Source: Acidobacteriota bacterium (GTDB lineage: Bacteria > Acidobacteriota > UBA6911). Taken from it: DNA of 64,000 bases. Made by a program: the position numbers and the translations under genes. Under the pieces are notes generated by a model. It was not told where the DNA came from and made no database searches. It worked only from the letters and a program-made list of their open reading frames with translations. The stretch covers positions 1 through 64,000 of the forward strand of contig JBBIMP010000018.1 in NCBI GenBank assembly GCA_037444305.1. Reading direction: 5' to 3'. This document shows, piece by piece, positions 1 to 64,000 of this stretch (positions are counted from its first letter, which is position 1; every line of letters starts with the position of its first letter).

Positions 1-574
1 CCAACCCCGGATTTTGTCGCGGCATGGCGCGACAAGAATCCTTAATTTGTTGGGCAGCGTCCTGGGTGTCGCGCAAAGGAAGGTCGTGCTGGGGATGCGA
101 CTCGACCTCCAGCGATAGCCCCAGCTTATGAAGATCTTCTCTCGACTTGGGACTGACGAAGCGCCGCGCCGAGCCAAGGTACACCGCGACCGGCTTTTGC
201 TGCGCGACTAGGTTTCGGACATTCTCAAGCGTTCCGCGGCTCTTTCCGTCCCAAAGCATCAGGCCATAGGAGGCATCATTGGCCATCTGTTTGTCTTTCG
301 CGGAATAGAGTTCAAACCCACGCGCTCCGCTCGGTGGGTTGACGAGGCAAACCTTCCAGTGGCCGACGTTATTGCGAACGGATCCGGCTATCGCGTAAAC
401 GATTACTCGCTCGTAGTCCCGATCTGCCAAATGCTGCTGCAGAGCGCGATCGGCGCCATTGGCGTCGCCGACAAAGAACCATAGGCCTCGGTCAATGAGG
501 TCGTTGAGTTTAGACCTGATGCTGTCGTTGAGCCGAGCGATCCGTCGTGAACCACCGAGAAATACCGCTTCCAT
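1..574 (-). CDS. SLOG-superfamily (DprA/Smf/LOG-like Rossmann) protein. N-terminal ~190 aa; the gene runs off the window start.
   Basis: The reverse-complement ORF starts at ATG 574..572 and has no stop before position 1. Translation: MEAVFLGGSRRIARLNDSIRSKLNDLIDRGLWFFVGDANGADRALQQHLADRDYERVIVYAIAG... The GGS..(x)..VGDANGAD..(x)..VIVYA pattern is typical of SLOG/DprA-like Rossmann folds. Its ATG overlaps the stop of the upstream PRTase (ggcTGAtcATG). Confidence 0.45.
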   Translation of the reverse strand, partial: MEAVFLGGSRRIARLNDSIRSKLNDLIDRGLWFFVGDANGADRALQQHLADRDYERVIVYAIAGSVRNNVGHWKVCLVNPPSGARGFELYSAKDKQMANDASYGLMLWDGKSRGTLENVRNLVAQQKPVAVYLGSARRFVSPKSREDLHKLGLSLEVESHPQHDLPLRDTQDAAQQIKDSCRAMPRQNPGL

Positions 575-576
575 GA

Positions 577-1178
577 TCAGCCCCGAGTTTTTGTCAACGC
601 AAGGGCGAAAACCGCGGAAACGCCCCCGGATTCCTTGAGGAGACGAGCGAGTGCATTCATCGTAGCGCCGGACTGGTAGAGGTCATCGAGAAGCAAAACC
701 CTTCGGCCCTTCAACCCTTCGCCCTCGATCGCGTGCACTCCTTGAGCAATTCAACGCGCTCCGCATAGTCGGCGTTCTTGAGTTCGGGCGTTGCCTTCGT
801 CTTCCGCACGCTTGTCTTGTCCACTGGCAGATCCAGCAGCCTTCCGAGTTCATCGGCGATCTGGTATAGCGGCTGGACTGCTCGACTCTTACTGGGCGAC
901 GCGGGAACGATGATATCGATTCCGGGGTTCCAGCCACGAACGAAGTCACAGGCAGCCTGGGCAATGGGTGTGACAGTCGATTGATCACCTCGGTACTTGA
1001 GCCTGTAGAACAGCTCTCCGAGCTCCGTGCGAGTGCTCTCGAACTGGGGATGTCCGTACTCGTTGTACCCGATGAACTCACTGCTGGTGACGTGGCGATC
1101 CAGAACACGGCCATCATCCCATGTCCCATGCAACGGTCTCGGATTCAGTTGCATCTTGTCCTCAGCTACGCTGCCCAA
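577..1178 (-). pseudogene. ComF/GntX-type phosphoribosyltransferase (PRTase), split by a frameshift in a gaaggg repeat tract
   Basis: The N-terminal ORF (1178..711) contains IDIIVPASPSKSRAVQPLYQIADELGRLL, matching the ComF-type motif D-x-IVPVP...RG-FNQ. After a frame change near 700-745, the C-terminal half reads KGRRVLLLDDLYQSGATMNALARLLKESGG, the PRPP-binding loop typical of type I PRTases (VLLVDD..TG.T). The two frames overlap within the repeat gagggcgaagggttgaagggccgaagggtt. Confidence 0.6.
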
Positions 1179-1246
1179 CGGGAAGCATCAGCTGCGGCGC
1201 GCGCTTTGCGCCGTCGACTGGATGCTGTTGTTAGCCGGGCTCTCTC

Positions 1247-1459
1247 TCACAGCAGCTTCCGGAATTGCTCTGGAGTGAGCCCAGCGTCGCGGGCGATTCC
1301 ACCCATCGTCAGGGCATTCACAGGATTGTGCCTTGGGACTGTGAGAATTCTGACCCCGTCGGACATGACGACATGTTTCCCCTGACGGATGATCCGAAAG
1401 CCCGCTTTCTCAAGTGCACGAGCTGCCTCCAGGTGATTGATGCCCGGTATCTTTGGCAC
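1247..1459 (-). CDS. hicA: HicA-family mRNA interferase toxin
   Basis: 70 aa: MPKIPGINHLEAARALEKAGFRIIRQGKHVVMSDGVRILTVPRHNP... This is a YcfA/HicA-like fold with a ..GKH..h....tvP.H.. pattern, and it sits immediately downstream of hicB. Confidence 0.78.
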   Translation of the reverse strand: MPKIPGINHLEAARALEKAGFRIIRQGKHVVMSDGVRILTVPRHNPVNALTMGGIARDAGLTPEQFRKLL

Positions 1460-1462
1460 GAG

Positions 1463-1660
1463 TCAGCCCGCGACCTCGATTTCTCGGATCACAGCATCTC
1501 TCAGGAGTTCGTCGCGCGCTTCGAGATATTCCTTGATGGCCTCTTGGATGTTGGCTAGCGCCTCATCCTCAGTGGCGCCCTGGGACCAACATCCTGGGAG
1601 TCCAGGAACAGATACACTGTAGCCCTCGTCAGTCTCATGCAAAGCTATTTTATACCTCAT
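1463..1660 (-). CDS. hicB: HicB-family antitoxin (short UPF0150 form)
   Basis: 65 aa: MRYKIALHETDEGYSVSVPGLPGCWSQGATEDEALANIQEAIKEYLE. This is the classic HicB/UPF0150 signature. There is a 4-bp gap to hicA. Confidence 0.75.
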   Translation of the reverse strand: MRYKIALHETDEGYSVSVPGLPGCWSQGATEDEALANIQEAIKEYLEARDELLRDAVIREIEVAG

Positions 1661-1879
1661 GTTGCCTCTTGCCTAAAGTATACACCCGCGCCCCTCCGGC
1701 TAACGCGAGCTGCGGATCAGCGGCGGGCCGCGTAGCGGACCGGCCGCTGCATCGCGTTGTTAGCGGCCCCTTGTCATCCTACCGCACGGCCCCCAGGAAA
1801 GGTAGTAGAGTCCGCGTGATAGCTGTGGCGGGCGTATCCGGCGCTCTAGCAAGGCGTCACAGGCCTCTCCAGGGTGCCG

Positions 1880-1908
1880 TTGACAAATCAGTCAACGCCA
1901 GCTAGGAT
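1880..1908 (+). promoter_or_regulatory. Near-consensus sigma70 promoter with an embedded palindrome, upstream of the MTase
   Basis: TTGACA (1880-1885), a 17-nt spacer, then TAGGAT (1903-1908), with the ATG at 1915. The inverted repeat TTGAC-N6-GTCAA (1880-1895) overlaps the -35 region and is a likely operator for the N-terminal XRE HTH of the downstream protein. Confidence 0.55.
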
Positions 1909-1914
1909 GGCACC

Positions 1915-4440
1915 ATGACTTTCGGGGCCTTCATTCGCGACCGTCGAGCAGCGCTCGGGATATCTCTCCGGGTCGCTGCCCAGAAGCTCGGGGTCGACGC
2001 AGCTCATCTGTCCCGTGTCGAAGCCGGTAAGGTACCCGTCTCTGAACAACTGATCCATCGCCTGGCGGGGGTTCTCGAATGCGAGGCAGACGAGCTGCTG
2101 CTCCTAGCCGGACGCCTTCCAGAATCCATCCGTGCCATGGTGGTGCAGCAGCCGTACCGCGCGACGGCTGCGCTGAGAACAATGGCCGAGATGTGCGTGG
2201 CTGAACCAGGCGTGCCCTACGGAGAGCCGCTCTTCGCCGAGCGAGGAGTGCGCGTCATCGAAGACGGCTTTCCCTTCGAGGAGATCAGCGAGATCGCTGA
2301 GGTCGAGAGCTGGCGCAAGGAGATTTACAGGCCCATCTACCACGTCCACAAGTGGTGGGCGCAGCGGTTGGGTTCCGTGTTCCGAGCGGCAATTCTCGGC
2401 GCGGCAGCCCCCAAGGGTTCATCGGTCTTGGACCTCTTCTACGAGCCGGTTCGTCTACCGGGCGTCGTGGTTTTCGACCCGTTCATGGGGAGCGGGACCA
2501 CAGTCGGCGAGGCGCGGAAGCTCGGTTGCACTGTTATCGGGCGCGACATTAACCCAGTGGCGTACCGTGCGGTTCGCGTCGCACTCGGCCCTGTGGACAG
2601 GGGAAGGGTGCACGAGCATTTCCGGAAGCTCGAATCCGGTGTCGGCAAAGAGATCAAGAAGCTGTACAGTTCGGTTGACAGTGACAGAGAGCTATGCGAC
2701 GTCCTCTACTTCTTCTGGGTTAAGGTCGTTCCGTGTCCTAAGTGCCAGGCGAAGGTCGACCTCTTCTCGAGCTACGTTTTCGCGACGCACGCGTACAAAA
2801 AGCAGAACCCGGAGGCCAAAATCATCTGTCCAGAGTGCGGCGATGTTTTCTCTGGGCGACACGACGACACCCAGGTCGCATGCCGATGTGGCGCTCGCTT
2901 CAATCCGCAAGAGGGGCCGGCCAAGCGAACCACAGCAATTTGCCGCCTGTGCGGGCACGAATTCCCGATTGCGAAGACTGCGAAAAGCGCCGGGAGGCCT
3001 CCGGATCACCGGCCCTACGCGAAGTTAGTGCTTCGGAAGGACGGAAGCAAGGAATACCTTGGGATCACGGACGGCGACCTGTCTGCGTTCATGGCCGCAA
3101 GGAACCGCCTGAGAGACTTCGATCCACCGCTTCCTAGTGTACCCATCGGCGACGGCCACAACACGCGCCAGATCCTGAACTACGGGTATCGGCACTGGCA
3201 CGAGTTGTTCAATGAGCGCCAGCTCCTGGCCCTGACGATGCTAGCAGGCGCGATTCGGGACATCCCGGAGAACTCGGCTCGGGATGCGCTCGCCGTACTC
3301 TTCTCGGGCATACTTGAGTTCAACAACATGTTCGCATCGTACAAGGGAGAAGGCACCGGCGCGGTGCGGCATATGTTCTCACACCACATCCTCAAGCCAG
3401 AGCGGACGCCCATCGAGGCGAACATCTGGGGGACGCCGCGGAGTTCGGGTGCCTTCTCGACGCTGTACGAATCCCGGTTGCTTCGCGCGCTGGATTACCG
3501 CGACGCCCCCTTCGAACTCGCGGTTGAGTACAGAGGCCCACGCAAGACAGGAAGGAAGGTAGTGGGTGTCAGCCCGCCGATCGGTGGGCCGATAATAGAG
3601 CGGTACCCGAAAGGCGGTCTTAAGCCCGGCGCTACATACCTCTCTTGCGGGGACTCGTCTGCCACGGACCTCCCCGACAAGAGCGTTGACCTCGTGATAA
3701 CGGACCCGCCTTTTTTTGACAACGTCCACTACTCTGAGCTCGCCGATTTCTTCTTCGTCTGGCAACAGCTTTACTTCGGTGACGGTTCATTCAGTGGCGC
3801 CTGTACCACCCGCCGGGACGCCGAAGTTCAGGACGTCGAAGCCGGTGCGTTCGCAGACAAGCTCGGCAAGGTCTTTGCGGAATGCCACCGTGTGCTGCGA
3901 GACGAAGGCGTCCTCGTCTTCAGCTATCACCACTCGCGCGAGGATGGGTGGGTTGCGGTCGCGCAGGCCGTTTTGGGTGCCGGCTTCAACATAGTTCAGA
4001 GCCAGCCCGTCAAGGCCGAGATGTCGGTCGCCGCTCCGAAAAGTCAGGCGAAGGAGTCTATCGACCTCGACGTACTGATCGTCTGCCGCAAACGAAAATC
4101 CGACCCGCGGCCGCGGCGTGCTGATGAGGGAGTTTTGCAACGAGCTGTCGCGAGCGCCGAGGAAAAGGTTAGACGGTTCAACAGCGTGGGCCGACATCTC
4201 TCTCGAAACGATGTGCGCGTCATTTTGCTAAGTCAGGTCCTGGTGGAACTGAGCGTGGGGAGGACGGCGAGCGAGGTGGGGGTTTCGCTCAAGGCCCTAC
4301 TGCCGAAGACCCGCAGCATCATCGAGAGGTCATGGAAGGACCAGAACGTGCGGGAACCATCGGGTCCCGTTGCGCCGCAGCCAGGGGCGGTGCAGCGTGA
4401 ATTGTGGGAAACACTGCCTACACGCGGAACGGGAGCCTAA
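1915..4440 (+). CDS. XRE-HTH::DUF1156 (COG1743) N6-adenine DNA methyltransferase with a Zn-ribbon
   Basis: 841 aa. N-terminus: GISLRVAAQKLGVDAAHLSRVEAG (XRE-type HTH). DUF1156 N-terminal signature: IEDGFPFEEISEIAEVESWRKEIYRPIYHVHKWWAQR. Motif I: VVFDPFMGSGTTVGEA. Cys clusters CPKCQ...CPECG / CRLCGHEF form the Zn-ribbon. Motif IV: DLVITDPPFFDNVHYSELADFF. Confidence 0.85.
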   Translation: MTFGAFIRDRRAALGISLRVAAQKLGVDAAHLSRVEAGKVPVSEQLIHRLAGVLECEADELLLLAGRLPESIRAMVVQQPYRATAALRTMAEMCVAEPGVPYGEPLFAERGVRVIEDGFPFEEISEIAEVESWRKEIYRPIYHVHKWWAQRLGSVFRAAILGAAAPKGSSVLDLFYEPVRLPGVVVFDPFMGSGTTVGEARKLGCTVIGRDINPVAYRAVRVALGPVDRGRVHEHFRKLESGVGKEIKKLYSSVDSDRELCDVLYFFWVKVVPCPKCQAKVDLFSSYVFATHAYKKQNPEAKIICPECGDVFSGRHDDTQVACRCGARFNPQEGPAKRTTAICRLCGHEFPIAKTAKSAGRPPDHRPYAKLVLRKDGSKEYLGITDGDLSAFMAARNRLRDFDPPLPSVPIGDGHNTRQILNYGYRHWHELFNERQLLALTMLAGAIRDIPENSARDALAVLFSGILEFNNMFASYKGEGTGAVRHMFSHHILKPERTPIEANIWGTPRSSGAFSTLYESRLLRALDYRDAPFELAVEYRGPRKTGRKVVGVSPPIGGPIIERYPKGGLKPGATYLSCGDSSATDLPDKSVDLVITDPPFFDNVHYSELADFFFVWQQLYFGDGSFSGACTTRRDAEVQDVEAGAFADKLGKVFAECHRVLRDEGVLVFSYHHSREDGWVAVAQAVLGAGFNIVQSQPVKAEMSVAAPKSQAKESIDLDVLIVCRKRKSDPRPRRADEGVLQRAVASAEEKVRRFNSVGRHLSRNDVRVILLSQVLVELSVGRTASEVGVSLKALLPKTRSIIERSWKDQNVREPSGPVAPQPGAVQRELWETLPTRGTGA

Positions 4441-4933
4441 ACCGACCGCGCGGGCGCGTCCTAGCCTCGCGATCCGGTGTGGGAAACGGGTCCACGAGCT
4501 GGGTAATGGACCAGCCCTCCGGCGCGTCGGAGCGGCGTCGATAGCAATAGAACCTTCGGGTGGTGCCTTCTGAGACGGACCGACGCAGCCTGTATGCAAG
4601 CTGCAGATCCGGCTCCTTACGCGGAACGTCCTCATCTGGGTGGATCAGGATAGGCAAGCCATCGAACTCCCGAGCACCGAGGGGGTTGGCGAAGATGAGC
4701 ATAGGTCGAGCCCGGTCGGCTCCGTCGCCATACGTCCCGAGTCCGATGCGTTTCTGGCGCTCGCCTGTGATGCTCAGGTACAGTTCAAAGTCCTCGTTCA
4801 GGGCGTTGCCATCCACCAGGCACAAGGCCGTCAGGACAACAGTCTGCGCGTCGTCGGGGGCGCACTCCAAGCAAACGAATAGGTAGAAGCCGCGGATGTC
4901 GAGGGCTGCACCCGCTGCATCATAGACGCGCAC
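4418..4933 (-). CDS. Hypothetical protein, probably the C-terminal part of a frameshifted nuclease-like gene
   Basis: 171-aa ORF that overlaps the upstream ORF 4831..5301 by about 100 bp in another frame. Convergent with, and abutting, the 3' end of the MTase gene. Confidence 0.3.
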   Translation of the reverse strand: MRVYDAAGAALDIRGFYLFVCLECAPDDAQTVVLTALCLVDGNALNEDFELYLSITGERQKRIGLGTYGDGADRARPMLIFANPLGAREFDGLPILIHPDEDVPRKEPDLQLAYRLRRSVSEGTTRRFYCYRRRSDAPEGWSITQLVDPFPTPDREARTRPRGRFRLPFRV

Positions 4934-5301
4934 ACGCCCGCAGGGGGCGTAGTGTTGTAATCGAGTCCAGAGCCTCGGGCGACACCGCCCTGCGCCGTCC
5001 GCTCCAGTTTCTTGACCTCAATGCCCACGATGCGGTTGATGTCGGTTGTTCGGTGCTTGAGGTCCATTCCTTCGCACATGCGAGGCCGGTACAGGACCAT
5101 GTCGGGGGTGATGAGCGGCCCGGTCGCCCTCGCGCACGAGATCGCTTCGATGCCTGTGAGCACTTCTGTGACAAGGTACTCGTCGAACGGATCGTCTTGG
5201 GTGTTTCGTTTGTCACGAAGTCTGAACGGTACCGGTCGTCCTGCGCTATCGAAAAACCGGTGGCGCAGTGCCAGAAAGGCGAATGTGGGGAGGTCGATCA
5301 T
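4831..5301 (-). CDS. Hypothetical PD-(D/E)xK-like protein; candidate restriction endonuclease, N-terminal part
   Basis: 156 aa containing ..TPDMVLY.. followed about 25 aa later by ..INRIVGIEVKK.. (a PD...E-x-K arrangement). Frame overlap with ORF 4418..4933 suggests a single disrupted gene. Confidence 0.3.
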   Translation of the reverse strand: MIDLPTFAFLALRHRFFDSAGRPVPFRLRDKRNTQDDPFDEYLVTEVLTGIEAISCARATGPLITPDMVLYRPRMCEGMDLKHRTTDINRIVGIEVKKLERTAQGGVARGSGLDYNTTPPAGVCASMMQRVQPSTSAASTYSFAWSAPPTTRRLLS

Positions 5302-5590
5302 GTCCTTGCCTCACTGGTTACGGGGAATGTCTCATCAGGTGCCGCTTATATTATGCGGGTCTCGATAGCTGGATAGGCCGCCAGTCGGCACCCGCTCAAA
5401 CCATCGAGAATATATCTCTCATAGCACAATGTTGTTTAAAGTCAAACGGTTATGCGGAAGCTGATGGGCGGCATATCCAGCTATGCTGCGAGTTCCGCCC
5501 GCTTAACTGGATAACAAGGGCGAAGTTTTGCTGAATCCCACTGCTCCCTTGGCGGACGGGTTCTGTATACTCCCCCTCGCCGCCACAAAC

Positions 5591-6682
5591 TCACATGCCG
5601 GTATCCAGCGGACTCCGAACCTCTCGGCCGCCACGATTCAGCACATGTGTGCAGATCATCGTCGTGCTCACGTCGCTGTGCCCTAGAAGCTCCTGAATCG
5701 TCCGGATGTCGTACCCTGCCTCCAGCAAATGCGTCGCAAAAGAATGACGCAGCGAATGACAGCTTGCCGGCTTCGCAATTCGCGCCTGGAGGGCTGCCCT
5801 GCGGACCGCTTTCTGCAATACCGACTCGTGAAGATGATGCCTGCGCTTCCTCCCCGACGAGGAATCCCAATAATGCCGGGTCGCCGGAAATACCCACTGC
5901 CAGCTCCATTCCCACGGAGCCTTGGGATACTTTCGCTCGATTGCCTGAGGCAACTCGACGCTCCCCGCCCCGCGTCGAAGATCCTCCCCATGCCTTTGGC
6001 GCACTCTTTCGATGTGCGCGGCCAGCGGTTCCGAAACTTTGCCCGGGAGAAGCGTCACCCGATCCTTGTTCCCCTTGCCGTCACGAACCGTAATTTCACT
6101 CCGGGCAAAATCCACATCCTTGATGCGCAGCCGACAGCATTCGAGCAGTCGCAAGCCGGCACCATAGAGCAGGGAGGCCATGATCCATTCCACCCCTCGC
6201 AGGTTGCCCAATAGGGCTGTTACTTCCGAGCGCGAAAGCACTACAGGCAGATGAACAGGCCGCTTCGCCCTCACGATGCCGGCGACCCACTCGAGGTCCG
6301 CCTGCAGCACCTCCCGGTAAAGAAATACCAGCGCGCATAACGCCTGGTTCTGCGTGGACGCGCTGACCCTGCCCTTGACCGCAAGATGGGTCAGAAACTG
6401 CGAGATCTCTGCCTCGCCCATCTCAGCCGGGTGCCGCTTGCCGTGAAAAAGAATGAATCGGCGAATCCAGCCGACGTATGACTTGGCCGTTCTGCGGCTG
6501 TAGCTGCGCCGCAAGATCTCGTCGCGGACACGGTCCAGCAGTTTCGGTTTTTGCGGGCAGAGAGAGACATTCTCACACACGAATGCGGCGGCCCGAGCAC
6601 AGCAGAATAGAAAATCGGCGGCAACATCTGATGGCTTCGCATCGGCGGTCACCAGAGGTTCAACGATCGATTCTTGGAGCAT
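5591..6682 (-). CDS. intI: Integron integrase IntI (tyrosine recombinase)
   Basis: Contains [39 protein letters not shown] (R-H-R-Y catalytic region). Also contains the IntI-specific additional domain [50 protein letters not shown], which aligns with IntI1 ALERKYPRAGHSWPWFWVF...[22 protein letters not shown]. The [12 protein letters not shown] box is also present. Confidence 0.9.
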
Positions 6683-7101
6683 TTCACCTCATAAGTTGCC
6701 CGAACGCCAGAGATATTTCAGCAGCGCGCCGGCAAATCCAATAACCGGGTCGTATCCCCCGCGAAAAACAGCAACGGGCTTTTCCTGCTTGAAACAAGAT
6801 GGCGCCGGTTGCGGCGTAAATCGCCGGCAATAGTCGTTGGCGGCAGGCGAAATCAAGGACTTCCCGGCGCTGGCGGCGCATGCGGCGACAAGGATTAGGA
6901 GAGAAGCGATGCCCCAGCGCTGGGCTGTTTCCCTTCGCGGGGACAGCGCGATCAGAAAGGCTCGCGGACGCATGCCTTGGCGCTGAACGAACCCGTGCTC
7001 CCGTTCAGTGTCTTGGGATCGAGATCCACCGTGTGCGTTTTGTAGGCGCTGCCGATTCAACCGGTGGCACGGGCGCCGCATGCGCGATCCAATTGTCCCA
7101 C

Positions 7102-7146
7102 TTGACGAGCTCTGTGACTCCTAGTAGCATGAGCGTGTGAGTCACA
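7102..7146 (+). promoter_or_regulatory. Promoter with a dyad operator upstream of, and overlapping, the vapB start
   Basis: TTGACG (7102-7107), a 17-nt spacer, then TAGCAT (7125-7130). The 8-bp inverted repeat TGTGACTC (7113-7120) / GAGTCACA (7139-7146) brackets the -10 and the GTG start, typical of RHH antitoxin autoregulation. Confidence 0.5.
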
Positions 7147-7364
7147 GACTGCAGGTCCTTATTCCCGAAGAATTGGATGCCCGTGTGCGCAAAGCGTCGC
7201 AGCGTTGCCGTATTTCCAAGGGGGAGTGGGTGCGACGGGCCATCGAACGCACCCTGGCCGAAGACGGGGCAACAGCCGAACCCCTCTCTCAACTGGCCTC
7301 ATTGGAGGCGCCCACGGCCGACATTGACCAGATGCTGGAGGAAATCGAAACGGGGCGCACGTGA
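7137..7364 (+). CDS. vapB: Ribbon-helix-helix (CopG/VapB-type) antitoxin
   Basis: 75 aa with a GTG start: ..HRLQVLIPEELDARVRKASQRCRISKGEWVRRAIERTL. This is an RHH beta-strand plus two helices. Its stop overlaps the vapC start (7361). Confidence 0.72.
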   Translation: MSHRLQVLIPEELDARVRKASQRCRISKGEWVRRAIERTLAEDGATAEPLSQLASLEAPTADIDQMLEEIETGRT

Positions 7365-7765
7365 GGGTTTTCATCGACTCCAACATTCCGATGTATGTCG
7401 CCGGCCGCGAACATCCTCACCGAGAACCGGCGCGCCGCTTATTGGAGAAGGTCCGCGCCGCCGAGCTGGAAGCATGCACCAGCACGGAAGTTCTGCAGGA
7501 AATCCTTTACCGCTACACTGCCTTGCAACGGCTGGACCTGGCACGACGGGTGTATGAGCTCTTCGTGCTGATTTGTCCGGTGATCTATCCCGTAACCCTG
7601 GCCGATACCGACCGCGCGAAGCAACTGGTATGCGGCGGAGGCAGCATCGGGGTTCGCGATGCGATTCACGCCGCCGTCATGCTGAACAACGACGTCCACA
7701 ACGTTGCGACGTTCGATGCAGCCTTCGACCTGATCCCGGGAGTGCGCCGCCTGCCTCTGGATTGA
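7361..7765 (+). CDS. vapC: PIN-domain toxin VapC
   Basis: 134 aa beginning MRVFIDSNIPMY (PIN N-terminal acidic residue), with ..DAIHAAVMLNNDVHNVATFDAAFD (C-terminal conserved Asp). Confidence 0.82.
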   Translation: MRVFIDSNIPMYVAGREHPHREPARRLLEKVRAAELEACTSTEVLQEILYRYTALQRLDLARRVYELFVLICPVIYPVTLADTDRAKQLVCGGGSIGVRDAIHAAVMLNNDVHNVATFDAAFDLIPGVRRLPLD

Positions 7766-7864
7766 AGGGCAAAGATCTTCCCCACCTGCTGAGGCAATGC
7801 ATGATAGATCCGGATTCAAGGGACTATCCGAGGAGCGGAGTTTCGATCGCAGGCTTTTGGCGGA

Positions 7865-8917
7865 TCAGCGGCCTGCCGCCGCGAGCTGGCCGCAGGCGGC
7901 GGCGATGTCGTGGCCGCCGCTGTAACGGCGGTGCGTGGCCAGCCCCGCCCGGTGCAGAACTTCGCGGAATGCGGATTCCGTCTCGCGAGCCGTCCGCCGG
8001 AATTCGTCCCGCCCGCCGGCGTCGGCGTTGTAGGGGACGATGCTGATCCGCGGCCGCACGCCCGTGGCGCGCACGAAATCCCGGCCGAGCCGCGCCAGCG
8101 CCGCAGCGTGCTCCGGGCTGTCGTTGACCCCTTCGAGAAGCGTCACGGCCCACATCGGCGCGATGCGCGTTTTGCGCGAATGATCGGCAACGGCGGCCAT
8201 TACCTGTTCGAGCGGGTGGGCGCGGTCGATCGGCATCAATCGGCGGCGGACCTCAGGCAGTGCGCTGCCGATCGAAATGCCAAGACGAACCTTGGGCGCC
8301 TCTGCGGCCAGCTGGCGAATGCCCTCGGGCAATCCCACGGTGCAGACTGTGATGGCTTTGGCGTTTACTGCCATCGTGCTCGGATTGCAGGCGACGGCGA
8401 TCGCCTGGAGCACTGCATCGAGATTGGCCAGCGGTTCCCCCATCCCCTGGAAGACAATCCCATGAATGCGTTCGCCGCGGCGGGGGTCCAGTCCGCCTCG
8501 GACAATCCGCAACTGTTCGATGATTTCCCACGCTTCCAGGTTCCGGTGCAGCCCAAGCCTGCCGGTGGCGCAGAAGGAACAACCGAGCCCGCAGCCGGCC
8601 TGCGAACTGACGCACACGGAGAAGCGGCCGGGACGGTCGAGCGGAATGCGGACGGCCTCCACGGTGCCGCCCCCCGGAACTTCCAGGATATATTTGATGA
8701 ACGGATCGACCCCACTCCGTTGATTGGCGCACACCGTCAGCTTCGGGAGCGATCCCGCAGCGGCGGCCGCGTCAATGACCGATTGCTTTACGCGCCGGAC
8801 AAACTCCAGGCCGCCTCCGCGGTGGATGCCGCTCGCTATTCTCCGGGCGTCGGTCAGGGAAATGCCGGGAATGATTTGAACCAGTTCATCCGGAGTCAGT
8901 GCCTGCAGAGCAATCAT
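7865..8917 (-). CDS. rlmN: Radical-SAM 23S rRNA/tRNA m2A methyltransferase RlmN
   Basis: 350 aa with the radical-SAM motif CSFCATG, plus GMGEPLAN and ..ISIVPYN.. regions, giving RlmN/Cfr family topology. Confidence 0.85.
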   Translation of the reverse strand: MIALQALTPDELVQIIPGISLTDARRIASGIHRGGGLEFVRRVKQSVIDAAAAAGSLPKLTVCANQRSGVDPFIKYILEVPGGGTVEAVRIPLDRPGRFSVCVSSQAGCGLGCSFCATGRLGLHRNLEAWEIIEQLRIVRGGLDPRRGERIHGIVFQGMGEPLANLDAVLQAIAVACNPSTMAVNAKAITVCTVGLPEGIRQLAAEAPKVRLGISIGSALPEVRRRLMPIDRAHPLEQVMAAVADHSRKTRIAPMWAVTLLEGVNDSPEHAAALARLGRDFVRATGVRPRISIVPYNADAGGRDEFRRTARETESAFREVLHRAGLATHRRYSGGHDIAAACGQLAAAGR

Positions 8918-8940
8918 AACAGGGGAGACAGGCGGTGCCG

Positions 8941-9150
8941 CCCTTTCAGGGCTTCCGGTTCACCTCCTGTCCGGCGATCCCAGGGCTTACGCCCTGGGCT
9001 TTCCTGCAGGACCCTTTCAGGGTCCATCATTTAGGTATCACCCCGGCCGGTCCGTTTTCAGAGTCCGCGTTTAGGTATCACCCCGGCCGGTCCCCTTTCA
9101 GGATTTGTTGTTTGGGTTCGATACCGGCCTATTCCTTTTCAGGATTCCTC
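8941..9150. repeat. Short direct-repeat array in the rlmN upstream region
   Basis: Two 34-bp near-identical units, TTTAGGTATCACCCCGGCCGGTCC(G/C)(T/C)TTTCAG(A/G)G, at 9030-9063 and 9070-9103. There are five copies of CYTTTCAGR. A perfect palindrome GGACCCTTTCAGGGTCC lies at about 9009-9025, and a hairpin CAGGGCTTACGCCCTG at about 8981-8996. Confidence 0.6.
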
Positions 9151-9174
9151 ACCTTGGTGTCTGTCTGCAATCCT

Positions 9175-10353
9175 CTAAAAGGCGAACAGGTAGTTGAGTT
9201 TGACGGCGAGGGAACGGTTCCGGATGTTGAACACGCCGCCCCACTCGTCGGTCTCATTGTACACGATGAAGAAATCGCTCCCCGGCCGGACGATCCAGTT
9301 GAAGCGGATATTGCTGGAGAACAGCCGGCTGTCGGTGTTGTACTGAAAGAGCGTCAGCAGAGCCATGTCGTTGCCGAAGGCAACCTGGAAGCGCGTGGAC
9401 ACCAGCTGAGTCGTGAACTTGCCCGCGGGGAGATCCACCCAGTTCACTTCGTAGCGGCCCGAGAGATCGAAATACCGGTTGATCCGGTAGCTGGTGTCGG
9501 CGGAGATTCGATCGCGCTCCCCGTTCCAGAACCCGCCCGTGTCGTAGGCCAGATTGAGGCGCACGTGCCTCCGGCGGAATGTGTCCAGACGTGCGGAGAA
9601 CGTGTTGAAGCGGTAGACTCCCGGCTGGATGGCCACTCCTGTCCTCAGCGCGAAAGGCTCCTCGATCTGCTCGAGCTGATTGACGACGGCTAAGGTCAGG
9701 GCGTCTCCGCTCTCGAACGTCGTGCCGACCGTGAGTTCACGGGTGCGGGTCTCGAGTATGTTCCCCTGGTCGGTCACGTACTGCAGCGAAGCGGAAAAAT
9801 CGAACTTGCGCACCCACTCCAGGCCCGGCCGCGGGCTGTAGCGCAGCTCGCCGGCGTTCTGCCGGCTGCCCGGCCGCCGCACGAAGCCGATCCCCGGCTG
9901 AAAGTTCTCCCCGGCGTCCATATACCGGTAATCGGCCCCCCAGCGGTCGGTGTCGTAGGCGAAGCGCAGATAGGCGGAGTGCGCGCCCTCTTCGATGTCA
10001 GGCGCGTCCACCTTTGCCAGGAAGCCCTCGAGCGCCCAGGCCTGCTTGAAGAGAAAGCCGGCATCCGCTCCGAAGACTCGATTGAAGCCGCCGCCTCCTT
10101 CGCGGTTGGTGAACAGCGCACCGATGCTGGAACGGCTCTCGATGTCGCGGCGGACGCGCAGGACGGTGAAGTTGTCGGCTGCAAAGCCGTGCTCCTCGCC
10201 CGTCTGAATGTTCATCGCGCCGATGCTGTAGGGCCCCTGGCGCCCGGAAAGGCGGGCGCCGGCGCGTATGGGAATGATTCGCCCGTTGGGCGAAAGGCCG
10301 ATGCGCCGGGTGAAGACGAGGTCGTTCTGGCGGGGCACGCCGAACTGGAACAT
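9175..10353 (-). pseudogene. DUF5916-family outer-membrane protein, C-terminal fragment (beta-barrel ending ..NYLFAF)
   Basis: 392-aa ORF ending with the outer-membrane C-terminal Phe signature. Separated from the upstream CBM9-like fragment by a frame break at 10353-10420. Confidence 0.55.
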
Positions 10354-10419
10354 CCGCTCCCCTTCCAGGAAGAACTGCCGCTTCTCGGGGAAAAAGAGTG
10401 AAAAGCGCGTGAAGTTGAT

Positions 10420-11007
10420 CTACTGGACGTCGACTTCCTCCTGGGCAAAGTCCGTGTTGACGGTGAAATCGGCGGTGAGTCCCGAGGTGACTCCCCATTT
10501 CACGTCCAGGCCGGCGTCGGCGCGGCCCTCGGTGGGCGTCCCCTGCCCGCCATAGCCCGCGCCGGCGAGCGCATAAGGCCGGGCTTCGATGCTGCGGCCC
10601 GGTTCGATCCCGCGCAGGCCGTGCAGGTGCCCCAGTTCCGCCGGCCGGTACCAGCTGGAATCATTGGGGACGAAAGGCCAGTAGACCCCTTCGTTCTTGC
10701 GCGGGATGTTGCGCTTGAAGCCGATCCCGAAAATCACATCGCCGCCGTCGGCCGGCGATTGAAAACGGAGGGACTTGAACGGGATGGCGACCTCCACCTC
10801 CCACCCGGCCGGATTCCAGCTGCCCTGGGCGTGCCAGACCGCGTCCCAGTTGTGGTTGCGGGTTTCAGTGGATTCGCCCGTTTGAAACAGGTCCTCTATC
10901 AGGCCGTTGGCGTTGGTGACAAACTGGATCGCGGTGCGATGGTCGTTGTAGGCATCGAGCAGGATCGAGACCAGATCGTCCGCGCCGGCGTTCTCGTCGC
11001 GGAACAT
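10420..11007 (-). pseudogene. CBM9-like N-terminal fragment of the same DUF5916 protein
   Basis: 195 aa: ..NHNWDAVWHAQGSWNPAGWEVEVAIPFKSLRF.. (CBM9/DOMON-like). No signal peptide is present, so the gene looks truncated and frameshifted. Confidence 0.5.
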
Positions 11008-11222
11008 CGAATTGCCAGCAGGAAAATCAAGGAAAACGCGCCCCCGAAGCCTTCGATCGATCCCTCAGGATGCAAAGAACGGCTAAGAATATTCTCATCG
11101 AGAGCGGATGTCCACCATTAGCCTGGTTCTTTCTGTGTTTGTCCGTGTTCGTCCGCGTCCCAAGATGCGTGCTTCCCCCATTTCATGAATAATCCGGGTC
11201 AGGTGAGCCGGCGGCGGACGTA

Positions 11223-14200
11223 TCAGGGTGCGGCGGAGTGGCGCGCATGGCAGAGGGTGTTGACCAGCCGAAGCTCCTCGACCGTCCGGCATGGCGTTGC
11301 CGGCAGGCGAGGACTTGCCACCAGCAGGGTGAGACATCGCGCGCGGGAAATGGCCACGTTCAACCGGTTCCTGCTGAAGAGGAATTCAATATCCCGGGGC
11401 AGATCCTCTGCGCTCGAGGTCGTCATCGAGACGATAACCACCTCCGCCTCCTGCCCCTGGAATTTGTCGACGGTGCCGACACGGGCGCCGGCCGGCAGAA
11501 CCGACCGCAGGCGGTTGACCTGCACATTGTAGGGGGCCACGACGAGAATGTTCTCGGGCCGCATGGGGTGCACGGCGCCGTCCGTGTCGGTGAAGGCCTG
11601 CAGCAGCAGGTTGGAGTAGACCTCGCGCACTACCTGAGCCTCCTCCTCGGATTTCTGCGAGCAGCCGGCGTGATCCACCCCGATGAAGCGGATTCCTGTC
11701 GGGCGCAACTCGGGGTGCGCGCCCCGCTTGAGGAGGAGTCTGCGATTCTGGTTCTTTGCCTCCGGGTGGAGCCGCCCTTCATACACGGCCTCGGATATGA
11801 AACGGCAGACATCGGCGTGCATGCGCCACGTGGTGGGCAGAAAAATCCCCCGCTCGGGCGGGATCGTCGCCGCGTCGCGGAGCAGGTACTCGAGAACAGA
11901 CATCCCCGACTCGCCGGGATGCACGCCCTGGATCGGCTGGCCGAGCTGCATCTGGTCTCCAACCAGCACGATGTTTTTGGCGCTGGTTCCCATAGCCACG
12001 AGGTTTGCCAGCGACACCTGGCCCGCCTCGTCCACGAACAGGCAGTCGAGCCTGCCGTCCATGTCCGGGTGCGCAAACAGCCAAGCCGAGCCGGCGAACA
12101 GGTCGGCGGAGAAATCGAATCTTTCGGTGCGGGTTTCGTTGGCAATCTGCCGCCCTGCGAAGAACGATTCGCTGTTCATTTCGGTCGCCTTCTTGATGCC
12201 GCGAAACGTGAGCCCGGTTTCGTCGGCCCGCCTCTCCACCGCGTGCAGCAGATTGTGGATCGCCTTGTGGGAGTTCGAGGCGACGCCGACCTTCTTTCCC
12301 TGCCGAATCAGCTCCACGATGATGCGGGATGAGACATATGTTTTGCCGGCGCCGGGCGGCCCCTGGATGAGCAGGCAGCTGTTCCTGAGATTGGCGACGG
12401 CGCGGGTGGACTCGATGACAAGGTCCTCCTTCCCGCTGATGATGGGGAGACCGTGCTTGAGGCCCTTGATTGCAGGCAGTTGCCGGAGCAGCAGCGATCG
12501 CGCGGCCGGATACTTCCCATCGCCCGCCGCCATGGAATCGGCGAAGCGGCCCAGGGCATCGTGCAGCACCCTCGTATCTATGGGCCCGGAGGGTATTAGG
12601 GAAAGTTCCGCCGGCAGCGATCCGGCCGAAGCGCCCCGTTTCAACTTCAGGGTGCCTCCTTCCAGGTCCAGCGCCACGATTGTGCCGGCAGGTTCCAACG
12701 TTGCTGCAACCAGACAGCGGTTGCCCGGTCCGAGTTTTGAGTCCTGCGGCGGAAAGCGATACCCGGCGACGATCGAGCGCTTCTCCGTCCGCTGTGGAAT
12801 GCCCGGATCCAGGCCGAGTGCGCCGATGCACTCGTAGTCCTCCACCAGGTCCTCGGGCGTGCTCTCCTGGCGGTCGAACATGGCCCACCATGCCGGCTTG
12901 GCCTCCCGGCGGTGAAAACCGAGCAGGTGCACGACGGTTTCGCGCGCAACCTTCTCCTCCGGAGGGCTGCCCTTCATGAGTTTCTTCCGGCGCGCGGCGA
13001 TTTCCTCCTCCGCCTGGGTTCGGGCAGCGGCTTTTTCCTCGTCCTGGTCCTCCGGCGCCTCGAACCAGGGGGTGCCGTCCGGCCGCAGATCGAGCAGCCA
13101 CTCGCGAAGCAGGTGCGTGGAACGGCAGTCTGCCCGGTTGTAATCCCGGATCTGCTCCAGCAGGCTGTCGTCGTGCGTCAATCGCCACTGCTCGTAAACC
13201 ACGATGCTGTCGCCGGCGCTTGTCACCTCGCCCTCTCGCTTTTTCATGTAGAAAACCTCGAGGTCCTTCAGCGAATAACCCCGCGCGGAAGCCTGGAGGC
13301 CTTCGCGTACGACCTTGTAGAGGTCGACCAGCTTGCGGGCCCGCAGCAGGTGGTCGACTTCCGCCTCGCGCGTGCCGTAGCGCGAGGCCAGCCGTTTGAG
13401 CGCGTTCTCCTCGTAGTGGTTGTAGTGATAGATGTGCGCGCCCGGATGCGCCTCGAGATGCTCCATGAAAAAGTCGACTGCCTGCCGGAACGCCGCCATC
13501 TCCTCGTCGTGGTTGTGGGCCCAGAATTCGCGGAAGACCGGCTTCCGGCTCGCAAACCGGTAAACGCCGAACAGGTATTCCAGGCCCTCGCCGAAGAAAG
13601 GATCCCCTTCGATGTCGAAGAACAGGTCGGCGGCATCGGGTCTGGGCAGCCTTTCGAAGCCTCTGCCCTCCTTGGGCGGGAGGAGCTGCCAGGAGTCCTG
13701 GCCGGTGTCGCGCCTGTTCGTCTGCAGGCGCGCCTGGGTGCGCAGTCGCGTCAGGCTCTCCTGGCCGATCCCGTCAATGCGCCGCGAATCGGGCGTGGAG
13801 GCCAGTGTCCGGGCTGTGGCGATGCCGGCCTCTATCAGCCTGCGGATCTGCGACTGGCGGATGTTGGCGACGAGCGTCAGGTGGTCGTCGTCCTCCCACC
13901 GGCGGCAACAAAGATCGCGCCACCGGCAGAGGTCGCAGTAGCGGCAGCGGCGCGGGTATGAATATTCTGGGGGCGATGCGGCGAATTCCTCGAAGCGGCG
14001 CTGAGCCTCCAGGTGGTAGTGGCGGAAGTCGGCGAAAAGGAAAGCCGCCTCGCTGCCGTCGCCCAGCACCAGGTGCATCGAGCGGGGTGTGAGCCCCTGC
14101 ATCGCCTCCAGCATGTCGGAGTAGCAGCAGAGCTGGATTACGCGGGCGGCCGAAGGCGCTCGGGCCAGCTTTGTGTCGACCGCTTCGTAGCTGAATCTCC

Positions 14201-14558
14201 CAAGCTTGGAAGGGGTGTCGACACGCCGGAGGAAGTCGGCGTAGCCGAACCACGGGTCCTTTTGCAGCGCGGCCTGGTAGATGACGTCGGCGCCTGCGGC
14301 CATTGCCTTGCGGGTCTGGGCGGTCCTTTCTGCCAGGGAGCCATCCGTTGGGATTTCGACCGCCTCCAGGTCTTCGGACAGCAGCTTTGCGAGGTAGGCT
14401 TTTTCGTGTTCCAGCCCTTTCCTGCGGAGGAGTTCGATGCCGGCGTCCTCCCCGGCCTGAGGAAGAGGTTGCTCGCGATGGCGAAGGTCCAGCCATGCGC
14501 AGTGCTCACACTCGAGGAAGCTCAGCAGGGCCGAGGGCGCGTGCATGTGCGGCATCAT
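11223..14558 (-). CDS. Cas4/RecB-like PD-(D/E)xK nuclease (Fe-S) + RNase H-like domain + SF1 (Upf1/Dna2-like) helicase fusion; TM0106 family, Nhi-like
   Basis: 1111 aa. N-terminal Cys cluster CEHCAW...CRYCDLCRWRDLCC (Cas4-type 4Fe-4S). Middle region ..LFFDIEGDPF..EYLFG (RNase H-like, TM0106/YprB). Helicase motifs: LIQGPPGAGKTY (Walker A), LFVDEAGQ (Walker B), VLVGDQMQL, and DKFQGQEAEVVIVS..NRLNVAISRAR (motifs V and VI). Confidence 0.85.
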   Translation of the reverse strand: MMPHMHAPSALLSFLECEHCAWLDLRHREQPLPQAGEDAGIELLRRKGLEHEKAYLAKLLSEDLEAVEIPTDGSLAERTAQTRKAMAAGADVIYQAALQKDPWFGYADFLRRVDTPSKLGRFSYEAVDTKLARAPSAARVIQLCCYSDMLEAMQGLTPRSMHLVLGDGSEAAFLFADFRHYHLEAQRRFEEFAASPPEYSYPRRCRYCDLCRWRDLCCRRWEDDDHLTLVANIRQSQIRRLIEAGIATARTLASTPDSRRIDGIGQESLTRLRTQARLQTNRRDTGQDSWQLLPPKEGRGFERLPRPDAADLFFDIEGDPFFGEGLEYLFGVYRFASRKPVFREFWAHNHDEEMAAFRQAVDFFMEHLEAHPGAHIYHYNHYEENALKRLASRYGTREAEVDHLLRARKLVDLYKVVREGLQASARGYSLKDLEVFYMKKREGEVTSAGDSIVVYEQWRLTHDDSLLEQIRDYNRADCRSTHLLREWLLDLRPDGTPWFEAPEDQDEEKAAARTQAEEEIAARRKKLMKGSPPEEKVARETVVHLLGFHRREAKPAWWAMFDRQESTPEDLVEDYECIGALGLDPGIPQRTEKRSIVAGYRFPPQDSKLGPGNRCLVAATLEPAGTIVALDLEGGTLKLKRGASAGSLPAELSLIPSGPIDTRVLHDALGRFADSMAAGDGKYPAARSLLLRQLPAIKGLKHGLPIISGKEDLVIESTRAVANLRNSCLLIQGPPGAGKTYVSSRIIVELIRQGKKVGVASNSHKAIHNLLHAVERRADETGLTFRGIKKATEMNSESFFAGRQIANETRTERFDFSADLFAGSAWLFAHPDMDGRLDCLFVDEAGQVSLANLVAMGTSAKNIVLVGDQMQLGQPIQGVHPGESGMSVLEYLLRDAATIPPERGIFLPTTWRMHADVCRFISEAVYEGRLHPEAKNQNRRLLLKRGAHPELRPTGIRFIGVDHAGCSQKSEEEAQVVREVYSNLLLQAFTDTDGAVHPMRPENILVVAPYNVQVNRLRSVLPAGARVGTVDKFQGQEAEVVIVSMTTSSAEDLPRDIEFLFSRNRLNVAISRARCLTLLVASPRLPATPCRTVEELRLVNTLCHARHSAAP

Positions 14559-14753
14559 AACAGAACTGAATGCCCGGCAGGCAGGGCCCTCGGGACACGG
14601 AAAAACACAGGCAGGGCTTTTGCCGGCGGCAAAAGCCCTGCTCGCGGATTCCGGCTGGTTTTTCCCTGACGGGGACTATCCATCTATAAAGCCCGGGGAC
14701 CTTGAATCGGGCGGGTGCGGCCTTTATCATCCACGGTTGCTGGAGGAAAGTTT

Positions 14754-15371
14754 ATGAACTGGAAGGGACTGATCGTTCTCTCGCTGGCGGTGTGCATCGC
14801 AGGCTGCGGAAAGAACGGAAATAGCGGCGCAAAGGGCGAGGGGTTATCGGCTGACGAGGAGTGGCACAAGGGGATAGCGGCCGCGATGGAACGCGAGGAT
14901 CATGCCGCGGCGCTGGAACTGATCCGGCCGATAGCGGACAGAGGGGAAGCAGACGGGCAGTTCTTCATGGGCTTCATGCACTATTCCGGCTTCGGGGTGG
15001 CCAAAGACAAGGCGGAGGCGGCCCGGTGGTACCGGATGGCGGCCAAGCAGGGACATGCCAAGGCGCAGGCGAACCTCGGTCTCATGTATCACCTGGGGGA
15101 TGGAATCGACCGGAACCTCGAGGAGTCCATCTACCTCCTCAGGTCCGCCGCCGAGCAGCGCGATTCCGGAGCCCAGTTCATGCTGGGCCTCATCTACAGC
15201 CGGGGAGAGGGCGTGCCGAAGGACCCGGTCCAGGCTTACTTCTGGCTCAATCTGGCCGCCGAAGAAGGTGCGCCGAACGCCGAGAGCTTCAGAAACAAGC
15301 TTGCCGGGGCTCTCTCCGAGGAAGACATTGCCCGCGCCGAAGAGATGGCGCGGAATTGGAAGGCGAAGTAA
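14754..15371 (+). CDS. Sel1-repeat (TPR-like) lipoprotein
   Basis: MNWKGLIVLSLAVCIAGCGK carries a lipobox (IAGC). Four Sel1-like repeats follow, e.g. AKAQANLGLMYHLGDGIDRN and GAQFMLGLIYSRGEGVPKD. An RBS (GGAGGAAAG) lies 5 nt upstream. Confidence 0.75.
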   Translation: MNWKGLIVLSLAVCIAGCGKNGNSGAKGEGLSADEEWHKGIAAAMEREDHAAALELIRPIADRGEADGQFFMGFMHYSGFGVAKDKAEAARWYRMAAKQGHAKAQANLGLMYHLGDGIDRNLEESIYLLRSAAEQRDSGAQFMLGLIYSRGEGVPKDPVQAYFWLNLAAEEGAPNAESFRNKLAGALSEEDIARAEEMARNWKAK

Positions 15372-15456
15372 GAGGCACGAGGCGCAGAGGGTCCCCGAAA
15401 CCCTGCGCAAGTCGGTCCCCCGCCCCTGATTGAGCCGCGGTCCGGTCTTCGCCCGC

Positions 15457-16278
15457 TCACGGGGCAATCCTGGCCGCCGGTGGAAACGCAGCGCTGGCGA
15501 CAATCTCTGCAGCATCTCCGACAGGCACGAGGAAACATGCGGCGAGGCCGCGTGCGTTTGCCCACTTGAGCCCCTGCTCCGGTCCCATGACGTAGAGCGC
15601 CGTGGAGAGAATGTCTGCAGCCAGGGCGCTCTGGTGCAGAACAGTGACCGATCCTCGAAAGGCCGCCGGCCGGCCTGAACGCGGATCGAGGATGTGACCC
15701 ACGCGCCCGCCCGCCGTGGCGCTGTCCCTTTCGGAGCCGCCGCTCGTGGCAAAAGAACCGGACTCGAATTCCAGAGCCAGGAACGGATCCCCGCGCCTCT
15801 CGGGGTGCGGGACGTAAGCCGTCCAGGGCTCGCTGCCGGGGAGCCTTCCGTGCACCGCCAACTGACCTCCCAGGTCGATCATCCAGGGAATAGCTCCATC
15901 GTGCTCCTGCGCACGCAGCGCACGGTCGAGGGCTTCCCCTTTGCCGAAGGCTCCCGAGTCAATCCAGGCATCCGCTTGTCGGGTTATAGTGCAAGCCTTC
16001 GGGTCAAATGCGAAACGCCTCATGCCCGCATTTTTCCGCGCCCTCTCCAGTTCTTCGCCGGAGGGAATCCGGCCTCCGGTGCGCAGTCCCCAGGCATCGA
16101 TCAGGGTGCCGACGGCCGGGTCAAAAGCGAAAGCGGACCATGCGGTCAGCGTGCAGCGCGTGCCCATCAGGTAGACGCTGCGGGTAACCGGTTTCGCTTC
16201 CTCCGAAGCAAAAGGACTTGCCGCCGGTAAAGGAATCGCGAGAAGGCTCGCAACCACTGCTGACCGGAAGCGCTTCAT
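15457..16278 (-). CDS. apbE: ApbE-family FAD:protein FMN transferase (flavin transferase)
   Basis: ..GHILDPRSGRPAAF.. (ApbE signature) with an N-terminal signal peptide MKRFRSAVVASLLAIPLPAASP. Periplasmic. Confidence 0.8.
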   Translation of the reverse strand: MKRFRSAVVASLLAIPLPAASPFASEEAKPVTRSVYLMGTRCTLTAWSAFAFDPAVGTLIDAWGLRTGGRIPSGEELERARKNAGMRRFAFDPKACTITRQADAWIDSGAFGKGEALDRALRAQEHDGAIPWMIDLGGQLAVHGRLPGSEPWTAYVPHPERRGDPFLALEFESGSFATSGGSERDSATAGGRVGHILDPRSGRPAAFRGSVTVLHQSALAADILSTALYVMGPEQGLKWANARGLAACFLVPVGDAAEIVASAAFPPAARIAP

Positions 16279-16697
16279 CTGCGGCCCGACAGCCAATGTC
16301 CGGAAAACACGGCGACGAAAGCCAGGCCCACGGCCAGGTGGACGAGGGCGAGATCGTCGAGCAGAGCCGCGTCGGGAATCACCTGCAGGGCATAGCCCGA
16401 AAGGACCATGAACGGAAGAACGATCATCGCGATGACTCCCGATTTGCGCAGCCGGCGGCCGTTTTCCCGCCGCCGCCCGTTGTCCAGGATGTGCGACCGG
16501 GCCATGGCGCCCATGGCGAAAAGGAACAGCGGGGCGGCCAGGATGTGAATCTTCTGCATCACCGGCTCCAGCGGGTGGTTGACGACGGCGAACGGGTCAT
16601 CTGTTTTCGTGAAGTGTTTCAGATAGTAGTGGGCCAATCCGCTCACAGCCATCACGGCAATGAGAATCTTCAGAGACCCCATCAGCCTGCCGTTCAT
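16275..16697 (-). CDS. Small 4-TM membrane protein (DUF4405-like, His-rich). Candidate redox partner.
   Basis: 140 aa: MNGRLMGSLKILIAVMAVSGLAHYYLKHF... with four hydrophobic segments and conserved His residues. Its ATG overlaps the TGA of the upstream FMN-binding gene (ATGA). The listed 368-aa ORF is an out-of-frame extension. Confidence 0.5.
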   Translation of the reverse strand: MNGRLMGSLKILIAVMAVSGLAHYYLKHFTKTDDPFAVVNHPLEPVMQKIHILAAPLFLFAMGAMARSHILDNGRRRENGRRLRKSGVIAMIVLPFMVLSGYALQVIPDAALLDDLALVHLAVGLAFVAVFSGHWLSGRR

Positions 16698-17302
16698 TTC
16701 CCCGAAGCTCCGGTTTTCCTGCGGAGGAGCACCCGGTCGATTGCCAGGACCCGGCGGGCCGCCTGGTTCGTGGCGGCGGCAGTCAGGGTCGCACCCGCAA
16801 GCGGACGGATCTCGCGCTGGATGTGCAGCTCGCGGGTCAACCGCTTGTCCTGGTACTGGGCGTACCAATTGCCGGGAGCCATGTACTCCTGGGGCTCCAG
16901 AAAGGCCGTGACCTCGATTCGCTTCAATGCTCCTTCGGCGTCCAGGATGATGAGCAGGCTCTCCTTCTTGGTACGGATGATGTGCGTGTCGACGTAGGCC
17001 CGGCCGGCTTCTCGCCCGTCGTTGAACGCCGTGTAGCGCGCGATCAGGGCGCTCGCAATCGGGTTGCCCGCCAGCTCGCCGGCTTCCTTCATCTCGGCCT
17101 CGGTGAGGAAGATGCGTTCGGCTTTGATCGTGGCGCCGGGGAATGCGGAAATCAGCGCCTGCTCCCGCGTGATCAGTCCCCCGGATGCCGCGGGACCCGC
17201 CCGGAGCGTGAGGACGACCGCAAGCAAGCCGACGATCGATGCCGTGCGGTGACCTGACGGGAACCGGTTGAACGCCCTCTCTGAGGAATATGGGATCTTC
17301 AT
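16694..17302 (-). CDS. FMN-binding domain protein (RnfG/NqrC/NosR-type FMN_bind), a likely ApbE flavinylation substrate
   Basis: 202 aa with an N-terminal hydrophobic anchor (HRTASIVGLLAVVLTL) and ..FLTEAEMKEAGELAGNPIA.. / ..AYVDTHIIRTKKESLLIILDAEGALKRIEV.. (FMN_bind fold). Sits in an operon with apbE. Confidence 0.6.
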   Translation of the reverse strand: MKIPYSSERAFNRFPSGHRTASIVGLLAVVLTLRAGPAASGGLITREQALISAFPGATIKAERIFLTEAEMKEAGELAGNPIASALIARYTAFNDGREAGRAYVDTHIIRTKKESLLIILDAEGALKRIEVTAFLEPQEYMAPGNWYAQYQDKRLTRELHIQREIRPLAGATLTAAATNQAARRVLAIDRVLLRRKTGASGK

Positions 17303-17314
17303 CGGAATCCCTGA

Positions 17315-18709
17315 CTAAAATGCATATCCCAGCAGGATGTTGAACTGGTTCTGGCCGTTGCGGGCCCTGGACTTGATCCACTGGTAGTCGCTCTTCACGA
17401 CGATTCCATGCGTCGGGTGGAACTCCAGGCCGGACGTGTGAAACTTCCGGTCCCTCTGCGGGTCGAGGACAAAGCCAGCGGGAACGCGGTCCTGGGTGTT
17501 CACCTTTTCGAAGCGGTAGTAGGGGGTCAGCCGGACCGACTCCGTGTGCCGGGCCAGGAGGTTGTATCCGAACTGGAGGAAGCCCCCCTGAAGAACTTCG
17601 CCGATGGAGTTGGCGCCGGTGAGGTTGCGGGCGCGGTTCAGATCGGCGACGTCTTCGAGCTCGGCGCGGGCATAGAGGGCCCGGACGTCGAAGCCGCGCA
17701 TCTGAACCTGGCCGTGCAGTTCGCCGATGGTGGTGCCGACCTTGATCTCGCGGCCGTTCAGGAGGTATTGGCCCTGGCCCGAGCCACCCCGGTAGAGGGA
17801 TCCCCCCGCCACCACGCCGGGCATCGGGGAGAAGTCCAGCCTCCCGACGAAGGCCATGTCGGTAGCCTTGGCGAAGGAGCCCTTCTGGCGGCCTCCGCGA
17901 AGGCCGGCGGCGCTGAACCCGGCGGCGTCCAGGCCGTTGACTACGTAGGCGCGGTATTCGAACCTGCCGGCCGATCCGAGAAAGCCGAAGCCGTTTTCAC
18001 GCCAGGTCGCCGGGATGATGCGGGTTTCCGTTTCGCTGCGCCGCGCGCCGATGAAAGCGGTCGGCTCGTGGAACTCGTTGGTCAGCCCCATGGGAACCAG
18101 CAGCAGGCCGCCGCGCACGGTGAGGTGATCGTTCGCCAGGTAGTCGAGGTATACGAACTCGGGGGCGACGGTGCCGGATTTGCCGGTGTCGGCGTGTTCG
18201 AATTCGATCTCGGAGTTGAAAACGAACTTGTCGTTGAAACGGTAGCCGGCGTAGATGACCGCGCGGAGAAAGTCGAGTTGCGAGCCCTTGCGCAGCTTGC
18301 TCCCATTCTCGAGTTGGCCGTCGAAGTTCTCGTAGAGCATTTCGCCGTAGCCTGCCAGCGAAACCCCGTGGCGCTTCCTGTAGACGGTGGCGGCCGAGGA
18401 GCCGAGACCGAGCGAACGGGCTCTCCCCTCGGTGATCTCGATGTCCGGCTCGCCGCTGCGGAGCTTCTCGACTTCTTCCGCCAGGACGTCCAGATGGCGC
18501 TGCATCTCAGCAGGCTGCGCCTCGGCCTTTTCCTCCCGGGCGGCCAGGAGCGCCTCGAGCCTCGCGATCCGGGCCTCCAGGGCCTGGATCTTCTGTTTGA
18601 GGTCCTCCTCCTGGGCAGGGCTCCATGAGGGTGCAAGGACGGCGGCAAACATCGCCGCCGCAACGATTGGACGGATCTTCTCCAAAACACTATTCATAAC
18701 ATCACCCAT
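17315..18709 (-). CDS. Outer-membrane porin with an N-terminal coiled-coil
   Basis: 464 aa with a signal peptide and a coiled-coil (KQKIQALEARIARLEALLAAREEK). Alternating beta-strand pattern and the C-terminal ..NILLGYAF outer-membrane signature. Confidence 0.6.
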   Translation of the reverse strand: MGDVMNSVLEKIRPIVAAAMFAAVLAPSWSPAQEEDLKQKIQALEARIARLEALLAAREEKAEAQPAEMQRHLDVLAEEVEKLRSGEPDIEITEGRARSLGLGSSAATVYRKRHGVSLAGYGEMLYENFDGQLENGSKLRKGSQLDFLRAVIYAGYRFNDKFVFNSEIEFEHADTGKSGTVAPEFVYLDYLANDHLTVRGGLLLVPMGLTNEFHEPTAFIGARRSETETRIIPATWRENGFGFLGSAGRFEYRAYVVNGLDAAGFSAAGLRGGRQKGSFAKATDMAFVGRLDFSPMPGVVAGGSLYRGGSGQGQYLLNGREIKVGTTIGELHGQVQMRGFDVRALYARAELEDVADLNRARNLTGANSIGEVLQGGFLQFGYNLLARHTESVRLTPYYRFEKVNTQDRVPAGFVLDPQRDRKFHTSGLEFHPTHGIVVKSDYQWIKSRARNGQNQFNILLGYAF

Positions 18710-18896
18710 ATCAAGATTTTCACGCTATTATGAAAATCAATTTCAGGAAACACTATAAGCGCGGGAATTCCTCTGTCAAGAAAATTATGATTTGACTAGT
18801 AATTGCCTGCGGGAAGGTTCAGACGTCTTTGTGCTTGTTGGTGCCTTTGTGGTGAAGGGTCGAGATCAACCACAAAGGCATCAAGGTTCATGGAGT

Positions 18897-19613
18897 TCAC
18901 CAGACGAGTTCGAACTCGTACTTGTCCTGGCCGTGCTTGGTGTCGCTGATCCGGATCACAGCCGTGAAGCCGTTGTCCGGGGACGGATGCTGCACTACTT
19001 CGAGGGATCCCCTGCCGTCGAGCTTGCGCAATCCGAGTTCGACGCGCCGCTGCGGCAGCGCGGAGGTAAACTGGAACGTCACGTTGGTGGCATGGAATCC
19101 GGAAACGGTCCGCACGTCCGCCTCCGCTCCCTGCACGAACACATGAACCTCCCCGTCGACCGTTCCCTTCCAGCGCAGCCGCCCGGTGATCTTCTTTTCC
19201 GGCACCGGCTCCACCGGCTGCCATTGGGAGGGGCTCAGTTCGCGCGAGATGTCTTCCAGCACCCGCTGCATGTCCTGGAGCTGCCGCCTGCCGTGGGAAT
19301 ATCTTTCGGCGGCGCGGAGCTGGCCTGAGACAATGGCCACCGCGTCCCGGAGTTCCGACTCGGGGCGGCGGTCGTAGGCCATCCGCCGGAGGAGGCCGGC
19401 GCCGGCGTTAATCTGCTGCGCCAGGAACAGGACTTCGACGTCCTGCCGGTTGCCGCGGCCGCGGTTGTTGAAGCCGCGGTAGCTGTCTGCGAAGAATTCC
19501 TCTGCCATCCGCGCCAGCCTGTCGACCCGGGTTTCGAAATACCGGGCCTCGGCGGCCGGCATCAGGCCGATGCAGAAGGCCAACCCGAGCAATGCCTTGA
19601 ATGTGCTTTTCAT
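18897..19613 (-). CDS. Hypothetical secreted protein
   Basis: Signal peptide MKSTFKALLGLAFCIGLMPAAEA (start chosen at M37 of the listed ORF). No recognisable domain. Confidence 0.4.
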   Translation of the reverse strand: MKSTFKALLGLAFCIGLMPAAEARYFETRVDRLARMAEEFFADSYRGFNNRGRGNRQDVEVLFLAQQINAGAGLLRRMAYDRRPESELRDAVAIVSGQLRAAERYSHGRRQLQDMQRVLEDISRELSPSQWQPVEPVPEKKITGRLRWKGTVDGEVHVFVQGAEADVRTVSGFHATNVTFQFTSALPQRRVELGLRKLDGRGSLEVVQHPSPDNGFTAVIRISDTKHGQDKYEFELVW

Positions 19614-19737
19614 GACCCACCTCCGCTGCCGTTTCGCCCGGCGATTGCCTGCTCGATCTATTGGATGAGGCGGCCGGTCTGAAGTTGCCGGCCGCCTCAA
19701 TTTTCCCCTCCACGGAGGCACAAAGGTGGGTCGGTTG

Positions 19738-21483
19738 CTACTTCAGGGAGATCTCCCGGCTGTCGGTTCCGCCCTTTTCGGAGATCACCCGGACCGTCGC
19801 GCGCGGCTCGCCTCTGCCGTCCGCTTTCACCATCCACTCGGCCTTGACCGCGGGGGCGCGGTTGCCGGCGATGTGGCCCAGGTCGGCCGTCGCCTTGCCC
19901 ATGACGAGCGTGGCGCCGGTGAGTTCGAGAACGGCCTTGACGGTGCGCGCCGTCTCGTTGCGGATGGCCTGCCGTGTGACGTTGGTGGGGAGGTGGCCTT
20001 CGTTGTGCACCGATGCTTCGATCCGGATGTAGCCCGCGTCCCCCTTTGTGGCCTTCACATCGGCGATGCGCACCAAGGGCGACATCGAGACGAGGTACAG
20101 GTTCCACTCGGTGTGTTTCTTGAGGAAGTCCTCGAACACGGGACCCGGGTAACACATCAGGTTGGTGTAAGTCTTGCGGGCGGGATCGTAGAGCTTCGAT
20201 ATGAAGCCGCCGATTTCGACCTCGCCGAGCTGCGGGTGCTTGTAGGGTTTCCAGTCGACGAAGATCTTTCCGCCGAGTTCGGTGTCGTTCCATTTCATCT
20301 GCTCGGCCGGCGTCACGGTGCCGTTCTTGTCGTAGTCGCAGAAGGGGACGAGCGAACCCATTTCCGGAACCCAGCTGAAAACGCCGTAGTGTTCGTAGGC
20401 CCAGGCCATGAACACGCCCCAGATGGCGCCGCCGCGCGGCGGTTCGCCGCGGCCGTACACGTTGCGCACCGGCTGCTTGTTAATGATCTCGGTGTACTTC
20501 CGGCCGAAAAGCTCGAAGACGGCGTTGTCCTCGGGCGCCATCTGCTCTTCGATGCCGGTGATCGGGTCGAACTTGCGGTGGGTGGGCGGGCGGTAGAGGA
20601 AGTTGCCCGCCATGTGGTGGTTGACGACGCCGGTGATGTTTTTGTGGGCGAACAGGAACTCCGTCACGGCGCGCGCCTCCGGTTCGGACAGCGGGTAGGG
20701 GCCGGCGCCGTTCTGGATGTACTCCTGCTGCCAGTCGATCGGCCAGTTGCGGTTGATGTCCAGGCCGCCGACTCCGTCCTCGTTGTAGCGGCCGTCGTTG
20801 TCGTTGTCGATTCCTTCGGAGTAGACGCGCCAGCCGCAGGTCTCGCCTTCACGGCAGCTCACCATGAGCCGCGGGTCGTCCGGGGAAATCTTCATGTTCC
20901 CGCGCGGGTCGCGCACGCGCATCTGGGTGATGTGGCCGTCGCCGTTCAGATCCTCGGGCGGGTCTTCGTCCAGGGCGCCGTCGCCATCGGTGTCGTGCGG
21001 GCGGACGCTGCTGCGCATGCCGTCCGGTTTGGTCAGGTAGTGGTCGGAGCCGTCGGGATTCAGCTTGGGCATAACATAGACGGTTCGCGTGTCCACCAGC
21101 CGGGTGATGGCTTCGTCCCTCCCGTAGCCCTTGACCAGCGTGTCGATGGTCTTGAGGCAGACCTCGGCGCCCATCACTTCGCTGGCGTGCAGGTTGCCGT
21201 CGAACCAGTACCCCGGCTTTTCGAGCGGCTTGCCGAGCGACTGGTTGGTGATTTCGAGTACCAGCAGGTCATTTCCCAGGTAACTCTTCCCGATTTTGTG
21301 CAGCTTCGTGATGCCGGGATAGGCGCGCGCGACGGCCTCCAGGTAGGCGGCCGTTTCGGCGAAGGTGTGGTTATGGTCGAACGTGAGGTCGGTCGACTGG
21401 GCCGTGCCCGCCTGTGGGGACGAGGCGAGGGCGAGCAGCGGGATAAGGCAGAGCGGCAGTGCAATTATCTTCCATCCACGCAT
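19738..21483 (-). CDS. M14-family zinc carboxypeptidase (secreted)
   Basis: 581 aa with a signal peptide. ..YWFDGNLHASEV.. (HxxE zinc ligands), ..NRNW.. and a downstream His, giving M14 peptidase architecture. Confidence 0.8.
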   Translation of the reverse strand: MRGWKIIALPLCLIPLLALASSPQAGTAQSTDLTFDHNHTFAETAAYLEAVARAYPGITKLHKIGKSYLGNDLLVLEITNQSLGKPLEKPGYWFDGNLHASEVMGAEVCLKTIDTLVKGYGRDEAITRLVDTRTVYVMPKLNPDGSDHYLTKPDGMRSSVRPHDTDGDGALDEDPPEDLNGDGHITQMRVRDPRGNMKISPDDPRLMVSCREGETCGWRVYSEGIDNDNDGRYNEDGVGGLDINRNWPIDWQQEYIQNGAGPYPLSEPEARAVTEFLFAHKNITGVVNHHMAGNFLYRPPTHRKFDPITGIEEQMAPEDNAVFELFGRKYTEIINKQPVRNVYGRGEPPRGGAIWGVFMAWAYEHYGVFSWVPEMGSLVPFCDYDKNGTVTPAEQMKWNDTELGGKIFVDWKPYKHPQLGEVEIGGFISKLYDPARKTYTNLMCYPGPVFEDFLKKHTEWNLYLVSMSPLVRIADVKATKGDAGYIRIEASVHNEGHLPTNVTRQAIRNETARTVKAVLELTGATLVMGKATADLGHIAGNRAPAVKAEWMVKADGRGEPRATVRVISEKGGTDSREISLK

Positions 21484-21532
21484 GGCTTATATTCCTCCAG
21501 AACGTTGGTTTTCGAACAGCTCGGGCCTGGCG

Positions 21533-21970
21533 TCATCTGAAGTCGCGGGCCGAAATGACCATGGCGAGAGCCAGAACGATCAGAAGCAATCCGGGCACTT
21601 CGGAACCCGGACGGATTCCGAGCAAATGAACCCGCAGCAGCGAGAGCACAGCGCCCGTTCCAAGGGAAAGGAGCATCGCGTAGCGGGCCCACCTCTGGCG
21701 GCGGCGGAAGCCGCTCGCGGCCACCCAGGCAAATAGGACTCCGAAGGAGAAGGCATAAAATGCCGCCGTGGCGCGGCGGCCGCGCAGGGCGGCCGGCAGC
21801 CCGGGATCGACCTCGGCGAGGCGCGAAAGGCTGATCCCGGCAATCGGGTCGTCCGGCGCGTGATAGGCGGTGTACAGCGAAATCGCAGCCCCCAGGGCGA
21901 TGATCGCCCCCAGAAGGGTGAGCGTAATCCAGGCGATGGTGAGCGACAGGGATTTCTTGTCCTGTTCCAT
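21533..21970 (-). CDS. Hypothetical membrane protein
   Basis: 145 aa with four predicted TM helices. No family assignment. Confidence 0.4.
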   Translation of the reverse strand: MEQDKKSLSLTIAWITLTLLGAIIALGAAISLYTAYHAPDDPIAGISLSRLAEVDPGLPAALRGRRATAAFYAFSFGVLFAWVAASGFRRRQRWARYAMLLSLGTGAVLSLLRVHLLGIRPGSEVPGLLLIVLALAMVISARDFR

Positions 21971-22708
21971 GAAGGGTTCCTCCCGGTGTGAATGGCGACA
22001 ATCTTATGCCTGAAAGGGGGGCAAGCGCTACAATTTACGGATGAACAACTTCAAGATCGTGAACGAAAGCGGCGGCCCCTCCATATCAAAAACCCGGGCG
22101 GGAATTGACCGCCAACCTTGTGCTGGAAATCCAACACGCTGCGCTCGACTTGTTGGATTTCAAGCAGTCATGGGTGCCGAGTTCCCCTCTCGCCGCGTGC
22201 CGGGTTGTCCATCCATGTTATTAATAATGTTATAGTTACATCGTCCAGTTCAGCAGAACCGCTGTTTTGGCAAGCCGTTTGCAAGTAATGGTTGGTGTGC
22301 GAGGGGAGACAGCCCTTTTGCCCAATTGCTGTGATAAGCCGCAAAAGCGATAGCGCCGGAAGAGCCGGCAAGGTCGCGGGCAGCCCCCCAGGGCCGTCTC
22401 CCTTGGCAATCTTGATTCGAGGAAGCAACCCGAATTCCAAACCCTCATAACGGTCCAGGATCGGATTTGGACGGCTGCATTTGAAGCTGAGAATCCTAGC
22501 CGTGCCTATATCTGCAGAGCGTGCTTGCCGGCCGGGATTCCACGGAGCCCGGAGCGATAGCGACGGGTCGCGTGGCCTGATTGGGCAATCCGAGCGCATG
22601 CGATGGGATCAACATACTTCCGGCAGACCTTGCCAAAGATTTGTTTCAAAAAAGCGGATACGAAGCCATAATACGGCTTTTGCGGGGATCCGGCTTTGAA
22701 CCCCGCAA

Positions 22709-23812
22709 GTGGGGAGAACCAGGGCAATGTCGCATCCGCTTGAGCTTTCCGGCCAGACGGCTGAGCGTTTTAAGGGATTGAAATACCTGATCGGCAACAC
22801 GCCGATGCTGGCCATCCGCTTTTCATACCGGGGATCGGAGCGGGTGATCTACGCCAAGGCGGAAAGCGCCAACATGACCGGCAGCATAAAGGACCGGATG
22901 GCGTTTCACATTATCCAGCAGGCCTACGCCGAAGGAACTATCAAGCCCGGCGACCAGATCGCCGAGGCGACGAGCGGCAATACAGGCATCGCGTTTGCCG
23001 CCCTGGGACGCGCCCTGGGGCATCCCGTGACGATTTTCATGCCCGACTGGATGAGCCGGGAAAGGGTGGAGCTGATCCGCAGCCTGGGCGCCAGCATCGT
23101 CCCGGTCACCCACGAGGAAGGCGGTTTCCTGGGCAGCATAGCCAAAACCGAGGAGTTGGCCCGGCAGGAGGAAAATGTCTTTCTGCCCAGGCAGTTCTCC
23201 AACGAAGCCAACATCGCTGCCCACGAGGAAACCACGGGCCCGGAGATCTGGTGGCAGCTCAGATTCAGGCAGCTGGAGCCGGACGCTTTCGTCGCCGGCG
23301 TGGGCACCGGGGGAACCGTGATGGGTGTCGGTCGATTCCTCCGGTCGAAGAATCCCTCGATCCGCGTGCACCCCCTGCAGCCCGCCGAATCCCCGACCCT
23401 TTCCGCCGGGCACAAGGTCGGCAAGCACCGGATCCAGGGAATCTCCGACGAGTTTGTCCCGGCAATCGTGAAACTCGACCAACTGGACGAGGTCGTCAGC
23501 GTGAACGACGGGGACGCCATCCTGATAGCGCAGAAGCTGGCGGCGCAGCTGGGTCTTGCGGTCGGCATCTCATCCGGCGCCAATTTCCTCGGAGCCTTGA
23601 AGGTTCAGGAGGAGCTCGGTCCGGACGCCGTGGTGGTCACCGTTTTTGCCGACGACAACAAGAAATATCTCAGTACCGACCTGCTGCGCCAGGAGCCGCC
23701 CAAGGACGGATTTCTCTCGCCGGGAATCGAGCTGCTCGGGTTCGACTCGTTCAAGCGCGTCTGCCAGATCTGCTGTGACCTGCCCGAATGCAACCAGCGC
23801 CTTCCCGGTTGA
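22709..23812 (+). CDS. cysK: Cysteine synthase (PLP-dependent, CysK/CysM-type) with a C-terminal extension
   Basis: ..[16 protein letters not shown].. (PLP lysine), ..[10 protein letters not shown].., ..[12 protein letters not shown]... A probable alternative start is MSHPLEL at 22727. Confidence 0.85.
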
Positions 23813-23928
23813 CAGTGCGGGAAGGGCGTATTGCGCGGTCTTTGGACAAAATCCCCACACAGGCTAAGTACGCCGAAGGAGTCCCACAGAATGCCCAAAA
23901 AAGGCAAACCAAAAGCGAAAAGCAAGTG

Positions 23929-24090
23929 TTACGCCGCGGATTGAATCAGAGACGTGAGCAAGCCTGCGGACGAGATCCTCAAAACCATCGCGAAAGAGGA
24001 TATCAGATACGAGATTTCCACTCTTGTTGGGCATCCCAGATGGGAATGCCGCGGGAAACGCTCACGTCTCGGATTCAATCCGCGGCGTAA
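23929..24090. repeat. 31-bp inverted repeat pair (1 mismatch) flanking 100 bp; a MITE-like or long-hairpin element
   Basis: TTACGCCGCGGATTGAATCAGAGACGTGAGC (23929-23959) versus GCTCACGTCTCGGATTCAATCCGCGGCGTAA (24060-24090). Confidence 0.6.
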
Positions 24091-24157
24091 CAGCACCGGC
24101 GGCGGTCGCCGGAGGCGGTAGAACTTCTCTTGACTCCGAGCGCATTCAGCGCTCGCA

Positions 24158-24508
24158 GTGGAGCAAGGGGGGAGGATGTTGGGAATGCTCAAGAGACATG
24201 AAATCAAGGTTTTACTCAATGCCGGACACTCACAGACTGAAGTTGCCCGCCTGGCCGGCATCTCACTTCGTTCGGTCAAACGCATCGCAAAAGAAGAGGC
24301 CATCACGCATGTCGACGATCATGCTCGGCGCCGGGACTGCGGTATCGGCCAGCCAAACGTGGTTGGGAATTTCCGGAAATCTGTTGTAGCCGTCCTCGAA
24401 AAAGAACCAGGACTGAAGTCGGTCGAGATCCTGCGGCGGATGCGGCTGGAGGGATACAGCGGCGACACCCTTCAGGTTAACTTAGTGGGCGATGAGCGGA
24501 CAGTTTAG
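24158..24508 (+). pseudogene. istA: IS21-family transposase IstA, N-terminal HTH fragment (truncated)
   Basis: MLGMLKRHEIKVLLNAGHSQTEVARLAGISLRSVKRIAKE...EILRRMRLEGYSGD matches the IstA N-terminal HTH region. The ORF stops after about 116 aa, whereas full IstA is about 390 aa, and no istB follows. Confidence 0.55.
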
Positions 24509-24656
24509 GCAATGGAGGTGAGGGCAACGAAAATGTTGTTGGCATACCGTTTTTAAGCAGGGTAGCTTCCAGTCAAGCGGGTGGGTTTTGATGCCGCGTC
24601 TCCCGCGAATTCATCCAACTCAGCCGGCGGACATATTCGTTGCAAGCAGCGCAAGC

Positions 24657-24893
24657 TTACAGATCGTAGTGTTTGTACAAGGTATCGATTTGGCCCGCTA
24701 CAACAACCGCCACGGCCCCCTTTTGGATTCGGTTGAGAGAACGGATAACCTCTCGGACCCTTTTCCCGGACAGCCTGTACTTTGTCGCGCCTCCCGGAGC
24801 ATTTTCGGGCAGGCCAAGAGCTAGAACAAGTTCCACATCCAGCTTATGGAACCCCCTCTGCCTCATGCGCATCTCAGCGTGTTTTGAAAGCAT
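24657..24893 (-). CDS. DUF4258-family protein (toxin-like small protein)
   Basis: 78 aa starting MLSKHAEMRMRQRGF..., with the H-A-x2-R-M-x-E/Q-RG motif characteristic of DUF4258. Confidence 0.55.
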   Translation of the reverse strand: MLSKHAEMRMRQRGFHKLDVELVLALGLPENAPGGATKYRLSGKRVREVIRSLNRIQKGAVAVVVAGQIDTLYKHYDL

Positions 24894-24928
24894 TTTTTCA
24901 TACCTCCAATGGATGAAGGCAAAGGCGA

Positions 24929-25663
24929 TTAATCACACTCCTGCGATTCTTTATTCTCAAAGAACTTGCGTTTCTCAATGGCGTCAACCAATCTCTTGAC
25001 CCAATAAATCCCAGGAACTTTGAGATTCTTAAGAGTGTCCTGCAGATCTCCAGAAGACTGATAAACATTGTCGCATGCGCGCTCGAAATCTCTGGCCTTT
25101 GACAAGACATTTTCTTTGTCTGCCTCTGTAATAAGCTCTTTTTTGAGCAGATCGTCGAGGTGCTTTTTCACTACATCGTATGCAATAAAGCCTGTGAGGT
25201 TTTCGACGACATCGAGAGCACTTGGATTGCTGCTCAGCACTATTTCCAGTGCATTACATGGTGTGAATTCCAGAGCGTTGATGTAGCATTCTAGGAAGTC
25301 CCGCTTAGATCCAACAAGGTACTTGATGAGATTAATGTGACGGACAACATCGACGGGGTAGAATCCAACGGAGCCCCTTTCCGTCTTCCGAATATTGCTG
25401 GTTCCCGATATCAGTTTCATCCCCACATATTTTTTGAAGGTGGGCGCTTTGACCACCATCCCCTTCTTGGCAAGAAGTTCCTGGATTTCTTTAAAAGTCA
25501 AACCCCGCTCTTGGTGCCTTTTTTCGAGCTCATCTAACTCATGCGATGTGAAGTAGCAGGAATGGGTAGCCAAGGATCTACGGTATTGTGGATCATTGAC
25601 GATGGTTCTTGATAGTACATCTCGAAGTTCGGCGTGTTGTTTTGCAAGATCATCTAGTCTCAT
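24929..25663 (-). CDS. Hypothetical 244-aa protein in an AT-rich islet
   Basis: A long ORF in a region of about 42% GC against a 65% GC background. Lys/Glu-rich. It is the upstream partner, 35 bp away, of the DUF4258 gene. No family recognised. Confidence 0.5.
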   Translation of the reverse strand: MRLDDLAKQHAELRDVLSRTIVNDPQYRRSLATHSCYFTSHELDELEKRHQERGLTFKEIQELLAKKGMVVKAPTFKKYVGMKLISGTSNIRKTERGSVGFYPVDVVRHINLIKYLVGSKRDFLECYINALEFTPCNALEIVLSSNPSALDVVENLTGFIAYDVVKKHLDDLLKKELITEADKENVLSKARDFERACDNVYQSSGDLQDTLKNLKVPGIYWVKRLVDAIEKRKFFENKESQECD

Positions 25664-26434
25664 ATTAGTTATCCCTCCAGGGTTATAATAGCTCTCATAG
25701 CTATCGAATAATATACTGCAGTATAATTCATGTAACGTAGCCTGTCAACAATTTTTTTAGAAAGGGCTATCAAGATGCCTTGCTGCGAGGTCGTGGAATT
25801 CGGGCTGTGATTTCCGAAGACGGCTTATAATTTGAAAATAATATATTTAGAGGATTGCAGCTACAGCATGGCTGGCTAGCGCTAACTGCTCGTAATGGAG
25901 TGGAACGACCTAGCCGGCGAGACCTTCAAATTCAATTTTCCCCATGTGTCGATTCTCGCCCTATTTCCCCAATCCCATTCTCAGAAGCTATCCCCCCTTC
26001 AGCTCGACATCGTCTTAGCCGTTTTTGCAACAATGGCAATCTTTTGGTCCATTTTTGTCTGGTGTCGATTTCGCTTTATCCAATGCCGAAGTCGGATAAA
26101 TGCTCTTCATCATCCCGTCTCTCTGTTAGCTTTTGTGTTTCTGGATTGCGGGCAAAAGTCCGACTGGCTGGTGTCGCGACATTCACCGTTTTCGGCTCGG
26201 CCGGCAGGCCCTGAAATTCCTTGTCCACTTCCTCCAGGACCTCCACAAACCGGTTCATGTGGGCGACAACGGCGACCGGGGCAGAAACGACCTGCAACTG
26301 CGTTTTTTTCAATGTCGGCACAAACCTGCACCGGCTGCTGAAGCATACTCCGCCCTGGTCGCCTAATCTCGGTCCCACACGACCGGCAAACACAGGGAGG
26401 GACCACTGGCACTGAGGACCTGACACCATATTCT

Positions 26435-27991
26435 CTACTGTCGGCCCGCAAGATGGAGGCGGCCGTGCAGGCGGATGGCGCCCTCTTCGTAATTCAGCTC
26501 GGCGGAAAACGCTCCCATTTCCTGAAGGGATCCGACTAGGGTGTCCAGCAGCAGGCGCAAGCGCGTGTCGGCCCGCTCCAGCGAGCGGGAGTGAACGAGT
26601 CTCGCGAGCTGCGGGCCGCCCGTGATCAGAGCGCCGTGCGTGCCGGGTGAATTGTAGCCAGCTGGGTGATGTTTCAATCCTTCCACCCAGTTTCTGGCTG
26701 CTCTGGCTGCGCCCACAGAAGTTCCCGCTATCAGGTGATCGTCCCCGATTTCGATCGTCAACACCTCAGCCCGGCCGGAGATTGACTCGAACGAGATTGT
26801 GAGAGTGCTGAGGCCGCCGCTCGATGCGATGCGGTATTGCGGCCTCAGCAGGCCGAAGCTGTCCAGCCAGGCCATTTCACGAAGCCACGCGAGTAAGTCG
26901 CTGAGTGTGGCGTCGAACACTGCGGTCTCGTGCAGTTCAAAAACAACGGCAAGTGCCCTCCCGCCTGAAGCCTCGTCAGGGGTGACCAGGAGCCAGGCAT
27001 GTTCGCCGAAGGCTCCGAAGAGGTCGCGTGAGAGGTCGCGCCGGTACCGCTGCTGAAACTCGTTCAGCCAGAAATCGAGATTGCGCAGCGGTCCCCGCGG
27101 ATCGTTGGCTGAGACATATTGCGCCCAAGGGAGCCAGGCTGCGGGCTCCGGCCGGAACGCCGCCGCCAGCAGCGCGCCGGCAGGCAAGCCCGGCGGCAGC
27201 GTCGACGACGCTGCTTCGGGGTCGAAAAGGCGGAACAGTGCCGGTGGCAGGCGGCCTTCGTCGTAGACAATGACCGCGTCGTCGATGATTTCGCCCCCCG
27301 ACAGTTCGCGCCGGAAGCCTGCGTACCGGACCGCGGCCATTTCGGCTGCCAGGATCGCCTCGAGCCAGTGCATGGGGGCTGAGGTCTCGCGCGACGCCTC
27401 ACGCGCCCAACCCGCCAGGGCCTGGGGATTGATCCAGCCCCGGACCAGTCCCCCCTCCGGCAGCCGGTTGTTTATTTCATCCATCGGAAGCACCCCGGTC
27501 AATCCCATGGAATCCTCCCTGGCGCAGGAGTCAAGGAAAGCCTCGTCACCCGCAGCCCCGACCCAGAGCGCTCCGCGGCCGAACCGGTAGGCGAGCCCGT
27601 CTGCGCGACGGAGAACAGCTTCCGCTTCAAACGGATCGGCGGGCTGCAGGATGGCGATGGGCGTGAGCGCCGGTCGGCGGCCGGCGCGCGCGAGGAAAAC
27701 CACCGCTTCCTCTCCAAGCAGGCGCGGCAGGTGATGGATCGAAATGCCTGCGCACTCGAGGACGGCGTCCTGCAGGCGCGCAATCGGATCAATGGCGCGG
27801 ATTTCATTCCAACGCAGGTCCAGGTCCCTCACCTGGAACGCCAGGATGGCCGAGGCCGGAACGAGGTCCAGCAGCGGCCTCGAGGCCGCGGCGGTGGCGG
27901 CGAGTGAGGATAGCCTCTCGGGGCGCCTGGTGGTGAGAGGAAGGCAGGCCGCGAGAATCAGCAGGCAGAAGCAAGTCGTTTCATGTTTCAC
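26435..27991 (-). CDS. Hypothetical secreted protein (518 aa)
   Basis: Signal peptide MKHETTCFCLLILAACLPLTT. No recognisable catalytic motif. Confidence 0.45.
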   Translation of the reverse strand: MKHETTCFCLLILAACLPLTTRRPERLSSLAATAAASRPLLDLVPASAILAFQVRDLDLRWNEIRAIDPIARLQDAVLECAGISIHHLPRLLGEEAVVFLARAGRRPALTPIAILQPADPFEAEAVLRRADGLAYRFGRGALWVGAAGDEAFLDSCAREDSMGLTGVLPMDEINNRLPEGGLVRGWINPQALAGWAREASRETSAPMHWLEAILAAEMAAVRYAGFRRELSGGEIIDDAVIVYDEGRLPPALFRLFDPEAASSTLPPGLPAGALLAAAFRPEPAAWLPWAQYVSANDPRGPLRNLDFWLNEFQQRYRRDLSRDLFGAFGEHAWLLVTPDEASGGRALAVVFELHETAVFDATLSDLLAWLREMAWLDSFGLLRPQYRIASSGGLSTLTISFESISGRAEVLTIEIGDDHLIAGTSVGAARAARNWVEGLKHHPAGYNSPGTHGALITGGPQLARLVHSRSLERADTRLRLLLDTLVGSLQEMGAFSAELNYEEGAIRLHGRLHLAGRQ

Positions 27992-28027
27992 CTCCTGGGA
28001 TTGGCCGGCGAACCCGCAGACGGCGGA

Positions 28028-29176
28028 TCAGCCGGAGACCGTCTCCCCGGGCTCGCCCGTTGAGACCGATTCCGGAGTGGCCGTCTTCCTGCCCGGCAGT
28101 TCGCGGCCGAAGGCAGTGAGGCCGCCTAGCGCCCCGAGACCCATGGTCTCGACGGCCGAGGACGGGACGATGATCATCGACCCTTTCTGCCGCAGCCCCT
28201 CGTAAACCATGTTCATCGCGCGCAGGTGCAGGGCAACCGGATTGTCCTTGTAGTGCTCCGAAGCGCGCGCAAACTTCTCGGCGATTTCGGTCTCCGCGGT
28301 GCCGAGAATGATCCGGCTCTGACGTTCGCGTTCCGCCTGGGCCTGCCGGCTCATCGCATCTTCGAGGTCCTTGGGGATGACGATGTCGCGTATTTCGACC
28401 GCCTGCGTGGTAATGCCCCAGTGGCTGGTCTTTTCGTCCAGCACCGCCTGCACCTCGTGTCCCAGCCGGTCCCGCTCGGAGAGCAGGTTGGCCAGATCGT
28501 TTTTGCCGATGGCATTGCGCAGCGCGGTCTGCGCAGAGAGGATCACGGCGGCTTCGAATTGCTCCACTTCGAGGACGGACTTCTGGGCATCCCAGACCAC
28601 CCAGAACGCGATCGCGTCCACGTTCACCGGCACCGTGTCGGAGGTAAGCGTCATTTCGGCGCTGAAGTCGTTCACGCGGATGCGCTGGTCGACGAAGCGG
28701 GCAACTTTGTCCACCACCGGAAGGATCAGGAACAGGCCCGGCTTGCGCAGCGCCTGGAAACGGCCGAACCGCAGGACGACGGCGCGCTCCCACTGGTAGG
28801 CGATCTGCACGGATCCCGACAGGAGCAGTGCCGCGATCGCCGTCCCGAGCAGGATTTCGCTTTCGGGCCGGAGCCTGAGATAGCCGAGCAGGCAGGCCCC
28901 GGTGCCCAGGATGACCATCGTCTCCCACACCTGAGTCACCCTGACGAGCACCGCGAGCAGCAGAGCCGAACCCAGAAACAGGATTACGGCGCGCGGGCTG
29001 TAAGCATAAAGGTTGAGATGCACGACCAGGCCGATCACGAAGACGCCGATCAGCAGGAGAGCGTTGACCGGGGCGAAGCGGAAATCGGCCTGGAAAGACA
29101 TGGCAAACCGGTCGAGGCCAAGCCCGGAGGAGAATTTTTCAATCCGGCCCGCCGTTTCTTTTGAGATGGGGCTCAT
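28028..29176 (-). CDS. SPFH/band-7 (stomatin/HflC-like) membrane protein
   Basis: N-terminal TM helices, then ..VVLRFGRFQALRKPGLFLILP..VDAIAFWVV..EIRDIVIP.. (SPFH domain), then a coiled-coil AMSRQAQAERERQSRIILG. Confidence 0.85.
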   Translation of the reverse strand: MSPISKETAGRIEKFSSGLGLDRFAMSFQADFRFAPVNALLLIGVFVIGLVVHLNLYAYSPRAVILFLGSALLLAVLVRVTQVWETMVILGTGACLLGYLRLRPESEILLGTAIAALLLSGSVQIAYQWERAVVLRFGRFQALRKPGLFLILPVVDKVARFVDQRIRVNDFSAEMTLTSDTVPVNVDAIAFWVVWDAQKSVLEVEQFEAAVILSAQTALRNAIGKNDLANLLSERDRLGHEVQAVLDEKTSHWGITTQAVEIRDIVIPKDLEDAMSRQAQAERERQSRIILGTAETEIAEKFARASEHYKDNPVALHLRAMNMVYEGLRQKGSMIIVPSSAVETMGLGALGGLTAFGRELPGRKTATPESVSTGEPGETVSG

Positions 29177-29487
29177 AGCGAACCATCCTTTCTTTGCTTC
29201 AGGCCAACCAGGACCTCATCCAGCGAAAAGCCGTAGGACGAGGCCCGGGCCAGCAGTTCGGTGAGAATCTGGTCCAGCATGCGCCGGCGTTCGAGTTGGT
29301 CGATTTCGGGCTTGCGCTGGCCGACGAAGGTGCCCGATCCCTGGTGGGTGTCAAGCACGCCTTCGATCTCGAGTTCGCGGTAGGCGCGGATCAATCCTCT
29401 ATGGTGAAACCGACCTTGATCGTCACCTGCCAGTAGGCGACCTTGCCGTCCTGGATGTGCCCCCTGGTTTCCACCACCTGGAACCAC
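29173..29487 (-). CDS. Small GntR-like winged-HTH regulator (start uncertain)
   Basis: ..[24 protein letters not shown].. matches the GntR HTH recognition helix plus wing. Its stop overlaps the SPFH start. The N-terminal 30 aa of the listed ORF overlap the dodecin gene, so the true start is probably internal. Confidence 0.4.
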
Positions 29488-29600
29488 CGCATGTTCCTGA
29501 CCGTTTTCGCGGCGCGGTTGAGGGCGTTCTGAATGGCGTCCTCGATCGTGGTCGTGGAGGACCCGGTCAGCTCGATCAGCTTGTAAACGTGTTCAGACAT
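29391..29600 (-). CDS. Dodecin-family flavin-binding protein
   Basis: 69 aa, [69 protein letters not shown], closely resembling characterised dodecins. A GGAGAGG RBS is present. Confidence 0.8.
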
Positions 29601-29723
29601 CTGCCTCTCCTTTGGGGTAAGTGAGCTTGAACAAAACAATTCTGTACCATTGCGCAACAGGGAAAATAGCGGCCGAAAATGCATTTGTGCTATATTCGGG
29701 CACGATACAGGACCCGCGCGACA

Positions 29724-30269
29724 ATGGCCACATTCGACGAAGAGGACCTCAGGGTATCCAGGGTCATGCCCCTCGTGTACGACGAGTTGCGCAGGCTCGC
29801 CCGCCGTTACATGGCGAGGGAGAGGATCGGGCACTCCCTGCAGGCGACGGCGCTCGTCAACGAAGCCTACCTCAAACTCGCAAAGGAAAGAAATCCCGTC
29901 TGGAAGAACCGGGCGCACTTCTGCGCCATCGCGGCAGCATCCATGCGCGAGATCCTGGTGGATCGCGCCCGCGCCCACAAGGCGTCCAAGAGAGGCGGAT
30001 CGCGGGTGCGCGTGACGCTGGGAGACGCCGTCGCCGTCACGGCCGAGGCCGACGTCGACGTACTGGTGCTGGATGAGGCGCTGCGGCGGCTTGCGGGAGT
30101 CGATCCCCAGCAGGCGCGGATCGTGGAACTGCGCTTTTTCGGCGGATTGACCGTGGAAGAGGCGGCCGCCGCGATGGGGATCTCCACGGCGACCGTGAAG
30201 CGCGGCTGGGCCATGGCCAGGGCTTGGCTCAAGGGAGAAATGGAAAGGGAGGGCGGCGATGGACCCTGA
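29724..30269 (+). CDS. ECF-type RNA polymerase sigma factor (Ser/Thr-kinase-associated subgroup)
   Basis: Sigma region 2, ..[31 protein letters not shown].., and region 4, ..[37 protein letters not shown]. Overlaps the downstream kinase gene. Confidence 0.85.
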
Positions 30270-31827
30270 ACGCTGGCGCCGCCTGAAGGAACTGTTCGAA
30301 GGAGCCCTGGCGCTGGACCCTGCGGAACGCGACGAATACCTCGAACGGCGGTGTTCGGGCGACGCGGCGCTGAGGAGGGAGGCGGGGGCGCTGCTGGCCA
30401 ACTACGAGAGCGGGGACGACTTTCTCGAGCGCCCGGCCCACGAGGCGGCCGCGCACCTGTTCGAAGAAAAAGGGGAGGGCGGGGTATGCGTGGGGGAGCG
30501 CCTCGGTCCCTACGCTCTCAAGGGCAAGCTGGGCGAGGGGGGCATGGGCGTCGTCTATCTGGCGGAAGACACTCGCCTGGGACGAGAGGTCGCCCTGAAG
30601 GTTCTGCCGCCGCGCCTGGCGAGCGACGAGCGCTTCCGGGCGCGCCTGCGGCGCGAGGCGCTGGCCGTCGCCAGCCTCTCGCACCCCGGAATTGCCACCC
30701 TTTTCGCGCTGGAAGAAATCGAGGGAAGCCTCTGCCTGGTGCGCGAGTATGTGCACGGCCGAACCCTCCGGGAAGAGCTGTCCTCGGGGCCGTTGCCGCC
30801 GGGGGCGCTTCTCGAGTGCGCCGTGCGCATTGTCCGGGCGCTTGCAGCGGCGCACGCCCAGGGGATCATCCACCGGGATCTCAAGCCCGAGAACGTGATC
30901 CGGACGGATTCCGGGGAGACGAAGATCCTCGACTTCGGCCTCGCGAGGTTTCAAGGTGCGCAGCGGTTGCGCGACAGCCTGTCAGAACCCCGGTTGACGA
31001 AGAGCGGGGCCTTTGTCGGGACCCCGGCGTACGCCTCTCCGGAGCAACTGCTCGGCAGCGGGGTGGATTTCCGCACCGACATTTTCTCCCTCGGCGTGCT
31101 GCTGTTCGAGCTCGCATCGGGAGTGCATCCCTTCGCCGCACCCGACCCCATTTCCTCCATCGCCCGCATATTCGAGGCGGACAGCGTGGACCTGTCCCCG
31201 GTCGATTCAGGCGGCCCTCCCGGCCTGGGCCGGATCCTCCGGCGGTGCCTGCACAAAGACCCGGCACGTCGCTACGGCAGCACCGGGGAACTGGCGGCGG
31301 ACCTGGAGGCCTTGCGGGCCGCCTTCAAAGGGTCGCGAACCGCGGAGCCCGGCGAGATGGAGACCGGCGGGCCCGGAAGCAATGCCGCACGGCTGAAGCC
31401 GCTCTGGTGGTGGCGGTTTCACCAGGCCGCCGTCGGCATCATCTACTATGGGATGCTCTACCCGCTGTGGAAGGCGAGGGAGTGGATGGGCAGCCCCATG
31501 GGGGATTGGCTATTTTTCGCCGCTCTGATCGCCGTGGCGGTGGCCTCCAACCTGCGCTTTCACCTCTGGTTCACCTCCGTCTTTTACCCGGCCGAGCTCC
31601 AGGGACAGCTGCGCCGGTCTTTTCGCTGGATCCGCGGCGCAGACGTTGCGTTTGTGTTCCTCCTGGCTGCCGGGGGGGCGGCGATTCTGCGTACGCGGGG
31701 CGCCGTGGCGGCCCTGCTGATCGCCGTGGCCATCGGCTGCCTGGTGCAGTGCACGCTGATTGAACCGACCACTACCAGGGCCGCGTTCGCGCCGGAGAAG
31801 GATGACGGGGTCAATCGGGCCGTGTGA
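30259..31827 (+). CDS. Ser/Thr protein kinase with a C-terminal multi-TM domain (probable anti-sigma/partner of the ECF sigma)
   Basis: [28 protein letters not shown] (glycine-rich loop and VAIK-like Lys), HRDLKPENV (catalytic loop), [15 protein letters not shown], followed by four hydrophobic helices. The N-terminus has the region shared with kinase-linked ECF systems. Confidence 0.9.
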
Positions 31828-33109
31828 CCGCCGCGAGAGCTCTGACGGCTGAACCCGCCGCATGCCGGTCCCTCATGACCCCGAGTGTCCGCTGCATCGA
31901 CTCGCGGGCGACTCCGTCGATCAGCGGCCGGATCATCAACGAAAGCACCGGTGGAATGCCGCGGCTGAGCGTGAGAGACTCGCACTCGACGATGACGCCG
32001 CCCCGCACCTGCTCGTAGCGCCAGTAGCTGTTCAACCGCCAGAGAAAGCCGCGATCGTTTCCGACCGGCTTCTCGCGTTCTTCTCCCGGGTTCGCACTCT
32101 CCAGTTCCGCTATCCGCCGGGATTCGCTGCTGCTGAAAGCGCGGGCGTCGCCGTGCTTTTCGTAGCGCACCACGTGCTCGGAGTTGTACGCCACCGTCAC
32201 GATCTTTTTGCGCTCCAGCCTGAGGTAGAGCACATGAAAACCGGGTCCGCGCTCCAGGACCGCCGATTCCAGGACATCCTCCTGCTTCGTGTCCTCCGGT
32301 GCCGGGTTTGCGATGCGGGCCAGCAGGTCCTCGAGCCGCACCCCGGGTATCAGGACGCTCCCCCGCCAGTGGTGAATCGCACCGCCGGGAATGTCGATCC
32401 GCCTCCCCTCGGCGTCGAGCGAACAAATTTTGGCGACCGGGATGCTGCCCTCGAGGACAGCGTTGCGTTCGGCTGCGGGGCGACTGCCCTCCAGGAAATC
32501 CATGGCGAGGAATCCTTGGGGCGCCGCAAGCTCCGCCAGAATGCGCCGCTGTGTGGCCTCGACGTAGGCTTTCCAGGCCTGGATGGTCTCCTGCCGGAGT
32601 TGAGCCGCCTCCAGGCGGCCGCCGCCCCAGAGGACGAGCAGGATGGGCAGGATGCCCGGAATCTTTGAAAACCAGCGGTTTTTCATGATGCCTCCTTTCA
32701 ATGCCGGATCTGCGGACCTTTGGGCGAATACCAGCAGGTCGCCGGCGAAGAAGTTCACGAGGGAGCAGACGCCGATCGCGAGCAGGTTGGCCGGAACGGG
32801 CGGCAGCCCGAGGTCACCCGCGAGCACCCGCATCAGAAAGAGGTTTCCGACAAGCGAGATGGCGCCGTTGGCAAGGTTGAATGCGAAGAAGCGCTTCAGC
32901 ATTGCCCCCGGTGCACTGCCCCGCGTCCGGTCAGCCCAGGTCCAGCGCTCGTGCCAGAGAAAGTTGTGCACGACGGCAATCTCGACCGCGAGAGCCGTGG
33001 CGGGCATGTAGTGCAGGGCCAACCCCGCCGTCAGCAGCCAGAGGACCGAAAGCTGCACCATGATGCCCAGGGCGCCCACGGAGTTGAATGCCAGCCAGCG
33101 TCTGAACAT
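31811..33109 (-). CDS. GtrA-family membrane protein, fused to or followed in-frame by a secreted domain of unknown function
   Basis: N-terminal 140 aa: MFRRWLAFNSVGALGIMVQLSVLWLL..VVHNFLWHERWTW.. (GtrA). An internal M (MKNRWFSKIPGILPILLVLW) could start a separate 290-aa secreted protein. No stop lies between them. Confidence 0.55.
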   Translation of the reverse strand: MFRRWLAFNSVGALGIMVQLSVLWLLTAGLALHYMPATALAVEIAVVHNFLWHERWTWADRTRGSAPGAMLKRFFAFNLANGAISLVGNLFLMRVLAGDLGLPPVPANLLAIGVCSLVNFFAGDLLVFAQRSADPALKGGIMKNRWFSKIPGILPILLVLWGGGRLEAAQLRQETIQAWKAYVEATQRRILAELAAPQGFLAMDFLEGSRPAAERNAVLEGSIPVAKICSLDAEGRRIDIPGGAIHHWRGSVLIPGVRLEDLLARIANPAPEDTKQEDVLESAVLERGPGFHVLYLRLERKKIVTVAYNSEHVVRYEKHGDARAFSSSESRRIAELESANPGEEREKPVGNDRGFLWRLNSYWRYEQVRGGVIVECESLTLSRGIPPVLSLMIRPLIDGVARESMQRTLGVMRDRHAAGSAVRALAAVTRPD

Positions 33110-33152
33110 GTCGGCTCCTCCTTTGCCGGCGCCGCGAGGCCCGGCCGGCGAT

Positions 33153-33833
33153 TCAGTCGGGAAGCGTCTCCGTCTTGTACAGCGCGCGCGTATTTCGGGC
33201 CGCGGAGACGACGAAGGTGACCGCCAGACCGGCGATGGCGACGAGTCCGCCGATGTCGAACAGGCGGTAGGGGCCGCTGCCGAAAACCAGGACCTCAGGC
33301 CTGTAGAGCAGGCAGAGCGAACCGGCCGCCAGGATGATCCGCAGCTCCGTGGGCCCCACGTGGAGGAAAGCCAGGCGGAAGATTCCCAGGGAATGTGTCG
33401 CGAGGTAAACCTCGCCGGAGACCATCAGGTAGGCCGAGAGCAGTCCCAGGGCGATCGCCGGGTTCATGAAGCCGGAAAGCGCGAGGCCCCCCAGGATGAA
33501 CAGCGTGCCGGCCATGTCAATCACGTGGTCGACGTACCAGCCGTACCGGGGGCGCTGGCGGTTGCGCACGCGCGCCAGCGTCCCGTCCAGGCTGTCACCG
33601 AACCAGTTGAGCGCCAGCGCTGCGACGGCCAGGACGAGCGCGTAGCGGTTCCACCGGGCGGCCCAGTAGGCGGCGCCGGCCAGGGCCATCGCTGCCAGCC
33701 CGAGCAGTGTAAGGTGGTCGGAGTTTACCCAGGGCGGCAGCCGCCGCGCCATCCGGATCAGCGCCCGCTTTTCCGCGGCCGCAAGCACGCTGCTGTGTTC
33801 GCGTATGTGTATCGCATGGGATTCGGTGGCCAT
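33153..33833 (-). CDS. CDP-alcohol phosphatidyltransferase family protein
   Basis: ..NWFGDSLDGTLARV..(D-G-x2-A-R)..G..D.. motif and multiple TM helices. Confidence 0.8.
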   Translation of the reverse strand: MATESHAIHIREHSSVLAAAEKRALIRMARRLPPWVNSDHLTLLGLAAMALAGAAYWAARWNRYALVLAVAALALNWFGDSLDGTLARVRNRQRPRYGWYVDHVIDMAGTLFILGGLALSGFMNPAIALGLLSAYLMVSGEVYLATHSLGIFRLAFLHVGPTELRIILAAGSLCLLYRPEVLVFGSGPYRLFDIGGLVAIAGLAVTFVVSAARNTRALYKTETLPD

Positions 33834-34018
33834 GATCTTTTTCCTCCTGCAGGGGAAAAGCCCCTCAACCTGGAATGCGCAGAAGGGGACAAGAAGGGAT
33901 CGCGCTTTTTCGCTTGGCGGGATTTCTGTTTGCCCGTAGACTCCGGATCTTGTCGGATTATTGAACCTTCCGCCCTGTCCGGCACGGCGGCACCTGCCGG
34001 ACTGCCGGTCCTGCAGAG

Positions 34019-35374
34019 GTGATGGCGATGCTCGAGCAATTCATTCAGTGGCACGGCACGGTGAACAGCTGGGTCTGGGGGCCATACACCATGACCCTGC
34101 TCATGGGTACGGGACTCTACCTCACGGTCCGCAGCCGGGCGGTGCAGCTGCGGCTGCTGGCGCGTGCGTTCCGCGAGGTGCTGGGAAACATTTTTCGCAA
34201 GTCGGCGGGCACAGGCACCGTTACCCCCTTCCAGGCGGTGTCCACAGCACTCGCCTCGACGGTGGGCGTGGGCAACATCGCCGGGGTTTCCACCGCAATC
34301 ACCATCGGCGGGCCGGGCGCGCTCTTCTGGCTGATGGTCTCCGGCCTGCTCGGGATGGCCACGAAGTTCAGCGAGGTGGTGATCGCGCTCTCCTACCGGG
34401 AACAGGACGGCGGCGGCACCTACCGGGGCGGCGCCATGTACATCCTCAAGAAAGGGCTGAAGCTGCCGTGGCTCGGCGCGATCTTCGCTCTGCTGACGGC
34501 GCTGGCGGCATTCGGCATCGGCAACATGGTGCAGGCCAACAGCGTGGCCGACTCGCTGCGCGCAACTTTCGGGATCGACAACCGCCTCAGCGGGATTGTG
34601 CTGGTCGTGCTGACGGCAATTGTCATTCTGGGCGGGATCCGCAGGATCGCCGAGGTGACGCAGATTCTCGTCCCTTTCATGTGTCTCTCCTACCTGCTCG
34701 GGGCCGTCTTCATCCTGATCCGTTTTTATGAGGGAATCCCCGGGGCGATCGCTCTTGTGTTCAACTCCGCCTTCACGGGCCACGCGGCCGCCGGAGGATT
34801 CGCCGGTGCGACGATCATGCAGGCGATGCGCTATGGAGTCGCGAGAGGCCTGTTCAGCAACGAGGCCGGGCTCGGGAGCGCGCCGATCGTGCACGCGGCC
34901 GCGCGCACCGACCACCCCGTGCGCCAGGGCTTCTACGGCGTCTTCGAGGTCTTCGTCGACACCATGCTGGTCTGCGCCACGACCGGGCTCGTGGTCCTGC
35001 TTACGGGCGAGTGGATGAAGGGGGAAACGGGCGCGGCGCTGGCGGCCAAGGCTTTTGAAATGGGTTTGCCCGGCGTCTGGGGCGACGTGGTCGTCACCAC
35101 GGGGATCCTGGCATTTGCCTTCTCCACTATCCTCGGCTGGTCGTATTACGGGGAGACGGGAGCGACCTACCTGTTCGGCACGAGGATCATTCTGCCCTAC
35201 CGGCTGGTCTGGCTGGTTTTTGTATACCTGGGCGCCGTCGGCTCGCTCCACCTGGTCTGGGATGTGGCCGACACACTGAACGGGTTGATGGCCATCCCGA
35301 ACCTGGTGGCGATCCTGGGGTGCAGCGGCATCGTGGTCAAGGCTCTACGGGATTTCAAAGCGCGGCAGCTGTAG
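34019..35374 (+). CDS. Alanine/glycine:cation symporter (AGCS family)
   Basis: 451 aa with 11 or more TM segments. ..[33 protein letters not shown].. is typical of the AGCS/AlsT family. Confidence 0.85.
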   Translation: [451 protein letters not shown]

Positions 35375-35423
35375 CCCGGATGTTTCATGAATAATGCAGG
35401 CAGGGCTGCGGCGGCGATCGGTC

Positions 35424-36104
35424 TCAGGGTTCAAAGCGGAGCAGGCCGAAGCGCTCCGGGACGTGGAAATCGGGGAGCGGGGTGAAAGTCGGCTGCCAAG
35501 CGAGATAGCCGCGATCGGCGCCCGAACCGACGCAGCGGAAGAGATTGGCGCGCCAGCGCTCCCCGGGGGACGGGGATTTCCCGAGCGCCGCGAACGGGAT
35601 CCGCATCGCGATCACGACCAGGTCTTCCGCAACACGCGCGGCCGCGGTCATGCCGCCGGCAAACTCCCAATCGGTAGCGCGGTCCTGGTCCGGCCGGCGG
35701 GAATCGAGGCGGATGGATAGGTCGAGCCATTCCCCCGTGGGTGCGGCTTCGAACTCAAAGTAACGGGTGACGGGAGCGTCGTCGGGCGAGAGGAAGATTT
35801 CGCAGACGTCCCGTTCCCAAAGGCCGATCGTTTTGCGGGCTGTCTGCGGCGCCCGGGAGACAATCAGCGGCTCGTTCTGACGGCAAACGAAGCGCACCAG
35901 CAGCGAATCCGGCGTCCAGATGACCCGAGCCTCGGCATGGCGGCTTGCCGGCGCTTCCCGGCCCGACCAGTAGCGGGCGATGGCGACGGGGGTCGAAGTC
36001 TTCCAGGCAGCGTGATCCAGATCCGAGGCAGAGATCCGACGGCTCACGCGTCGAGCCCGGATGATTTCTGCCCTATCCTCGGTCATGATCATGGCAACCC
36101 GCAT
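35424..36104 (-). CDS. Hypothetical protein, possibly a CBM9/DOMON-like beta-sandwich
   Basis: Trp/Arg pattern ..AAWKTSTPVAIARYWSG...VIWTPDSLLVRF..WERDVCEIFLSP..YFEFEAAPTGEWLDLSIRL. The assignment is weak. Confidence 0.3.
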   Translation of the reverse strand: MRVAMIMTEDRAEIIRARRVSRRISASDLDHAAWKTSTPVAIARYWSGREAPASRHAEARVIWTPDSLLVRFVCRQNEPLIVSRAPQTARKTIGLWERDVCEIFLSPDDAPVTRYFEFEAAPTGEWLDLSIRLDSRRPDQDRATDWEFAGGMTAAARVAEDLVVIAMRIPFAALGKSPSPGERWRANLFRCVGSGADRGYLAWQPTFTPLPDFHVPERFGLLRFEP

Positions 36105-36192
36105 CCCGGCCTGCCCTATATATTGGCCGATGACTGAAAGAGCGTATTATAGTGGGAATCGAGAGCGGCACGATCGATTCGAGAACAAGGAC

Positions 36193-37491
36193 ATGAACGC
36201 TTTCATCCAGGTCTCTTCGGCCGAACCGGTGTGCGGGGAGGAAGTCCCTCTGGCGCTCGCCGGCAGGGTGATGTCGCAATTTGACGTCGAGGCGCCGCTG
36301 GAAGCCTACGATTTTCCTGAGAAGGGCAACATCCATCAGCACACTTTTATCATCCGGTCCGGGAGCGGCCGGAACACCCGCGACTACCTTCTCCAGCGGA
36401 TCAATCAGCAGGTTTTCACGCGCCCCAGGAGCGTGATGGCGGCGATGACGGCGTGCCTGGAGGCCCAGCGAAAGAACCTGGCGCGGGAAGGAAGCCGCCT
36501 GCAGGGCGAATGGGAGCCTATACGCCTGATCCCCACACGCGGCGGCGCTCCCTACCTGGAGCATGAAAACAGGCGCGGCAAGACCTATTGGCGGATGATG
36601 GTCCGCATCCCCGGCTGCGTGACGTACAAGAACCTCGGCGAGATCCCCGGCCGGGAGGCGCGGCTGGCGCTGGCCGAAGAGGCCGGCCGCGGGCTGGCCA
36701 TCTACGGGGACCTCACGGCGGACATGGATGCCGGCAGCCTGGCCAGCCCGCTGCCCGGCTATCGGGACACGGGGATTTACTACAACCAGCTGAAGTCGGT
36801 GCTCCGCGGCAACAGCACCGAGGCGGAGGCGGGCCCGCTGCTGCCGTCTGACGAGGAGTTGCGGCAGAGCACGCTCCGGCACTTTCTGGTGCATCTGCCG
36901 GAGGAGGAGACCGCGCGTCGCCGGGAGGATGAGACGCTGCGACCCTTCATCGACCTGGCCGAGGCGAGCGAGGATTACGCGATGCGCCTGCTGCTCGAGA
37001 TGGAATCGGGCAGGATCCGCACGGTCGCCATCCACGGGGATACCAAGCTCGACAATTTTCTCTTCGGTTCGCGCTCCGGAAGGGTGAAATCACTCGTGGA
37101 CCTGGACACCATCATGCCCCACACCTGGCTGGCGGACTGGGGAGACATGGTGAGGTCGCTCGTCAACGTGGCCGGCGAGAAGGAGAGGAACCTCGACAGG
37201 GTGGAAGTGGACATGGAGGTCTACGAGGCGCTGGCGCGGGGCTTCCTCCGGACGGCCCGCCGCGTGACCCGGGACGAGATCGAACTGATGGTGGATGGCG
37301 TGCAGATCATAGCCCTCGAGCTGGGAGTCCGCTTCCTGGCCGACCATCTGCGCGGGGACAGCTATTTCAAGCTGAACCTCACCGATCCGCCGGACATGAA
37401 CAAGTACCGGGCCATGGTTCAGCTCCGGCTGTTTGAAAAGCTGAAGGAAAACGGGGACCAGGCGAGGCGGTGCATCTCCCGCTGGGCGTGA
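36193..37491 (+). CDS. APH/ChoK-fold phosphotransferase (protein-kinase-like) family protein; candidate sugar 1-kinase
   Basis: ..IHGDTKLDNFLF.. (Brenner H-G-D-x4-N catalytic motif) and ..LVDLDTIMP.. (DxD metal site). The gene precedes two phosphohexomutase paralogues. The start is uncertain (alternative M at 36130). Confidence 0.65.
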   Translation: MNAFIQVSSAEPVCGEEVPLALAGRVMSQFDVEAPLEAYDFPEKGNIHQHTFIIRSGSGRNTRDYLLQRINQQVFTRPRSVMAAMTACLEAQRKNLAREGSRLQGEWEPIRLIPTRGGAPYLEHENRRGKTYWRMMVRIPGCVTYKNLGEIPGREARLALAEEAGRGLAIYGDLTADMDAGSLASPLPGYRDTGIYYNQLKSVLRGNSTEAEAGPLLPSDEELRQSTLRHFLVHLPEEETARRREDETLRPFIDLAEASEDYAMRLLLEMESGRIRTVAIHGDTKLDNFLFGSRSGRVKSLVDLDTIMPHTWLADWGDMVRSLVNVAGEKERNLDRVEVDMEVYEALARGFLRTARRVTRDEIELMVDGVQIIALELGVRFLADHLRGDSYFKLNLTDPPDMNKYRAMVQLRLFEKLKENGDQARRCISRWA

Positions 37492-37521
37492 AGCTGCGGC
37501 CGGCACGCCCCGGCGGACGGT

Positions 37522-38901
37522 TTGCCGATCATGCGTGAACTCAAGATAAGTCCGTCGTGGATCAGGGGAGTGGTCGGCGAGGCACTCACGCCCGAGCTGA
37601 CGGTCGACTTTGCCTGCGCCTTCGGAGCGTGGGCGGATGGCGGGCCGGTGGTCATCGGCCGGGACACGCGGCGGTCCTCCCCCATGTTGCGGGCGGCGGT
37701 GACGGCGGGTCTCATGTCGAGAGGATGCGAGGTGATCGACATGGGAATCTGCACGACGCCGCTGCTTTCCTTTGCCGTGCGCGAGCTGGCCTGCGCCGGC
37801 GGCATCTCCATCACGGGCAGCCACAACGACGCGCAGTGGAATGCGTTGAAATTTCTGGGTCCGGACGGAGCGCTGCTCAATGCGGTCAAGGGGGAGGAAC
37901 TGCTCGACATTTACCATGCGTCCCCATGCGGCGCGACGCCTCCGGCCTGGCTGGCCGTTTCCGCGCCGCCGCCCGACGTGAGAGAGCGGTACGTAGAGCA
38001 TCTGCTCGCCGCTGTCGACGGAGGCGCTATCCGCAGGCGGCGATTCAGGCTGGCCCTTGATTTCTGCAACGGGGCGGCCGGCGGTGTCGCTGCCGAATTC
38101 CTGGGCCGGCTCGGCTGCACCCTCGTCCCCCTGAATGCGGAGCCGGGCGGGACCTTCGCGCATCCGCCCGCGCCGTCCCCGGAGAACATGCGCCAGTTGA
38201 GCCGCTTCACACGGGAAGTGGCGGCGGACCTCGGCGCCGCGCTCAATGTCGACGGCGACCGGATCGGCTTCGTCCTGCGCGACGGGCGGGCGCTGTCGGA
38301 GGAGCACACACTGCCGCTGGCAGCCCTGGGCCGCCTGGCGCGCCGGCCGGGACCCGTGGTGGTCAACCTGTCGACTTCGCGCATGACGGATATCGTGGCA
38401 GCGCGCTTCGCCCAGAGGGTGGTGCGGGCGCCCGTGGGCGAGAGCTATGTGGTGGACCGCGCGCTGGAGGAGGGCGCGGTCCTCGCCGGCGAAGGATCGG
38501 GGGGAACCGTCGCGCTGCCGGCCGGCATGACGTTTGACGGCCTGCTGACGCTCGGCATCGTGCTGGAAGGGATTGCCGGCGAAGAGGGCGGACTGCAGTC
38601 CCTGGCCGACTCCCTTCCCCGCCTGGAGATGCGGAAGGGCGCGGTGGAATGCCTCCCTGACCGGGCCTACCGTGCCTTGGAATATTTCAGGGCATGCTAT
38701 GTCAGCCGGCAGCCCGACTTCACCGATGGAGTGCGCATCGACCTGCAGCATGCCTGGCTTCACGTCCGCGTTTCGAACACCGAGCCGCTCGTGAGAGTCA
38801 TTGCCGAGGCAGAGGATGCCGGCCGGGCAGACCGGCTCTTTGAGGAGGCGATGGCGCTGGCACGGCGGGCGGCGGACTCTGCGAGGGGGGGTGTGGGGTG
38901 A
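37522..38901 (+). CDS. Alpha-D-phosphohexomutase (phosphoglucosamine/phosphomannomutase family), copy 1
   Basis: ..GGISITGSHNDAQWNALKF.. (active-site Ser loop, a variant of T-A-S-H-N-P), ..LNVDGDRIGFV.. (metal-binding loop D-G-D-x-D/R) and ..GEGSGG.. (sugar-binding loop). Confidence 0.8.
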   Translation: MPIMRELKISPSWIRGVVGEALTPELTVDFACAFGAWADGGPVVIGRDTRRSSPMLRAAVTAGLMSRGCEVIDMGICTTPLLSFAVRELACAGGISITGSHNDAQWNALKFLGPDGALLNAVKGEELLDIYHASPCGATPPAWLAVSAPPPDVRERYVEHLLAAVDGGAIRRRRFRLALDFCNGAAGGVAAEFLGRLGCTLVPLNAEPGGTFAHPPAPSPENMRQLSRFTREVAADLGAALNVDGDRIGFVLRDGRALSEEHTLPLAALGRLARRPGPVVVNLSTSRMTDIVAARFAQRVVRAPVGESYVVDRALEEGAVLAGEGSGGTVALPAGMTFDGLLTLGIVLEGIAGEEGGLQSLADSLPRLEMRKGAVECLPDRAYRALEYFRACYVSRQPDFTDGVRIDLQHAWLHVRVSNTEPLVRVIAEAEDAGRADRLFEEAMALARRAADSARGGVG

Positions 38902-40253
38902 TGCGGCCGCCGGCCCTCAAGATCGGCATAAGCGGCGTCCGCGGCATTGCCGGGGAATCGCTCACGCCGCGGATCGTTACGTCCTTTGCCGCCGCCTTCG
39001 GGACCTGGTGCGGGCCGGGCACCATCCTGATCGGCACCGACACCCGGCCGTCGCGCGAAATGCTCGCGCAGGCTGCCGTCGCGGGATTGCTCAGCGTCGG
39101 CTCGACTCCGGTCTGCCTCGGAATCGTGCCGCTGCCTTCGCTTCAGTATCATGCGCGGCACAGCGATGCCGTCGGCGCGGTCTGCGTGACGGCCAGCCAC
39201 AACCTGGTCGAGTGGAATGCCCTGAAGTTTTTCGGGCCCGACGGCAGCGCGCTGCGACCCAGCCAGTTTGCCGAACTGACCGATCTCTACCACCAGGGTT
39301 TCTACCCGCGGGTTCGCGCGGAGGACATTCGCGAAACACGGACCGATGCGTCGGCGGTGGCGAAGCACAGGGCGGGAGTGCTCGCGGCGGTCGACGCGGG
39401 CTTGATCCGGTCCCGCCGGTTGACGGTTGCGGTCGATTGCTGCAACGGCGCGGCTGCGGAAGCGGCGCCCGAGTTTCTCCGGGCGCTGGGCTGCCGGGTC
39501 ATCGAGGTGCACACGAATTCCGCAGCGCCGTTTCCGCGGAATCCGGAGCCCGCGGCGGAGAATCTGGAGGATCTCTGCCGCGCGGTCGCCGAATCGGGGG
39601 CAGCCGTCGGCCTGGCGCTGGATGCGGACGCCGACCGGCTGGCAATCGTGGGGGAGCGGGGCCGCCCGCTGGGTGAGGACTGCACCGTGGCGCTGGCGGC
39701 GGATCATCTCCTGGGCCGGAGGGGCAGTCCCGTGGTCGTGAGCCTGCCGACCAGCCGGCTGGTGGACGAGATCGCTCGAAGGCACGGCTCGGCGGTTCAC
39801 CGGACCAGGGTGGGGGAAAGCCACGTGGTTGAACGCATGCATGCCTGCGGCGCAGCCATCGGCGGCGAGGGGAACGGCGGTGTCGTCGTGCCGGCGGTGA
39901 ATCCGTGCCGCGACGGCTTTGTGGCGATGGCGCTGTTGCTGGAGATGATCGCCGAGCGGCGGGCCGGACCGGAGGAGATCCGATCGCAGTGGCCGCCGTA
40001 CGCCATGGTGAAGCGCCGGATGCCGTGCCGCGCCCGTGACGTGGCGGCTTTTCTCCGGCTGATGCGCCACCTGTACCGCGACGACGAACTGGATCTCACG
40101 GACGGCGTACTGGTCCGCCGGCCGGACAGATGGCTGCACATCCGTGGTTCGAACACCGAGCCCGTCCTGAGAATCATCGCGGAGGCCCCCACAGACGAGG
40201 AAGCGCAGGGTCTGGTGCAGCACGCGCTCACTTACCTGCGCTCCCCGGGATGA
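38898..40253 (+). CDS. Alpha-D-phosphohexomutase, copy 2 (tandem paralogue; its start overlaps the copy 1 stop)
   Basis: ..CVTASHNLVEWNALKF.., ..LDADADRLAIV.. and ..GGEGNGG.., the same architecture as copy 1. Overlap is gtgATGa. Confidence 0.8.
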   Translation: MMRPPALKIGISGVRGIAGESLTPRIVTSFAAAFGTWCGPGTILIGTDTRPSREMLAQAAVAGLLSVGSTPVCLGIVPLPSLQYHARHSDAVGAVCVTASHNLVEWNALKFFGPDGSALRPSQFAELTDLYHQGFYPRVRAEDIRETRTDASAVAKHRAGVLAAVDAGLIRSRRLTVAVDCCNGAAAEAAPEFLRALGCRVIEVHTNSAAPFPRNPEPAAENLEDLCRAVAESGAAVGLALDADADRLAIVGERGRPLGEDCTVALAADHLLGRRGSPVVVSLPTSRLVDEIARRHGSAVHRTRVGESHVVERMHACGAAIGGEGNGGVVVPAVNPCRDGFVAMALLLEMIAERRAGPEEIRSQWPPYAMVKRRMPCRARDVAAFLRLMRHLYRDDELDLTDGVLVRRPDRWLHIRGSNTEPVLRIIAEAPTDEEAQGLVQHALTYLRSPG

Positions 40254-40443
40254 GAGCAAGCCGGGGAAATCCCGGCGCCGGTCAGCACCGTAATCCGGGC
40301 AGCGGGAACAAGCCGCTGGGAGAGCAGTTCGATCTTCCTCCGGATGTCCATGAGATGCCCCCCTCGTTGCGCGGATCACGCCTGGGCGGTCCAGTGTCGG
40401 CTATAATCCACGAGGCAGGGACCGATCACGGAGAAAGAAGCGG

Positions 40444-41088
40444 ATGAAGCGGGAAAAACGAATCGAGCAAATCCTGGAGAAGCTGGATGAGACCTACCCG
40501 GACGCGCGCTGTGCCCTCGAGCACGGCAATCCCCTCGAGTTGCTGGTGGCCACGATCCTGTCGGCGCAATGCACGGATGAGCGCGTCAACCTGGTAACGC
40601 GCGAGCTGTTCGGAAAGTTCCGCAAGCCCGAGGACTATCTTGGCGTCCCGGCGGAGGAGTTCGAGGCGGACATACACTCCACCGGTTTTTTCCGCAACAA
40701 GACAAAGAGCATACGAGGGGCCTGCCGCGTGATCCTCGACAGGTTCGAGGGGAAGGTTCCCGACACGATGGAGGGGCTGCTCGAGCTGCCCGGGGTCGCC
40801 AGGAAAACCGCGAACGTGGTCCTGGGGACCGCGTTCGGAAAGGCCGAAGGCATTGTCGTGGACACCCACGTGCTCCGCGTTTCGCGCCGCCTGGGACTGA
40901 GCCGGGACGGGACGGCCGAAAAGGTGGAAGCCGACCTGATGGGGCTGATGGACCGGGAGAGGTGGATCGCATTCTCCCACCAGGTGATCCAGCACGGGCG
41001 GCGGGTGTGCAAGGCAAGGAAGCCTTTGTGTGGCGACTGTTCCGTCGAAGACCTCTGTTCATCCGAGGATAAGACGACGCCGCGCTGA
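40444..41088 (+). CDS. nth: Endonuclease III (DNA glycosylase/AP lyase)
   Basis: HhH-GPD ..LPGVARKTANVVL.., catalytic Lys/Asp region, and a C-terminal 4Fe-4S cluster CKARKPLCGDCSVEDLC. Confidence 0.9.
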   Translation: MKREKRIEQILEKLDETYPDARCALEHGNPLELLVATILSAQCTDERVNLVTRELFGKFRKPEDYLGVPAEEFEADIHSTGFFRNKTKSIRGACRVILDRFEGKVPDTMEGLLELPGVARKTANVVLGTAFGKAEGIVVDTHVLRVSRRLGLSRDGTAEKVEADLMGLMDRERWIAFSHQVIQHGRRVCKARKPLCGDCSVEDLCSSEDKTTPR

Positions 41089-41167
41089 GCGGTCCGGCTC
41101 GTGTCGCGGATTATCGTTCTGACGATCGGCGGCGCGGTCGCTTCCGTGGATGCCGTGTCTGCGCCGG

Positions 41168-41720
41168 TCACTTGCCGGCGACCCGGGAAATGTGGCGCAG
41201 GAATCGGCGATGGTCCACGGCGACGTTTCCGGTCACCCGCTGCCCCGCGGCGACGTCGCCGATCACGGCCGATCCCAGACTGATCCCGGCCCCATCCCCT
41301 ATGGTTATGCTGTTTGCCAGGGTTGCGCCCGGCCCGATCCAGACGTCGTCGCCGATCGTCACGTACCCGTTCACGACGCTGCCGTGCCCGATCTTGCAGC
41401 GCCTGCCGGTGCGGACGTTGTGCGAAACGAAGGCGCCGTTTCCGACGCGCGTGGAAGGGCCGATTGTGGTGGGCTGCCGGAAGAACGCGCGGGCGGCGTC
41501 CATGTAGTTGTGACAATGGATGACGTCGGGCTCGAATTCCAGTCGGCGAAGTTTCGAAACGACGGGAATCCCTGCCGCCGCAATTTCCGCCGCGATGTCC
41601 CCGAGAATCGGGCTGTAAACGGCAACCGCGTGGCCCTTCGGCGTGGTCTCAATCCGCTTACATCTCCCGGAAAGGATCACGTTTCGCACAGGCTTCTGGC
41701 TCTGGGCTTGAAGCCGCGAA
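41168..41720 (-). CDS. Hexapeptide-repeat sugar N/O-acyltransferase (NeuD/PglD-like). Start approximate.
   Basis: The C-terminal left-handed beta-helix repeats, ..IGHGSVVNGYVTIGDDVWIGPGATLANSITIGDGAGISLGSAVIGDV.., are preceded by a Rossmann-like ..AVAVYSPILGDIAAEIAAAGIPVV... The 5' end of the listed 343-aa ORF is out of frame. Confidence 0.6.
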
Positions 41721-41721
41721 T

Positions 41722-41932
41722 CGCGGTGGCCGTTCTTTACACCGTGGGAATTGCCAGCGGCCTGCTGGCGGTCGTGGTTTACCGGCGCAGCTTCGGGGAA
41801 GCGGTCGTCCTGCTGGAGGATGAGGAGCTGCGGCGGCGCATGGGCGCGGCAGGGCGACAGCGAGCGGAAACCAGGTTTTCGAGCCGGATGATGATCGAGC
41901 GGACGCTGGAGCTCTACCGTCGGCTGGGCTGA
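41722..41932 (+). pseudogene. Remnant C-terminal tail of a GT1/GT4 glycosyltransferase
   Basis: ..EDEELRRRMGAAGRQRAETRFSSRMMIERTLELYRRLG* is the typical GT4 C-terminal helix. No N-terminal domain lies upstream, since that space is occupied by the opposite-strand acyltransferase. Confidence 0.45.
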
Positions 41933-41956
41933 AGCGGATTTAGGCGCGCCCGGTGC

Positions 41957-42493
41957 ATGCCTTCCGGGCCTGGTCGGAATACGGCTGCAGCAGACCACCG
42001 TTTCGACCGTGGCGCCGCGGAGCTTCTCGCGGAGAAGATGCCCGGGCTGCACGTAGTCCTGATCGGGCCGATCAGCCCCATGAACCGCCGGAACCTGCAG
42101 GCCCGGGCGAACATCCATGCGCTGGGAGCCATCGAATACGGTCGTCTGCCCGGGTTTTTGCAGCACGCCGATTTGGGACTGCTGCCGCTGAGCGATCACC
42201 CGAAGAACCGCGGGAGGAGCCCGATGAAGCTGTTCGAGTACGCGGCGGCGGGGCTGCCGGTAGTTGCACGCAGCGCTTCGGACACAATCCGGAGAAACGA
42301 GTCCTTTGTCCGGACCTATGCCGATCCGTCAGAGATCGTGAGCAAAGTGGCCCGTATTCTGCAAGGCGAACATGCCGGCAGAGAGGACATAAGGGAGCTG
42401 GCGCGCGCGCACTCCTGGAAGGCCAAGGCAGACGTGCTCCTGGATTTCGTCAACTCGCTGACACCGGGCGTGCAGAACGCGGCGCGCCAATGA
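41957..42493 (+). pseudogene. Glycosyltransferase family 1 C-terminal domain only (truncated gene)
   Basis: ..GLHVVLIGPIS..NIHALGAIEYGRLPGFLQHADLGLLPLSD....KLFEYAAAGLPVVA.. matches the Glycos_transf_1 C-domain including the E-x7-E region. The roughly 170-aa N-terminal domain is missing. Confidence 0.55.
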
Positions 42494-42813
42494 GGAGGAT
42501 GCGGAGGTCCATGACATTGGTGCGCGTGGGGCAGGTGATGATCAGGTCGTCCAGCTTAGAGAAGAACTCGTAGGAGTTGTTGTCGTCGCGGCACTGCTCG
42601 AAAACCCGGGGACCGATGGCCGCGGCCGCCTTGCCGGCCCCCAGGACCCAAAGGTTCCGGGCGCGGTTCGGATCGTACCGCTGCCCGGCCAGCCGCAGCG
42701 TCGAGCCGCGCATCTTGAGAGCCCGTTGGATGGCGGCCCCCGGGTCCGCCGCCCGAAGCGCCGCGGACCATATCTTCTCGGCATCGGACCGCAGATCGGG
42801 CTTGCTTTTCATG
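42450..42813 (-). pseudogene. Glycerate kinase (MOFRL/GckA family), N-terminal fragment
   Basis: MKSKPDLRSDAEKIWSAALRAADPGAAIQRALK...NLWVLGAGKAAAAIG matches the DUF4147 N-terminus with the G-x-GKA motif. Similarity is lost after about 95 aa and the ORF terminates. The full protein is about 420 aa. Confidence 0.45.
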
Positions 42814-42831
42814 CGCCGGCCCCGTTCATGG

Positions 42832-43878
42832 CTATTCCCCGCCCGCCGGTTTTTGCGGCGGCTGCAGTTGGGGCAGGATCTGGTCGGCCGCCCCGGTAAA
42901 GACGGCCACCACCTGGCGGTCAAACTGGGTGTCGGCGCAGCTCTCCAGCTCCAGCAGGGCCATGTCCACGCTCAAGGCGGACCGGTGCGGCCTGCACCGG
43001 GTCATTGAATCAAAAGCCTCCGCCACGGCGATGATCCTGGCGCCGAGCGGAATAATGTTCCCTTTCAACCCGTCCGGGTAGCCGCCGCCGTCGTATCGTT
43101 CATGATGGTGGCGGATGTATTTCAAGACCTCGTCGTCGTCCAGGATAGGCTTCAGTACGACCTCGGCCAGGCAGGTGTGTTCCTGGATCTGGCGGTACTC
43201 CTCCAGGGTCAGGCTTTCCTTCTTGTGCAGCAGGAGATCCTCGACGGGGATCATGCCGACGTCGTGCAGAAGTGCGGCCAGGTAGACCTTGCGCACGCCG
43301 TCTTTGGTCATCTTCAGTTCCCTGGCGACATGGCGGGAGATCTCGGCCACGTTCACGGAGTGGCCCACGTCGAAGGGAATTCTCAGTTCGAGCAGGCGCA
43401 CGAGGACCTGGGTCATCGAATAGAAAAGCCGCTGGGTCTCCGCTGCCCGCTCCTCGACCATCTGCTCGAGGTAGTTCTGAAACTCCCGATTGGAGCGCTC
43501 GAGCCTTCCGGTTGCGAGAGCCCGCTTGGCAGCCAGCACCACCTGGCTGAGGTTGAAGGGCTTGACAATGTAGTCGTAGGCTCCGAGATGGATGCACTCC
43601 ATGGCGGTCTCCGCGGTGTTCAAGCCGGTGATCATGACCACCAGCGAGCCGGGGTGCGCCTCCCGGATCTCCTCCAGCAGTTCCTGGATCGGCCTGCCGG
43701 GCATCCTGATGTCGGTGAACACCAGGTCGAAGGCTTGCCGCCGCAATTCGGCCAGCGCGCCGTCGACGTCCGCGGCGGTACGGCAGGCGAAGCCCTCTCC
43801 CGTCAGCAGGGAGTCGAGAATTTCCCTGATGTCCGGTTCGTCGTCCACAATCAGAATCTGTGATTTGTTGTTTTCCAT
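42832..43878 (-). CDS. Response regulator with an HD-GYP c-di-GMP phosphodiesterase domain
   Basis: REC domain: ILIVDDEPDIREIL...DLVFTDIRMPG (phospho-acceptor Asp). HD-GYP domain: ..AALLHDVGM...HHERYDGGGYP. Confidence 0.85.
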   Translation of the reverse strand: MENNKSQILIVDDEPDIREILDSLLTGEGFACRTAADVDGALAELRRQAFDLVFTDIRMPGRPIQELLEEIREAHPGSLVVMITGLNTAETAMECIHLGAYDYIVKPFNLSQVVLAAKRALATGRLERSNREFQNYLEQMVEERAAETQRLFYSMTQVLVRLLELRIPFDVGHSVNVAEISRHVARELKMTKDGVRKVYLAALLHDVGMIPVEDLLLHKKESLTLEEYRQIQEHTCLAEVVLKPILDDDEVLKYIRHHHERYDGGGYPDGLKGNIIPLGARIIAVAEAFDSMTRCRPHRSALSVDMALLELESCADTQFDRQVVAVFTGAADQILPQLQPPQKPAGGE

Positions 43879-43973
43879 AGAAATCCCGCGACAGGCGCCC
43901 AGCGGCCGGCCAACAATCGATTGACACTGGGGAGCCCAAATAGGATCATGTCGACCGATCGGTCTGGAGGCCC

Positions 43974-44171
43974 ATGAAAGAGAAATTTGCCGGTTTCAGA
44001 GAAGCGTGCGACTTCAAGGTCGACGACAAACAGCACCAGTGCGGGGATTGCGCGCTGTTCATTTCCGAGGAGCAGTTCATCGACGCCAAGAGCAACTGGG
44101 GCACCTGCCGTTACCACTCGCACGCCTTTTTGAAGTTCCGGCGAGCCTGCTACTCGTTCGAGAAGAAGTAA
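43974..44171 (+). CDS. Small Cys-rich hypothetical protein (possible zinc ribbon)
   Basis: 65 aa with Cys at positions 12, 23, 26, 45 and 59, and a GGAGG RBS 4 nt upstream. Not conserved-domain verified. Confidence 0.3.
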   Translation: MKEKFAGFREACDFKVDDKQHQCGDCALFISEEQFIDAKSNWGTCRYHSHAFLKFRRACYSFEKK

Positions 44172-44213
44172 GCCCGCCACTCGGCCCGGGGGATTCCCTC
44201 TCCCGGCCCCCAT

Positions 44214-45452
44214 TCAGTTGCGTTCCACCACGGCCGCGGCGACGAGGTTCGCGATGACGCCGCGGAGGTGCGTAGCGTCGCCCTTGCCGTCGGGATGCAC
44301 GCGGTTGCTCAGTATCACGACAAAACAGTCGAGATCGGGATTCACCCACAGGGAAGTGCCGGTGAAGCCCGTGTGCCCGAATCCTTCGCGGAAGAGGTCA
44401 CCGCGAGGGGAGGAGAAGGCAGTGTCCAGGTCCCAGCCGAAGCCCCGGACGGAGGCCGCGGCTTTCGGGGACTGCGGGGAGGTCATGGCGCTGACAGCCA
44501 GCGGTGCGAGCAGATTCCTGCCGTCGTGACTCCCGTGGTTCAGCAGCATCTGAGCATAGATCGCGACGTCCGCGGCGCTCGAAAACAGCCCGGCATGCCC
44601 GGCCACGCCCCCCATGCGCCATGCCGTCGGATCGTGCACCTCGCCCCGGAGGATCGCGTCGGATGGCGCGGCGGCGTCCGCTCCGCCGAGGTACGCGAGC
44701 GCCCGCGTGCGGGACTCGGTGGGGGCGATCCTGGAGTGCCATTCGGCCGGCGGGTTGAACGCCGTATCCTTCATGCCGAGGGGTTCGTACAGGGCTTCAC
44801 GGACGAACACATCCAGGGATTGTCCCGCCACCGACCGGACTATTTCCGCGAGCGCGATGAAATTCAGGTCGCTGTACTTGAACTCGGTGCCCGGCTTGCT
44901 TTCGGTGGTTTCCAGCCAGAGCTCCTCCAGCGCGGCCTCGCGACCGGTCCATTTTCGGGCGAGGTCGAAATCTGGACGCAGGCCCGAATAATGAACCAGG
45001 AGGTGGCGCACGGTGATGTCCTCCTTGCCGCCGCCGGTAAACCTCGGCAGGTAACGGCGCACTCTGTCGCCCAGCCGGACCCTGCCGTCCTGAACGAGCA
45101 TCATGATCGCCGGCGTGGTCGCCATAACCTTGGTCAGGGAGGCCATGTCGAATATGGTGTCCAGCGTCATGGGCTCTGCCGCGGGGCGGACGGCGCGATT
45201 TCCAAAAGGCTTCCAATAGGCGATCTTGCCGTGCCTCGCGACCAGTACCACCGCCCCGGGTATCTCGCCGCCGCGAATGGCTCGTGCGACCGCTTCGTCG
45301 ATCAGCGCCAGCCGCGAGGGCGATAAGCCGACGGCTTCCGGGGGTGCGGTGGGCAAGCCTCGAGAACCCGGAGCCCGCGCCTGCGAGTCTGCGGCTGGCG
45401 CATCGAGCATGAGAATGGAAGCGAGGCAGAGCGACAGATAGGATTGCAGCAA
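44214..45452 (-). CDS. Serine hydrolase, beta-lactamase/PBP4*-family (class C-like fold), secreted
   Basis: ..FDMASLTKVMATT.. (S-x-x-K), ..HYSGL.. (Y-x-N/S-like) and ..GHTGFTG.. (K/H-T-G box), with a signal peptide. Confidence 0.8.
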   Translation of the reverse strand: MLQSYLSLCLASILMLDAPAADSQARAPGSRGLPTAPPEAVGLSPSRLALIDEAVARAIRGGEIPGAVVLVARHGKIAYWKPFGNRAVRPAAEPMTLDTIFDMASLTKVMATTPAIMMLVQDGRVRLGDRVRRYLPRFTGGGKEDITVRHLLVHYSGLRPDFDLARKWTGREAALEELWLETTESKPGTEFKYSDLNFIALAEIVRSVAGQSLDVFVREALYEPLGMKDTAFNPPAEWHSRIAPTESRTRALAYLGGADAAAPSDAILRGEVHDPTAWRMGGVAGHAGLFSSAADVAIYAQMLLNHGSHDGRNLLAPLAVSAMTSPQSPKAAASVRGFGWDLDTAFSSPRGDLFREGFGHTGFTGTSLWVNPDLDCFVVILSNRVHPDGKGDATHLRGVIANLVAAAVVERN

Positions 45453-45465
45453 GTTTCACCCTCCT

Positions 45466-45837
45466 TCAGAGGTTTCCGGCAGCCCTGGCCTCCAGGACTT
45501 CGCGGATCTTCCCCTTGAGCGGCTCGAGGTCGCCGGATTTGATGACGTAGCCGTCGGCGGCCCAGGCGAGAAAATTGTCCATGTAGCAGGAATAGGCAGT
45601 GTTCAGAATGACCGGCACCTTCTCGTTTTCCTGCAGCATCTGGATCATGGCCTCCAGGCCGTCCATCTCCGGCATCCTGATGTCCATGAGGACCAGGTCG
45701 GGAGGCTCGCTCGCGACAATATCCAGGGCCTGCCGCCCGTTCTCCGCCACCAGCGTGCGGTAGCCCTCCTGTTCCAGTTCGGTCTGGTAGAGCTTACGCA
45801 GGTTTTTGTCGTCTTCGACGATTAGGATGGTTTTCAT
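45466..45837 (-). CDS. Single-domain (CheY-like) response regulator
   Basis: MKTILIVEDDKNLRKLY...DLVLMDIRMPEMDGLEA.. This is a REC domain only. Confidence 0.85.
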   Translation of the reverse strand: MKTILIVEDDKNLRKLYQTELEQEGYRTLVAENGRQALDIVASEPPDLVLMDIRMPEMDGLEAMIQMLQENEKVPVILNTAYSCYMDNFLAWAADGYVIKSGDLEPLKGKIREVLEARAAGNL

Positions 45838-47328
45838 TCAGCGCTCCTCCTGCACCCGCTCGGAGCTCCCGCCGGTGAGAGCCGCAGCGGCGGGTTGAGG
45901 CGTCAAGCGGAATCTCAGGTAAAACGACGTTCCTTTGCCGGGCTCGCTCTCGAAGCGGATCGAGCCCTTGTGGTTGTTCACGACCTGCGACACGATGAGC
46001 AGGCCGAGGCCGGTGCCCGAATCCTTGGTCGTGAAAAAGGGCGTGAACAGGCGGTTCCAGTTTTCCCTCACTATTCCCACGCCGGTATCCTTCACGCAGA
46101 TCTCGCAGCAGTCCTTTTGCAGCGAGGTCGCGACCGTGAGGATCCCTCCCGCGGGCATGGCGTCGATGGCGTTGATCACCAGGTTCATCAGGGCGTGCCG
46201 CATCTGGGCCTCGTCGGCGGGCACCCCGGGAAGGTCCGATGCCAGCCGGAGCGTTAGCTTGATCCGCCTCGCGGGACGTTCGCTGAGCATGCTGTGCGCG
46301 ACGGTGTGAATCAGGGCGTTGATGTCCACCGGCTTGAGGTCCGGTTCGGGCATCCGGCTGTAGCCGAGAACTTCCCGCACCAGCTTCTCCAGCCGGTCCA
46401 CTTCCGACACGATGATCTGCAGCTCCTCGGTCCGCGCGTCGTCCGTCGGCGAACGGCGCAGCAGGCGGCGCGCGAATCCGCCGATCGAGACCAATGGAGT
46501 CCGGATCTCGTGTGCCAGCAGAGCGGCCATTTTCCCGACCGCCGACAGGCGCTCCGCCTGCAGCAGGTACTTCTGGTTCTGCAGCAGGGCGCGATTCGTG
46601 CTCTCGCAGGCGGCCACTTTTTCGAGCAACTCGCGGTAGAGCCGGCAGTTCTCAATGGCCCCGCTCGCCTCGTGCGCGTAGATCTGCAGCAGGCGCAGGC
46701 TCGGCAGGCCGATGGGGGCGCGGGTGAAGTAGTTGTCGGCAATCAGGACCCCGAGTTCGCGGTCGGCCATGTACAGGGGCGCGACCGCGAATTCCGCGGT
46801 GCCCAGAAGTTCGGCGACCGCGGAAGCGGCCGGCAGGGCGTGGGGTTCATGGTAGCCGCCGGCGGTCCGGCAGGCTTCGCGCGATTTCATAACGCGGATG
46901 ATGGGGTGGTCTTTGTCGGAGAGGGGAATCGCGAACCTGGCGACGATCTCGTTCACGCGCTCGTCCCTGCGGATGCCGGCCTCGTTCAACGCTTCCAGGA
47001 GATCGCCGAGGCTGCGGTGGTGCTCCATCAGTTCGCGCCAGATGACGGAGGCCTCTTCGGGGGAGCCCGGGCCGATGGCCATGCGGCCGCGCAGCAGGCC
47101 GGCATCGGTGTCGAGCAGCAGCAGGAAGGCCCGGTTGAAGCCCAGGCCGTGGCCGGCCGTGACGCCGACCAGAATCGTGTAGAGGGCCCGCTCCTCATCC
47201 AGGGTGCGCTGGAGCGCACGGCTTACTTCGTAGAGAATGCTCAGCTCGGCGAGCCGGTTCTCCGGGCTGAACGCCGCCGGCGGGGCGGGCAGTGACGGTT
47301 CGGCGCCAGGCATGGGGTGCGCTCCCAT
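45838..47328 (-). CDS. Cytoplasmic GAF-domain sensor histidine kinase
   Basis: GAF-like N-terminus. H-box ..LLAHEIRTPLVSI.., N-box ..LMNLVINAIDA.., G1 ..VKDTGVGI.. and G2 ..GTGLGLLIV... No TM segments. Confidence 0.85.
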   Translation of the reverse strand: MGAHPMPGAEPSLPAPPAAFSPENRLAELSILYEVSRALQRTLDEERALYTILVGVTAGHGLGFNRAFLLLLDTDAGLLRGRMAIGPGSPEEASVIWRELMEHHRSLGDLLEALNEAGIRRDERVNEIVARFAIPLSDKDHPIIRVMKSREACRTAGGYHEPHALPAASAVAELLGTAEFAVAPLYMADRELGVLIADNYFTRAPIGLPSLRLLQIYAHEASGAIENCRLYRELLEKVAACESTNRALLQNQKYLLQAERLSAVGKMAALLAHEIRTPLVSIGGFARRLLRRSPTDDARTEELQIIVSEVDRLEKLVREVLGYSRMPEPDLKPVDINALIHTVAHSMLSERPARRIKLTLRLASDLPGVPADEAQMRHALMNLVINAIDAMPAGGILTVATSLQKDCCEICVKDTGVGIVRENWNRLFTPFFTTKDSGTGLGLLIVSQVVNNHKGSIRFESEPGKGTSFYLRFRLTPQPAAAALTGGSSERVQEER

Positions 47329-47424
47329 CGGAACCGGGCGAGCGTCCGGGACGGCCCGGGCGCGGAATGGCGGTTGCTCGTCGCCTCGGCCGCTTCTCCT
47401 TCCGGGCCACTCGGCTCCGGTCGG

Positions 47425-48918
47425 TTAGCCATGCCTCTGATTGTATATTTTTTGGTACAGCCGCAGGTATTTTTTTGCCGATTCCCGCCACGACCAGTCC
47501 TGCGACATGCAGCGGATAACGAGCTTCCGCCATGCCGGAGGGTCGCCGTAGAGCCGCAGGGCGCGCCTGATGGCCGTCATCATTTCGCCGCTCGAGTACT
47601 CGTGGAAGGAGAAGCCGGTCCCGGTGCGGCCGTCGTAATCGATAATGGTGTCCGCCAGGCCCCCTGTTGCCCGGACGATGGGCACGGTGCCGTAGCGCAG
47701 GCTGTACAACTGGTTCAGGCCGCAGGGCTCGTATTTCGACGGCATGAGGAACATGTCGGCTCCCGCTTCCACCCGGTGCGCGAGCGCGTTGTCGAAGACG
47801 AATCGGGCGGCGACCTTTTCCGGATGGCGGTCCGACAGAGCCTGGAAGAGATCCTGGTATTTCTGCTGGCCCGTGCCCAGCACAACCAACTGCAGGTCCA
47901 GGGCCGCCAGTTCTCGCATCGCCTTTTCGATGAGATCGAAACCCTTTTGATCGGCAAGGCGCGAGACGATGCCGACGAGCGGGACTTCGCGCGCGGGTTC
48001 GGGCAGGGCGAAGTCGCGGCGCAGCTCCCGCTTGCAGATCGCCTTTCCGGCCAGATCGTCCGCGGAGTAGCTGGCGGGGATCCACCGATCGGTTTCGGGA
48101 TTCCACTCGGTATAGTCGATGCCGTTCACTATGCCGCTCAGGTGGGCGCTCCGGGTTTTGAGCACGCCCTCGAGGCCGTAGCCGTACTCGGGCCCCGCCT
48201 GAATCTCGCGGGCATAGGTCTCACTGACCGTGTTCACGAGGTCGGCCAGTTCGATGCCGGCCTTCATGAAGTTCAGCTTCCCCCAATACTCGAAGGGGGA
48301 GCCGGGATGGAAGTGCTCGGACGCAATCCCCGCCAGCGCGAGGGCTTGGGGCGGGAAGAGCCCTTGGTGCGCCAGATTGTGAATGGTCAGCAGGACGCCC
48401 GTGCGCGCGAAGAAAGGATCGTCCCGGTACACGGTGCGGAGAAGGCCGGGCACGAGGGCCGTGTGGGAGTCGTGGCAGTGAATGACGTGGACCGGAATGC
48501 CCCGTCCCCGCAGGAACAGCAGTCCCGCCTTCATGAAGAAGATGAAGCGCTCGGCGTTGTCCTCGAAGCCCATGCGGGTTTTGGGGTCATCGTAGATCCC
48601 GTCCCTGGAGAAGTAATCGCGCCCGCCGAACAGGAACACCTGGATGCCTGTTCCCGGGACGACCGTCCGGTAGACCCGGGCGGGGATTTCGTCCTTTCCC
48701 AGCGTCACCGAAAACGCGGGCATTTCCTGGAAGGGTTGAATGCCGTGGGCATCGAAGTCGATCGCGCCGTATGCGGGGAGGAACACCGAGACGCGCGCGC
48801 CGAGCCTTTCCAGGTTCTGCGGCAGGGCCCCGACGACATCCGCGAGGCCGCCGACCTTCGCAAAGGGCGTGGCCTCGGCCGAGAACATTGCGACGTCAAG
48901 CGCTGGCGTGTGTTTCAT
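47425..48918 (-). CDS. glgA: Glycogen synthase (ADP-glucose type, GT5)
   Basis: N-terminal ..AEATPFAKVGGLADVVGALP.. (K-x-G-G-L) and a C-terminal E-x7-E region ..LMPSKYEPCGLNQLYSLRYGTVPIV... The start is taken at MKHTPAL (48918). Confidence 0.85.
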   Translation of the reverse strand: MKHTPALDVAMFSAEATPFAKVGGLADVVGALPQNLERLGARVSVFLPAYGAIDFDAHGIQPFQEMPAFSVTLGKDEIPARVYRTVVPGTGIQVFLFGGRDYFSRDGIYDDPKTRMGFEDNAERFIFFMKAGLLFLRGRGIPVHVIHCHDSHTALVPGLLRTVYRDDPFFARTGVLLTIHNLAHQGLFPPQALALAGIASEHFHPGSPFEYWGKLNFMKAGIELADLVNTVSETYAREIQAGPEYGYGLEGVLKTRSAHLSGIVNGIDYTEWNPETDRWIPASYSADDLAGKAICKRELRRDFALPEPAREVPLVGIVSRLADQKGFDLIEKAMRELAALDLQLVVLGTGQQKYQDLFQALSDRHPEKVAARFVFDNALAHRVEAGADMFLMPSKYEPCGLNQLYSLRYGTVPIVRATGGLADTIIDYDGRTGTGFSFHEYSSGEMMTAIRRALRLYGDPPAWRKLVIRCMSQDWSWRESAKKYLRLYQKIYNQRHG

Positions 48919-49044
48919 GGGATCCTGGTTCCTTAAATGCTGCCCGCGCAGCCGCTCCGGCATGATCATCGGGACCAGGCCGGGCCGGCGGATTGCGCAG
49001 ATTCGCGGCTGATTCCCGGGCTCCGCTTTCCTGGCTTCCGCGGG

Positions 49045-50073
49045 TTACAGTTCCACCTCGCGGAGATATTTCGCGGCCTCTTCGGGCGCCGTGGGATTGA
49101 TGTAAAACCCGGTTCCCCATTCGAAGCCCGCGACGCTGGTGAGGCGGGGAATGATCTCGAAATGCCAGTGGAAGTCGACCGTTATCGTGTCCCAGTAAGC
49201 CGTGCGCTTGGGCGTGGCGCGCGTGTTGGGAATGGTGTGGATCAGAAAATTGTAGGGGGGGTCGTTCAGGCATTTCTTGATTCTCTGCAGCAGCTCTTTC
49301 AGCGTCCGGGCGAGGCCGCGGAGCATGTCGTCGCTGATTTCCGCGAAGCTGTGGTGGTGATTGCGCGGAGCCAGAAAGAGCTCGAAGGGAAAGCGGGAGG
49401 CGTACGGGGTCAGAGCGACGAAGGCGTCGTTTGCCATGACGATCCGCTCCTCCCTGTCCAGTTCCTCCGCGAGGATGTCGCAGAACAGGCAACGCTCTTT
49501 GACCTGGTAGTGCCGCTTCGCGGAATTGAGCTCCTCGGCCAGCGTGAGCGGCGTCACCGGGGTTGCGATGATCTGGGTGTGCGGGTGGGCCAGCGAGGCC
49601 CCGGCCGCGGCGCCGTGATTCCGGAAGATGAGGATGTACTTGAAACGTCCGTCCCGCAGGAGATCCACGAGCCGTTCCCGGTACATCCAGAGAACCTTCG
49701 TGAGGTCCTCCACGGGCATGTCCGCCATGTCCATGTCGTGCCTGGGAGTCTCGATGATGACCTCGTGTGCGCCGACGCCGTTCATGCGGTCGTGCACCCC
49801 GATGCCCTTGCGTTCGAGCGCGCCTTCGATGCGGAGGGCGGGAAACTTGTTGGGCACGACGCGGACCTCCCAGCCGGGCGTGTTGGGGCCGGTGCCGTTC
49901 GGGCGAATTGCATAGATCTCGGGAGGAGTCTTGCCCTCGTTGCCTTCGCAAAAGGGGCAGAAACCTTCCGCCAGGGCCGCATCCTGCTTGGGGAAATCGT
50001 CGGGCCGGCGGCCCCTTTCGGTTGCGATGATTACCCAGCGCTTCTGGATCGGGTCGTGTCGTAGTTCTGGCAT
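49045..50073 (-). CDS. galT: Galactose-1-phosphate uridylyltransferase-like (GalT/HIT-family nucleotidyltransferase)
   Basis: ..CPFCEGNE.. (zinc site) and ..ASLAHPHTQIIA.. (H-x-H-x-Q active site). The start is taken at MPELRHDP (50073). Confidence 0.75.
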   Translation of the reverse strand: MPELRHDPIQKRWVIIATERGRRPDDFPKQDAALAEGFCPFCEGNEGKTPPEIYAIRPNGTGPNTPGWEVRVVPNKFPALRIEGALERKGIGVHDRMNGVGAHEVIIETPRHDMDMADMPVEDLTKVLWMYRERLVDLLRDGRFKYILIFRNHGAAAGASLAHPHTQIIATPVTPLTLAEELNSAKRHYQVKERCLFCDILAEELDREERIVMANDAFVALTPYASRFPFELFLAPRNHHHSFAEISDDMLRGLARTLKELLQRIKKCLNDPPYNFLIHTIPNTRATPKRTAYWDTITVDFHWHFEIIPRLTSVAGFEWGTGFYINPTAPEEAAKYLREVEL

Positions 50074-50247
50074 AGGCGGGACGCTCAGCCTGCAGTCATT
50101 TCCGGGTGAAGCCCGGAGCCTCCGGGCGGTTCCTGTTCCACGCGCCGATGGTAGCAGGAGTGCGCAGAGAAAGTCCCGCACATTATTGCCTCCCGGGCTC
50201 GCACCCGGGTGCGGGGAACCGGTCCGCAAACGGGCGGAACATCCGTC

Positions 50248-52419
50248 TCAGACCATCCATTCGTAGTGATCCAGCCCCCAGGGGTCCACCGGGACCGTGA
50301 TGAAGCCGCTGGCGGGGAATCTCTCCACCTCGTGCCCCTTTTCAAAAATCGAAACGGAAAAACTCACCTCGTCCGGACCGTCGATGCCGAGCGCCGCCAG
50401 GGGTACCGCGGCCTCGAGGATCCGGTCCCCGGCGAAGCTTGCGGCAGCTCCCTCGACGGGGCTCTGAAACTCGAGGATCTGCCATTGCGTGGGGGCCTCC
50501 ATTCCGGCAAGCAGGCGGCACTCAAGGGGGCCGATCAGGTCCAGCTGCACGGAGGTGGCGTCCGTCATCCTGCGCCGGGCCTCCTCGGTGAAATCGACCC
50601 TGAGGTAGAAATATTCCTTGTCGTAGCCGAAAAAGGTCATCTCGAGGTAGCGCACGAGACGGTGCATGGCGTCGCCGCCGCCCGCGGCGGCGAAGCCGGC
50701 GGATAGCCACTCGAAGTAGCTGGTGACCTTGCCGTCGATCACGGGGTGAATGGTCTGAGTGGGGTTGCGGAACTGTGTCGAGGCCCGGGCCTGCTTTATC
50801 GGCAGGTCCAGGTTCGAGGGGGACTTGAGGCCGAGCACGCGGTAGGCGCTTTTTATGCGGTTTCTGAAGAGAGCGTCGAATTCCGCCGCGTTCTGCGTCT
50901 GGTGGTCGTCGCCATACCACCAGAACCAGTCGCTGCCTTCGGCGACCAGAATGTGGCGAAAGGCCTCCGCGAGAGCGGCGGAGTCCCCCTCCTCCCTTGC
51001 ACGCTCGGCGAGGACCTGCCGGGCAAGGGCGAGGCACTCCCAGGCGCGGTTCTTTTCGGGGTGGCCTATCCACGTGGCCAGGTTCCCGTAGATCCAGCTC
51101 CCCGCAACGAAGGTCGGGAGGCTCTCGCGGTGCGGCTCGAGCTGCAGATACTGCGAAAAGGTCGTGGGCCGGATGAAATCAGCTTCCGTCAAGCCGCGGT
51201 AGAGCGCCTCGAGGAAGTCCTTGCCGTTGTTCGGGTAGTGTTCCCACGCATTTTCGCCGTCGAGGATCACCGGGACGACATAGTGCGTACCGTCATCCGG
51301 GACGGAGCGGTGAATCTCCCGGAGGCGAGCCAGGAAGTCCGCCGCGGCATCGGCGGCGTGCCAGCGCGAGTAAATGAACCCGACCAGGTCGGAGAGCTCG
51401 TGATCCCGGAAAAATAGGCATGGACCGCGCTCGCCCCAGCGGTAGGTCCGATACTGCCGGGCGGGCGCATCCTTCAACCGGATCCCCGACTCGCGCAGGG
51501 AGTTGGCGAGGACGGCTTCGTCGGATGCCAGCCACTGGATTTCCGCGGCGGCTGCGACCGAGAGCGATTCGGCGCTCAGGGCTCCCTCGGAGGGCCACAT
51601 GCCCCGGGGCGGCTGGCCGAACTCCTCGGCAAAACGGCGCACGGCCGAGTCGATCTGGCGCCGGGCATCGGCGGGGTGCGCAAAACTGCTCGAGGGTAGG
51701 CTGATGCCGGGCAGAGCTTCCCTCGCGGAGCGGCCGTCGCACAACAGGGGGAGGATGGGGTGATAGTAGGGCGATGCCGACAGCTCGATCCTGCGCTCCT
51801 CCGCCAGGCTCCGGTACAGGGGAAGAATGGTGCCGATGAACGCGAGCTGGCGCTCGAACAGGACTTCCTTGTCCGCCTCGTTGAAGCCCCTCCCCTTGCG
51901 CAACAGCCCGGCCACGGCCGGGTCCTTCCGCAGGCAGTCGCCGCACCAGCTCAGGTTGTACCAGACCTGCAGGTCCCGGTAGTCCTGCGCCGAAAATCGC
52001 TTCACCGCCGCTGAATAGGTGCCGGTCGGATCCTCCGGCCCGCGGCGGTCGTGGAGTTCCCGGTAGCGGGGGTAGGGAAGGATCATCTGCTTCCAGGGCA
52101 GCTGGAAGAAAGTCTTCAGGAGGAAGGCCCGTTCCCTCTCGTCCAGCTGATTCGGCTCCCGCAGGGAGAGGGACATGCAGGTTTCGGTGGCCCGGCCGCC
52201 GGCATAATGGCCGAGCTGGTCCAGGAGCGTCGGGACCATATTGATGGTCAGGCTCATCTGCGGGATCTCGGCCGCGGTGGCGGCCATGTCGTAGTAATCC
52301 TTGATGGCGTGGAATCTGGTCCAGGGCAGAATGATCTCCCCGGTGCGGGGATCCTGGTAGTCGGGTTGGTGCATGTGCCACAGGATGGCCACGCACAGTG
52401 GTTTTTTCGCCATGCGCAT
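50248..52419 (-). CDS. Glycoside hydrolase family 57 (alpha-glucan branching/amylopullulanase-type)
   Basis: ..AILWHMHQPDY.. (GH57 region I), ..PYYHPILPLL.. and ..WPSEGALS.. (catalytic Glu) ... ..ILDGENAWE.. and ..EGSDWFWWYGDD... The start is taken at MRMAKKP, with an AAGAGGA RBS. Confidence 0.85.
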   Translation of the reverse strand: MRMAKKPLCVAILWHMHQPDYQDPRTGEIILPWTRFHAIKDYYDMAATAAEIPQMSLTINMVPTLLDQLGHYAGGRATETCMSLSLREPNQLDERERAFLLKTFFQLPWKQMILPYPRYRELHDRRGPEDPTGTYSAAVKRFSAQDYRDLQVWYNLSWCGDCLRKDPAVAGLLRKGRGFNEADKEVLFERQLAFIGTILPLYRSLAEERRIELSASPYYHPILPLLCDGRSAREALPGISLPSSSFAHPADARRQIDSAVRRFAEEFGQPPRGMWPSEGALSAESLSVAAAAEIQWLASDEAVLANSLRESGIRLKDAPARQYRTYRWGERGPCLFFRDHELSDLVGFIYSRWHAADAAADFLARLREIHRSVPDDGTHYVVPVILDGENAWEHYPNNGKDFLEALYRGLTEADFIRPTTFSQYLQLEPHRESLPTFVAGSWIYGNLATWIGHPEKNRAWECLALARQVLAERAREEGDSAALAEAFRHILVAEGSDWFWWYGDDHQTQNAAEFDALFRNRIKSAYRVLGLKSPSNLDLPIKQARASTQFRNPTQTIHPVIDGKVTSYFEWLSAGFAAAGGGDAMHRLVRYLEMTFFGYDKEYFYLRVDFTEEARRRMTDATSVQLDLIGPLECRLLAGMEAPTQWQILEFQSPVEGAAASFAGDRILEAAVPLAALGIDGPDEVSFSVSIFEKGHEVERFPASGFITVPVDPWGLDHYEWMV

Positions 52420-52640
52420 TCCTCTTGCTACCGCCGCCGGCCGGGCACGGTCTGCGCCGCGCAGATTATCAAAAACCGGCCCCACACCGCCAGTAGGCGG
52501 GAGTGCCTCCGGCTCCCCAGGATTTCGTATCGACCGGGAGGCTCGAAAAACGAGCATTTCGCTTGACCATGCGTCACCGGCGGTGCTATCTGTGGCCTAA
52601 ATTCCATCCGGATAACTGAGAATCTAAGGAGGGCGACACC

Positions 52641-52919
52641 TTGAACAAGGGAGATCTGGTTGCAAAGATCGCGGCAGATGCATCCATCACGAAAACCCAG
52701 GCGGAGAAGGCCTTCAATTCCCTGGTGAAGAGCATCACGGGATCACTGAAGAAGGGGCAGAAAACCACCATTGTCGGATTCGGCAGCTTTTCGGTCGGCA
52801 AACGGAAAGCGCGCCTCGGGAGAAATCCGCAGACCGGGGCCATGATCAGGATCCCGGCTCGCAAGGTTCCCAAGTTTACCGCGGGCAGCGATCTCAAGAA
52901 AGCCGTCAACGCCAGGTAG
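52641..52919 (+). CDS. hup: HU-family nucleoid-associated DNA-binding protein
   Basis: 92 aa: MNKGDLVAKIAADASITKTQAEKA...IVGFGSFSVGKRKARLGRNPQTGAMIRIPARKVPKFTAG. Confidence 0.9.
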   Translation: MNKGDLVAKIAADASITKTQAEKAFNSLVKSITGSLKKGQKTTIVGFGSFSVGKRKARLGRNPQTGAMIRIPARKVPKFTAGSDLKKAVNAR

Positions 52920-52944
52920 GAAACGAATAGGGGCAAACGAAAAA

Positions 52945-52970
52945 GCCCCCGGAGCCCGGGGGCTTTTTTG
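52945..52970. terminator. Bidirectional intrinsic terminator between hup and rpoD
   Basis: GCCCCCGG-AGC-CCGGGGGC followed by TTTTTT. On the opposite strand the hairpin is preceded by an A-tract, so an equivalent T-tract follows it when read from the rpoD side. Confidence 0.75.
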
Positions 52971-52992
52971 CAGGCGCGTCGGTCACGTCGGG

Positions 52993-54564
52993 TCAGTTCT
53001 TGCTGACGAAATTGGAGAACTCACGCAGTTTGCTCGAGCGATAGGGGCTGCGCAGTTTCAGCAGCGCCTTCTCTTCAATCTGGCGGATGCGCTCGCGCGT
53101 GACGTGGAAAAGCTCGCCCACCTCCTGCAGCGTGTATTCCTTGCCGGCGTCGTTCAGCCCGTAGCGCATCCGGACGATCTCCTGCTCGCGGGGAGACAAG
53201 GTCTGCAGAGCGGCCATGGTCACCTCGCGCAGACTGCGCCTCATGGCATCGTCATCCGGGGAGACCGCCGTCTTGTCCTCGATGAACTTGTTCAGCACCG
53301 CGTCCTTGTTGTCGGCGATACTGGCCTCCAGCGAGATCGGCTCCTGCGCGGCTTTCAAGATCTGGGTGATTTTGACCACCGGCGTCTTGAGCTCCTTCGA
53401 GAGCTCGTGAACGGTGGGCTCCCGCCCCAGCCGCTTGGAAAGCTCGTTCGAGGTCTTCAGCACGCGGTTCATGGCCTCGACCATGTGCACCGGAACCCTG
53501 ATGGTCCGGCCCTGGTCCGCGATGGCGCGCGTGATGCTCTGACGGATCCACCACGTTGCATAGGTCGAAAACTTGTGGCCCAGCCGGTAGTTGAATTTGT
53601 CTACGGCTTTCATGAGGCCCATGTTGCCTTCCTGCACCAGGTCCAGGAGATCCAGACCAGGGTAGGAATAGTGTTTGGCGATGCTGAGGACCAGCCGCAG
53701 GTTGGCGCGCACGAATTCATCCTTGGCGTGGGCCATCTGTGCCTTGTTCTCCCGGATCAAACCGAGAATGCGGCCCAGCTCCATGGTGTTGGTCAGGTGC
53801 TGTGCCTCCAGGCTTTTCCGGCGGGCAATCGCCTCGCGTACCGCCTTGGTCCTCCGGTCCACGGGCCGGCTCTTGGGCAGCTCGCACTCGTTCATCTCCT
53901 GCAGGACCTCCTCCAGCCGCCGCACCAGCGAATGCACCTGGGACTCGGAAAAGTCGATGCGGGAGAAGAGCGCGAAGATGGCTTCGCGGCACTTCTGGAT
54001 CTTGGCGAGCTCCTTTTGCCGGTCGCCGTTGCGAGACTTCTTTTTTTTCAGGCCCTCCTTCAGCGCGCGGTGCCGGACCTCCAGCTGCTTGAGGCGGCCG
54101 GTGATCTTCCGAAGCTCCTTTTCCCTGGCCAGGCCGGCCTCCGGACCGGCACTCCCCTCCTCGTCCGTCGTCTCGGTGGGTGCCGGGCTGAGCTGATCGG
54201 CCATCCGGAATACCTGGGCGGACGAGATCGAGGTCAGCGCCAGCAGCCGCAGGATGTTCGTCTGCGCCGACTCGATCTTCTTGGCCAGATAGACCTCCTC
54301 CTCGCGCGTCAGAAGGGGGATTTTGCTCATGCTGCGATAGTATATGTAGAGGGGATCCGGAGCGGCGGACGATGCTTCCCCTTTCGTGGCCAGGCGGTTC
54401 TCAACCGGCGTGCGAGGGAAGCGCACCCGATCCACGTAATTTTCGCGGGTCAGACCCGGCAACCGGTCCGAGTCGTGATCCCCGGACGCGCGCACTTCTT
54501 CAGCACCGTCGAAATCGTCCGATACCTCAACCTCTTCACGTTCTTCACAATCAACCATTTGCAT
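52993..54564 (-). CDS. rpoD: RNA polymerase primary sigma factor sigma70
   Basis: ..DLLDLVQEGNMGLMKAVDKFNYRLGHKFSTYATWWIRQSITRAIADQ.. (region 2), ..LREVTMAALQTLSPREQEIVRMRYGL.. (region 4), and an acidic region 1.1. The start is ambiguous (54564, or GTG at 54600). Confidence 0.9.
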   Translation of the reverse strand: MQMVDCEEREEVEVSDDFDGAEEVRASGDHDSDRLPGLTRENYVDRVRFPRTPVENRLATKGEASSAAPDPLYIYYRSMSKIPLLTREEEVYLAKKIESAQTNILRLLALTSISSAQVFRMADQLSPAPTETTDEEGSAGPEAGLAREKELRKITGRLKQLEVRHRALKEGLKKKKSRNGDRQKELAKIQKCREAIFALFSRIDFSESQVHSLVRRLEEVLQEMNECELPKSRPVDRRTKAVREAIARRKSLEAQHLTNTMELGRILGLIRENKAQMAHAKDEFVRANLRLVLSIAKHYSYPGLDLLDLVQEGNMGLMKAVDKFNYRLGHKFSTYATWWIRQSITRAIADQGRTIRVPVHMVEAMNRVLKTSNELSKRLGREPTVHELSKELKTPVVKITQILKAAQEPISLEASIADNKDAVLNKFIEDKTAVSPDDDAMRRSLREVTMAALQTLSPREQEIVRMRYGLNDAGKEYTLQEVGELFHVTRERIRQIEEKALLKLRSPYRSSKLREFSNFVSKN

Positions 54565-55073
54565 AAGAACCCAACCCCCGGCAGGGCGCCGATGTACCAC
54601 TACCCGGCACCCCGCTGTTGATTACTTGACCTCTACGGCCGAGGCCTTGGCGGCCGGCCACCAAACCCGAGACAGAGCCTAGAATATCAGATATGTATGA
54701 CCTTAAAATGTTTCAGCCGTCGGTTGCGAAACTTCAGAACCGATCCGCCGCGCCGGGCGTCGCGAGGGTTGTCTTCCGTGATAGTACGCCGTGTGCTGCC
54801 GCCCGGTTCCCATTTAATGTTCGACCCTGGCATCTCTGTTGGCAATCCTTGGACGAGATCGCCGGAAAAATCTTCCTCTGAAATGTGAAATTTCTCTCTG
54901 CCCTCACCCGGGCTCTGCGGGATCCTTGTCGCAATCCGCAGAAAACGCATCGGTAGTTTCAAGCCGCCCTCCAATCCCCCCTGCCCCGTGAGCCCTCGCA
55001 GCCCGATTGACTCCCTCGGGCCGATTCAATATCATTTCTGCTTTCGCTATTGATCCTTCAGGAGGATTCAGGC

Positions 55074-56006
55074 GTGATCGAAGTGGAAAATCTCACCAAG
55101 GTCTACAATCAGCACAGAGCCGTTGACGGCATCTCCTTCCGGGTGGAGAAGGGAGAAATACTCGGCTTTCTCGGCCCGAACGGCGCGGGAAAAACCACAA
55201 CCATGCGCATCCTCACCTGCTACATGCCTGCCACGGAGGGTACGGCACGCGTCGCCGGGTACGATGTCTTCGAAGAGAGCATCGATGTCCGCCGGCGGAT
55301 CGGCTACCTTCCGGAAAGCCCGCCATTATATCCTGAGATGACGGTGAATTCCTACTTAAATTTTGTGGCCCGGATCAAGGGGGTGCCTTCGGCACGGCGG
55401 CGGTCCTCTGTCGATGACGTCATGCAGAAGTGCAGCATAGGCGATGTGGGCCGCAGAATCATCGGCAAGCTCTCCAAGGGCTACAAGCAGCGCGTGGGGC
55501 TGGCCCAGGCCCTGCTCAACAACCCGGAAGTCCTCATTCTGGACGAGCCGACGATCGGCCTGGACCCCAAACAGATTTTCGAAGTGCGATCCCTGATAAA
55601 AAACCTGGCCGGGGAACACACGGTCGTATTGTCGACCCACATACTCCCCGAGGTGAGCATGACCTGCAGCCGCGTCGTCATCATCGACCGCGGGAAGGTA
55701 GTCGCGCAGGATACCCCGCAGGGCCTGACCAACCAGATGAAGGGCGCGGAGAGAATCGCCCTGCAGATCGACGGGCCCCGGGAAGCCGTGCTCGAAAAGC
55801 TGCGGAGCATTGACGGCGTCCTCAGCGTCCAGGCTGGAGACGGCCAGGGTCCGGCCGCCGACTACACCGTGGAGTGCAGGCTGGAAAGCGACCTGCGGAG
55901 CGCGCTGGCCCAGGCGGTGGTTTCGCAGGGGTGGGGATTGCTCGAGTTGCGGGGCATCTCGCTGAGCCTGGAGGACGTTTTCATCAACCTCGTGACGAGG
56001 GAATAG
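55074..56006 (+). CDS. ABC transporter ATP-binding protein (ABC-2/GldA-like)
   Basis: A GTG start with an AGGAGG RBS. Walker A GPNGAGKTT, signature LSKGYKQRVGLAQAL, Walker B VLILDEPT, H-loop. Confidence 0.85.
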   Translation: MIEVENLTKVYNQHRAVDGISFRVEKGEILGFLGPNGAGKTTTMRILTCYMPATEGTARVAGYDVFEESIDVRRRIGYLPESPPLYPEMTVNSYLNFVARIKGVPSARRRSSVDDVMQKCSIGDVGRRIIGKLSKGYKQRVGLAQALLNNPEVLILDEPTIGLDPKQIFEVRSLIKNLAGEHTVVLSTHILPEVSMTCSRVVIIDRGKVVAQDTPQGLTNQMKGAERIALQIDGPREAVLEKLRSIDGVLSVQAGDGQGPAADYTVECRLESDLRSALAQAVVSQGWGLLELRGISLSLEDVFINLVTRE

Positions 56007-56050
56007 ACGGGCATCCGCAAGCCTGTTCAACGAAGTCGAGGGCGCGTGAT

Positions 56051-56818
56051 ATGCAAAACATACTGGCCATCTGGCAGCGTGAAATGAAGTCTTACTTCGT
56101 TTCTCCCATTGCCTACGTGGTGCTGACGGTCTTTCTGTTCCTGTCCGGCGTGTTCTTCTTCTCCATGCTCACCGCCGTGGTGCAGTCTACCATGATGCAG
56201 GGCTTCGGCCAGGGTGCGCAGCCCGTGGACGTTCCAGGGATCGTCAGCCGGAGTTTTTTCGGGACGACCAGCGTGGTGCTGCTTTTCATGATCCCCATGC
56301 TCACTATGGGGCTCTTCGCCGAGGAGAAGCGGCGGGGCACCATCGAGCTGCTCCGGACCACGCCCGTGGGCAACTTCCAGGCCATGATGGGGAAATACCT
56401 GGCCGGCGTCACCTTCCTGCTCGTGATGTTCTGCGCCAGCGGCCTGACGATGTCCGCGCTGTTCATCTACGGGCAGCCCGACCTGAAGCCGATCCTGGGA
56501 GGCTACCTGGGCCTCTTCCTGTACGGCGCCGCCCTGCTCGCGCTGGGTCTATTCATCTCCACCCTGACGGAAAACCAGATCGTCTCGGTCGTGATCACCT
56601 TCGGCGCCATCCTGATCCTGTGGCTCATCGAGGCCCTCGCGGGCGGGGCCGAGGGGGTTACGAGGGACGTTTTGAGCTACCTCTCGGTGATCGGGCACCT
56701 CGACGATTTCATCAAGGGTGTCATCGACACTTCGCACGTGGTTTTTTACCTGACCTTCGCCTTCGTTGGTCTGTTCCTGACTTATCGCTCGCTTGAATCC
56801 ATGCGGTGGAAAAGCTGA
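56051..56818 (+). CDS. ABC-2 type permease (GldF-like)
   Basis: MQNILAIWQREMKSYFVSPIAYVVLTVFLF... with six TM helices, typical of the ABC-2 GldF family. The listed upstream extension is out of context. Confidence 0.75.
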   Translation: MQNILAIWQREMKSYFVSPIAYVVLTVFLFLSGVFFFSMLTAVVQSTMMQGFGQGAQPVDVPGIVSRSFFGTTSVVLLFMIPMLTMGLFAEEKRRGTIELLRTTPVGNFQAMMGKYLAGVTFLLVMFCASGLTMSALFIYGQPDLKPILGGYLGLFLYGAALLALGLFISTLTENQIVSVVITFGAILILWLIEALAGGAEGVTRDVLSYLSVIGHLDDFIKGVIDTSHVVFYLTFAFVGLFLTYRSLESMRWKS

Positions 56819-58401
56819 TGAACAAGATACTTCAGAAACTCGATACGGTGGGGTTGCTGGTGCTCGTGGCCGGGGCCCTCCGCTACACCGTAACCAACGT
56901 CTGGGACCGGTGGACGCTGGCGCTGTTTATCGCGGGCAGCGTCCTGGTGGTTGCCGGGATTGCCGCCAACTACCGGCAGATCATGACGGCCCTGGGGAAA
57001 CGGTCGACGAAATACGCCACCAACTACGTGGTCTCCGTGATCCTGGTCATCGCGCTGGTGTCGGGGCTCAACTTCCTGGGGAAGCGGCACGCCAAGAGGT
57101 TCGACCTGACCGCAGGCGGCCAGTACAGCCTCGCGCCTCAGACCCTCCAGGTCCTCGACCAGCTCGTGGACGACCTCGAGATCAAGGCGTTCTTCCCCGG
57201 CGGCTCCTACCCTCCGCTCGAACAGCTGCTGACGGAATACCGGACGCGCAATCGCCGGCTGCAGTTCGAATTCATCGACCCCGACAAGAGGCCCGACACC
57301 GCGGCCCAGTTCGGCGTGACGGTTTACGGGACCTTCACCAATCCCTTTACAGGCACATCCCTGAAGTCGGGGACCGCGGTCCTGTTCTACGGGGAACGCC
57401 AGGAGAAGATCGAGAAGAGGTCGGAGGAAATCCGGGAGGAGGACATCACCAACGCCATCATAAAGGTCCAGCGCCAGGAGTCCAAGAAGATCTATTTTGT
57501 TCTCGGGCATGGGGAAAAGGACCCGGGCGTGAGCGACCGCGGCGGGTATGCGGCCGCCAAGAAGGCGCTCGAGGAGCAGGGCTACGAAGTGGGGACGGTC
57601 AACCTCGTGAGCCAGGGAGGCGTCCCTCCCGATGCGCGGGTCCTGGTAATGGCCGGGCCCACGGCGGAGCCGTTCGAGCAGGAACTGGAGTTCATGGACA
57701 CCTTTCTGAAATCGGGCGGCGGCCTGCTGCTGATGGTGGATCCATCGCCGGCGGCGTCCCTCTCCCCGTTTCTGAAGGCCTGGGGGGTGGTGCCCCACGA
57801 GGACGTGGTCCTGGACGTGAGCGGGGCAGGCCGGCTGATGGGAGCCGGACCAAGCATCCCGCTGGTAATGCAGTACGAGGGGCACAGGATCACGGACAGA
57901 TTCAACCAGATGACCTATTTCCCTTACGCCCGCTCCCTGGAAATCGCCGGCGACAAGCCGGAGGGCATCAGCATAGAACCGGTCCTCAAGGCCAATCCCA
58001 ACAGCTGGGGCGAGACCGACCTGAAGAGCTCCGAGGCGAATTTCGACGAAAAGTCCGACATCCAGGGCCCGCTGAACCTCGCCCTTGCCGTCAGCCGTGA
58101 GCCGAAGGCGCCGGCCGAGGGCGGCTCGCCGCCCACGGCGCGCATGGTGGTGGTGGGAGATTCTGATTTTGCCGCCGTGCCCTCATTCCAGTCCCAGGGG
58201 AACGGGAATCTGTTTCTCAACATGGTCAGCTGGCTGAGCCAGGACGAAGGCCTGATCTCCATCAGGCCGAAGTCCCCCCAGGACCGGCGCGTGGTGCTCA
58301 CGCAGAGCCAGCAGAGCTTGCTGAGGATTATCACGGTATTCCTGCTGCCGGGGGCCGTGCTGGCCGCGGGCATCATCGTCTGGGCCAGGCGGAGGAGATA
58401 G
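56806..58401 (+). CDS. GldG-like ABC-system auxiliary protein
   Basis: N- and C-terminal TM anchors flank a large periplasmic domain (..FDLTAGGQYSL..), with the conserved position after the GldA/F-like genes. Confidence 0.7.
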   Translation: MEKLMNKILQKLDTVGLLVLVAGALRYTVTNVWDRWTLALFIAGSVLVVAGIAANYRQIMTALGKRSTKYATNYVVSVILVIALVSGLNFLGKRHAKRFDLTAGGQYSLAPQTLQVLDQLVDDLEIKAFFPGGSYPPLEQLLTEYRTRNRRLQFEFIDPDKRPDTAAQFGVTVYGTFTNPFTGTSLKSGTAVLFYGERQEKIEKRSEEIREEDITNAIIKVQRQESKKIYFVLGHGEKDPGVSDRGGYAAAKKALEEQGYEVGTVNLVSQGGVPPDARVLVMAGPTAEPFEQELEFMDTFLKSGGGLLLMVDPSPAASLSPFLKAWGVVPHEDVVLDVSGAGRLMGAGPSIPLVMQYEGHRITDRFNQMTYFPYARSLEIAGDKPEGISIEPVLKANPNSWGETDLKSSEANFDEKSDIQGPLNLALAVSREPKAPAEGGSPPTARMVVVGDSDFAAVPSFQSQGNGNLFLNMVSWLSQDEGLISIRPKSPQDRRVVLTQSQQSLLRIITVFLLPGAVLAAGIIVWARRRR

Positions 58402-59856
58402 ATGCGCTTCCAGGGAACACTCGTTCTGTTCGCGCTTTGCCTCGGGCTGGGAGCCTTCCTTTATTTCTATGAGTACAGGGGAGGCGCGGAGCGGGAAAAA
58501 GCGAAAGAGGAGGAAAACAGGCTCTGGAACGTCGACGCCGGCGACATCCGGCAGCTGGAGTTGACGTCCGCCGGGGAGACTCTGACCCTGGATCGTGTGG
58601 ACGACAAGGGCTGGATCATCTCCGCGCCGCGCCGGCTTTCGGCGGACGGGGACGAAGCGGACCGGATCGCCTCCGCCGCCGCCGGAATCCGCCGCGAAGC
58701 AACGGTCGAGGCAGAAGCCTCCGACCTGTCCAGGTACGGCCTGGAGCCGCCCGAGCAGGTGCTCCGGTTTGCAACCCAGGACGGAAAGCGGCATGCCATA
58801 AGATTCGGCGGCAAAAACCCAGCGGGCAGTTCCACATACGCCGTCCTGGAGGAGGGCAAGGAGGTCTTCCTGGTCGGGGGCCATGTGGCCGGCGGCTTCG
58901 CCAAGAAGCTGGACGACTTCAGGAACCGCGCGGTGCTGAACTTCGATCAATACGACACCCACATGCTGGAGATCCGGAGCGCCAAAGGCACTCTGAAGCT
59001 CGCCAAGGAAGGCGACCGCTGGTGGCTGGAGGGCGACCAGCGGCACGCGGCGGAGACTTCGCAGGTGGCGTCCATGCTGGGCGCGTTGGCGAACGGGCGC
59101 GTCGAGGAGTTTTTCGAGGAGAACCCGGCGGCCTATCCCGATCTTGGTTTCGCTGCCCCGTTGCTGCAGGTGAAGCTCGCCGTGGGGAAAGACCGCGCCT
59201 TCAAGCAGCTGGCCGTGGGCCTGGAAAAGACGAAACTGCAGCGGCCGGCCGGCCGACCCGCGCAAGGGCAGCCGGGCAAGGAGACCGAGGGCACAGCCGA
59301 AGCCGGAAGGGAGGTTTTCCTGGCGAGAGACGCTTCGCGAGAGGAGCTGTTTTTCGTAAGCCGCGAACTGGTGGACCAGCTCTCCAAAACGGTCGAGGAA
59401 CTGAGGGACAAATCGCTTGCGCTGTTTCAGCGCTGGGAGATCGATGAGGTCGTCCTCTCCAACTCGACGGGGACGGTGAAATTCGCGAAATCGGAAACGG
59501 GTGCCGACTGGCTTGTCGGGGAACAGCGGAAGAAGGCGCGCTGGGATGCCGTCAGCGGGATCCTCGACCTGCTGCAGAAGCCCGTGTTGCGCTTCATCGA
59601 CCGGCCGGAAGAACCGGCGGCCTACGGGCTCGAGAAGCCTGCGGCCCGCGTCGTCCTGAAGAAGGCAGGCGTGGTGCAGGCCGATCTTTCCCTCGGCAGG
59701 AGGACCGGCGAAGGCGTCTATGCCCGGCTCGAGGGCGAGCGGACGGTAAGGGTGGCCGCGGCCGAGGTCCTGGAGGGGCTGAGCCGCGGCGAAGCGGAGT
59801 TTTTGGAGCCCGAAGCCGAGACCGAAAAAAAGGAGGCCGGCCCGGCAAAGAAGTGA
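58402..59856 (+). CDS. DUF4340-like protein (commonly follows GldG-like genes)
   Basis: N-terminal TM anchor and repeated beta-rich modules, with the typical operon position. Confidence 0.55.
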   Translation: MRFQGTLVLFALCLGLGAFLYFYEYRGGAEREKAKEEENRLWNVDAGDIRQLELTSAGETLTLDRVDDKGWIISAPRRLSADGDEADRIASAAAGIRREATVEAEASDLSRYGLEPPEQVLRFATQDGKRHAIRFGGKNPAGSSTYAVLEEGKEVFLVGGHVAGGFAKKLDDFRNRAVLNFDQYDTHMLEIRSAKGTLKLAKEGDRWWLEGDQRHAAETSQVASMLGALANGRVEEFFEENPAAYPDLGFAAPLLQVKLAVGKDRAFKQLAVGLEKTKLQRPAGRPAQGQPGKETEGTAEAGREVFLARDASREELFFVSRELVDQLSKTVEELRDKSLALFQRWEIDEVVLSNSTGTVKFAKSETGADWLVGEQRKKARWDAVSGILDLLQKPVLRFIDRPEEPAAYGLEKPAARVVLKKAGVVQADLSLGRRTGEGVYARLEGERTVRVAAAEVLEGLSRGEAEFLEPEAETEKKEAGPAKK

Positions 59857-59989
59857 CCGGCGGAAGGTGCGCCGGGGTTATACTGTCGCCGGTGTGACGG
59901 GAAGGGGCGCAGAGCCGGCCGGTGAGAGCAGCCGGCGGAAAGCCGCGGCGAAGCGGGCGAGGGCGCTGAACCCCACCGGAAGTCCCGCC

Positions 59990-60018
59990 TTGATCTGACA
60001 GGCCGATTTGGGTATACT
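59990..60018 (+). promoter_or_regulatory. Candidate sigma70 promoter of the rimP-nusA-infB operon
   Basis: TTGATC (59990-59995), a 17-nt spacer, then TATACT (60013-60018). Confidence 0.45.
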
Positions 60019-60044
60019 TCCTCGGCTAGCTTGTAGAGTGGAAA

Positions 60045-60072
60045 GTGGGCGGGCGCCCACTTTTTTATTTTT
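60045..60072 (+). terminator. Intrinsic terminator/attenuator hairpin in the rimP leader
   Basis: GTGGGCG-GG-CGCCCAC followed by TTTTTTATTTTT. It lies between the candidate promoter and the rimP ATG (60083). Confidence 0.6.
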
Positions 60073-60082
60073 GGGGTCAAGA

Positions 60083-60568
60083 ATGGCCCAGCAAGAGGAA
60101 ACGAAGCAGCGGGAAGCTCTCGAAGCGAAGATATCCATTCTGGCCGAAAAACTCGCCGCCTCGATGGGAATGGAAGTTGTCCTGGTCGAGGTCAGAGGCA
60201 GCGGCAGCCGCACGATCGTTCGAACATTTATTGACCAGCCCGGCGGAATCTCGCTGGATGATTGCGGGAGCTTCAGCAGGCGCTTTTCGGTGCTGCTGGA
60301 TGTGGAGGACTGGATTCAGCACGGCTACACGCTCGAGGTCTCGTCGCCCGGGCTGGACCGCCCCCTGGCGAAAGAGGAAGACTTCCGGCGTTTTTCGGGC
60401 AAGGGGATTAAGATCCGGACACGCGCTCCCCTCCAGGGACAGAGGAATTTCAAGGGGAGGATCCTGGGGGTTGATGGGGGACGCGTGCGTGTGGAACTGG
60501 CGCCGGGAAGGCAGGTAGAAATCGCTCTGCCGGACATCGAGAAGGCAAATCTCCTCATAGAGATATAG
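60083..60568 (+). CDS. rimP: Ribosome maturation factor RimP
   Basis: MAQQEETKQREALEAKISILAEKLAASMGMEVVLVEV...SSPGLDRP (conserved RimP core). Confidence 0.85.
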   Translation: MAQQEETKQREALEAKISILAEKLAASMGMEVVLVEVRGSGSRTIVRTFIDQPGGISLDDCGSFSRRFSVLLDVEDWIQHGYTLEVSSPGLDRPLAKEEDFRRFSGKGIKIRTRAPLQGQRNFKGRILGVDGGRVRVELAPGRQVEIALPDIEKANLLIEI

Positions 60569-60592
60569 GCCGGCCAGGCCAAGGAATGAATC

Positions 60593-62074
60593 ATGACGAA
60601 CATCATTGCCCAGACCATCAGTCAGATCAGCAAAGAGAAAAACATCGATTCGAAGATCATCATCACCGCGCTGGAAGACGCGATGGTGGCCGCAGCGCGC
60701 AAGTATTACAAGACCAACGAGGAGATCGGGGCGCGCTTTGATCCCGAGACAGGTCTGGTGGAGATCTTTGCCATCAAGCGGATCGTCGAGACGGTCGAGA
60801 ATCCGCTGCTGGAGATGTCGCTCGCAGAGGCAAAGGACGTGGACGAGACGCTGGAGGTGGACGACACGGTCGAGATCCCGAAGCCGCTGGACGTCCTGGG
60901 CAGGATCGCGGCACAGACCGCCAAGCAGGTGATCCTGCAGAAAGTGCGCGAGGCGGAGCGGCAGAACATATACGACGAATACTCCGAAAAGATCGGGGAG
61001 ATGATCAACGGGGTGGTGAAGCGGTTCGAGGGTCCCGACATGATCATCGACATCGGCAAGACCGAGGCGCTGCTCCCCTGGCGGGAACAGTCGCGGGCGG
61101 AGGCCTACAAGCAGGGCGAGCGGATAAGGGCGGTCATCGTGAAAGTGCTCCCGGTCGCCAAGGGGCCGCAGGTGATTCTCTCGCGGACGGATCCGCAGAT
61201 TCTCGTCCGGCTCTTCGAAATGGAGATCCCCGAAATCTACGACGGCACGATCGTGGTCAAGAGCGCGGTCCACGAGGCCGGGGACCGCGCCAAGGTGGCT
61301 GTGGCCTCGCTGGACCGCGACGTGGATCCGGTGGGCGCCTGCGTGGGGATCAAGGGTTCCAGGATCAACTCCGTCATCCGCGAGCTGCGGGGAGAGAAAA
61401 TCGACATTGTCCAGTGGTCGGATGACCCTGCCCAGTATGCCGCCAATGCGCTGAATCCGGCGAAGGTTTCCAAGGTCCTGATTCTCGATCCGATCGAAAA
61501 ACGGATGGAAGTGATCGTGGAGGAGAAGCAGCAATCGCTCGCCATCGGCAAGAAGGGTCAAAATGTCCGGCTGGCCTCGAAACTGATCGGATGGCAGATC
61601 GACATCAAGAGCGAAGAGCAGAAGCGCATGGAGGTGCTCAGCATCATGGAGTCGCTGACGTCTTCGTCCACGGCCCTGAGCGAGCTGGAAGGGCTCAGCG
61701 AAAAGCTCATCGAGAAGCTGGCAAATGAAGGGATTGCAAATGTCGAGCAGATTCTCGAAATGGGCGAGGAGAAGCTGAAGGAAATCCAGGGCATCGGCGA
61801 CAAGACCGCCGCGAAGATCATGGAGGCGGCGCGGGATCTTTACGAGGAGGTCGAGATCGAAGTTCCGGAAGGGGTGGAGTTGCCCACGGCGATAGGGCCG
61901 ATCACGGCGGCGCCGGAGGAGCCGGCGGCGCCAGAACCCGACGCGGCACCGGAAGAGCCGGCTACGGCTGCGCCCCTGGAGTCGATGGAAGAAACCGGCG
62001 AGGCTGACGAAGCACCCCAGGCCGGCGAGGTTGCGAGCCCGGAGGAGGAAAAGCCTGCGGAGGACATGCGGTAG
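60593..62074 (+). CDS. nusA: Transcription termination/antitermination factor NusA
   Basis: N-terminal domain, S1 (..VVKRFEGPDMIIDIGKTEALLP..), KH1/KH2 (..GACVGIKGSRINSVIRELRGEKIDIV.. and ..AIGKKGQNVRLASKLIGWQIDI..) and a C-terminal acidic repeat region. Confidence 0.95.
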   Translation: MTNIIAQTISQISKEKNIDSKIIITALEDAMVAAARKYYKTNEEIGARFDPETGLVEIFAIKRIVETVENPLLEMSLAEAKDVDETLEVDDTVEIPKPLDVLGRIAAQTAKQVILQKVREAERQNIYDEYSEKIGEMINGVVKRFEGPDMIIDIGKTEALLPWREQSRAEAYKQGERIRAVIVKVLPVAKGPQVILSRTDPQILVRLFEMEIPEIYDGTIVVKSAVHEAGDRAKVAVASLDRDVDPVGACVGIKGSRINSVIRELRGEKIDIVQWSDDPAQYAANALNPAKVSKVLILDPIEKRMEVIVEEKQQSLAIGKKGQNVRLASKLIGWQIDIKSEEQKRMEVLSIMESLTSSSTALSELEGLSEKLIEKLANEGIANVEQILEMGEEKLKEIQGIGDKTAAKIMEAARDLYEEVEIEVPEGVELPTAIGPITAAPEEPAAPEPDAAPEEPATAAPLESMEETGEADEAPQAGEVASPEEEKPAEDMR

Positions 62075-62277
62075 CAGCGCGTACCGCAGCGGCAATTCCG
62101 GCAGGCGCGTCTCCGCGGGAATGGCGCCGCAGATCGGGGGAAATCGGCGGGTATCTCCCACAGCGCGCCTGCGGGCGCGCGGCAGGGCCGGTTGAAAACC
62201 GGCGCGGAGTTGATTTAACATTTGCGGTTGACCTGTCCATTGGGTGACAGGAAACCGTTTAGGGGCAAGTTGCACTA

Positions 62278-64000
62278 ATGGAAAAAATTACGGTCGCGGA
62301 CCTGGCAACAGAATGTTCCGTTCAGAGCAAGGTTATCCTCGGCGAGCTGAAGAGGCTGGGACTGTACGTTTTTTCAGCTTCTGCGCCGATCGACGTCAGT
62401 TTCGCCGAGACCATCAGGAAGAAGATCCAGGCGCAGCGCGACCAGGAGCAGGCCATGCTGGCCGAGGCCGAGAAGAAGGAGGCCGAAGCCGCCAAGAAAG
62501 CCGCCAAGAAGGCGGGCAAAGCTGCGGCCGCAAAGGCGGCGGTCGAAGAGAAAGAGGAGAAAAAGGAGAAGAAGGCCGCCACACCCGGGGTGGTCAAGAA
62601 GAAGGCGGCGGCCAAGGAGGAAAAGCCCGCGGCCAAGGCAGCGGCTCCCCGGAAGCGCAAGGCGGCAGCCAAGCCTGAACCCGAGCCCGTGGAGACTCCC
62701 GCGGCCCCTGCAATGGTGCCCCGAAAGGGCCGTTACCACTACAATCCCGAGACCGAGCAACTCGAAGGGATCGACCTCGAAGCTCCCAAGCCGGAGGCGC
62801 CGGCTCTGGCGGAGGTGGCGCAGGAGATTATGGTCGAAGCGGCAGAAGCAGTCCCGGAGGCGCCGGAGGAAGTCGCCGCTCCCGAGGAGGTCGCCGCTCC
62901 CGGGGCCCTCGAAGCACCCGCGGAGGAACCTGTTGTCGCAGCGGGGGCGGAACCGCCGGCGGCCCCGGCTGACATCGAGGAGAAGCGCGTCCCCGCTCCC
63001 GGCACGGTCGCCAAGAAGATCGTCGTGCGCAAGACGCGCAGCAAGATCCTGATGCGCACCAGCGCCGACGCGCCGACGCCGGCCGATGCCGTGCGCATGC
63101 TCAAGACGCTCAAGGAGGACAAGGCGGCCGGTGTACGCTTCCCCGCCCCGCCGCGGCACCTGAAGCGCAAAGGCGCGAAGCCTGCCGTACAGGAACGTGT
63201 CGTCAAGATTCCGGATCTGCCGAAGCCCCCCGCCTCGCCCGAGGATTTCAAGCCCATCTCGATCACCGAGGGCGTCACCCTCAAGGAGCTCGCCGAGAAA
63301 ATGGAGATCAAGTCGAAGTACATCATCCAGAGGCTGATCTCCAAGGGCATCCTCGCCTCCATCAACCAGACGCTCGACGTGGATGTGGCCAAGGAGGTCT
63401 GCGCGGAATTCGGGTTCCGGGCCGAGGTGATCAGTTTCGAGCAGGAGGCCGAGGCCCAGCAGCATGTCGAGGACAAGGTCGAGGACTACGAAACGCGCCC
63501 GCCGGTCGTCACCATCATGGGGCACGTGGACCATGGGAAGACTTCGCTGCTGGACGCGATCCGCGAAACCAACGTCACCGCCTCGGAGGCCGGGGGTATC
63601 ACCCAGCACATCGGCGCCTACAACGTCGGCATCCACAACCGCAAAATCGTGTTCCTGGACACGCCGGGCCATGAAGCCTTCACCCTCATGCGCGCCCGAG
63701 GCGCCCAGGTGACCGATATCGTAGTGCTCGTCGTCGCCGCCGACGACGGCGTGATGCCGCAGACTGTGGAGGCGATCCACCACGCGCGGGCCGCCAACGT
63801 GCCCATCGTCGTGGCCATCAACAAGATCGACAAGCCGGAGGCGCAGATCGACAAGGTCAAGCAGGCGCTGGCGGACCGGGGACTGCTGGCCGAGGATTGG
63901 GGCGGAGACACGGTCACGGTGCCGGTGTCGGCCAAAAAGCGGAACAACCTCGACCTGCTCCTGGAGATGATCCTGCTCGTGGCCGACATGAAGGAACTCA
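62278..64000 (+). CDS. infB: Translation initiation factor IF-2 (5' partial; continues beyond the window)
   Basis: [29 protein letters not shown] (IF2_N), then a long Ala/Lys/Glu-rich linker, then the G-domain: [24 protein letters not shown] (G1), DTPGHEAF (G3), NKIDK (G4). Confidence 0.9.

What the first reader, a model, noticed from the sequence alone, without database searches (positions are those of the whole stretch)
11223..14558. Stand-alone 1111-aa Cas4-like Fe-S nuclease / RNase H-like / SF1 helicase: a candidate single-gene Nhi-like immunity protein
The protein combines a Cas4/RecB-type PD-(D/E)xK nuclease with a four-Cys cluster, a TM0106/YprB RNase H-like module, and a Upf1/Dna2-like SF1 helicase with all motifs intact. 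Nuclease-helicase fusions of this general layout have been shown to act as anti-phage immunity proteins (Nhi, established knowledge). This one is not linked to CRISPR, and it sits beside a disrupted gene, consistent with acquisition. The three-domain order (Cas4-like, RNase H-like, helicase) differs from the characterised two-domain Nhi.
Basis: partly seen in the sequence, partly recalled or inferred. Interest (0 to 1): 0.7.

Follow-up and report, generated by a model that had tools for sequence, protein, structure and literature searches.

The report
Dna2-like dual-nuclease helicase, candidate defence gene
This intact 1111-residue gene fuses an iron-sulfur Cas4-type nuclease, a proofreading-type 3'-5' exonuclease and a Dna2/Upf1-type helicase; it belongs to a large, already annotated but untested family whose relatives sit on plasmids and inside anti-phage defence islands, so it is a reasonable but unproven immunity candidate and is not a relative of Nhi.

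Summary
Window 11223-14558 (-) encodes an intact 1111-aa protein with three parts. The first is a Cas4-like PD-(D/E)xK nuclease with invariant cysteines. The second is a DEDD 3'-5' exonuclease of the family-B polymerase type. The third is an SF1B Upf1/Dna2-like helicase behind a beta-barrel and stalk. All catalytic motifs are invariant in 30 homologues.

It is an ordinary member of the uncharacterised "TM0106 family RecB-like putative nuclease" (TIGR03491/COG2251), whose three-part layout was described in 2014. It is not an Nhi homologue. Nhi is a 606-aa protein with an HsdR-like nuclease and a DUF2075 helicase. The closest structural analogue is Dna2, and the closest biochemical analogue is Geobacillus Bad.

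The defence reading is supported only by context in relatives:
- sporadic spread across phyla;
- at least 60 full-length plasmid copies;
- almost no conserved neighbours;
- a WYL regulator in 29 of 80 loci, and McrC in 13;
- many full-length known defence proteins next door.

In this window the gene has native codon usage, no regulator and no defence partner. The neighbouring gene is broken by a point nonsense codon, which says little about acquisition. No experiment on the family was found. Verdict: plausible new variant of single-protein nuclease-helicase immunity, unproven.

The parts
11223..14558 (-). Complete gene: 1111-aa TM0106-family nuclease / exonuclease / SF1B helicase (stop codon at 11223-11225)
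   Evidence: ORF list and translation. TIGR03491 scores 299.8 bits against a cut-off of 97.45. Full-length homologues cover 98-100% of it. AF2 model has pLDDT 87.7 and pTM 0.81.
13884..14546 (-). Residues ~5-225: Cas4/Dna2-type PD-(D/E)xK nuclease with an Fe-S ('iron-staple') cysteine set. Cysteines C17, C205, C208, C211, C217; active site D108, E125, D128, K130, Q142, Y146.
13644..13883 (-). Residues ~226-305: conserved helical linker between the two nuclease domains (H226, L227, V230, A231, Q275, A276 invariant). Function not assigned.
   Evidence: Secondary structure of the models and invariant columns. A helix-hairpin-helix-like DNA-binding role is only a guess.
13074..13643 (-). Residues ~306-495: DEDDy 3'-5' exonuclease domain (Pfam RNase_H_2, PF13482). 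Catalytic residues D315, E317, D412, Y473, D477.
12399..13061 (-). Residues ~500-720: helical stalk (507-572) and beta-barrel (578-656), then helices leading into the motor. This corresponds to the 1B/1C accessory domains of Upf1/Dna2-type helicases.
   Evidence: AF2 secondary structure. Foldseek alignments to Ighmbp2 and Upf1 span ~640 columns, which is more than the ~390-residue motor core and so should reach into this region. Dna2 aligns over the whole chain. W557, W558 and R563 are invariant.
11226..12398 (-). Residues ~721-1111: SF1B helicase core (RecA-like domains 1A and 2A). Motifs: Walker A GPPGAGKT 733-740, motif II DEAGQ 843-847, motif III GDQ 867-869, motif V QGQE 1034-1037, motif VI R1065/R1072.
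   Evidence: Pfam AAA_11, AAA_12 and AAA_30. PDB sequence hits are Ighmbp2 8e-21, Upf1 4e-17 and Dna2 1e-11. PADLOC MkoA hits at 6e-45, on this part only. Motifs are invariant.
14611..14641 (-). Perfect 14-bp-stem hairpin followed by a T-run. It lies about 43-53 nt upstream of the start codon, in the 156-bp divergent intergenic region shared with the Sel1-repeat gene. It could be a terminator/insulator, an attenuator or an operator. Whether it belongs to the gene is uncertain.
   Evidence: Terminator scan and the sequence itself. No conservation test was possible, because no close relative shares this context.

Best explanation
The gene encodes a self-contained DNA-destroying motor that most likely serves as innate immunity against phages or plasmids.

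Shown by the results here:
- One polypeptide carries, in order, an Fe-S Cas4/Dna2-type nuclease, a polymerase-B-type DEDD 3'-5' exonuclease, a stalk and beta-barrel, and an SF1B motor. All active sites are conserved.
- The family is accessory. It is patchy across phyla, carried on plasmids, has variable flanks, and sits in defence islands, often with a WYL-domain regulator.

Inferred by analogy with Dna2 and Geobacillus Bad, both characterised biochemically:
- The motor loads on a 5' single-stranded tail or an ss/ds junction.
- It moves 5'->3' and threads that strand through the Fe-S nuclease placed ahead of it, which cuts it.

Further inference: the DEDD exonuclease degrades 3' ends, either the displaced strand or the nicked products, so both polarities are destroyed by one protein. 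This would be a single-chain counterpart of RecBCD or AddAB.

Speculative:
- Self is spared because the enzyme needs free ends, flaps or replication/recombination intermediates, which are abundant in invading DNA.
- In about a third of relatives, expression is gated by a WYL repressor or activator that responds to an infection or DNA-damage signal.
- In this window no such regulator is present, so the gene would be constitutive or controlled through the upstream hairpin.
For: Architecture and intact catalysis. Structure: Dna2 is the best whole-chain match (Foldseek E 1e-27), followed by Ighmbp2, Upf1 and Sen1. The N-terminal module matches Cas4 and the Dna2 nuclease, and the second domain matches polymerase-B exonuclease and MrfB.

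Biochemical precedent: Bad has an Fe-S cluster, ssDNA endonuclease activity, 5'-3' translocase and helicase activity, and recognises junctions. Its authors propose a novel restriction role.

Accessory and mobile character:
- At least 583 species genomes carry it, in many phyla, at 44-53% identity to the query.
- Nearest relatives cross phylum boundaries, for example Holophagaceae to a betaproteobacterium at 69% and Opitutus to Dechloromonas at 64%.
- There are two paralogues in Magnetococcus marinus MC-1.
- 74 plasmid records match, 60 over at least 80% of the query, and 28 of the 74 are predicted conjugative. No phage carries a full-length copy.
- 94% of 3081 locus pairs share no neighbour family, and 908 of 1146 neighbour genes are unique to one locus.

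Defence context:
- A WYL+WCX regulator is present in 29 of 80 loci, and within 300 bp in 15. It is absent from the top-25 list for genes at least 6 kb away.
- McrC is present in 13 loci, with McrB confirmed beside it where checked.
- Among the 290 nearest neighbours are strong (very low E-value) matches to type I restriction enzymes, Hhe (1e-237), dGTPase (1e-139), ZorD (1e-279), JetC, PDC-S06/S36/S37, PD-T4-1 and RmuC.
- Annotated plasmid contexts include a ubiquitin-like E1/E2 cluster, VapBC with an integrase and HNH, and dynamin, WYL and restriction genes.

Family size: the N-terminal module alone finds 1731 clusters (50% identity) at E<=1e-30, most of the best ones 1100-1200 aa long.
Against: - No experiment on any family member was found. 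PADLOC 2023 has no model covering the N-terminal module.
- The defence-island signal is qualitative. I used a home-made gene caller. PADLOC output was a per-family summary and not per locus. There was no genome-wide background. The 80 loci are the best-scoring subset and are dominated by Pseudomonadota.
- WYL regulators also control DNA-damage regulons (PafBC, DriD), so that linkage fits a repair role too.
- In this window there is no WYL, McrBC, RmuC or HEPN-like neighbour. None of the 10 neighbouring ORFs scanned against PADLOC gave a hit except the methylase 7 kb away. Codon usage is native.
- Upf1-like motors often act on RNA, so the substrate is not settled.
- Some odd taxa, such as Paceibacterota, may be MAG contamination and not horizontal transfer.
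Confidence: 0.55

Rival explanations
1. It is a DNA-repair or recombination enzyme. It would be a single-chain end-resection or flap-processing machine, analogous to AddAB, AdnAB, RecBCD or Dna2. In many hosts it would be induced by DNA damage through a WYL regulator of the PafBC/DriD type, and it would be carried as an accessory repair function.
For: Dna2 is the best whole-chain structural match. The second nuclease domain resembles MrfB, a repair exonuclease. RmuC, a recombination-associated protein, is an immediate neighbour in several loci. WYL regulators include the DNA-damage activators PafBC and DriD. In this window the gene has native codon usage and sits next to ordinary metabolic genes.
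Against: Repair genes are normally core and syntenic. This family is patchy, carried on plasmids and almost without conserved context. Its neighbours are mostly restriction, Zorya, Hhe, dGTPase, McrBC and toxin-antitoxin genes and not repair genes. RmuC domains are themselves used in defence, as in the Shield system (title listed).
Confidence: 0.2
2. It works for mobile elements and not for the host. It would be a plasmid- or ICE-borne factor used in conflicts between elements, for example to exclude rival plasmids or process incoming DNA, or in element maintenance. Chromosomal copies such as this one would be remnants of integrated elements.
For: 74 plasmid records match, 28 of them predicted conjugative. 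Copies lie next to integrases and VapBC on plasmids and in this window. An integrase/toxin-antitoxin/methylase block lies 2.3-9 kb from the gene.
Against: Most sampled copies are chromosomal. The target's codon usage differs from the island-like block and matches core genes. Mechanistically this overlaps the defence reading, since plasmid-borne defence genes are common, so it is more a question of who benefits than a different mechanism.
Confidence: 0.12
3. It targets RNA or RNA:DNA hybrids. A Upf1/Mokosh-type RNA helicase would deliver phage transcripts or R-loops to the nucleases.
For: The helicase core is closest by sequence to the RNA helicases Ighmbp2 and Upf1 and to the Mokosh MkoA/MkoC models. 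McrBC systems linked to Upf1-like helicases (CoCoNuTs) are predicted to target RNA. DEDD exonucleases include many RNases.
Against: Both nuclease domains are closest to DNA enzymes: Cas4, Dna2, MGME1, polymerase-B proofreading exonuclease and MrfB. Bad and Dna2, which have the same nuclease-ahead-of-motor layout, act on ssDNA.
Confidence: 0.08

Closest known systems
TM0106 family RecB-like putative nuclease (NCBIfam TIGR03491; COG2251; family F.13 of the RNase H-like superfamily survey, Majorek et al. 2014)
   Same: It is a member. TIGR03491 is matched across its whole length, far above the cut-off. The DUF83-like nuclease + PF13482 + tandem AAA layout is exactly what was described. PGAP names the homologues this way.
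   Different: Nothing structural differs. The family has no assigned biological role, so membership explains the fold and not the function.
Eukaryotic Dna2 nuclease-helicase (PDB 5EAN/5EAW/5EAX)
   Same: It shares the Fe-S PD-(D/E)xK nuclease N-terminal to a beta-barrel/stalk and an SF1B Upf1-like motor. Dna2 is the best whole-chain structural hit, and the N-terminal module also hits the Dna2 nuclease.
   Different: This protein has an extra DEDD 3'-5' exonuclease domain and a helical linker inserted between nuclease and stalk. Sequence similarity is detectable only in the helicase (1e-11). [quoted passage not shown]
Bad, the bacterial DNA2-like helicase-nuclease of Geobacillus stearothermophilus (Wilkinson et al. 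2020, PMC7430649)
   Same: It has the same three-part plan: an iron-staple Fe-S nuclease, a central domain and an SF1B helicase. It also has a sporadic distribution. A role in a novel restriction system was proposed from its gene neighbourhood.
   Different: Bad is 1245 aa, and its central domain has no detectable homology according to its authors. Here the central module is a recognisable PF13482 exonuclease. Bad neighbours a type III-like methyltransferase, and no consistent methylase partner was seen here. Direct sequence comparison was not possible because the Bad sequence is not held.
Nhi (SERP2475) nuclease-helicase immunity protein of Staphylococcus epidermidis
   Same: Both are single polypeptides combining a PD-(D/E)xK nuclease with an SF1 helicase. 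Nhi is experimentally anti-phage. Conceptually it is the same kind of system.
   Different: Nhi is 606 aa, with an HsdR-like nuclease for which no Fe-S cluster is reported, a DUF2075/PF09848 helicase with bipolar activity and a glyoxalase-like C-terminus. It has no DEDD exonuclease. Here the helicase family is AAA_11/AAA_12, and PF09848 matches only around the P-loop.
Mokosh (MkoA/MkoB, MkoC)
   Same: Among PADLOC models, the helicase core is closest to MkoA (6e-45) and MkoC (1.5e-25). MkoC is also a one-protein helicase plus nuclease.
   Different: Mokosh uses a PLD-family nuclease (my recollection of the literature; not checked here) and a different N-terminal region. The matches here cover only the helicase part of the protein, best stretch residues 836-1095.
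CoCoNuT type II/III systems (McrBC with the Upf1-like helicase CnuH)
   Same: A Upf1-like SF1 helicase gene is linked to McrB/McrC. This is seen in 13 of 80 related loci and is described for CnuH.
   Different: CnuH has a large helical insertion after Walker A. Searches of the paper for 'Cas4' and 'RecB' found nothing, so no such module is described for it. There is no McrBC in this window.

Membership tests
TM0106 family RecB-like putative nuclease (TIGR03491 / COG2251), long helicase-fused form | Match to the TIGR03491 model above its curated cut-off, across the model | tested here: met
   299.8 bits against a cut-off of 97.45. Residues 9-488 match model positions 4-462 of 462.
TM0106 family RecB-like putative nuclease (TIGR03491 / COG2251), long helicase-fused form | Cas4-like PD-(D/E)xK nuclease, then a PF13482 RNase H-like domain, then tandem AAA (AAA_11/AAA_12) domains | tested here: met
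   Pfam domains. The architecture is as described.
TM0106 family RecB-like putative nuclease (TIGR03491 / COG2251), long helicase-fused form | No association with CRISPR arrays or cas genes | tested here: met
   No spaced direct repeats in the 64 kb. The Cas4 equivalog scores 15 bits against a cut-off of 65. The 17 neighbouring ORFs scanned against Pfam include no cas gene. WYL proteins matching PADLOC's 'CAS-associated' WYL models occur in relatives, but no cas gene appeared in the top-25 neighbour families apart from a model named Cas3c (7 and 9 members), whose matching proteins I did not identify.
Nhi (nuclease-helicase immunity) | Central DUF2075 / PF09848 SF1 helicase domain | tested here: not met
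   PF09848 matches only profile positions 2-89 of 354 (27.5 bits), at the P-loop. AAA_12 scores 99 bits and AAA_11 48 bits.
Nhi (nuclease-helicase immunity) | N-terminal HsdR-like PD-(D/E)xK nuclease in a ~600-aa protein, with no second nuclease | tested here: not met
   The nuclease here is the Cas4/Dna2 Fe-S type. The protein is 1111 aa and has an added DEDD exonuclease.
Nhi (nuclease-helicase immunity) | Match to a defence-library Nhi model | tested here: inconclusive
   No model named Nhi appears among the PADLOC hits at E<=0.1. I could not verify that PADLOC-DB 2.0.0 contains an Nhi model.
Nhi (nuclease-helicase immunity) | Protects against phage when expressed alone; needs both nuclease and helicase residues | not testable with these tools
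   This needs a phage challenge of the wild type and of K739A, D128A/K130A and D315A/E317A mutants.
Dna2 / Bad-type nuclease-helicases | Iron-staple (four-Cys Fe-S) RecB-family nuclease placed N-terminal to an SF1B helicase | tested here: met
   Invariant C17/C208/C211/C217 (plus C205) flank the nuclease motifs. Dna2 is the top whole-chain Foldseek hit.
Dna2 / Bad-type nuclease-helicases | Beta-barrel and helical stalk between nuclease and motor | tested here: met
   The model shows helices 507-572 and a barrel at 578-656. Alignments to Upf1/Ighmbp2 (~640 columns) and to Dna2 (whole chain) are long enough to reach this region.
Dna2 / Bad-type nuclease-helicases | Sequence-level orthology with Dna2 or Bad over the whole protein | tested here: inconclusive
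   Against the PDB, only the helicase part matches Dna2 by sequence (1.2e-11). The Bad sequence (WP_053413574) is not held as text. Bad's central domain is reported to have no detectable homology, unlike the PF13482 domain here.
Dna2 / Bad-type nuclease-helicases | 5'->3' ssDNA translocation with endonucleolytic cleavage ahead of the motor | not testable with these tools
   Inferred from SF1B family membership. This needs biochemistry.
Mokosh | MkoA/MkoC-type helicase together with a PLD-family nuclease, fused or as a neighbour (the PLD requirement is my recollection of the literature) | tested here: not met
   Only the helicase part matches MkoA and MkoC. No PLD domain was found in the protein or in the 10 neighbouring ORFs scanned.
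CRISPR-associated Cas4 | Score above the Cas4 equivalog cut-off and location in a cas adaptation module | tested here: not met
   TIGR00372 scores 15 bits against a cut-off of 65. There is no array or cas gene in the window.
Anti-phage defence gene (generic, by the guilt-by-association criterion) | Homologues preferentially located next to known defence genes, relative to a genome background | tested here: inconclusive
   Many high-confidence defence neighbours and WYL regulators were found, and defence genes persist at 6 kb or more. No genome-wide background was available, and the sample is a biased set of 80 loci.

The most novel reading that the evidence does not exclude
The TM0106-helicase family is a widespread single-gene immunity system that has not been recognised as one. 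It would unite a 5'-flap/ssDNA Fe-S nuclease, a 3'-5' proofreading-type exonuclease and a 5'-3' motor in one chain, making it a 'one-protein RecBCD' aimed at invading DNA. It would often be gated by a BrxR/CapW-like WYL regulator, and in some clades it would be coupled to McrBC. A further step would be that this family and Bad are the prokaryotic relatives from which eukaryotic Dna2 descends, which would tie a core replication enzyme to an immune ancestor.
Probability: 0.4. Interest if true: 0.65.

Novelty: new variant of a known kind. Interest (0 to 1): 0.48.

Why it matters
If the family is confirmed as defence, it would add a large and phylogenetically broad single-protein system to the anti-phage repertoire. 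The N-terminal module alone finds about 1,700 clusters at 50% identity.

The mechanism would be unusual: two nucleases of opposite polarity riding on one SF1B motor. The system would be small enough for structural work and for use as a tool.

It would also give a biological role to the long-orphan TM0106/COG2251 family, and possibly to the biochemically well-studied but functionally orphan Bad enzyme. It would sharpen the question of where eukaryotic Dna2 came from.

For this particular window the consequence is modest. The gene is a typical, intact family member with no special local context.

Tried and rejected
1. Nhi homology. I read the Nhi preprint for its defining domains. The domains do not match, so I rejected membership and kept only the analogy.

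2. UvrD-Cas4 fusions in defence contexts (Hudaiberdiev et al. 2017). That family has an SF1A UvrD helicase N-terminal to a pfam12705 nuclease, so it is not applicable.

3. The Synechococcus elongatus 'Cas4-like nuclease' that restricts RSF1010. No locus tag is given in the text. The PDB now holds Argonaute-associated Cas4 proteins (ACE1), which weakly match the N-terminal domain. That cyanobacterial gene is more likely of the ACE1 type, so I did not use it as evidence.

4. The synteny test for housekeeping status. The nearest relatives of the neighbouring M14 peptidase are only 68-73% identical and share no gene order. The result is inconclusive for this lineage.

5. Best-hit identity as a sign of foreignness. 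The target's best hit is 61% and the core neighbour's is 73%. The gap is too small to interpret.

6. A compositional test for recent acquisition. The result is negative, because the target looks native.

7. Whether the pseudogene's frame continues to the target's 3' end, which would mark an insertion junction. It does not, because stops intervene.

8. CoCoNuT CnuH identity. I rejected it on the published description.

9. Retrieval of the Bad sequence from the paper's supplement. The figures are images only.

10. Literature searches for the family names returned nothing relevant.

11. Rfam and tRNA scans of the window found nothing.

12. PHROGs matches only the helicase part.

Full report
**1. 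The observation**

Window 11223-14558 on the minus strand is an uninterrupted, ATG-started ORF of 1111 codons. Its third-position GC is 0.82 and its codon-adaptation value is 0.70 relative to the window's large core genes. That places it with the neighbouring chromosomal genes and apart from the integrase/methylase/PIN block at 1.9-7.8 kb, which scores 0.51-0.59.

- NCBIfam TIGR03491, 'TM0106 family RecB-like putative nuclease', covers residues 9-488 at 299.8 bits against a cut-off of 97.45.
- Pfam RNase_H_2 (PF13482) covers 312-488 at 3e-32.
- The Upf1-type helicase families AAA_11 and AAA_12 cover 725-1082.

The exact protein is on record in a metagenome-assembled genome, GCA_964538715.1, on a 75-kb contig. 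The window is chromosomal, since nusA lies at 60.6-62.1 kb.

**2. Are the enzymes intact?**

I aligned the protein with 29 homologues of 51-60% identity. The following are invariant or nearly so:
- Five cysteines: C17, C205, C208, C211, C217. C17 plus C208-x2-C211-x5-C217 has the Cas4/AddB/Dna2 'iron-staple' spacing.
- The PD-(D/E)xK set: D108, E125, D128, K130, with Q142 and Y146.
- A DEDDy exonuclease set: D315, E317, D412, Y473, D477.
- Helicase motifs I, II, III, V and VI: GPPGAGKT 733-740, DEAGQ 843-847, GDQ 867-869, QGQE 1034-1037, R1065/R1072.

All three catalytic centres are therefore under purifying selection.

**3. Structure**

An AlphaFold2 model of the whole chain is confident, with pLDDT 87.7 and pTM 0.81. 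The best whole-chain match among solved structures is Dna2, aligning across nuclease and helicase at Foldseek E 1e-27. It is followed by Ighmbp2, Upf1, Sen1/Setx, ZNFX1 and the nidovirus nsp13 helicases. The model shows a helical stalk (507-572) and a beta-barrel (578-656) in front of the motor, as in Upf1 and Dna2.

A separate model of residues 1-500 has pLDDT 93.4. Its first domain matches the Dna2 nuclease and Cas4 (8d3l TMt 0.67; 4r5q). It also weakly matches Argonaute-associated Cas4 proteins.

So 'RNase H-like' should be read specifically as a DEDD 3'-5' exonuclease, as Majorek et al. predicted for this family in 2014.

**4. What family is it?**

It is a typical member of a large, already named family. 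The word-indexed search returned 4964 proteins at E<=1e-10. This count includes other helicases, and the top 120 are nearly all 1096-1157 aa with the same Pfam set. Those that carry a name are called 'TM0106 family RecB-like putative nuclease' or 'predicted RecB family nuclease'.

An exhaustive search with only the N-terminal 500 residues found 1731 clusters (50% identity) at E<=1e-30. Most of the best are 1100-1200 aa long. The three-part layout was published for COG2251 in 2014.

I found no paper that assigns a function. Searches for the family names returned nothing relevant.

**5. Is it Nhi-like?**

Only by analogy. Nhi (SERP2475) is a 606-aa protein. It has an HsdR-like PD-(D/E)xK nuclease, a DUF2075/PF09848 helicase with bipolar activity and a glyoxalase-like C-terminus. 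Here PF09848 matches only the first 89 of its 354 profile positions, around the P-loop. The nuclease is of the Fe-S Cas4/Dna2 type. PADLOC returned no model named Nhi; the helicase half hits the Mokosh MkoA/MkoC models, and Cas4 models hit weakly.

The nearest characterised analogues are two:
- Dna2.
- Geobacillus Bad, a 1245-aa Fe-S nuclease / central domain / SF1B helicase. Bad was shown to be a junction-recognising ssDNA endonuclease and a 5'-3' looping motor. Its authors suggested it might be part of a novel restriction enzyme.

I could not compare sequences with Bad because its sequence is not held. Its authors report that its central domain has no detectable homology, which differs from the recognisable PF13482 domain here.

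**6. Housekeeping or accessory?**

The 80 best come from:
- Alpha-, Beta-, Gamma- and 'Delta'-proteobacteria;
- Bdellovibrionales and Oligoflexales;
- Acidobacteriota, Gemmatimonadota, Chloroflexota and Actinomycetota (Solirubrobacterales);
- Cyanobacteria, Bacteroidota, Ignavibacteria and Verrucomicrobiota;
- one Paceibacterota MAG.

All lie at 44-53% identity to the query. Nearest-neighbour relationships are partly taxonomic: sphingomonads, Burkholderiales and Solirubrobacterales cluster. They also cross phyla, for example Holophagaceae to a betaproteobacterium at 69%, Desulfobulbaceae to Sulfuricella at 69%, and Opitutus to Dechloromonas at 64%. Magnetococcus marinus MC-1 has two copies.

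Seventy-four plasmid records match. Sixty of them cover at least 80% of the query, and 28 of the 74 are predicted conjugative. No phage record has more than a helicase fragment.

I called genes in the 80 loci with a simple codon-bias caller and clustered all neighbours. 94% of 3081 locus pairs share no neighbour family apart from WYL regulators. 908 of 1146 neighbour genes occur in a single locus. This window's locus shares none with any other. This is the opposite of a conserved housekeeping context.

For the window's own lineage the test could not be done. The closest available relatives of the neighbouring M14 peptidase are 68-73% identical and not syntenic.

**7. What lies next to the relatives?**

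The one recurrent partner is an HTH-WYL-WCX regulator (Pfam WYL 1e-19, WCX 5e-12). An HMM built from the cluster finds it in 29 of 80 loci. In 15 of these it lies within 300 bp, on either side and in either orientation. WYL disappears from the top-25 list when genes at least 6 kb away are scanned, so the linkage is local.

McrC occurs in 13 loci. McrB was confirmed beside it in two loci and appears to lie beside it in the others. In at least six loci the pair follows the gene directly on the same strand. RmuC occurs in 7 loci, and a small Rx4H (HEPN-motif) protein in 7.

PADLOC scans of the 290 nearest neighbours at E<=1e-8 returned very strong (very low E-value) matches to:
- type I restriction enzymes (E=0);
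- Hhe (1e-237);
- dGTPase (1e-139);
- ZorD (1e-279, three loci);
- JetC, PDC-S06/S36/S37, PD-T4-1 and RmuC-type proteins.

Annotated plasmid examples show the gene beside a ubiquitin-like E1/E2/multiubiquitin cluster, beside VapBC, an integrase, SNF2 and HNH, and beside dynamin-family, WYL and restriction genes.

Even the distal control set contained MkoA, Pbe/Dnd, Zorya, Druantia and MADS components. The relatives therefore tend to sit within extended defence islands.

Caveats:
- The gene caller is crude.
- PADLOC output was a family-count summary and not a per-locus table.
- There is no genome-wide background.
- The 80 loci are the best-scoring subset.

**8. The local context in this window**

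Downstream on the same strand lies a DUF5916-type outer-membrane-like gene. A single TAG at 10420-10422 breaks a 610-codon frame, and the frame does not continue upstream to the target. Beyond it lie:
- an RlmN/Cfr-family radical-SAM methyltransferase paralogue;
- a PIN toxin pair and a tyrosine integrase;
- an 841-aa HTH-methyltransferase with DUF1156/HmaB/PglX-like matches;
- a HicB antitoxin.

Upstream, and divergent, is a Sel1-repeat gene, followed by ApbE, a cytochrome-b-like gene, unknowns and an M14 peptidase.

No WYL, McrC, RmuC or HEPN-like homologue occurs anywhere in the 64 kb. There is no CRISPR-like array. A perfect 14-bp-stem hairpin with a T-run lies 43-53 nt upstream of the start codon, and its role is unknown.

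As evidence for acquisition it is weak, because it is a point nonsense mutation, it could even be an assembly error in a MAG, and the target's composition is native.

**9. Mechanism**

Shown: the order of domains, their folds, the conservation of their active sites, and the accessory, island-associated distribution.

Inferred from Dna2 and Bad: the SF1B motor binds a 5' single-stranded tail or junction and moves 5'->3'. The Fe-S nuclease, sitting ahead of the motor, cleaves the strand threaded through it.

Inferred from the fold alone: the DEDD domain removes 3' ends, so both strands of an unwound duplex can be degraded by one polypeptide.

Speculative:
- Discrimination of foreign DNA through free ends, flaps or replication intermediates.
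- Transcriptional gating by WYL regulators in about a third of hosts.
- Cooperation with McrBC in some clades.

I put 0.55 on an immunity role against phages or plasmids. I put 0.2 on a repair or recombination role, 0.12 on a function mainly serving mobile elements, and 0.08 on RNA or hybrid targeting.

**10. Novelty and verdict**

The gene itself is an ordinary member of a known, named family, and its architecture has been in the literature since 2014. What is not in the literature I could search, nor in PADLOC 2023, is a biological role.

The comparative evidence assembled here makes it a credible candidate for a new variant of single-protein nuclease-helicase immunity. It is distinct from Nhi, Hna, Hhe and Mokosh in having an Fe-S Cas4/Dna2-type nuclease plus a proofreading-type exonuclease on a Upf1/Dna2-type motor.

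It remains a prediction, and many such predictions exist. This window adds no special context.

Noticed in passing
Related loci L011, L016, L017, L052, L064, L073 (just downstream of the match), and 7 further loci: McrC, with McrB where checked, follows the TM0106-helicase gene directly on the same strand with gaps of 0-650 bp. This occurs in a betaproteobacterial clade and a sphingomonad clade, 13 of 80 loci in all. It may be a composite cassette, and it echoes the CoCoNuT pairing of McrBC with a Upf1-like helicase. It is absent from this window.
   Followed up: partly
window 14611-14641 (-): A perfect 14-bp-stem hairpin (GCAGGGCTTTTGCC-GCC-GGCAAAAGCCCTGC) followed by a T-run. It lies 43-53 nt upstream of the target's ATG, in the divergent intergenic region with the Sel1 gene. 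It could be a terminator, an attenuator or an operator.
   Followed up: no
window 9175-11007 (-): A DUF5916-type, outer-membrane-like gene (it ends ...LNYLFAF) read as one 610-codon frame with a single in-frame TAG at 10420-10422. The N-terminus also looks short. It is either a pseudogene or a MAG assembly error.
   Followed up: partly
window 1915-4440 (+): An 841-aa protein with an N-terminal HTH_3/HTH_31 domain and a split N6/N4 DNA methylase. PADLOC hits include DUF1156_MTase, HmaB and PglX. It looks like an orphan defence-type methyltransferase, next to a HicB antitoxin and 1.2 kb from a tyrosine integrase.
   Followed up: partly
window 5591-8917: An island-like block with lower GC3 and codon adaptation than the rest of the window. 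It holds a tyrosine integrase (5591-6682, -), a small ORF plus a PIN-domain toxin (7177-7765, +), and a radical-SAM RlmN/Cfr-family rRNA methyltransferase paralogue (7865-8917, -). The paralogue scores below the equivalog cut-offs: 261 bits against 441 for RlmN-type, and 198 against 550 for Cfr.
   Followed up: partly
window 24800-26000: A low-GC patch (0.43-0.47, against about 0.63 for the window). It has few long ORFs, and the 244-aa ORF at 24929-25663 (-) has no Pfam match.
   Followed up: no
Protein hits P0025 and P0031: Magnetococcus marinus MC-1 encodes two full-length paralogues of the family on its chromosome, at 57% and 56% identity to the query.
   Followed up: no
L047 7622-8266 (-), L057 7573-8217 (-), and 5 further loci: A conserved protein of about 215-245 aa with an Rx4H (HEPN-type) motif, 'LRNQLMHGG'. 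It recurs within about 2-9 kb of the gene in Pseudomonas and sphingomonad loci. It has no Pfam or NCBIfam match.
   Followed up: partly
Locus L084 (Phenylobacterium plasmid pA) 5603-8960: A multiubiquitin / E2-UBC / ThiF-E1 / DUF6527 cluster, which is a ubiquitin-like conjugation system of the defence type. It lies immediately upstream of the plasmid's TM0106-helicase gene, on the same strand.
   Followed up: no

Follow-up and report, generated by a model that had tools for sequence, protein, structure and literature searches.

Four co-oriented open reading frames lie on the minus strand of the window, the 64,000-nucleotide stretch of Acidobacteriota DNA analyzed here, and encode in 5' to 3' order a porin-like protein, an FMN_bind-like protein, a protein with four transmembrane (4-TM) helices, and an ApbE flavin transferase (Table 1). 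The porin and FMN_bind genes are separated by 12 nt, the FMN_bind and 4-TM genes share the ATGA overlap that a first-pass annotation had taken as translational coupling, and a second ATGA overlap joins the 4-TM and ApbE genes. Upstream of the porin gene, in the region's only AT-rich stretch (GC 0.54), lies a sigma-70-like promoter that matches at 11 of 12 positions and is the sole promoter-like site between positions 15300 and 19000; shuffled sequences average 0.4. This one promoter-like site, the short gap, and the two overlaps indicate that the four genes form one operon. Gene starts differ between calls, with NCBI placing that of the porin at 18697 (460 aa) and the ORF list beginning the ApbE frame at a TTG at 16296. 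Neither a second ApbE nor other iron genes are present in the 64-kb window.

Table 1. Genes and regulatory features of the predicted operon, in window coordinates
Feature	Position	Strand	Length or remark
Outer-membrane 16-strand porin (predicted), signal peptide and N-terminal coiled-coil stalk	17315-18709	-	464 aa
Secreted FMN_bind protein (RnfG/NqrC/NosR-type), predicted ApbE substrate	16694-17302	-	202 aa
4-TM inner-membrane protein, predicted di-haem cytochrome b	16275-16697	-	140 aa
ApbE flavin transferase, in-frame deletion in the N-terminal domain	15457-16278	-	273 aa from ATG
Sigma-70-like promoter, TTGACA-16 nt-TATAGT	18752..18779	-	upstream of porin gene
Predicted Fur box, 15-bp 7-1-7 palindrome	18731..18745	.	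starts 7 nt downstream of the -10 hexamer

The porin/FMN_bind/4-TM trio together with ApbE is conserved in Acidobacteriota, and the module was found in at least 206 species-level genomes. The FMN_bind and cytochrome genes are adjacent in 79 of 79 genome loci, ApbE immediately follows the cytochrome in 75 of 79 and is fused to it in two, and the porin immediately precedes FMN_bind in 66 of 80; a fusion of FMN_bind with ApbE was seen in one locus (L096). With 79-80 independent genome loci sharing the set, the arrangement can hardly be due to chance. The four-gene operon described by the first-pass annotation holds both in the window, where all four genes lie as it had placed them, and in related genomes. 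Genes for NifU-like, SBP_bac_3, PQQ dehydrogenase, and PSD/PSCyt3 plus HXXSHH proteins, as well as an M14 peptidase, a Sel1 protein, and a helicase, were considered as parts of the system and excluded because the neighbors differ from locus to locus. Where the operon has no porin gene, a porin homologue is encoded elsewhere in the genome; in one such genome the stand-alone homologue has no clear Fur-type box (see below) and no informative neighbors, so the porin may have a wider role. In another locus (L086), a TonB-dependent receptor adjoins the porin.

The ApbE assignment was upheld by Pfam (PF02424, 154.4 bits against a cut-off of 25.6), but an in-frame deletion of ∼65 residues that truncates the protein had escaped the first-pass annotation. 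The window protein covers positions 57-266 of the 266-position HMM, whereas orthologues of 337-376 aa cover positions 1-266. The missing residues (alignment columns 74-138) include near-invariant ones and are present in all nine orthologues compared, and the window protein falls short of the complete two-T-fold architecture. The sequences GH195ILDPR and AD222ILST226A are invariant in the ApbE alignment and are candidates for the general-base His and the Mg-binding D..S/T motifs; in Vc_ApbE, the catalytic and Mg-binding residues are His257 and Asp285 (PMC12052999). Given the N-terminal loss, the module may be impaired in this genome.

The putative ApbE substrate scores below the Pfam cut-off for FMN_bind (PF04205, 13.6 bits, E 0.11, against 22). 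It has more than 1185 homologues, some of them named FMN-binding or RnfG, and a precomputed PF04205 match is recorded for 3 of 120. The family profile matches RnfG (9eri_G, E 0.005), with IRPIAGATLTA aligned to IQAITGSTITS. The residues G170-A-T172-L-T174 are invariant in the alignment, and the motif R-P-x-A-G-A-[TS]-L-T is found in ∼115 of 120 homologues, with Ser replacing Thr in a few. When set against the flavinylation motif D-x-x-[ST]-G-A-[ST], the G-A-[TS] portion is present, whereas R stands at -6 instead of D and A at -3 instead of S/T. The first-pass annotation had looked to a conserved flavinylation motif as a mark of this protein: a conserved Thr/Ser that aligns with RnfG is indeed there, but within a variant motif that lacks the canonical D and S/T. 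A D-to-A substitution in the motif is reported to have minor effects only (PMC12052999). T172, which aligns with the flavinylated Thr of RnfG, is the predicted site of flavinylation.

Five His residues are conserved in the 4-TM protein. H51 and H69 on TM2 occur in 150 of 150 representatives and H120 and H134 on TM4 in 147 of 150, with H51 and H120 on the periplasmic side and H69 and H134 on the cytoplasmic side; the fifth, an invariant H41, lies in a periplasmic DPFxxxNHP loop. The conserved His residues remarked on earlier are thus real, except that H23, possibly among those counted, is not conserved (position 23 is Y in 113 of 150). The earlier likening to DUF4405 (PF14358) did not survive, since that family has six TM helices as opposed to four here and is matched weakly by only 2 of 26 members (best E 0.063). 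The score for Ni_hydr_CYTB (PF01292) is 29.2 bits, just under the cut-off of 30.1, and 10 of 26 family members give weak matches, none over the cut-off; the Ni_hydr_CYTB ligand pattern (TM1, TM2, and two on TM4) was rejected, as there is no conserved TM1 His. A structure model built from only 10 sequences shows four helices, and its best natural fold matches are complex III cytochrome b, HyaC, CybB, and b6. A PDB sequence search with the cytochrome profile yielded nothing useful, only Dcytb at E 2.4. The sub-threshold Ni_hydr_CYTB score, the cytochrome b-type fold, and the four TM His residues support the kinship to a haem-binding family on which the first-pass reading depended, and the two invariant His pairs at two depths fit the class of di-haem transmembrane cytochromes b.

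Like the Ni_hydr_CYTB/cytochrome b561 proteins (HyaC, FdnI, CybB; PF01292) and the cytochrome b/b6 core, which provide its best sequence and fold matches, the 4-TM protein is a four-helix bundle predicted to stack two haems across the membrane. Its His residues are distributed 2+2 on TM2 and TM4, as in cytochrome b/b6, rather than 1+1+2 as in FdnI, and it differs from Ni_hydr_CYTB/b561 in being far smaller (140-160 aa in the family) and in its extra periplasmic-loop His. As described by Huang et al. 2024 (PMC11334425), DUF4405 cytochromes are likewise small, have four conserved His residues, and are encoded beside apbE and a flavinylated protein, but they have six TM helices, occur in Proteobacteria and Firmicutes, and accompany Flavodoxin_4, whereas the partner of the four-helix protein is FMN_bind.

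The outer-membrane porin with an N-terminal coiled coil proposed earlier was recovered in an AlphaFold2 model (pLDDT 82.8), in which helices at residues 31-58 and 66-85 are followed by 16 strands. Foldseek matched the model to OmpU, OmpT, OmpF, OprP, and OmpM1 at E 1e-11 to 1e-12. With strand 5 followed by a loop that folds inward, and with an aromatic residue at the C terminus (the sequence ends in GYAF), the modeled protein has the features of a 16-strand bacterial porin. It has no family match in Pfam or NCBIfam, and a PDB sequence search returned only coiled-coil noise. More than 2900 homologues are 55-66% identical and share the invariant motifs RSGE, NSEIEFEH, NEFHEP, TWRENG, and RGGRQKG. 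The 16-strand barrel with its conserved constriction loop and the N-terminal periplasmic extension are shared with specific 16-strand porins of the OprP kind and stalked porins of the OmpM1 or DcaP kind. Unlike these known porins, it matches no sequence family, carries strongly conserved acidic and His-rich motifs (NSEIEFEH, NEFHEP) in place of an arginine ladder, and is encoded in a redox operon predicted to be Fur-regulated.

Scanning for the E. coli Fur consensus gave matches at only 8-15 of 19 positions but brought to light a palindrome (TGAAAATCAATTTCA on the plus strand, TGAAATTGATTTTCA on the gene strand) that matches once in the 64-kb window. A box of this type occurs no more than 600 bp upstream of the operon's first gene in 59 of 79 genome loci, as compared to 17 matches in the remaining 978 kb, and in operons that lack the porin it lies upstream of FMN_bind. 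In metagenomes, the form of the box typical of Vicinamibacterales was located next to fur in 17 loci, ferritin in 5, feoB in 4, and haem oxygenase in 1, and the box also precedes P19, periplasmic CbiX-like, FbpABC-like, and DUF6787 genes. Because the palindrome tracks the first gene of the operon and precedes fur, feoB, ferritin, haem oxygenase, P19, and FbpABC genes, it was assigned as a Fur box, with the variant consensus TGAGAYTnARTCTCA / TGAAAWTnAWTTTCA. The operon is predicted to belong to the Fur regulon, having at its promoter a 7-1-7 operator common to fur and iron-homeostasis genes, and Fur would act by repression, not activation. The box, absent from the first-pass annotation, ties the module to iron.

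Because the conserved operon sits behind a Fur box, we favor, with a probability of roughly 0.6, a Fur-controlled periplasmic ferric reductase module for iron acquisition, in which a short electron wire would run from the inner membrane to the periplasm. This model builds on features computed here, namely a conserved order of genes, the Fur box with its regulon, the folds of the proteins, and the His and Thr residues that are conserved in them. Under iron limitation, Fur would leave its operator, which overlaps the transcription start, and the operon would be expressed. Exported periplasmic ApbE would move FMN from FAD onto Thr172 of the FMN_bind protein. The 4-TM protein would hold two b-type haems between TM2 and TM4, with H51/H120 as ligands near the periplasm and H69/H134 near the cytoplasm, and would pass electrons supplied by the quinol pool or by a cytoplasmic donor across to the flavoprotein. 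The flavin, once reduced, would then reduce Fe(III), free or chelated, that enters through the dedicated and probably cation-selective porin, and the released Fe(II) would be imported by transporters encoded elsewhere, which in other lineages are adjacent (FTR1/EfeU, P19, FbpABC). Ferric chelates are readily reduced by reduced flavins. Links between flavinylated systems and iron assimilation have been described, as have PepSY/DUF2271/ApbE clusters under Fur repression (PMC8238504, PMC3751524); in Bifidobacterium breve, a gene cluster tied to iron uptake includes the gene for the FMN-binding protein SifE (PMC5449479). The placement of the four genes beside an FTR1/EfeU permease gene in L116 and L135, and the TonB-dependent receptor next to the porin in L086, also count in favor of the ferric reductase reading. 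The Thr site, the haem-family kinship, and the recurrent gene set also support the transmembrane electron-transfer chain predicted by the first-pass annotation. Points against the ferric reductase reading are the sub-threshold Pfam scores of the FMN_bind protein and the cytochrome, the non-canonical motif, the truncated ApbE, the porin homologues encoded elsewhere, and the lack of an inner-membrane iron transporter gene in the Acidobacterial operons, the window's included.

Because Fur regulons include storage and stress genes, Fur control alone is no proof of uptake. An alternative that we regard as improbable reverses the electron flow, so that the module would serve as an electron sink for Fe(II) oxidation during FTR1/EfeU-type transport, as proposed for FtrABCD and Fet3-Ftr1, with electrons running from the periplasm through the cytochrome to the quinone pool. 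FTR1-type permeases are usually coupled to ferroxidation, and in L116 and L135, which belong to another lineage than the window's, the module sits inside a fur-FTR1/EfeU operon, separating fur-FTR1/EfeU from a 307-aa ORF with which it is contiguous in L100 and L148; P19 genes that carry a Fur box of their own are found close by in L044, L052, and L082. However, the midpoint potential of protein-bound FMN is low, which would make Fe(II) oxidation by the flavin unfavorable, most Acidobacterial loci have neither FTR1 nor P19 within 7 kb, and no cupredoxin or peroxidase partner is found at the module.

Ranked below the electron sink is a role in iron-sparing or protective periplasmic redox chemistry, with the flavin carrier replacing an iron-rich one when iron is limiting or the module acting as a CybB-like scavenger of superoxide or oxidants; no conserved partner oxidoreductase adjoins the module, and the dedicated, highly conserved porin and the FTR1/P19/FbpABC link point instead to a substrate that enters from outside. 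The least probable of the alternatives is that the module exports electrons, for respiration or extracellular electron transfer, to external Fe(III)/Mn(IV) or to soluble shuttles crossing the porin, as in the flavin-based extracellular electron transfer of Listeria or porin-cytochrome conduits. While a membrane carrier, a flavinylated extracytoplasmic protein, and an outer-membrane barrel do resemble such systems (PMC8238504, PMC9973259), the Fur box and iron-uptake regulon fit assimilation rather than respiration, a single FMN would be unable to span the outer membrane, and the cluster includes no multihaem or multi-flavin protein, NADH dehydrogenase, or quinone-biosynthesis gene.

A more far-reaching form of the ferric reductase reading, which we put forward as speculative and on balance unlikely, is that porin, flavoprotein, and cytochrome make up one trans-envelope machine. 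The conserved coiled-coil stalk of a trimeric, cation-selective porin would dock onto the flavoprotein and cytochrome, and Fe(III) would be reduced at the periplasmic exit of the barrel. This would amount to TonB-independent, flavin-driven reductive uptake, typical of Acidobacteriota and found in a few other phyla, with a previously unclassified minimal di-haem cytochrome b. The porin envisaged for such a machine has a glutamate ladder (E167/E169/E171) and a His/Glu-rich constriction loop.

Among known systems, the PepSY-like (FoxB/VciB) plus DUF2271 plus ApbE clusters of Caulobacter and Shewanella (PMC8238504, PMC3751524) likewise combine a di-haem membrane protein, an ApbE-flavinylated periplasmic protein, ApbE, and Fur control, and periplasmic ferric reduction for assimilation has been proposed for them as well. 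They differ in using PepSY_TM (PF03929) and a DUF2271 domain, in having no dedicated porin described, and in occurring mainly in Proteobacteria. The P19/FTR1-associated FMN-binding proteins and the FtrABCD/EfeUOB iron uptake systems (PMC8238504, PMC5449479) likewise show a genetic link of an FMN_bind protein to iron permeases, as the module does in L116 and L135. These clusters are without a transmembrane electron carrier or porin of their own, and the Acidobacteriota module stands alone.

A minimal four-helix cytochrome b would be a sixth kind of membrane electron carrier among the flavinylation-associated systems catalogued to date, the porin would be the first component of such systems in the outer membrane, and the motif recognized by ApbE would be a variant one. 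Terms for the four-helix cytochrome, the outer-membrane component, and the variant motif are absent from the main text of the 2021 flavinylation survey, and the 2024 survey, as far as covered here, describes only six-helix DUF4405, PepSY, and MsrQ cytochromes. Acidobacteriota, whose routes of iron acquisition are poorly known, rank among the most abundant bacteria in soil. The Fur-box variant offers a direct means of mapping iron regulons in this phylum and in other uncultured groups.

The operon region (15457-18709) holds four tightly packed minus-strand ORFs, encoding a porin-like protein, an FMN_bind-like protein, a 4-TM protein and ApbE. Only 12 nt separate the porin-like and FMN_bind-like ORFs, and the ATGA coupling of the FMN_bind and 4-TM genes described in the first-pass annotation is present, with a further ATGA stop/start overlap at the 4-TM/ApbE junction. 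The sole sigma-70-like promoter within 15300-19000 sits inside the only AT-rich stretch of the operon region. The window sequence corresponds to GCA_964538715.1, contig CAZIEJ010000014.1. Beyond a convergent Sel1-repeat gene, the operon adjoins a gene for a 1111-aa protein with an RNase_H_2-like N-terminal domain and a superfamily-1 helicase (AAA_11/AAA_12/AAA_30), which is not conserved with the operon.

Coordinates of the operon, its upstream elements and neighboring genes in the window
Feature	Coordinates	Strand	Remarks
Porin-like protein, 464 aa	17315-18709	minus	ORF; NCBI gene call starts 18697
FMN_bind-like protein, 202 aa	16694-17302	minus	ORF
4-TM protein, 140 aa	16275-16697	minus	ORF
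ApbE, 273 aa	15457-16278	minus	ORF
Sigma-70-like promoter TTGACA-16-TATAGT	18779-18752	minus	5' of porin gene
Predicted Fur-box palindrome TGAAATTGATTTTCA	18745-18731	gene strand	7 nt downstream of -10 hexamer
RNase_H_2-like/helicase protein	11223-14558	minus
Sel1-repeat gene	14715-15371

One genome per GTDB species was scanned for the flavoprotein gene, yielding 206 loci, which in essentially every case carry the label Acidobacteriota (Vicinamibacterales, Terriglobia, Bryobacteraceae, Aminicenantes). Gene order was counted in 80 fetched loci: the cytochrome (4-TM) gene follows the FMN_bind gene in every one, ApbE comes directly after the cytochrome in 75/79 and is fused to it in two, and the porin gene lies immediately 5' in 66/80. 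Because the outer flanking genes vary between loci, the four genes amount to a self-contained module. Fusions of the cytochrome with ApbE are common across the cytochrome family (1401 representative clusters), and a low-GC contig (L096) encodes an FMN_bind-ApbE fusion; instances of the two fusion types include proteins P0258, P0261, P0266, P0275 and P0344 and loci L029 (7468-8943), L031 (7477-8946) and L096 (4382-6067). Two Vicinamibacterales loci carry a PSD/PSCyt3 (DUF1592-type) and HXXSHH (DUF1552) pair, then an ankyrin-repeat protein, directly 3' of ApbE on the same strand (L085 12384-16186; L086 12219-15982).

A palindrome of the TGAAATTGATTTTCA type has a single match in the window. The same 7-1-7 arrangement (TGA-N9-TCA) recurs across the genome loci, with the form TGAGAYTnARTCTCA in Vicinamibacterales, whereas other groups have TGAAAWTnAWTTTCA. 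In 59/79 loci it occurs ≤600 bp upstream of the operon's leading gene, often as a pair spaced 63-68 bp apart, and it precedes the FMN_bind gene in loci that lack the porin; the remaining 978 kb contains 17 matches, most of which precede genes for P19 (PF10634), a secreted CbiX-like protein, a DUF6787 membrane protein or an FbpABC-like transporter. Searching public metagenomes for exact matches to TTGAGACT[C/G]AGTCTCAA gave 80 loci, whose flanks encode Fur-family regulators (17 loci), ferritin or bacterioferritin (5), FeoB (4), haem oxygenase (1), homologues of the operon's porin (3) and ApbE (1). All five regulators tested match Pfam FUR, and the one scanned against NCBIfam fits Fur models best. 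Since the palindrome precedes fur, ferritin, feoB and haem oxygenase genes, it is a predicted Fur box that places the operon in the iron regulon, and probably represents a variant in use by Acidobacteriota and other uncultured lineages. Near the module, a separate box accompanies the gene for a secreted CbiX-like (chelatase-fold) protein of two domains (L039 2986-3939 and L044 2260-3195, both minus strand; L079; L082), and in some loci the adjacent gene encodes P19 and likewise carries a box. In 12 Vicinamibacterales loci (L044 4765-5106 and 11 others), the gene directly 5' of the porin encodes a small DUF6787 membrane protein and has a box to itself.

The 4-TM protein scored 29.2 bits against Ni_hydr_CYTB, just below the cut-off of 30.1, and AF2 models it (pLDDT 84.5) as a bundle of four helices, for which Foldseek ranks HyaC and complex III cytochrome b highest (probability 0.99-1.0, E about 0.1), in line with kinship to a haem-binding family. 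The conserved histidines reported in the first-pass annotation were borne out among 150 representatives of 50%-identity clusters: H51 and H69 of TM2 are kept in 150/150, H120 and H134 of TM4 in 147/150 and H41, in a DPFxxxNHP loop, in 146/150, while H23 is not conserved. The positive-inside rule predicts a cytoplasmic N-terminus. This would place H51/H120 towards the periplasmic face and H69/H134 towards the cytoplasmic one, as expected of two bis-His haems stacked one above the other in the membrane. The resemblance to DUF4405 suggested earlier did not hold, as just 2/26 members gave a weak match and DUF4405 has six helices (PMC11334425).

The FMN_bind-like protein scored under the cut-off for Pfam FMN_bind (13.6 bits) and belongs to a family of >1185 proteins, some labelled FMN-binding or RnfG by their sources. 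G170-A-T172-L-T174 is invariant in this family, and about 115/120 homologues carry R-P-x-A-G-A-[T/S]-L-T. The family profile matches RnfG (9eri_G, E 0.005), aligning IRPIAGATLTA to IQAITGSTITS, which the published motif D-x-x-[S/T]-G-A-[S/T] (PMC12052999) leads us to take as the RnfG flavinylation motif. Of the flavinylation motif sought in this protein, the invariant G-A-[T/S] part is present, whereas R replaces D and A replaces the first S/T; a D-to-A change is reported to have only minor effects (PMC12052999).

The window ApbE matches Pfam ApbE (154 bits) over HMM positions 57-266 only, whereas its orthologues (337-376 aa) span the whole model. Aligned with nine orthologues, it lacks columns 74-138 (~65 residues, near-invariant positions among them), an in-frame deletion of ~65 codons near 16130-16150 that costs roughly HMM positions 10-56. 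The deletion leaves the reading frame open and the C-terminal motifs in place. Two assemblies, which may share reads, agree on the deletion, and no second ApbE was found in the window. Going by the domain description in PMC12052999, the deletion probably removes part of the N-terminal T-fold.

The porin-like protein had no match among Pfam or NCBIfam families. In its model (pLDDT 82.8), a signal peptide and a pair of long helices precede a barrel of 16 strands, the fifth of which is followed by a long loop; the model resembles OmpU, OmpT, OmpF, OprP and OmpM1 (Foldseek, E 1e-11 to 1e-12), and agrees with the upstream coiled-coil porin of the first-pass annotation. Conservation of the >2900 homologues is unusually high (55-66% identity), and their invariant acidic, His and Arg motifs cluster in strand 3 (NSEIEFEH) and two loops. 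Genomes without the porin in the operon still encode a close homologue elsewhere. At L085 (8820-9983) the gene call splits the porin into ORFs of 232 and 150 aa, which may reflect a disrupted copy.

The operon shares its logic with PepSY-like, MsrQ-like and DUF4405 flavinylation systems but differs from them in its distinct four-helix membrane protein family, variant flavinylation motif and dedicated porin. No description of the module turned up in a literature search; the main text of the 2021 flavinylation survey does not mention porin, Acidobacteria or cytochrome b, and the consulted parts of the 2024 paper (PMC11334425) give only six-helix DUF4405, PepSY and MsrQ as cytochromes.

Two loci of a different lineage (L116 and L135, 35-40% identity) encode, in this order, fur, FTR1/EfeU, ApbE, porin, FMN_bind protein, cytochrome and finally a 307-aa protein that belongs to no known family. 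In L100 and L148, fur, FTR1 and the 307-aa gene are present but the four genes are not; in L116 (5456-10863) and L135 these four thus appear to be inserted as a cassette between FTR1/EfeU and the 307-aa gene, inside a fur-led operon. The module might serve as the sink for electrons from Fe(II) oxidised at FTR1, although flavin potentials and the absence of FTR1 from most loci make this unlikely. An iron-sparing or protective redox role is a slightly weaker candidate, and respiratory extracellular electron transfer the least probable, given the Fur control and single flavin.

We favor, with a probability of roughly 0.6, a Fur-derepressed periplasmic ferric reductase, and infer the steps that follow gene regulation. 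ApbE would load FMN onto T172 of the secreted flavoprotein, electrons would cross the inner membrane via the di-haem cytochrome, and the flavin would reduce ferric iron entering by the porin. The resulting ferrous iron would be imported via transporters encoded elsewhere or, in some lineages, adjacently. Such a ferric reductase would agree with published work linking flavinylation to iron assimilation (PMC8238504, PMC3751524, PMC5449479).

What the first reader, a model, noticed from the sequence alone, without database searches (positions are those of the whole stretch)
23813..24508. 31-bp inverted-repeat element next to a truncated IS21 istA: a mobile-DNA scar marking the left edge of an AT-rich islet
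A near-perfect 31-bp inverted repeat (1 mismatch in 31) bracketing 100 bp is far beyond chance in 64 kb. It could be a MITE, the paired ends of a decayed IS, or an unusually long terminator for cysK. It is followed by the first 116 codons of an IS21-type IstA and then by a drop in GC content. This is consistent with an IS-mediated insertion that brought in the downstream cargo (24.6-26.4 kb).
Basis: seen in the sequence. Interest (0 to 1): 0.55.

Follow-up and report, generated by a model that had tools for sequence, protein, structure and literature searches.

The report
Orphan inverted-repeat element beside dead IS21
A real 166-bp element with 33-bp inverted ends lies directly against a dead fragment of an IS21-type jumping gene, at the left edge of a 2.5-kb block of foreign, low-GC DNA; this is ordinary mobile-DNA debris, not a new kind of system.

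Summary
The arms at 23927-23959 and 24060-24092 are 33 nt long with 1 mismatch and 100 nt between them, which is far beyond chance. The ORF at 24185-24508 is the N-terminal HTH part of an IS21-family IstA. GC content falls from about 0.63 to 0.39-0.48 downstream.

The inverted repeat is not the IS21 end. Four relatives place that end at TGCGGGTTCCGAAAATTCTGGCACCAAC-TCTTCCGGAAATTCTG|GCACC, that is, two direct repeats L1 and L2. The window's IS21 homology begins at GCACC (24093), the base after the right arm, and stops at about 24464. The IS21 piece is therefore a 372-bp internal fragment with no termini, no catalytic domain and no istB. It cannot have carried the cargo in its present form.

The inverted-repeat element has TG...CA tips, no target-site duplication and no credible ORF. 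No second copy turned up in the window, GTDB representative genomes, JGI metagenomes, IMG/VR, plasmids or 5.8 billion protein clusters. It is not a terminator.

An independent Logan assembly breaks at 23927-23956 and 26378-26407. The block that starts at the left arm therefore behaves as one variable unit.

My best reading is an orphan MITE-like relic in a nest of mobile-DNA debris. Interest is low.

The parts
22727..23812 (+). CysK/CysM-like PLP enzyme (361 aa). Native flanking gene on the left.
   Evidence: Pfam PALP E 8e-72. NCBIfam cysKM 315 bits. GC 0.62.
23813..23926 (.). Spacer between cysK and the element. It is A-tract rich near the junction and contains a 17-codon Lys-rich ORF (23891-23944) that runs into the left arm.
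   Evidence: Read directly from the sequence. GC 0.53. No resemblance to the missing IS21 left end (my own base-by-base comparison).
23927..23959 (+). Left arm (terminal inverted repeat), TGTTACGCCGCGGATTGAATCAGAGACGTGAGC. It contains a partly dyad-symmetric 25-nt core at 23931-23955.
   Evidence: Logan contig L004 starts exactly at 23927 and overlaps the cysK contig L011 by 30 nt, 23927-23956.
23960..24059 (.). 100-nt interior of the element, non-coding.
   Evidence: The 55-aa and 100-aa ORFs across it have no Pfam, PHROG or PADLOC hit. No frame has a homolog among 5.8 billion clusters. No Rfam match.
24060..24092 (-). Right arm (terminal inverted repeat), 32/33 complementary to the left arm. 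Its outermost base abuts the IS21 fragment.
   Evidence: blastn homology to the IS21 relative L005 begins at 24093.
24093..24464 (+). IS21-family remnant. It comprises the second half of repeat L2 (GCACC...), the istA leader with an anti-SD structure, and IstA codons 1 to about 93 counted from ATG 24185. The first ~44 nt of the IS (L1 plus half of L2) and everything after the HTH region are missing.
24185..24508 (+). The 107-aa ORF as called (116 aa from GTG 24158). The last ~14 codons (24465-24508) are unrelated read-out after the break.
24657..24893 (-). 78-aa ORF with a weak DUF4258 match. Cargo.
   Evidence: Pfam E 3.8e-4, below the cut-off. Called as a gene in the NCBI and Logan records.
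24929..25663 (-). 244-aa cargo protein of unknown function, with a weak MerR-like winged-helix resemblance. GC 0.45.
   Evidence: The homolog in L097 also lies in a low-GC patch.
25664..26407 (.). Non-coding right part of the block. It is AT-rich up to about 26100. The block ends at the second assembly-graph node, 26378-26407, which is 28 nt before the stop of the native 518-aa gene.
23927..26407 (.). The whole 2481-bp block. It forms a single Logan contig and is linked to both neighbours by 30-nt (k-1) overlaps.
   Evidence: k = 31 and graph-linked contigs per PMC12424806.

Best explanation
The inverted repeat is the pair of terminal inverted repeats of a 166-bp non-coding transposable-element relic. 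It is either MITE-like or an internally deleted IS of the DDE type with TG...CA tips. It lies with its right tip joined directly to the interior of the left end of a different, dead IS21-family copy.

The IS21 copy has lost its first ~44 nt (repeat L1 and half of L2) and everything beyond IstA residue ~93. It therefore cannot bind or cut its own ends and cannot move.

The element, the IS21 stump and a low-GC two-gene cargo together form one 2.5-kb foreign block between cysK and the Band_7/518-aa operon.

Shown: the anatomy, the exact junctions, the IS21 identity and both truncation points, the lack of a target-site duplication, and the block-wise behaviour in an independent assembly graph.

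Inferred: the element once transposed (or was mobilised in trans) into or next to the IS21 end. A later adjacent deletion or recombination then removed one original flank, which explains the missing duplication and the missing L1/half-L2. Nothing in the patch is active now.
For: The 33-nt arms match 32/33 and are unique and non-random. The tips read 5'-TG...CA-3'. No coding capacity or RNA family was found in the element.

The right tip at 24092 coincides to the base with the start of IS21 homology at 24093. Four relatives fix the IS21 terminus and the L1/L2 repeats upstream of that point, and their flanks diverge immediately before TGCG. A joint between a transposon tip and unrelated target DNA is what an insertion produces. 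A fold-back duplication at a break in IS21 would instead have made arms out of IS21 sequence.

The left tip at 23927 is exactly where an independent Logan contig begins. IS21 identity is supported. IstA needs two complete direct repeats per end (PMC10122671), so the stump is immobile. The whole 23813-26407 stretch has lower GC than the window.
Against: There is no target-site duplication; the flanks read ...AAAGCAAG | GCACCGG.... Only one copy was seen in 64 kb. Neither 21-mer half of the arm matched JGI metagenomes. The outer half also had no match in GTDB representative genomes or IMG/VR, and PLSDB plasmids gave no blastn hit to the region. No parent transposase was found. So two defining MITE features, multiple copies and a target-site duplication, are unmet or untestable. 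ISfinder could not be queried. The rest of this MAG, including contig bases 64001-75269, could not be read.
Confidence: 0.5

Rival explanations
1. The palindrome is a by-product of the rearrangement that truncated IS21 or brought in the block, for example a template switch or fold-back repair. It was never mobile and has no function.
For: It is a single copy everywhere searched. There is no target-site duplication. It lies exactly at a rearrangement joint.
Against: The arms are not IS21 sequence and not a copy of either flank. Both arm tips end cleanly with TG/CA. The Logan graph node starts exactly at the outer base of the left arm.
Confidence: 0.2
2. It is a functional structured element. 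One form is a long RNA or DNA hairpin, serving as a 3'-UTR stabiliser or RNase III site for cysK, or as a barrier to antisense transcripts from the cargo genes. The other form is a pair of operators, since each arm carries a 25-nt partly dyad-symmetric core and the centres are 133 bp apart, bound by one of the neighbouring HTH proteins.
For: The fold is very stable (-112 kcal/mol, z -10). Each arm has 9-10 of 12 dyad matches. A T-rich tract follows the hairpin on the minus strand. Two HTH-type ORFs lie nearby.
Against: There is no Rfam family and no terminator-like or promoter-like site. The loop is 100 nt. The single arms fold weakly, -1.3 to -7 kcal/mol. The IstA HTH would be expected to recognise TTCCGGAAATTCTG-type repeats, not this motif. 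No relatives exist to test conservation or covariation.
Confidence: 0.15
3. It is a REPIN-like doublet: two inverted REP-type palindromic units that would be mobilised by a RAYT (Y1/HUH) transposase encoded elsewhere in the genome.
For: It has two inverted units, each partly palindromic, in an extragenic position just downstream of a gene, with no target-site duplication.
Against: The single-arm hairpins are weak or absent. There are no other singlets or doublets in 64 kb, even with a degenerate pattern. The GTAG-type motif typical of REPs (from my own knowledge) is absent. No RAYT was seen among the genes with Pfam calls in 4-38 kb.
Confidence: 0.08
4. One reading: the inverted repeat is the pair of decayed ends of the adjacent IS21, and that IS delivered the cargo.
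For: The inverted repeat, the istA fragment and the low-GC DNA are adjacent.
Against: The relatives' IS21 terminus and L1/L2 repeats are unrelated to the arm. The window's homology begins only after the right arm. IS21 ends carry direct repeats, not an inverted pair 100 nt apart (PMC10122671). No second IS21 copy, istB or right end is present.
Confidence: 0.04

Closest known systems
Bacterial MITEs such as Correia/NEMIS (Neisseria), ERIC/IRU and RUP
   Same: Size of about 100-170 bp, non-coding, long terminal inverted repeats, intergenic position just downstream of a gene, and the ability to fold into a long hairpin if transcribed.
   Different: Those families have tens to hundreds of copies per genome, a target-site duplication and, in several cases, a known parent IS. 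Here I found one copy, no duplication and no parent.
IS21 family (IS21, IS5376): istA plus istB, with ends built from direct repeats L1/L2 and R1/R2 and a terminal CA
   Same: The ORF is homologous to the IstA N-terminal HTH region. The leader and half of L2 are retained. Relatives show L1/L2 spaced 24 bp apart, against 23 bp reported for IS21 (PMC10122671).
   Different: Only 372 bp of an element of about 2.5 kb survive. There is no terminus, DDE domain, IstB or right end. The 33-nt inverted repeat is not part of it.
REPIN/BIME (REP doublets mobilised by RAYT)
   Same: An inverted doublet of partly palindromic units, extragenic, with no target-site duplication.
   Different: The unit hairpins are weak, there are no further copies in 64 kb, and no RAYT was seen.
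Solo IS ends and nested IS debris at the edges of genomic islets
   Same: Truncated transposase genes, abutting element ends without duplications, and lower GC than the host.
   Different: Nothing essential. I consider this the category it belongs to.

Membership tests
MITE | Small non-coding unit (under about 600 bp) | tested here: met
   166 bp. ORFs across it have no homologs or domains.
MITE | Terminal inverted repeats | tested here: met
   33 nt, 32/33 complementary, TG...CA tips.
MITE | Target-site duplication flanking the unit | tested here: not met
   The flanks are AAAGCAAG and GCACCGG, with no direct repeat.
MITE | Multiple dispersed copies in the genome | tested here: inconclusive
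   One copy in 64 kb. None in GTDB representatives, JGI, IMG/VR or PLSDB. The rest of the MAG could not be read. The Logan graph node at the arm tip hints at another context.
MITE | Inverted repeats shared with an autonomous parent IS | not testable with these tools
   ISfinder was not available. No protein match to any frame.
IS21 family | IstA with N-terminal HTH plus DDE catalytic domain | tested here: not met
   Only NF033546 positions 2-88 are present. tblastn with a relative's catalytic part finds nothing in the window. The homology by descent is nevertheless clear.
IS21 family | IstB AAA+ helper gene downstream | tested here: not met
   The next genes are a 78-aa and a 244-aa ORF on the other strand with no ATPase domain.
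IS21 family | Ends with two direct repeats (L1/L2, R1/R2) and a terminal CA | tested here: not met
   Relatives have them. The window keeps only the GCACC half of L2, and the 20-nt repeat has no match in the window at up to 3 mismatches.
REPIN | Each unit is a stable imperfect palindrome | tested here: inconclusive
   9-10 of 12 dyad matches, but DNA folds of only -1.3 to -7 kcal/mol.
REPIN | Many extragenic copies and a cognate RAYT | tested here: inconclusive
   No further copies in the window. No RAYT among the annotated neighbours. The whole genome was not available.
Intrinsic terminator | Short GC-rich hairpin with a small loop followed by a U-run | tested here: not met
   The scan found none in 23500-25000. 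The loop is 100 nt, and GCACCGGCGG follows the right arm.
Composite transposon / IS-delivered cargo | Cargo bracketed by two IS copies or by a matching pair of ends | tested here: not met
   No repeat of the arm or of IS21 sequence at or near 26.4 kb.

The most novel reading that the evidence does not exclude
The 2481-bp block that begins exactly at the left arm tip (23927-26407) is a still-variable unit present in more than one context in the source community. On this reading, a tiny inverted-repeat element of a so far unsampled family carries or marks a mobile regulator-plus-small-ORF cargo. That cargo's 244-aa protein family recurs in low-GC patches of unrelated genomes.
Probability: 0.12. 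Interest if true: 0.4.

Novelty: new member of a known kind. Interest (0 to 1): 0.15.

Why it matters
It matters mainly for annotation. The 107-aa 'hypothetical protein' is a dead IS21 IstA stump. The 166-bp palindrome is an unannotated repeat element. The 23927-26407 stretch is foreign DNA in an otherwise native cysK to Band_7 neighbourhood of a poorly sampled lineage. If further copies of the element exist in this MAG, they would define a new small repeat family useful for strain typing in that lineage. I see nothing that bears on an open biological question.

Tried and rejected
- **Copies of the arm.** I scanned GTDB representative genomes, JGI metagenomes (both halves of the arm) and IMG/VR for exact matches, and ran blastn of 23880-24520 against PLSDB. 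All came back empty.
- **Parent transposase.** I used a protein search as a proxy for DNA, giving it four reading frames of the element to catch a parent transposase or ORFs called in other copies. Nothing scored.
- **Empty-site comparison.** CysK relatives in GTDB representatives reach at most 75% identity, are spread over many phyla and share no neighbours. The 518-aa neighbour's closest relatives are 41% identical. They conserve only the Band_7/518-aa pair, not what lies downstream. No empty site could be recovered.
- **Known RNA families, terminators and promoters.** Rfam at a permissive threshold over 22-27 kb gave only a chance snoRNA hit. The terminator and promoter scans found none. 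The window has no tRNA, so there is no obvious integration site.
- **Tandem IS21 junction.** I considered that the inverted repeat might be an IS21 tandem junction (R2 R1 | L1 L2), or that the window's IS has its own divergent L1/L2. I rejected both. The relatives' repeats are near-identical to each other, are unrelated to the arm, and are cut mid-repeat at 24093.
- **Residue of the missing IS21 end.** I looked for the missing IS21 left end to the left of the element and found random-level identity only (one search compared).
- **Cargo protein.** An exhaustive HMMER search, Pfam scans of family members, an AlphaFold model (pLDDT 94) and a PDB fold search gave only a weak MerR-like resemblance. 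PADLOC and PHROGs gave nothing.

Full report
**Source.** The window is the first 64 kb of contig CAZIEJ010000014.1 (75,269 bp) of the MAG GCA_964538715.1, with identical coordinates. The same genes also occur on Logan contigs of run SRR11582151.

**Observation.** The repeat finder gives arms at 23927-23959 and 24060-24092. They are 33 nt long and 97% complementary, with 100 nt between them.

The 33-mer occurs nowhere else in the window at up to 3 mismatches, and none of 100 dinucleotide shuffles produced a match. It is the outstanding short-range inverted repeat of the whole 64 kb. As RNA the region folds at -112 kcal/mol with z = -10.

GC content falls to 0.39-0.48 between 24.8 and 26.1 kb. 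The whole stretch 23813-26407 lies below the window mean of 0.63.

**The ORF.** The ORF 24158-24508 is called as 107 aa from ATG 24185. It matches the NCBIfam IS21 transposase model at profile positions 2-88 with E 2e-6, and a PHROG transposase family.

Its 28 database homologs apart from the protein itself align over the HTH region. Where their contigs allow, they continue into ...ALYSLIASVRPKD-KPLVRFEGLPGEFSQHDFGQVDVEYLDG...RFFASRLKYSR. These continuations score as IS21 IstA: P0008 covers profile 2-192 with E 2e-28, and the L005 piece covers 98-292 with E 3e-42.

The window protein follows the family up to GYSG and then diverges. blastn homology to L005 ends at 24464. tblastn with a relative's catalytic part finds nothing in the window. 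The gene is therefore truly truncated, not frameshifted.

**The true IS21 end.** In four independent relatives (L005, L006, L007, L010) the sequence upstream of istA is conserved back to 5'-TGCG(G/A)GTTCCGA(A/G)AATTCTGGCACCAAC TCTTCCGGAAATTCTGGCACCACC. The flanks become unrelated immediately before TGCG.

This is the IS21 layout: a TG tip and two direct repeats L1/L2, here 24 bp apart. PMC10122671 describes L1/L2 and R1/R2 direct repeats 23 bp apart, a terminal CA and 5-bp duplications. It also reports that IstA needs two complete repeats per end.

In the window, homology starts at GCACC, base 24093, which is the base right after the right arm. The first ~44 nt of the IS (L1 and the first 14 nt of L2) are absent. 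They are not found to the left of the element, and the 20-nt repeat has no match anywhere in the window.

The IS21 piece is therefore a 372-bp internal fragment, 24093-24464. It has no terminus, no DDE domain, no istB and no right end. It keeps its leader, including an anti-Shine-Dalgarno pairing that is conserved with compensatory changes among relatives.

**What the inverted repeat is.** It is not IS21 sequence. Its features are:
- tips that read TG...CA;
- no target-site duplication;
- no Rfam family;
- no terminator or promoter signature;
- ORFs without domains or homologs.

Each arm contains a partly dyad-symmetric 25-nt core, ACGCCGCGGATT-G-AATCAGAGACGT, with 9-10 of 12 matches. Single arms fold poorly, at -1.3 to -7 kcal/mol, so a REP-like reading is weak.

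The right tip is joined to the base with the interior of another element's end. That is what a transposon insertion joint looks like. A fold-back repair of a break in IS21 would have made arms out of IS21 sequence. I therefore favour a small DDE-type element relic, either MITE-like or an internally deleted IS. The missing duplication and the missing L1/half-L2 are then explained by a later adjacent deletion or recombination. That last step is inferred.

**Copy number and relatives.**
- The outer 21-mer of the arm has no exact match in GTDB representative genomes, JGI metagenomes or IMG/VR.
- The inner 21-mer has none in JGI metagenomes.
- blastn of 23880-24520 finds nothing in PLSDB.

The lineage itself is essentially unsampled. 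The best CysK relatives are at most 75% identical and not syntenic. The 518-aa neighbour's best relatives are 41% identical, and they conserve only the Band_7/518-aa pair.

**Independent assembly evidence.** Three Logan contigs of SRR11582151 tile the region at 99.99-100% identity:
- L011 = 22578-23956;
- L004 = 23927-26407;
- L013 = 26378 onward.

The overlaps are exactly 30 nt. Logan graphs use k = 31, with all 31-mers distinct and contigs linked in the graph (PMC12424806). Both edges of the 2481-bp block are therefore branch nodes, and at least one other path exists at each.

Two readings fit. In one, the sequence starting at the arm tip 23927 occurs in a second context. In the other, a haplotype differs between 23957 and 26377. 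I cannot tell them apart without the reads.

Both readings say that the inverted-repeat element, the IS21 stump and the low-GC cargo form one variable block whose left edge is the left arm.

**Cargo.** The cargo is a 244-aa protein (24929-25663, minus strand) followed by a 78-aa ORF with a sub-threshold DUF4258 match.

The 244-aa protein belongs to a small family: 115 representative clusters, the protein's own among them, at E <= 1e-3. It has no Pfam domain at threshold. It models confidently (pLDDT 94) but has no significant PDB fold match; the best is MerR-like at E 0.18. A 38%-identical homolog in an unrelated MAG also lies in a low-GC patch, 0.39-0.42 against 0.57-0.60. That fits a horizontally moving module.

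**Verdict.** The locus is a nest of mobile-DNA debris: an orphan 166-bp inverted-repeat element, a doubly truncated IS21 fragment and a small foreign cargo. I see no evidence of current activity or of a new mechanism.

The kind is known, and the element itself has no known relatives. Interest is low. The main open point is whether more copies of the element exist in the rest of the MAG and what the third graph path in SRR11582151 is.

Noticed in passing
window 24093-24184, and L005:1693-1786, L006:4512-4606, L007:1546-1627, L010:140-234: The istA leader of this IS21 subgroup has a conserved structure. A hairpin lies right after L2, and a pyrimidine stretch (window 24124-24131, CTTCTCTT) pairs with the Shine-Dalgarno GGGGGGAG (24167-24174). 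Five pairs show compensatory changes. This looks like translational sequestration of the transposase start.
   Followed up: partly
window 24929-25663 (-), and L097:1547-2227: The 244-aa cargo protein belongs to an uncharacterised family of about 240-aa proteins (115 representative clusters, its own included). Its AF2 model is confident (pLDDT 94) but has no significant PDB fold match, only a weak MerR-like winged helix. In two unrelated MAGs the gene lies in a low-GC patch.
   Followed up: partly
window 25712-25725 and 25688-25704: A perfect 14-bp palindrome, TATACTGCAGTATA, lies 49 nt upstream of the 244-aa gene's start. A second inverted repeat, ATAGCT-N5-AGCTAT, lies next to it. These are possible operator sites in the AT-rich promoter region.
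   Followed up: no
window 23891-23944: A 17-codon lysine-rich ORF (MPKKGKPKAKSKCYAAD) has GGAG 9 nt upstream, and its last codons and stop lie inside the left arm. It could be the N-terminus of a gene interrupted by the insertion, or it could be chance.
   Followed up: no
window 24371-24383; L005:1964-1977: A near copy of the IS21 L2 repeat core (TTCCGGAAATCTG) lies inside the istA coding region at the conserved NFRK codons. In L005 it forms a perfect 14-nt inverted repeat with L2 (I4).
   Followed up: no
alignment A1 (proteins P0005, P0006, P0010, P0016, P0018, P0021 and others): Many database homologs of this IstA lose the frame at almost the same place, just after GY(S/T)GGK. In L005 the rest continues in the -1 frame. 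The likely causes are homopolymer assembly errors or pseudogenes. Programmed frameshifting was not examined.
   Followed up: no
window 5365-5395 / 5454-5484: This is the second-best short-range inverted repeat in the window: 31 nt, 81% complementary, with a 58-nt spacer.
   Followed up: no
window 22556-22577: The Logan contigs leave a 22-nt gap here, just upstream of cysK, between L002 (ends 22555) and L011 (starts 22578). This is another discontinuity in that assembly and has no explanation so far.
   Followed up: no
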